Assembly: GCA_048938895.1 (NCBI GenBank)
Contig: JBHLLU010000086.1
Span: forward strand, 1 to 12,790
Reading direction: 5' to 3'
Source: Promethearchaeota archaeon
GTDB lineage: Archaea > Asgardarchaeota > Lokiarchaeia > Sigyniarchaeales > SOKP01
DNA length: 12,790 nucleotides
Translations under genes and position numbers: made by a program
Shown here: positions 1-12,790 of the stretch, in pieces
How the letters are laid out: each line of letters begins with the position of its first letter
Numbering within the stretch: position 1 is the first letter of the stretch
Notes under the pieces: model-generated
What the model saw: only the letters and a program-made list of their open reading frames with translations
The model's database searches: none
What the model was told of the DNA's origin: nothing

Positions 1-1121
1 GAACTCACTGTTTGAATTGCCGCGATTTTATTACCTAAAATGTTTTCCATTTCTTCAAATTTATAATCTGCACCAAACGTCTCTCTGATATTTTTCTTCC
101 ATTCTTCAATTTGTTCACTGGATAAAGAATCTCTTTCATCTATAGGTACATTCTCCTCAAACACCCGTTCTCTTAGCTTTTCTAATTCTATTTGAGCAAT
201 ATCTTTTAGTTTTAGGACCTCCTCATTTAGGTTAAGATCAGGCTTATACCCATATTTTTTTTCAAATTCAACTTCCGCTTTAATGACACAATGATTTCTA
301 TTACGAGGTAATCCTTTTAAAGTACATGCTGCAACTAATTTATCATCCGCGGGAGGAATTGGAACCAGACATCTGTAACATGGAGTCTGGTCTAAAACTT
401 CTGGAGCATATTTCCAGTCAAATACCATTTCGATTTCTTTTCTAATTTTATCTTCTATAGGATTCAATCGTGAAGCTTTAATACGTTCAATTTCATCTTC
501 TAATAGCTCTATTTCTCTTTGAGCTCTAAAATAATCAGGATATTCCACATCTGATAATTCCCATAGGTGTGCTTGAACTAAATTCTCAATCTCATTTTCC
601 CTGTTTTTGTATTTTAAACCTGCACCCTCGGGAATTACTATTTGCACATGCCCCTCAAATCCTACTGTTCCTCCTTCAACCATAGGTTTCTTCATTCTTA
701 GGCAGATTTTATTCAGATCTAATCTTGCGTTAAAATTATCCAAAGCAGCGACAATTACATCCGATTCTTCATAGACGGACATTGGTAATTTTTGTAGTTT
801 TTCAAAATAATAATCAATATTAAGATAAGGATTCATTTCTTTCAATCGTTCAGCAGCAACTTCTGCTTTTGGGCGTCCTTCATCTCCAGGTCTAAATAAC
901 ATTTGCCGAGATAAATTAGATGTTTCTATTGTATCTAGATCAATTAATATCAATTTGCCTATTCCCATAAGCGAAAAATCTTTAGCAATCTCACAACCTA
1001 AAGCCCCTATACCTACAATCATAATACAACCATTATTTATAACTTCTTGATCCCATCCATCTATAAGTTGTTGGCGAGCATACATTCGTGCTTTAACAAT
1101 ATCTTCAACTTTTTCTGTCAT
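1..1121 (-). CDS. Ubiquitin-activating enzyme E1-like protein (ThiF/MoeB/E1 superfamily, UBA2/UBA3-like); partial, 3' end lies beyond the left edge of the window
   Basis: Manual translation, open from ATG 1121 to position 1 (alternative in-frame ATG at 1136): MTEKVEDIVKARMYARQQLIDGWDQEVINNGCIMIVGIGALGCEIAKDFSLMGIGKLILIDLDTIETSNLSRQMLFRPGDEGRPKAEVAAERLKEMNP...VIVAALDNFNARLDLN...MVEGGTVGFEGHVQIVIP...TPCYRCLVPIPPADDKLVAACTLKGLPRNRNHCVIKA...ILGNKIAAIQTVS. Motifs: YxRQ arginine finger, GxGxxG (996-1013), D.DTIE.SNL.RQ.LF, LDN..AR, CxxC (369-380) and an E1-type catalytic motif CT...PR...HC. Confidence 0.95.
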   Translation of the reverse strand, partial: MTEKVEDIVKARMYARQQLIDGWDQEVINNGCIMIVGIGALGCEIAKDFSLMGIGKLILIDLDTIETSNLSRQMLFRPGDEGRPKAEVAAERLKEMNPYLNIDYYFEKLQKLPMSVYEESDVIVAALDNFNARLDLNKICLRMKKPMVEGGTVGFEGHVQIVIPEGAGLKYKNRENEIENLVQAHLWELSDVEYPDYFRAQREIELLEDEIERIKASRLNPIEDKIRKEIEMVFDWKYAPEVLDQTPCYRCLVPIPPADDKLVAACTLKGLPRNRNHCVIKAEVEFEKKYGYKPDLNLNEEVLKLKDIAQIELEKLRERVFEENVPIDERDSLSSEQIEEWKKNIRETFGADYKFEEMENILGNKIAAIQTVS

Positions 1122-1171
1122 TTTCAAAATCCCCATTTAATTCGAATATACTATAATAATTTAATCATCTA

Positions 1172-1187
1172 AATATAAACTCTTTTA
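1172..1187 (-). promoter_or_regulatory. Putative archaeal BRE/TATA promoter of the E1-like gene
   Basis: The minus strand reads taaaagagTTTATAtt: a purine-rich BRE-like stretch followed by TTTATA (1179-1174), about 40-55 nt upstream of the candidate starts. The AT-rich background lowers specificity. Confidence 0.4.
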
Positions 1188-1241
1188 GTTGATTAAATAT
1201 AGCAGATGGAAATGCCATATAGAGTAAAAAGTATTAAAAAA

Positions 1242-4200
1242 TTATTTGCTATTTTTTTTCTTTTTTCCTGCTTCTTTTATCAATTTTTTTAAATTATCGA
1301 CTTCCTCTCTCTCTTTAGCGATTTGTAACTTTTCCTGGAAGTCTTTCTGTTCACTTTCCTTCATTTTTAACTCATTAATAAGTTCTTCTTTTATTTTTAT
1401 CATATCTCCCATTACTCTTCTAAATTCTTTAGCTTCAGATTTAATCTCCTTTCTTCTCTGAACATCAGTTAATTCTTGTTCTTTTCTCCTTTCTTCAATT
1501 AAATTAATAACTTCGTCAGCTAGATTACTAACCTCTCCTATTGTCTCCTTCAATCTTGCATCATCTGCTCTTCTTCGACTTTCTTCCAATTCTCTCTGCC
1601 TTTCTAGTTGTTCTTGAATTTGCTGAATTCTTAAATCTTCACTTTCAACTCTTTTTTCAAGAGCTTTTGCATTTCTTATCTCAGTTTCAATATATTTTAT
1701 TTCTTCATCCCAACCAATTTCCATAAAGTTCTTTTTAGCAGTTTCAAAATTTTGATAAGCTCTCTTAAAGTCATGATATGCTGCCCACTTTTTACCCTCA
1801 TCAATTAATTTTAATCCTTCATCCTTAATTTCTTCCAAACGCTGCTTGCTTAGGATTAATTCCCTATACTGCCTTTCTTGTTCTCTCTTTATTTTTTCTT
1901 GCGCTATCCTTCTTGCTGTAACCTCCTCTTGGAACAATTCATACTCTTTCTGCCGTTGAATTAATGCTTGTTCTTCTAAACGTTTCTTTTCTTGAAATTT
2001 AACCTGTTCTTGTTGTAGATCTTTGATTAAGGCATTTAAGTTATTTAATTCTGGCTCCCATCCTATATTTTCTGCCAATAGATTCCTAGCTTGTGTATAC
2101 AATGAAATAGCATTATTATAATCAGGTGTTAATTGTTTCAAATATTTTCCTGCTTCTTCCAGCATTGAATATGCGGATTCTCTAATACTCGTTTGTTCTT
2201 GAACAATTCTTTCTCTTTCTTGAAGTGCTAATTCTTGGGCTTTTTTCTTCTCCCTTTCTTGTCGTTGCCTTTCTTCAACAAGTAATTGTAGATCTTTTTC
2301 TTCTTGAATTTTTTCGAGTTCTCTCTGAAATTGTAGATCTTGCATTTCTTCTTTTTGATAGATCATTTGTTTGACCTTAACAATCATATCTTTTATTGAA
2401 TCTGTAGGAAAATGTAATTCATTTAGAATTAATTCTGCTTTTCTATAGCTTTTAATGGCTTTATCATATTCAAGCTCCTTTACCAGTTCCTCAGCATCAT
2501 CTAATATTTTGAATGCATCTTGTTTTCGTGATTCAAGTCTAGCTTTTAAATTTTCAATCTCTTCTAGTTGAACTTGTTTTGTTTGTAAACTTTCAGTTTC
2601 TCTTCTTAATTCTTCTGCTATCTTTTGTTGGAATGTCCATTCTTCCCGTTCTTTTTCTAATTTCCTTTCTAACTCTTTCTGTTTTTGTATTTGATGCTGC
2701 TTTTTCCTGTTTTGAACATTTTGAATCATATCTCGAATACTATCTGTTGGGAAAGCAATCTCATTCAAAATAACTTCAGCAGAGCGATAAGTTTCAAGCG
2801 ATTTATCATATTGAGCTTGATTCATATAAATTTCGGCTTCCTCTAAGAGGTTAAAAGCCTCTTCTTTTCTTCTTTCCATATAATTTTGGTATTGCTTTTG
2901 TCTCTCTAGCTGCTCCAATTTGCTTTTTCTTTTAATTTCATCGATCTTAATGCTTTCTGCTATCTTCCTTTGGAAGTTAGCTTCTTCTCTTTCTCTCTCT
3001 AATTTAATTTCCAACTCTTTTTGTTTATTAATAATTTCTTGTTTACTTTTCGACTGTATTTTGTTAATCATTTCCTTAACGGCTCCTGAAGGAAAACCTA
3101 TTTCATGCAATATTAATTCTGCTTCTCGATATATCCTAATTGCTTGTTCATACTTACCCTGTTTTAAAAATTCTTCGGCATTCTCCATTAAATTAAATGC
3201 TTTAGACTTTTTCTCTTCAAGATTTTTTAGCAAAACGTCACGCTTTTGGATTTGAATTTTCTTTTCTCTTAATCTCTTTTTTTCGACCTGAATAGATTCA
3301 TGAATCTTTTTCTGGAATAAATCTTCCTCTTCTTTTTGGTTTCTTAATAATTCTTGCTTTATTCTTTCACTTTCTTCTAATTTTCTTTTCCTTACCCCTA
3401 TAGTAGCAACAGTATCATTCAATAACTTTAAATATGGTCCAATCCAACCAATCTCAGTTAAGAGCTTAATAGCTCCATGAAATTTTTCAAGTGAGATATC
3501 AAAACTATTTTGCTTGAGGAATTTCTCTCCCTCTTCAATCATCTTAAAAGCTTCTTGCTGTTTTATTAAATTGTGTCCAGAGATTTCTCTCTGGATTTCT
3601 GCGGATTCCAATTCTCTCAATGCCATAACTTCCTTTCTTTCTTTTTCAAGATTCAATTTCTCAATAAACACTTTATTAGCTTTTTCTTCTTCAATAGTTT
3701 TTTCCAGTTCTTTTTGTTGATTTATAGCTTTTTCTCTTTTTCTATTTTGAATATTATTGATCGCTTCTTGAATTATTGGAATCTCCTCAGTCCATTGTAT
3801 CTGAGCAAAAATGTTGGCTACATCATTATACAATGTAAGAGCATCATCATAATTACCTTTTGATAGAAAAACTTGAGCATTATCCAATAAATTAAACGCA
3901 ACTTCCTTTTGTTCTTCTCGAAAAGTTAGTTCTTCCTCTTTCTTTCTGAGAATAATTTCTTGTTGTTTGAATCGCTGCCGTTGATTATATGCTTCGATTG
4001 CAATTTGAGTTTGAAATTCTTTTTCGAATCTTTCTTGCTTTAAATTTTCCTCTAACTCCCTTTGTTTAATGAGTTCAGCTTCACGCTTTTTATCCTCGAT
4101 AGCTCTTATAGAATTCTTGATCAACTGAATCTCATCATCCCAATGAATCTCTTTGAAGATCTTTAGTACTTCTTGGTATAATTCAACTGCAGCTTCGAAC

Positions 4201-7200
4201 TCACCCTTATTGATGTTATTTTGTGCTTCCTCCAACAAATTAAATGCATTTTTTTCCTTTTCTTCAGATTGTTTCCTAATTGCTTCTTGCCTCTTTAGCT
4301 CCTCCTGTTTTTCCCTCATTTTTTCTTGTTCATACCTTACTTTCTCAGCAATCTGTTGTTGAAATTTCAGATCCTCTTGTTCCTTCCTATATGCCAACTC
4401 TAATTCTTTTAGTTTATTGTTCTCGTCTTCTCTTCTTTTATCTTGGATTTTTTGGATCATTTCTCTGATTAATTCAGAGGGATAACCAATTTCATTTAGA
4501 ATTAATTCGGCCTGTCTATATTCTTCAATAGATTTGTCATAGTGCCCTTGTTTTAATAAATTCTCTGCATCATCCATTATTTTAAAAGCTTCCATTTTCC
4601 TTGTTTCATTAATTTTTAACTTTTCTTCATGTTCTTGTAGCTGTATTTGTTTCTTTTTAATTCGATTTTGTTCTAATGTCAATGAATCTGAGATTTTTTT
4701 CTGGAATACCTCTTCTTCTTTTTGATATTTTAATTGTAGTTCAAATTCAACTTGTTTTGTCTTTTCTTCCTCCGTATTTTTGTTTTGAATAGCTGATATT
4801 GTTTCTTTCAAGAGTTTCAAATATTCTGCACCCCAGCCAATTTCTTTCAAAATTTCAATTGCTTCTTGATAATTTTTTACAGCTTCCTCGTATTGTCGAG
4901 CTTGAATTAAATCTTCCCCCCCTTCCATTAATTCAAATGCCCTCTGTTGTTTTGCTAAATTTTGGGTTGATGCGGATTTTTGTTTTTCTATGAATTCTAG
5001 ATTTCTAAGAGTTTGTTGTTTTTCTCTTTCTAAATAATGTTTAATATTATCAATAAACGCTTTTTCTTCAACTTCTTTTTTAATTGCTTTTTCCATTTCC
5101 TTCTGTTTAGAAATTAAGTCATTTCTTCTCTTTTCTTCTATTTCTTCTATTGCTTGTTTTAATGTTGTAACTTCATCTGTCCATTGAATTTGAGCGAAAA
5201 TGTTTAAAACCTTATAATAAATTTCAAGTACAGCATCATAATCATTATTAGCTACTAACTTTTGCGCCTCATCTAATAAATTAAATCCTTCTTCCTTTTT
5301 CTTCTCACGAAATGCAATTTCTCTTTCACGTTCCCTAATAATTATCTCTTTCTTCTTAATTTTATCTTGACGTGTCCTAATTTCATTAGCTATCAAATCA
5401 TGAAATTCTCTTTCTTGCTTTTCTTTTTCTAGCTCAGATTGTAATCTTATCTGCTCCTGTAACTCTGCTTCTCTTTTTCTGTTTTCAATTTCTATTATAG
5501 AATTTTGAATTAAACTTATTTCATTATACCAATCTGCCTCAGCGAAGAAATTTATGGCATAATGAAGAATTTCAATTGCATTATCAAATTTTCCATCTGA
5601 TACTTCTTTCTGTGCCTGTTCAAGTAATCTAAATCCCGCTTCTCTTCTTTCTTCCCGATATTTTAACTCTTCTTCACGTTCTTTTAATTCTATTTCTCTC
5701 TTCTGAATTTTTTTACGTTCTTGTTTTAGTAACTGAGTAATTTGTTTCTGAAATGCTTCTTCTTCTTTTTCTCTTTTAATCATTTCTTGCATTTGTTTTT
5801 GCTTTAGAATTTTCTGCTCTCTTCTTAATTCTTCAACCTCCATTATAGCATTTTCAATAAGGGAAATTTCATCATGCCATTGAATTTCAGCAAATAAATT
5901 TGCTGTTTTTTGATATGCTAATATCGCATTTTCATAATCCCCTTGATTTATATAGCTTATAGCAGAATCTATTGACTGAAATGCTTCTATTTTACGTTGC
6001 TCAAATTGAAATATTTCTTTTTCCTTATCTTTTAAAACAATTTCTTTTTGCTCTAATTGCTTACGTTGTTTATTTAATTGATTTGTTATTTGTTTTTGAA
6101 ACTCTAATTCTTCTTTTTCTCTTTTTTCTAATTTCTGTTGTATATCATATTTCTTCTGCAATTGGTCTTTTTTTATTTTCTGTACATTTGCAATAGTATT
6201 ATTAATATTAGAAACATACACTTCCCAACCAGAACCTAATTCTTCCAAGAAGGCTAAAGCTTTTTGATATTCGGTTATAGCTTCTTCATATTCTTTTGAT
6301 TGTAGTTTATTATCAGCATTAGATAGAATTACAAAGAACTCTTTTTCTTTTTTTGCCCTAATTTCTCTTTCTGTTTCAAATTCTAGTTTTCTTCTTTCTA
6401 TTTCCCGTGCTGTTTGCTGAGATTCCGTTTGTTGTTTTTTATAGATCGAATCTTGTAAAAATATAAGATTTTTTTCTCTTCTGCTTCTTACTTCTTTTGA
6501 TTTCTCTTTTTCTAACTGTCTTTGTTTCATATCTTCTATTAAATTAGTAATAGGATGAATATATGAGTCCCAGTCAATTGATCTGAATAACTCAATAGCC
6601 TGTTCGAATTTTTGTTCCGCTTGCACATAATTTTTCTCCCTTTCGAGTTTCTTTCCTAGATCGATTAAATGAAAAGCTCTTCCTTGAATTTCTTCTTCTT
6701 GTTTCTTTTTATCTTCAAATTCTCTTAACTTTTCTTTTTTCATTTCTGATTCTGATGCTATAATTTCTGCATCCCTTTGACTTCGCTCTAAAATCTCAAT
6801 GTTTGTTTGTTCCTGTTGAGCTTGGAACCTTTCAAATTGTTCTTTATCTTTTTTAAGCTTTTCAATGATAACTTTAATATTTTGGGTTTGATCGTCCCAC
6901 CCAATTGAATTCAATAACTCTATAGCTCTTTCATAATTAGTTATTGCTTTATCAAATTTCCTTTCATTTTCAAATTCTTTAGCTTTATCAATATGGGCAA
7001 AAGCATGATTTTGAGTCTCCTCTTCCTGCTGTTTCCTAGCTCTATATCGAACAATAGATTCTGCTTTCTCCTTGTTTGCAGTCTCCCCAAACATTCCAAC
7101 AACTTCTGGTTTTTTATCTTCTACTTTTTGCAGAAATTCTTCTGGAGGTGTTAATTCCTGTAGTTGCTTTTGATGAATATATTCTTCTTTTTTTAATGTT

Positions 7201-7616
7201 TTGGAGAGTTCATTTATTTTTAATCTCAAATTCTCTAACTGAGCTTCAGACCAACCAGATTGAATCAATAGATTAATAGCAGAAATATACTGCTGAATCG
7301 CATCTTCAAAAAAACCATCAGATTCTAACTTCTTCGCTGCTTCTAAGAGTGCAAACGCTTGATCTTGAATTTGTTCTGCTTGAGCTTTTAATTGAGTATG
7401 TTGATAGATTTTATCCTGTTTCTGGTAATTCTTTAATTCTTCTACTCTTTCATATATCTCATCGATTCTATGCATTAAAAACCCACTCTTCTTCAAGCAG
7501 TCAACTGCTAGCTGATAGTTTGAGATTGCTTCTTCGACATTTTTATCTTCTTCAAACTTGTGTGCAATCTCTAAATATTTTAAAGCTTCTTGAGCTAATT
7601 CTTCTGGATTTTGCAT
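1242..7616 (-). CDS. Giant (2124 aa) tandem-repeat helical protein with ~18 MIT/TPR-like helical-bundle units separated by E/K/R/Q-rich coiled-coil or single-alpha-helix segments; function unknown
   Basis: Uninterrupted 6.4-kb ORF. The motif AF.LL..A......g.Y..A...Y..A..I...I.W recurs 18 times at roughly 110-120-aa spacing. No obvious transmembrane segment or signal peptide; only one Cys seen. Confidence 0.9.
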   Translation of the reverse strand: MQNPEELAQEALKYLEIAHKFEEDKNVEEAISNYQLAVDCLKKSGFLMHRIDEIYERVEELKNYQKQDKIYQHTQLKAQAEQIQDQAFALLEAAKKLESDGFFEDAIQQYISAINLLIQSGWSEAQLENLRLKINELSKTLKKEEYIHQKQLQELTPPEEFLQKVEDKKPEVVGMFGETANKEKAESIVRYRARKQQEEETQNHAFAHIDKAKEFENERKFDKAITNYERAIELLNSIGWDDQTQNIKVIIEKLKKDKEQFERFQAQQEQTNIEILERSQRDAEIIASESEMKKEKLREFEDKKKQEEEIQGRAFHLIDLGKKLEREKNYVQAEQKFEQAIELFRSIDWDSYIHPITNLIEDMKQRQLEKEKSKEVRSRREKNLIFLQDSIYKKQQTESQQTAREIERRKLEFETEREIRAKKEKEFFVILSNADNKLQSKEYEEAITEYQKALAFLEELGSGWEVYVSNINNTIANVQKIKKDQLQKKYDIQQKLEKREKEELEFQKQITNQLNKQRKQLEQKEIVLKDKEKEIFQFEQRKIEAFQSIDSAISYINQGDYENAILAYQKTANLFAEIQWHDEISLIENAIMEVEELRREQKILKQKQMQEMIKREKEEEAFQKQITQLLKQERKKIQKREIELKEREEELKYREERREAGFRLLEQAQKEVSDGKFDNAIEILHYAINFFAEADWYNEISLIQNSIIEIENRKREAELQEQIRLQSELEKEKQEREFHDLIANEIRTRQDKIKKKEIIIREREREIAFREKKKEEGFNLLDEAQKLVANNDYDAVLEIYYKVLNIFAQIQWTDEVTTLKQAIEEIEEKRRNDLISKQKEMEKAIKKEVEEKAFIDNIKHYLEREKQQTLRNLEFIEKQKSASTQNLAKQQRAFELMEGGEDLIQARQYEEAVKNYQEAIEILKEIGWGAEYLKLLKETISAIQNKNTEEEKTKQVEFELQLKYQKEEEVFQKKISDSLTLEQNRIKKKQIQLQEHEEKLKINETRKMEAFKIMDDAENLLKQGHYDKSIEEYRQAELILNEIGYPSELIREMIQKIQDKRREDENNKLKELELAYRKEQEDLKFQQQIAEKVRYEQEKMREKQEELKRQEAIRKQSEEKEKNAFNLLEEAQNNINKGEFEAAVELYQEVLKIFKEIHWDDEIQLIKNSIRAIEDKKREAELIKQRELEENLKQERFEKEFQTQIAIEAYNQRQRFKQQEIILRKKEEELTFREEQKEVAFNLLDNAQVFLSKGNYDDALTLYNDVANIFAQIQWTEEIPIIQEAINNIQNRKREKAINQQKELEKTIEEEKANKVFIEKLNLEKERKEVMALRELESAEIQREISGHNLIKQQEAFKMIEEGEKFLKQNSFDISLEKFHGAIKLLTEIGWIGPYLKLLNDTVATIGVRKRKLEESERIKQELLRNQKEEEDLFQKKIHESIQVEKKRLREKKIQIQKRDVLLKNLEEKKSKAFNLMENAEEFLKQGKYEQAIRIYREAELILHEIGFPSGAVKEMINKIQSKSKQEIINKQKELEIKLEREREEANFQRKIAESIKIDEIKRKSKLEQLERQKQYQNYMERRKEEAFNLLEEAEIYMNQAQYDKSLETYRSAEVILNEIAFPTDSIRDMIQNVQNRKKQHQIQKQKELERKLEKEREEWTFQQKIAEELRRETESLQTKQVQLEEIENLKARLESRKQDAFKILDDAEELVKELEYDKAIKSYRKAELILNELHFPTDSIKDMIVKVKQMIYQKEEMQDLQFQRELEKIQEEKDLQLLVEERQRQEREKKKAQELALQERERIVQEQTSIRESAYSMLEEAGKYLKQLTPDYNNAISLYTQARNLLAENIGWEPELNNLNALIKDLQQEQVKFQEKKRLEEQALIQRQKEYELFQEEVTARRIAQEKIKREQERQYRELILSKQRLEEIKDEGLKLIDEGKKWAAYHDFKRAYQNFETAKKNFMEIGWDEEIKYIETEIRNAKALEKRVESEDLRIQQIQEQLERQRELEESRRRADDARLKETIGEVSNLADEVINLIEERRKEQELTDVQRRKEIKSEAKEFRRVMGDMIKIKEELINELKMKESEQKDFQEKLQIAKEREEVDNLKKLIKEAGKKKKNSK
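2856..5633 (-). repeat. Intragenic tandem super-repeat, 2 x 1389 nt (463 aa, four units each)
   Basis: NIFAQIQW occurs twice, with Trp codons at 5181-5183 and 3792-3794 (1389 nt apart). The unit-opening Phe codons at 5631-5633, 4242-4244 and 2853-2855 are each 1389 nt apart. Further paired motifs: KREAEL twice, EIGW...YLKLL twice, NL.KQQ.AF twice, EIG(Y/F)PS..(I/V).EMI.KIQ twice. Confidence 0.85.
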
Positions 7617-7822
7617 TTTAAAAAATTCTATTTAATCGTAATTTGATTTAAATAATAACAATTTATATTCTTACTTTAAAATATCCCAACTAAGTAATTA
7701 AATTTTTTATATTGTCATTATTATTTTACCTAAAATATTGATTAGGTCAACTTTTGTTTAAATTACATTAAATTTAAAGTCAGATTCTGAAAAAAAATAT
7801 ACAAGAATTATAATAATAAGAG
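7617..7822. promoter_or_regulatory. Divergent promoter region between the giant repeat gene and the RACo gene
   Basis: 206-bp AT-rich intergenic region between head-to-head genes with several TATA-like hexamers (e.g. tttata at 7662-7667). Exact elements cannot be assigned. Confidence 0.45.
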
Positions 7823-9781
7823 ATGGATTTAAAAAGTAAAAAAATCATCATCGATTTTGAACCAATATCAAGAAGAGTCATATTATCAAGTGAAGAGCCT
7901 ATATACAACCTAATTTCAGAAATAGGTATTCCAATCAGATCTATCTGCGGTGGCTCTGGTACATGTGGAAAATGCAAGTTATTAGTTCAAAAAGGAAAGG
8001 AATTTTTTGTTTTACCAACTTCTTCGGAAAAGAAATTTATAGATCAAAAAGAATTGGAATATGGATGGCGATTAGCTTGTCAGGCTAGAATTGATGTTGA
8101 TAAACTCCATTTCCTCGCAACATTAGATTCACCTCAGATTCGAGTATTTTTACCAAATGAGCTAATATTGGAAGATTTCAAGATTCTCACTGATGGTAAA
8201 GATATAGGAGTAGCTCTACTTCCTTCAATAAAGAAATATTATTTAATTGTGGATAAGGCTTTATTAAGAGATCCTCAGGCTGACTTTGAGAGGATAGTAA
8301 ACAAATTATTTTCCAATCATAAAGAATTTAATAAAAAGGGGAAAATAAATATCAATTTTGATTTACTAAAAGAATTACCAAATATTTTAAGAGAGAATGA
8401 TAATAAGATTACAGCTGTAGTGTGGAAGAATAATACGATTATTGCTTGCGAACCTGGGAACACGGTTGAGGATAATTTTGGAATAGCTTTTGATATAGGG
8501 ACAACTACAATCGTGGGTTATTTGATAAATTTAAATAATGGTAAAATTTATGCTATCGCATCTAATTTAAATAGTCAAACAGCTTATGGGGAAGATGTTA
8601 TCACCAGATTGACTTTCATAAAGAACAATAAAGAAAATTTGAATGTGTTGAATTCTGTTGTTATTAATGATTTAAACCAAATTATTTTTGATACTTGTTC
8701 TGAAGCTGGTGTTGACCCATCTCGAGTCTATGAAGTAAGTGTAGTTGGGAATTCTGTTATGCATCATTTATTTTTGGGTATAGATCCTACATATATCGGG
8801 ATAAGTCCTTATGTGCCTGTAATTCAAAAAGGATTACATCTCCCTTCTAAATCATTAAACCTTAAGATGTCAAAGACTGGGATTGCATATATTGCCCCTG
8901 TAATATCTGGTTTTGTAGGTGCGGATACAATTGGAGTAATTCTTTCTTCAAAAATCTACAATGAAAAAGCTCTTACACTAGCAATCGATATTGGAACTAA
9001 TGGTGAGATCATTATAGGAAATAAGAAAGTAATGGCTGTTGGATCCTGTGCGGCAGGATCTGCATTAGAGGGAGCTCATATTAGTAATGGTATGAGAGCT
9101 GCTGCCGGAGCTATTGATACATTAAAGATTAATCCTAATACTTTAGAGGTAATTTATACAACTATCAAGGATAAAAAACCAATTGGAATTTGCGGATCTG
9201 GCCTAGTAGATATCGTAGCAGAGATGCTTAAATCTAAAATTCTAACGAGGAGTGGCAATTTTAATAAAGAATTTATTGATCATGAGAGAATTGTTAAGAA
9301 TAATAAGACTTTTGAATTCATCATTGCAAAAAAAAGTGAAACTTCTTTGGGTAAAGAAATAAGCATTTCTCAAAACGATATCAGACAAATCCAAATGGCA
9401 AAAGCAGCATTCTTTTCTGGGACCCGATTGATATTAAAAACTCTAAATAAAAGCAATTTAAAAATAGAACAGGTATTTTTAGCTGGAGCTTTTGGGAATT
9501 ATATTAATGCTCAAAACGCAAAATTTATTGGAATGATTCCTGATATCCCTAATCATAAAATATATCAGATAGGTAATGCTGCAGGTATTGGTGCACAATA
9601 TTGCTTGTTGAATTCAGAATTAAGAAATAAAGCAGAACATCTATTGAAGAAAATAAAATACGTAGAAATAGCGATTAAAGAGGAATTTCAAAAGGAGTAT
9701 GCTGAAGCTATGTATTTTCCTCATTTAAATCTGAATTATTTTCCTTCTTTAATAGATTATAGGGAGATTCAAAAGAGATAA
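7823..9781 (+). CDS. ASKHA-domain ATP-dependent reductive activator of corrinoid proteins (RACo/DUF4445 family) with N-terminal [2Fe-2S] ferredoxin domain
   Basis: N-terminal CGGSGTCGKC...RLACQ plant-type 2Fe-2S motif. ASKHA/RACo motifs AFDIGTTT, YGEDVITR, VVGNSVMHHLFLG, GFVGAD, IDIGTNGEI, SCAAGSALEG, GICGSG, DIRQIQMAKAA, LAGAFG, GNAAGIGA. Length of 652 aa is typical of the family. Confidence 0.93.
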   Translation: MDLKSKKIIIDFEPISRRVILSSEEPIYNLISEIGIPIRSICGGSGTCGKCKLLVQKGKEFFVLPTSSEKKFIDQKELEYGWRLACQARIDVDKLHFLATLDSPQIRVFLPNELILEDFKILTDGKDIGVALLPSIKKYYLIVDKALLRDPQADFERIVNKLFSNHKEFNKKGKININFDLLKELPNILRENDNKITAVVWKNNTIIACEPGNTVEDNFGIAFDIGTTTIVGYLINLNNGKIYAIASNLNSQTAYGEDVITRLTFIKNNKENLNVLNSVVINDLNQIIFDTCSEAGVDPSRVYEVSVVGNSVMHHLFLGIDPTYIGISPYVPVIQKGLHLPSKSLNLKMSKTGIAYIAPVISGFVGADTIGVILSSKIYNEKALTLAIDIGTNGEIIIGNKKVMAVGSCAAGSALEGAHISNGMRAAAGAIDTLKINPNTLEVIYTTIKDKKPIGICGSGLVDIVAEMLKSKILTRSGNFNKEFIDHERIVKNNKTFEFIIAKKSETSLGKEISISQNDIRQIQMAKAAFFSGTRLILKTLNKSNLKIEQVFLAGAFGNYINAQNAKFIGMIPDIPNHKIYQIGNAAGIGAQYCLLNSELRNKAEHLLKKIKYVEIAIKEEFQKEYAEAMYFPHLNLNYFPSLIDYREIQKR

Positions 9782-10048
9782 TCTAATATAATGAGTTATG
9801 TTAAGTATCTTTTATTATAGTAAAAAAAAACAATTTTATGCCACAAGAATGTATAAATTAGGATTAGAACGATAAATCTATAAAGTGAATTTATAAAAAA
9901 ATATTTAAACTTTTAATATATTAAATCTATAATTTAATGTGTATTAATAAATTAAATAAATTATTAAATATCATAATTTTATAATTAATTTATACAAATA
10001 ACTAATAAATATAAAAAAAATCAAATTAATCGACGCGAGTGAAGCTTA
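9782..10048 (+). promoter_or_regulatory. Extremely AT-rich intergenic region, probable promoter of the small GTPase gene
   Basis: Only 7 G/C in the 130 nt from 9891 to 10020 (hand count); multiple TTTATA/TATAAA boxes. Confidence 0.4.
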
Positions 10049-10573
10049 ATGTCAAGTTTTAAACTAAAAGTATTACTTACCGGTGCTGCTGCGGTTGGAA
10101 AAACTTCCCTTGTGCAAAGATTTATACGCAACCGTTTTCAAGCAAATTATAAGCTGACAGTAGGAGTTGACATTCTTACAAAAGATGTTGAATTCAGATC
10201 AGGTGAAATCGCAACACTTTCAATATGGGATATTGGGGGGCAACAAAGATTTGAATTTATTCGTAGTACATTTTACAAAGGAGCAGCTGGAGCTCTTTTA
10301 GTATTTGATTTAACTAGGGAACAAACTTATACAGAAACAAGGAAATGGTTAACGGAAATACGCCAATTCGCTGGAGAAAATATACCTTTTGTGTTAATTG
10401 GCAACAAAGCTGACTTAATTGAAGATGTTGGTTTAGTAATAGATCGGGATGAAGCTAGATCGTTTGCAGAAAATGAGGGGAGCATTTATATTGAAACCTC
10501 AGCTAAAACGGGAGTAAACGTTGACGATGCATTTACTGAATTAACCCGTCGAATTATAGATTCAAGAATGTAG
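10049..10573 (+). CDS. Ras-superfamily small GTPase, Rab-like
   Basis: G1 GAAAVGKTS, G2 YKLTVGVD, G3 WDIGGQ, G4 GNKAD, G5 ETSAK. RabF-like segments VGVDI, TLSIW, RFEFIR, FYKGA, LVFDLT. 174 aa. Confidence 0.96.
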   Translation: MSSFKLKVLLTGAAAVGKTSLVQRFIRNRFQANYKLTVGVDILTKDVEFRSGEIATLSIWDIGGQQRFEFIRSTFYKGAAGALLVFDLTREQTYTETRKWLTEIRQFAGENIPFVLIGNKADLIEDVGLVIDRDEARSFAENEGSIYIETSAKTGVNVDDAFTELTRRIIDSRM

Positions 10574-10637
10574 TATTAATTTTTGGTTTACTAGTACTTT
10601 TTCCTTAATAATACTCTAATTCTTAATTTCATCTAAT
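10574..10637 (+). terminator. Possible archaeal oligo-T terminator region between the convergent GTPase and lysC genes
   Basis: T-tracts (aatttttggttt, tactttttcc) directly follow the GTPase stop codon; no GC hairpin is present. Confidence 0.3.
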
Positions 10638-12047
10638 CTAGACTTCAAATTCTTCGTATAAGTCATCATGTATAATATTAATTGCATCTACTAGTCTTTC
10701 TCTATCAATCACTATAGATAAATTCAATTCTTCAAAACTTTGTGAAATTGCTTTAACTTTAATGTTTTTCTTGCTTAAAGCATTGAAAATGTCAGCTTTA
10801 GTTTTTGTTTCAAGAATTTTCAGTCCAGTTATGTTAATTACCGCAACATTATCCCTTTTTATAGTAAAAAACTCTGAAAAGAATTTTGAATTGCTTAATG
10901 CTTGAATAGCCCTTTCTGAATCAACCGAGTTAATGATAAAAGATGTGCTTATTTCAGATGAGCTTTGTGCTACTAATGAAACACTTATTTGATTTTTACT
11001 CATCGTTTTAAAAATTTTTGCTAAGACACCAGGTACATCAACTAAACTTCCAGAGATTACTGTTACAATCGTTGCTAACTCAACAGCAGAAATTCCCTTT
11101 ATCTGTTCTTTATCAGTTTTATCAGAAATTTCAGTAAAATTATCACCTAATGGATTATCAAAATTTCTAATTTCTAACGGGATTTTAAACTCTTCTATAG
11201 CTTCTAAACATTTTGGATGAAGAATTTTCGCCCCAAAATTTGCTATATGTTTTGCTTCATCATAATCTAAATTTTTTATGAGGGAAGAATCAGGTACGTA
11301 GTTTGGATTTATTGCTAATAATCCATCAACATCTTTCCACAAGATTACTTTAATATCTTTATCAACTCCACTACTATAAAGCGAATGTGCTAAAATTGTA
11401 GCGGTGTAATCTGATCCACCTCTCCCTAAAGTAGTGATATACCCTATTTTATTTCTCCCAATAAAACCTGTTAAACAAATTATTATATCTTTCTTAGGAT
11501 TTTCAAGAAATGGAATCAACAATTGCTTAATCCGAGAATTTGTTAAACTATATAAAGGATATGCATTATTAAATTCATCATTTGTGATAATGATTTTATT
11601 AGCTGGAATATATACTGAATCTAATCCGTTACTTAAAAGATATTCATTTAAAATATAAGTTGATAAGATTTCCCCAAAACTTAAAACATAATCTCTATAA
11701 TAAGGTTCTAGACCAAATTCTTGTATATCTGCAAACGTATCATCTAATTCACTTAATTTATCATCAATCCAGTCCTTAGCTTTGAAATAGTACTCCGAAT
11801 CTTCTTCGAATATTTGTTCAATTATATCAATATGGCGTTTTTCAATTAGAGATATATTTTGGTCTGTAGTTTTACTATCTTTTAATTCCTGAGCTGTTTT
11901 AAGTAATAAATCTGTGATTCCATTAAATGCTGAAATAACATAAATTTTCTTTACATTTTTATAAATCTCTGTAATCCCTAATATTTTCTTGAAAGCTTTT
12001 TTATCAATTAAACAAGAACCTCCGAATTTCATTACATTAATCGGCAT
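10638..12047 (-). CDS. lysC: Aspartate kinase (amino-acid kinase domain plus two C-terminal ACT domains)
   Basis: N-terminal VMKFGGS, VISAFNGITDLL, SFGEILS, TGFIG, TTLGRGGSDYTA, WKDVDG, FGAKILHP; ACT-like PGVLAKIF...ISVSLVAQSSSEISTSF. Confidence 0.95.
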   Translation of the reverse strand: MPINVMKFGGSCLIDKKAFKKILGITEIYKNVKKIYVISAFNGITDLLLKTAQELKDSKTTDQNISLIEKRHIDIIEQIFEEDSEYYFKAKDWIDDKLSELDDTFADIQEFGLEPYYRDYVLSFGEILSTYILNEYLLSNGLDSVYIPANKIIITNDEFNNAYPLYSLTNSRIKQLLIPFLENPKKDIIICLTGFIGRNKIGYITTLGRGGSDYTATILAHSLYSSGVDKDIKVILWKDVDGLLAINPNYVPDSSLIKNLDYDEAKHIANFGAKILHPKCLEAIEEFKIPLEIRNFDNPLGDNFTEISDKTDKEQIKGISAVELATIVTVISGSLVDVPGVLAKIFKTMSKNQISVSLVAQSSSEISTSFIINSVDSERAIQALSNSKFFSEFFTIKRDNVAVINITGLKILETKTKADIFNALSKKNIKVKAISQSFEELNLSIVIDRERLVDAINIIHDDLYEEFEV

Positions 12048-12158
12048 ATAATTTTACACCTCATTTTTTATTTTTAATTCTTGTAAACATATATTCTTTT
12101 CAACTTTTGGAAACTATATAAAGCAAAAATAAAAATTTACAGATAATTTTTATATCTT
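12048..12158. promoter_or_regulatory. Divergent promoter region between aspartate kinase and PHP genes
   Basis: 111-bp AT-rich gap between head-to-head genes, with TATA-like ctatataaa near 12115-12123. Confidence 0.4.
12057..12062 (-). promoter_or_regulatory. Shine-Dalgarno-like ribosome-binding site of the aspartate kinase gene
   Basis: The minus strand reads aatGAGGTGtaaaattatATG, placing GAGGTG 9 nt upstream of the start codon. Confidence 0.6.
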
Positions 12159-12790
12159 ATGATTGATCTTCACCTCCATTCAAGTAATTCTGATGGATTG
12201 GATACCCCCTCTCAATTAATAACTAAGGCTGTAGAACTCAATCTAAAAGCAATTGCGTTAACTGATCATGATACGATAGAAGGATTAGGGGAGTTTTTAT
12301 CGTTTGCAGAGGGCCATGAAATAATTGCCCTTCCAGGAATAGAAATCTCAATTAGACATGAACCAAGAAGATACCTAATAGATGTACATATTATCGGTTT
12401 AAATGTTGATCATCATTCAATAAGTTTAATCAAGGCATTAGATGATCAAATTAAAGGTAGACTTAAACAAAAAGAAGATATATGTAAACGTTTGAGGGAT
12501 GAGTTTGGATATAATTTACCATTTAGCGAGGTAAAAACTGCAGCAGGAACTGGCGTTGTTGGACGCCCTCATATAGTGCAAATTATGATAAAAAATAATC
12601 CCGACAAGGTTAAAGAAAAGTCAAAAAATGAACTTTTTAAGATGATTAGTATTGGAGGAGAAGCATTCGTAGACAGAGAGGTTGAACTTAATCTTGAAGA
12701 ATCCATTGAACTAATTAAAGCTGCTGGAGGAATTCCAATTTTGGCACATCCAGGAATTCATGAAGTACCAAGTAGGGAAAAATTTATTGA
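12159..12790 (+). CDS. PHP-domain metal-dependent phosphoesterase (TrpH/YciV-like); partial, runs off the right edge
   Basis: Manual translation from ATG 12159: MIDLHLHSSNSDGLDTPSQLITKAVELNLKAIALTDHDTIEG...PGIEIS...DVHIIG...VGRPHI...IKAAGGIPILAHPG. Motifs DLHxH, SDG, TDHD, GxEIS, GRPH and AHP are diagnostic. No stop codon before the window end. Confidence 0.93.
   Translation, partial: MIDLHLHSSNSDGLDTPSQLITKAVELNLKAIALTDHDTIEGLGEFLSFAEGHEIIALPGIEISIRHEPRRYLIDVHIIGLNVDHHSISLIKALDDQIKGRLKQKEDICKRLRDEFGYNLPFSEVKTAAGTGVVGRPHIVQIMIKNNPDKVKEKSKNELFKMISIGGEAFVDREVELNLEESIELIKAAGGIPILAHPGIHEVPSREKFI

Follow-up and report, generated by a model that had tools for sequence, protein, structure and literature searches.

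Organization of the locus

The window analysed here, 12,790 nt in length, is an entire contig (C16) from the genome of a Lokiarchaeia-type Asgard archaeon of the Promethearchaeota, and it carries the gene for a giant repeat protein followed in the same orientation by part of a gene for a ubiquitin-like protein (Ubl)-activating enzyme (E1). The features discussed below are these:

6504-7616, minus strand: the four N-terminal modules of the giant protein, residues 1-371 (from the orthologue alignment)
1644-6353, minus strand: modules 5-18 of the giant protein (from period lists and unit counts)
1242-7616, minus strand: giant repeat protein gene (2124-aa open reading frame and its translation)
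1226-1241, minus strand: runs of six and five T residues after the giant gene (read from the sequence)
1172-1185, minus strand: BRE/TATA-like element, AAAGAGTTTATATT (from an alignment of E1 upstream regions)
3-1136, minus strand: first 378 aa of the ThiF-fold E1 (reading frame open at the left end of the window)

A preliminary description had placed the two co-oriented genes some 105-120 bp apart, and this is the arrangement found: both reading frames are on the minus strand, with a gap of 105 nt if E1 begins at its first ATG (position 1136) or 120 nt if it begins at the ATG at 1121. The latter, from which the protein starts MTEK, is the start conserved in relatives and is likely the true one. 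E1 is indeed the downstream neighbour of the giant gene as had been claimed, but the window contains only a part of it, the gene being truncated by the contig end and its remainder lying on a second contig, C140, that is joined through an exact 77-nt overlap. The segment on C140 (positions 19460-19999 of locus L003, minus strand) shares 93% identity with residues 349-527 in the E1 of one relative, and the full-length enzyme is ~527-532 aa. No Rfam match was obtained at the gathering threshold for the window and the end of C140.

The BRE/TATA-like element, whose TATA-like portion spans 1172-1179, is located ~55 nt ahead of the E1 start codon conserved in relatives, and 18 of 29 family loci have the pattern AAAG[AG][AG]TTTA[TA]ATT before E1. 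Six of the 18 have a subtilase gene rather than the giant gene upstream of E1; the strict pattern is absent from 11 of the 29. The TATA-like element reported earlier is real and conserved, and it probably represents E1's own promoter. The T6 and T5 runs directly follow the TAA stop codon of the giant gene (1242-1244) and may act as an archaeal termination signal; a scan for hairpin-type terminators, which does not model archaeal T-tract terminators, found none. Four promoter-like sites returned by a sigma-70 scan were disregarded, as the sigma-70 model is not applicable to archaea.

A eukaryote-type E1 with a convergent E2 gene

The E1 is a clear member of the ThiF family (Pfam, E = 4.6e-52; score 177 bits, cut-off 28.1). 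Among solved structures it matches the active adenylation half of UBA1 best (3.7e-40) and next UBA6 and UBA7, with UBA3 (1.2e-27), UBA2 (3.2e-27) and MoeB (3.9e-22) further away. It has the ThiF/Rossmann fold and the GxGxxG and DxDxxxxSNLxRQ motifs of UBA3 (NEDD8), UBA2 (SUMO) and the active half of UBA1, together with two CxxC pairs like those of zinc-binding E1s, a cysteine in a CTLKxxP motif in line with that of UBA1 and a predicted extra C-terminal domain. In the protein as read across the contig join, the CxxC pairs are CYRC (residues 253-256) and CLAC (430-433), which we take to be the zinc site of MoeB/UBA2/UBA3-type enzymes. HMMER aligns Cys271, in AACTLKGLP, with ICTLKNFP in human UBA1, the cysteine of which is presumably catalytic, although the local stretch scores 2.5 bits and is not significant. 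The ThiF fold, the zinc-type CxxC pairs and the catalytic-cysteine motif bear out the initial recognition of a eukaryote-type, UBA2/UBA3-like enzyme. Similarity to UBA1, UBA2 and UBA3 is nonetheless limited to approximately residues 13-170; a helical insert of ~80 residues lies ahead of the first CxxC pair, and the ~95 residues after the second pair have no Pfam match. A further difference from UBA2 and UBA3 is that there is no adjacent gene for an NAE1/SAE1-like partner, and the enzyme is therefore likely to be a homodimer.

An inspection for ubiquitin-system genes to the left of the window had been suggested, and one is present there: C140 encodes a UBC E2 whose gene lies 148 nt past the E1 stop in convergent (tail-to-tail) orientation. 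The E2 matches UQ_con at 3.3e-26; aligned with E2s of solved structure (2.9e-19), it brings WHPNI and ICLD into register and shows a 13-residue insert behind the cysteine at the catalytic position. For ubiquitin itself, neither C16 nor C140 contains a match; those to the ubiquitin family PF00240 are found only on contigs C123, C126 and C53, where the candidate Ubls end in ...ASTAG (C126 and C53) or ...QAGGA (C123). No RING or JAB domains were detected among the neighbouring open reading frames scanned with Pfam. Three E1-type/E2 gene pairs were seen in the genome, the other two being on C126 and C15, which shows that more than one E1/E2 cascade operates in these genomes. C126 carries an operon of the archaeal eukaryote-like ubiquitin type, in the order Ub-like genes, 411-aa E1, E2. 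The locus described here likewise encodes E1 and a UBC E2 together, as do the Ub-E1-E2 clusters of the Caldiarchaeum subterraneum type and of other Asgard archaea, but unlike the archaeal ubiquitin operon it has no ubiquitin gene, its E1 is ~120 residues longer than the operon type, and the convergence of E1 and E2 means that they are not co-transcribed.

An apparently order-specific family of giant repeat proteins

The 2124-aa protein had been described as ~18 MIT/TPR-like bundles, and a profile made from 10 of its units identifies 18 units (E-values of 1.7e-8 to 3e-39) of ~116 residues each, with a period of 109-119 residues following a short first unit. Each unit comprises a three-helix TPR/MIT-like bundle and a charged helix, and the protein terminates in a charged helical tail (residues ~2028-2124) whose last residues are KKKKNSK. 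In 29 orthologues each of the four N-terminal modules is conserved at the level of individual positions, with a mean column identity of 55%, and modules 2 and 3 are separated by a proline-containing non-repeat hinge with the motif P-x-(I/V)-V-x-x-F-G.

Orthologues range from 1640 to 2927 aa and are named in their sources as 'hypothetical' or 'TPR repeat protein'. The numbers of repeats in relatives are 14, 17, 18, 20 and 25 at a constant period of 113-119 residues, and extra runs in the period lists, for example '116,116,117,114', suggest that repeat number changes through block duplication. The 116-residue unit is present in all 17 sampled genomes of the order and in none of the 103 other Asgard genomes sampled, so that among sampled Asgard genomes the family appears to be confined to one order; remote matches at E <= 1e-10 comprise 418 representative clusters. 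Literature searches found no published description of this giant repeat family, which appears to be unnamed.

Predicted fold of the repeat units

AlphaFold2 models of a single module (pLDDT 97.4, pTM 0.83) and of three modules (pLDDT 95.1) show how the units may be joined. The three-module model has helices at residues 2-20, 24-40, 44-136, 140-156 and 160-252, in which a single 93-residue helix serves both as the third helix of one bundle and as the first of its successor. Only 17-19 residues per helix are used in bundle packing; the other ~55 form a stretch between bundles, rich in E, K, R and Q, that the model shows as a free charged helix. The pTM of the three-module model is 0.49, and the angles between modules, and hence the length of any rod, are therefore not fixed by the model. 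Approximately 27 linker positions are almost devoid of hydrophobic residues, many columns being at least 60% E/K/R/D, and are modelled as an isolated helix with pLDDT > 90, whereas the second half of the linker has a conserved hydrophobic face formed by F88, I92 and unit-profile positions 96, 103, 108 and 110. Such a partly hydrophobic face on a charged linker makes a dimeric coiled coil possible, and the face could mediate pairing or the binding of a partner.

Searches with sequence and structure relate the bundles to both MIT domains and TPRs, in agreement with their first characterization. Pfam matches the whole protein to MIT at 7e-21 (74.5 bits, cut-off 30) and to TPR_2 at 1.9e-15, although single modules score 19.8-26.6 bits against MIT and none reaches the cut-off; the two best, at 26.6 and 26.1 bits, are both among the N-terminal four. 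The module profile reaches Atg38 and Vps4/katanin MIT chains at E-values of 0.003-0.02. In Foldseek searches with one module, MIT domains come first among natural matches (NRBF2, archaeal and human Vps4, MITD1 and katanin p60), with a TMq of 0.85 and rmsd of 2.4 for NRBF2 and a TMq of 0.60-0.63 for Vps4 and MITD1, but all have E-values of 0.1-0.5, and the three-module model has no match at E <= 0.001. A full structural scan with VIA-align gives a Z of 11.3 for the TPRs of LGN and 8.8-9.7 for MIT domains, all values that helical bundles commonly reach, and a search of the ESM Atlas with the first 900 residues finds unnamed and TPR clusters with a best score of 0.89, which is a lead only. With these models, the fold searches do not distinguish MIT from TPR.

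MIT domains (those of Vps4, MITD1, NRBF2/Atg38 and katanin p60) are likewise asymmetric three-helix bundles, of ~60 residues, and in NRBF2/Atg38 the third helix extends into a long helix, as it does in the bundles of the giant protein. Unlike MIT proteins, the giant chain holds 18 copies with single modules under the family cut-off, and by fold its bundle is indistinguishable from 1.5 TPR repeats. An array of TPR repeats was nonetheless rejected: the unit has ~1.5 TPR-like hairpins and then a helix of ~55 residues with no contiguous 34-residue stack, TPR families pass in Pfam by summed score only with no single stretch passing, and consensus TPR arrays superpose at an rmsd of 9 or more.

There are parallels in overall design with other proteins. 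Spectrin, alpha-actinin and plakins are built from three-helix bundles in tandem, each repeat ending in a helix that runs on without a break as the opening helix of the following repeat, and spectrin rods share with the giant protein the continuous helix from bundle to bundle, a period of ~110 residues and a copy number that varies while the period is kept. The giant protein differs from them in its modelled ~55-residue free helix beyond the 17-19 packed residues and in having no Pfam Spectrin match, and spectrin repeats, which are ~106-residue bundles of three long helices, were rejected because it is the connectivity alone that is alike; neither an actin-binding domain nor any other terminal domain was identified in the giant protein. 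ER/K single alpha-helix (SAH) spacers occur in proteins such as myosins VI and X, and the ~27 charged, hydrophobic-poor positions of the linker resemble these, but the hydrophobic face of its second half does not.

Gene order in related genomes

The giant gene is followed by E1 in all 11 other loci of the genus and in 19 of 20 loci from seven further genera that were chosen by the giant gene alone, the twentieth stopping at a contig edge; the two are thereby directly or nearly adjacent in every one of the 30 informative loci from other genomes, which span eight genera. Strict adjacency throughout a family can be plain synteny, however, and needs checking against the flanking genes. The same loci keep the order of a larger block – deacetylase, unknown-184, PDCD5-like, E2, E1, giant, RACo, Ras, aspartokinase and PHP – with RACo flanking the giant gene in 25 of the 31 family loci fetched and E2 present no more than a few kb away in 8 of 11 loci of the genus and 13 of 20 in other genera. 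The adjacency is kept only where this 10-gene block, which includes unrelated housekeeping genes, is syntenic. Moreover, in 12 of the 19 loci outside the genus the giant gene and E1 are separated by an antisense subtilase gene, all 12 products matching Peptidase_S8 at E-values of 1e-44 to 1e-52.

In family f3 the same subtilase gene lies between E1 and a 7-module relative, those two being convergent. The fetched E1 flanks of seven f2 loci and one f4 locus contain no repeat open reading frame (the f2 loci L068 and L069 covering only ~3.4 kb upstream), and in three complete genomes, two of f2 and one of f4, repeat proteins are encoded 30 kb to megabases away. This loss of linkage does not settle the matter, since E1 and E2 themselves lie apart in these families, the E2 orthologue in the complete genomes being more than 1 Mb from E1. 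A Ras-like GTPase gene within 4 kb upstream of E1 in five of the seven f2 loci was considered as E1's true conserved partner and rejected as a different paralogue, with E-values of 1e-18 to 1e-23 to the Ras gene of the window against 1e-100; Ras-like GTPase genes are common in these genomes. Examination of relatives thus upheld the giant/E1 order in every informative family locus, but showed the whole block to be conserved and the two genes to be unlinked in f2 and f4.

Discussion

The best explanation as a whole, and one that we consider moderately probable, is that the giant gene and E1 are independent of each other and owe their proximity to inherited gene order. The giant protein would then be a structural repeat protein, a beads-on-a-rod chain with spectrin-like connectivity that could serve as a scaffold or long spacer. 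With a rise of 0.15 nm per residue, each unit would contribute ~11 nm, and 18 units would extend to ~0.2 micrometre if straight. Its bundles are perhaps docking sites for helical peptides. E1, presumably transcribed from its own promoter, would adenylate a ubiquitin-like protein encoded elsewhere rather than nearby, form a thioester with it at Cys271 and hand it to the UBC E2 encoded tail-to-tail, which is its putative partner. The proposal that the giant protein and E1 constitute a system is largely unsupported, given the synteny of the 10-gene block, the intervening subtilase genes and the lack of linkage in f2 and f4.

It is unlikely, in our estimation, that the E1/E2 cascade encoded next door uses the giant protein as a substrate, scaffold or adaptor, with the protein's lysines (270, or 12.7% of residues) or its bundles receiving or recruiting the Ubl. 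The adjacency and shared orientation in all 30 informative family loci and the proximity of the genes in f3 would also be expected of a functional pair, and thus count against the view of independent genes. The frequent presence of E2 close by points the same way, and the shared distribution at the level of the order weakly favours a link, since the full-length ~530-aa E1 type, like the repeat unit, was found only in that order (16 of 17 genomes, and none of the 103 other Asgard genomes sampled). Set against this, unrelated housekeeping genes of the block are conserved equally well, the subtilase splits the pair, E1 has a conserved upstream element of its own, linkage fails in two families, and Pfam recognizes no ubiquitin-binding or E3 domain in either protein.

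A multivalent ESCRT-III scaffold, in which 18 true MIT domains would bind the conserved MIM-like helix at the C-terminus of ESCRT-III and the rod would organize or measure assemblies, is in our view distinctly improbable. The MIT matches of the whole protein, of the module profile and of the single-module model are consistent with it, and the ESCRT-III tail motif ...KEKLxxEIEKLRKELE is strongly conserved in 25 distinct tails from 30 family loci, but the matches of single modules fall short of the MIT cut-off, their Foldseek E-values are high, and TPR triplets score as well or better. Complex prediction for residues 1-371 of the giant protein and the 58-residue ESCRT-III tail, from alignments of 29 and 25 rows respectively, gave 0.00 and 0.01, where the mark is 0.32, a result that favours neither binding nor its absence. 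The suggested tie of the locus to ESCRT is not supported by gene location: the sole ESCRT-III gene found in a search for the Snf7 family is on contig C75, the Vps4-like open reading frame with the best MIT match (59.9 bits) is on C95, and no ESCRT family is present among the neighbours scanned with Pfam. Very unlikely, finally, is a combination of these ideas, a spectrin-like ruler or scaffold of ~0.2 micrometre whose 14-25 MIT-like bundles dock partners such as ESCRT-III tails and which is modified by, or recruits, the order-specific E1/E2; if true, ruler and E1/E2 would be a lineage-specific module in which a cytoskeletal rod is coupled with ubiquitin-like tagging.

Early forms of eukaryotic cell machinery are sought in Asgard archaea, and the giant protein unites two eukaryote-style designs, namely helix-joined three-helix bundles of the spectrin kind and long charged helical spacers. 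The cells of such archaea are known for their long protrusions, and if the giant protein does form a rod, it would be a candidate cytoskeletal spacer in these cells.

Genome context and the completed E1 gene

The window is one entire contig of 12,790 bases (C16) in a 4.65 Mb assembly of 174 contigs and ~30% G+C, and close homologues of its products carry the source labels Promethearchaeota or Lokiarchaeota. Its genes are as follows.

Genes of the window (coordinates, strand, product)
3-1136, reverse: E1 gene, ORF of 378 aa, open at the left window end
1242-7616, reverse: giant repeat protein gene, ORF of 2124 aa
7823-9781, forward: RACo-like corrinoid activator gene, with all four RACo domains
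10049-10573, forward: Ras-family GTPase gene (Pfam domain match)
10638-12047, reverse: aspartokinase gene with ACT domains (Pfam domain match)
12159-12788, forward: PHP-domain gene (Pfam domain match)

The first 77 bases of C16 are identical to the last 77 of contig C140 and are common to no other contig, and the E1 reading frame extends there for 154 more residues, the C140 part being 93% identical to residues 349-527 of an intact E1 from a relative. The gene order of C140 is that adjoining E1 in relatives, and we therefore accept the join. We note that one C140 ORF with 4Fe-4S-like Cys motifs (13143-14144 of the fetched locus L003) contains an internal run of masked bases, translated as X.

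The joined E1 has 532 residues counted from the first ATG, or 527 from the ATG conserved in relatives (MTEK, window 1121). Its adenylation domain matches ThiF (Pfam, 4.6e-52), CxxC pairs lie at residues 253-256 and 430-433, and Cys271, within AACTLKGLP, aligns with ICTLKNFP of UBA1. The nearest solved structures are those of UBA1 (3.7e-40), UBA6, UBA7, UBA3 (1.2e-27) and UBA2 (3.2e-27), and one source calls the orthologues 'ubiquitin-activating enzyme E1 C'. A UBC E2 of 173 residues is encoded convergently with E1 on C140, its frame starting 148 nt past the E1 stop; it matches UQ_con at 3.3e-26, with the HPN motif and the catalytic Cys both in register. The placement of E1 beside the giant gene is confirmed, and extended by the completed E1 and the discovery of the E2. 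The same genome carries two other E1-type/E2 pairs, a ubiquitin operon on C126 and a short pair on C15, and ubiquitin-family matches were found in it on C123, C126 and C53 only. Judged by sequence, the putative E1 is a further member of an already known enzyme kind.

The E1 varies in related groups. In family f4, the protein that matches best (L063 7489-9867) has 792 residues and carries two ThiF stretches in a fused, UBA1-like layout, and in three other f4 genomes the matches sit in ORFs of 732-985 aa. In genus g12, which also has short repeat proteins of ~1080 aa, the E1 match is interrupted by two to three in-frame stop codons (G042:C52:6390-7547, G044:C178:453-1592, G061:C712:616-1755), and a 539-residue frame is nonetheless open; the stops could be an insertion or start-site effect. 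A ~205-residue HAD-family hydrolase gene is a neighbour of the E1 orthologue at many loci in the window's own family and in families f2 and f3 (L100 11891-12505, L050 2927-3529, L058 13613-14221, L057 5826-6410, and others), following it by 2 nt in L058, and is missing at the corresponding spot in the window's genome.

Synteny and the giant/E1 adjacency

Within the genus, an 18-unit gene lies upstream of, and co-oriented with, E1 in all 11 loci fetched around E1. A further 20 loci, from seven other genera within the family, were picked by the giant gene alone, and E1 is downstream and co-oriented in 19, the remaining locus stopping at a contig edge. A functional tie between the giant protein and E1 is favoured by this order, strictly conserved across eight genera, and by the restriction of the full-length, ~530-residue E1 type to the order in which the unit family occurs: 16 of the 17 sampled genomes of that order have it, and elsewhere the Rossmann half alone matches (1e-41 to 1e-50). 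The one family genome without it, G060, also has few unit matches; as the genes are adjacent, one gap would account for both absences.

The same loci, however, keep a ten-gene order (deacetylase, unknown-184, PDCD5-like, E2, E1, giant, RACo, Ras, aspartokinase, PHP), so unrelated genes keep their adjacency at least as well as the giant gene and E1 do. The RACo-like, Ras, aspartokinase and PHP genes of the window all belong to this family-wide block, and 25 of the 31 family loci fetched have RACo next to the giant gene. Of the 19 loci from other genera, 12 have a subtilase gene of ~500 residues on the opposite strand between the giant gene and E1. In family f3 the same subtilase separates a 7-module relative from E1, those two being convergent, which makes the subtilase arrangement the probable ancestral state and the window's direct adjacency the probable derived one.

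The preliminary description had placed a TATA-like element between the two genes, and 18 of 29 family loci (a count omitting L105 and L117, where the E1 start is cut off, and L119, which has no E1) indeed share a 14-nt BRE/TATA-like element ~55 nt ahead of the conserved start of E1. The 11 loci with the subtilase upstream of E1 include 6 that carry it, and 6 loci from outside the family all lack it.

Beyond the family the linkage is lost. The fetched flanks of E1 contain no repeat ORF at seven loci of f2 and one of f4; where the genome is complete, the distance from E1 to the repeat proteins is 30 kb, 50 kb or on the scale of megabases. In complete genomes E1 is likewise >1 Mb from the E2 orthologue, itself well conserved (72-76% identity), and because E1 and E2 also separate there, the lost f2/f4 linkage is compatible with a functional tie. 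In the sister family f2, five of the seven loci have a small GTPase gene of the Ras/Roc family <4 kb upstream of E1 (L058 11381-11965, L060 11256-11858, L062 5838-6440, L069 1026-1694, L061 9068-9670), and at two of these it immediately precedes E1 on the same strand, with 7 nt and 154 nt between the genes; this GTPase is another paralogue than the window's Ras gene.

The syntenic block, the intervening subtilase, the upstream element of E1 and the f2/f4 unlinking weaken the adjacency as functional evidence. Compared across related genomes, the adjacency holds within the family and fails in f2 and f4, and the reading of the giant protein and E1 as a candidate system, which draws no support from these comparisons, is a less likely possibility. 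Nor did gene location bear out the suggested tie of the locus to ESCRT: the single ESCRT-III gene found by Snf7 family search is on C75, the Vps4-like ORF, which does not adjoin it, is on C95, and no ESCRT families were found among the neighbouring genes scanned with Pfam. The ESCRT-III tail (L120 1131-1784) carries the motifs DDLQYIPE and SKEKLxxEIEKLRKELE, conserved among 25 distinct tails from 30 family loci; the latter, a very strongly kept C-terminal helix motif, resembles the consensus of a MIM1-type helix.

Architecture and distribution of the repeat protein

Profile search identifies 18 units in the giant protein (E 1.7e-8 to 3e-39), with a period of 109-119 residues following a short first unit, in a composition of 17.7% E, 12.7% K, 9.6% Q and one Cys. 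An AlphaFold2 model of a three-module fragment, built on a 97-row alignment of such fragments, has pLDDT 95.1 and helices at 2-20, 24-40, 44-136, 140-156 and 160-252. From these limits, each bundle would pack three helix pieces: the closing segment of one 93-residue helix, a 17-residue helix running back, and the opening segment of the 93-residue helix that follows. With a pTM of 0.49, the model does not fix the inter-module angles; a lone module gives pLDDT 97.4 and pTM 0.83. In spectrin repeats, the last helix of a repeat is continuous with the first helix of the next; the modelled connectivity is alike, although the bundles appear far smaller in the giant protein. In the unit profile, ~27 linker positions nearly without hydrophobic residues precede 25 with a conserved hydrophobic face (F88, I92 and unit positions 96, 103, 108 and 110), and the linker is therefore possibly either a free charged helix or a paired coiled coil. 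The linker between modules 2 and 3 (window 7070-7160, residues ~153-182) is not helical-repeat-like and contains prolines; its motif P-x-(I/V)-V-x-x-F-G, kept in most of 29 orthologues, may mark a hinge or short docking motif.

The whole protein passes the Pfam MIT threshold at 74.5 bits, whereas individual modules reach 19.8-26.6 bits, short of the cut-off of 30, compared with 59.9 for the Vps4-like ORF. Among natural proteins, Foldseek places MIT domains on top (NRBF2, TMq 0.85; Vps4, MITD1, katanin) with E of only 0.1-0.5. In an exhaustive structural scan, TPR triplets (LGN, Z 11.3) equal or exceed MIT domains (Z 8.8-9.7), both within the range common for helical bundles. These three results are why we name the predicted module TPR/MIT-like only, assigning it to neither family; the preliminary wording stands, now with the whole-protein MIT match and structural matches of both kinds.

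The 61-residue module profile has matches in 148 of 151 genomes of the class, with only single weak matches outside the order. The full 116-residue unit profile matches all 17 sampled genomes of the window's family and f2, and none of 103 genomes of 24 other Asgard families. A library of 1.84 billion representatives yields 116 clusters at E <= 1e-30 and 418 at E <= 1e-10. Relatives have 14, 17, 18, 20 or 25 units with the period unchanged, and sources name them 'hypothetical protein' or 'TPR repeat protein', nothing else. The window's genome encodes one paralogue, of 1756 aa and 10 modules, on C34 (L122 2675-7945). A ~700-residue module-free region interrupts its modules, and the same strand carries, a few genes upstream, genes for a small GTPase and for what we read as a proteasome alpha-subunit.

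The passages of PMC10936438 and PMC9192718 consulted make no mention of a tandem MIT/TPR rod protein or of a giant/E1 pair. The repeat protein is the more interesting object, a new variant of helical-repeat architecture.
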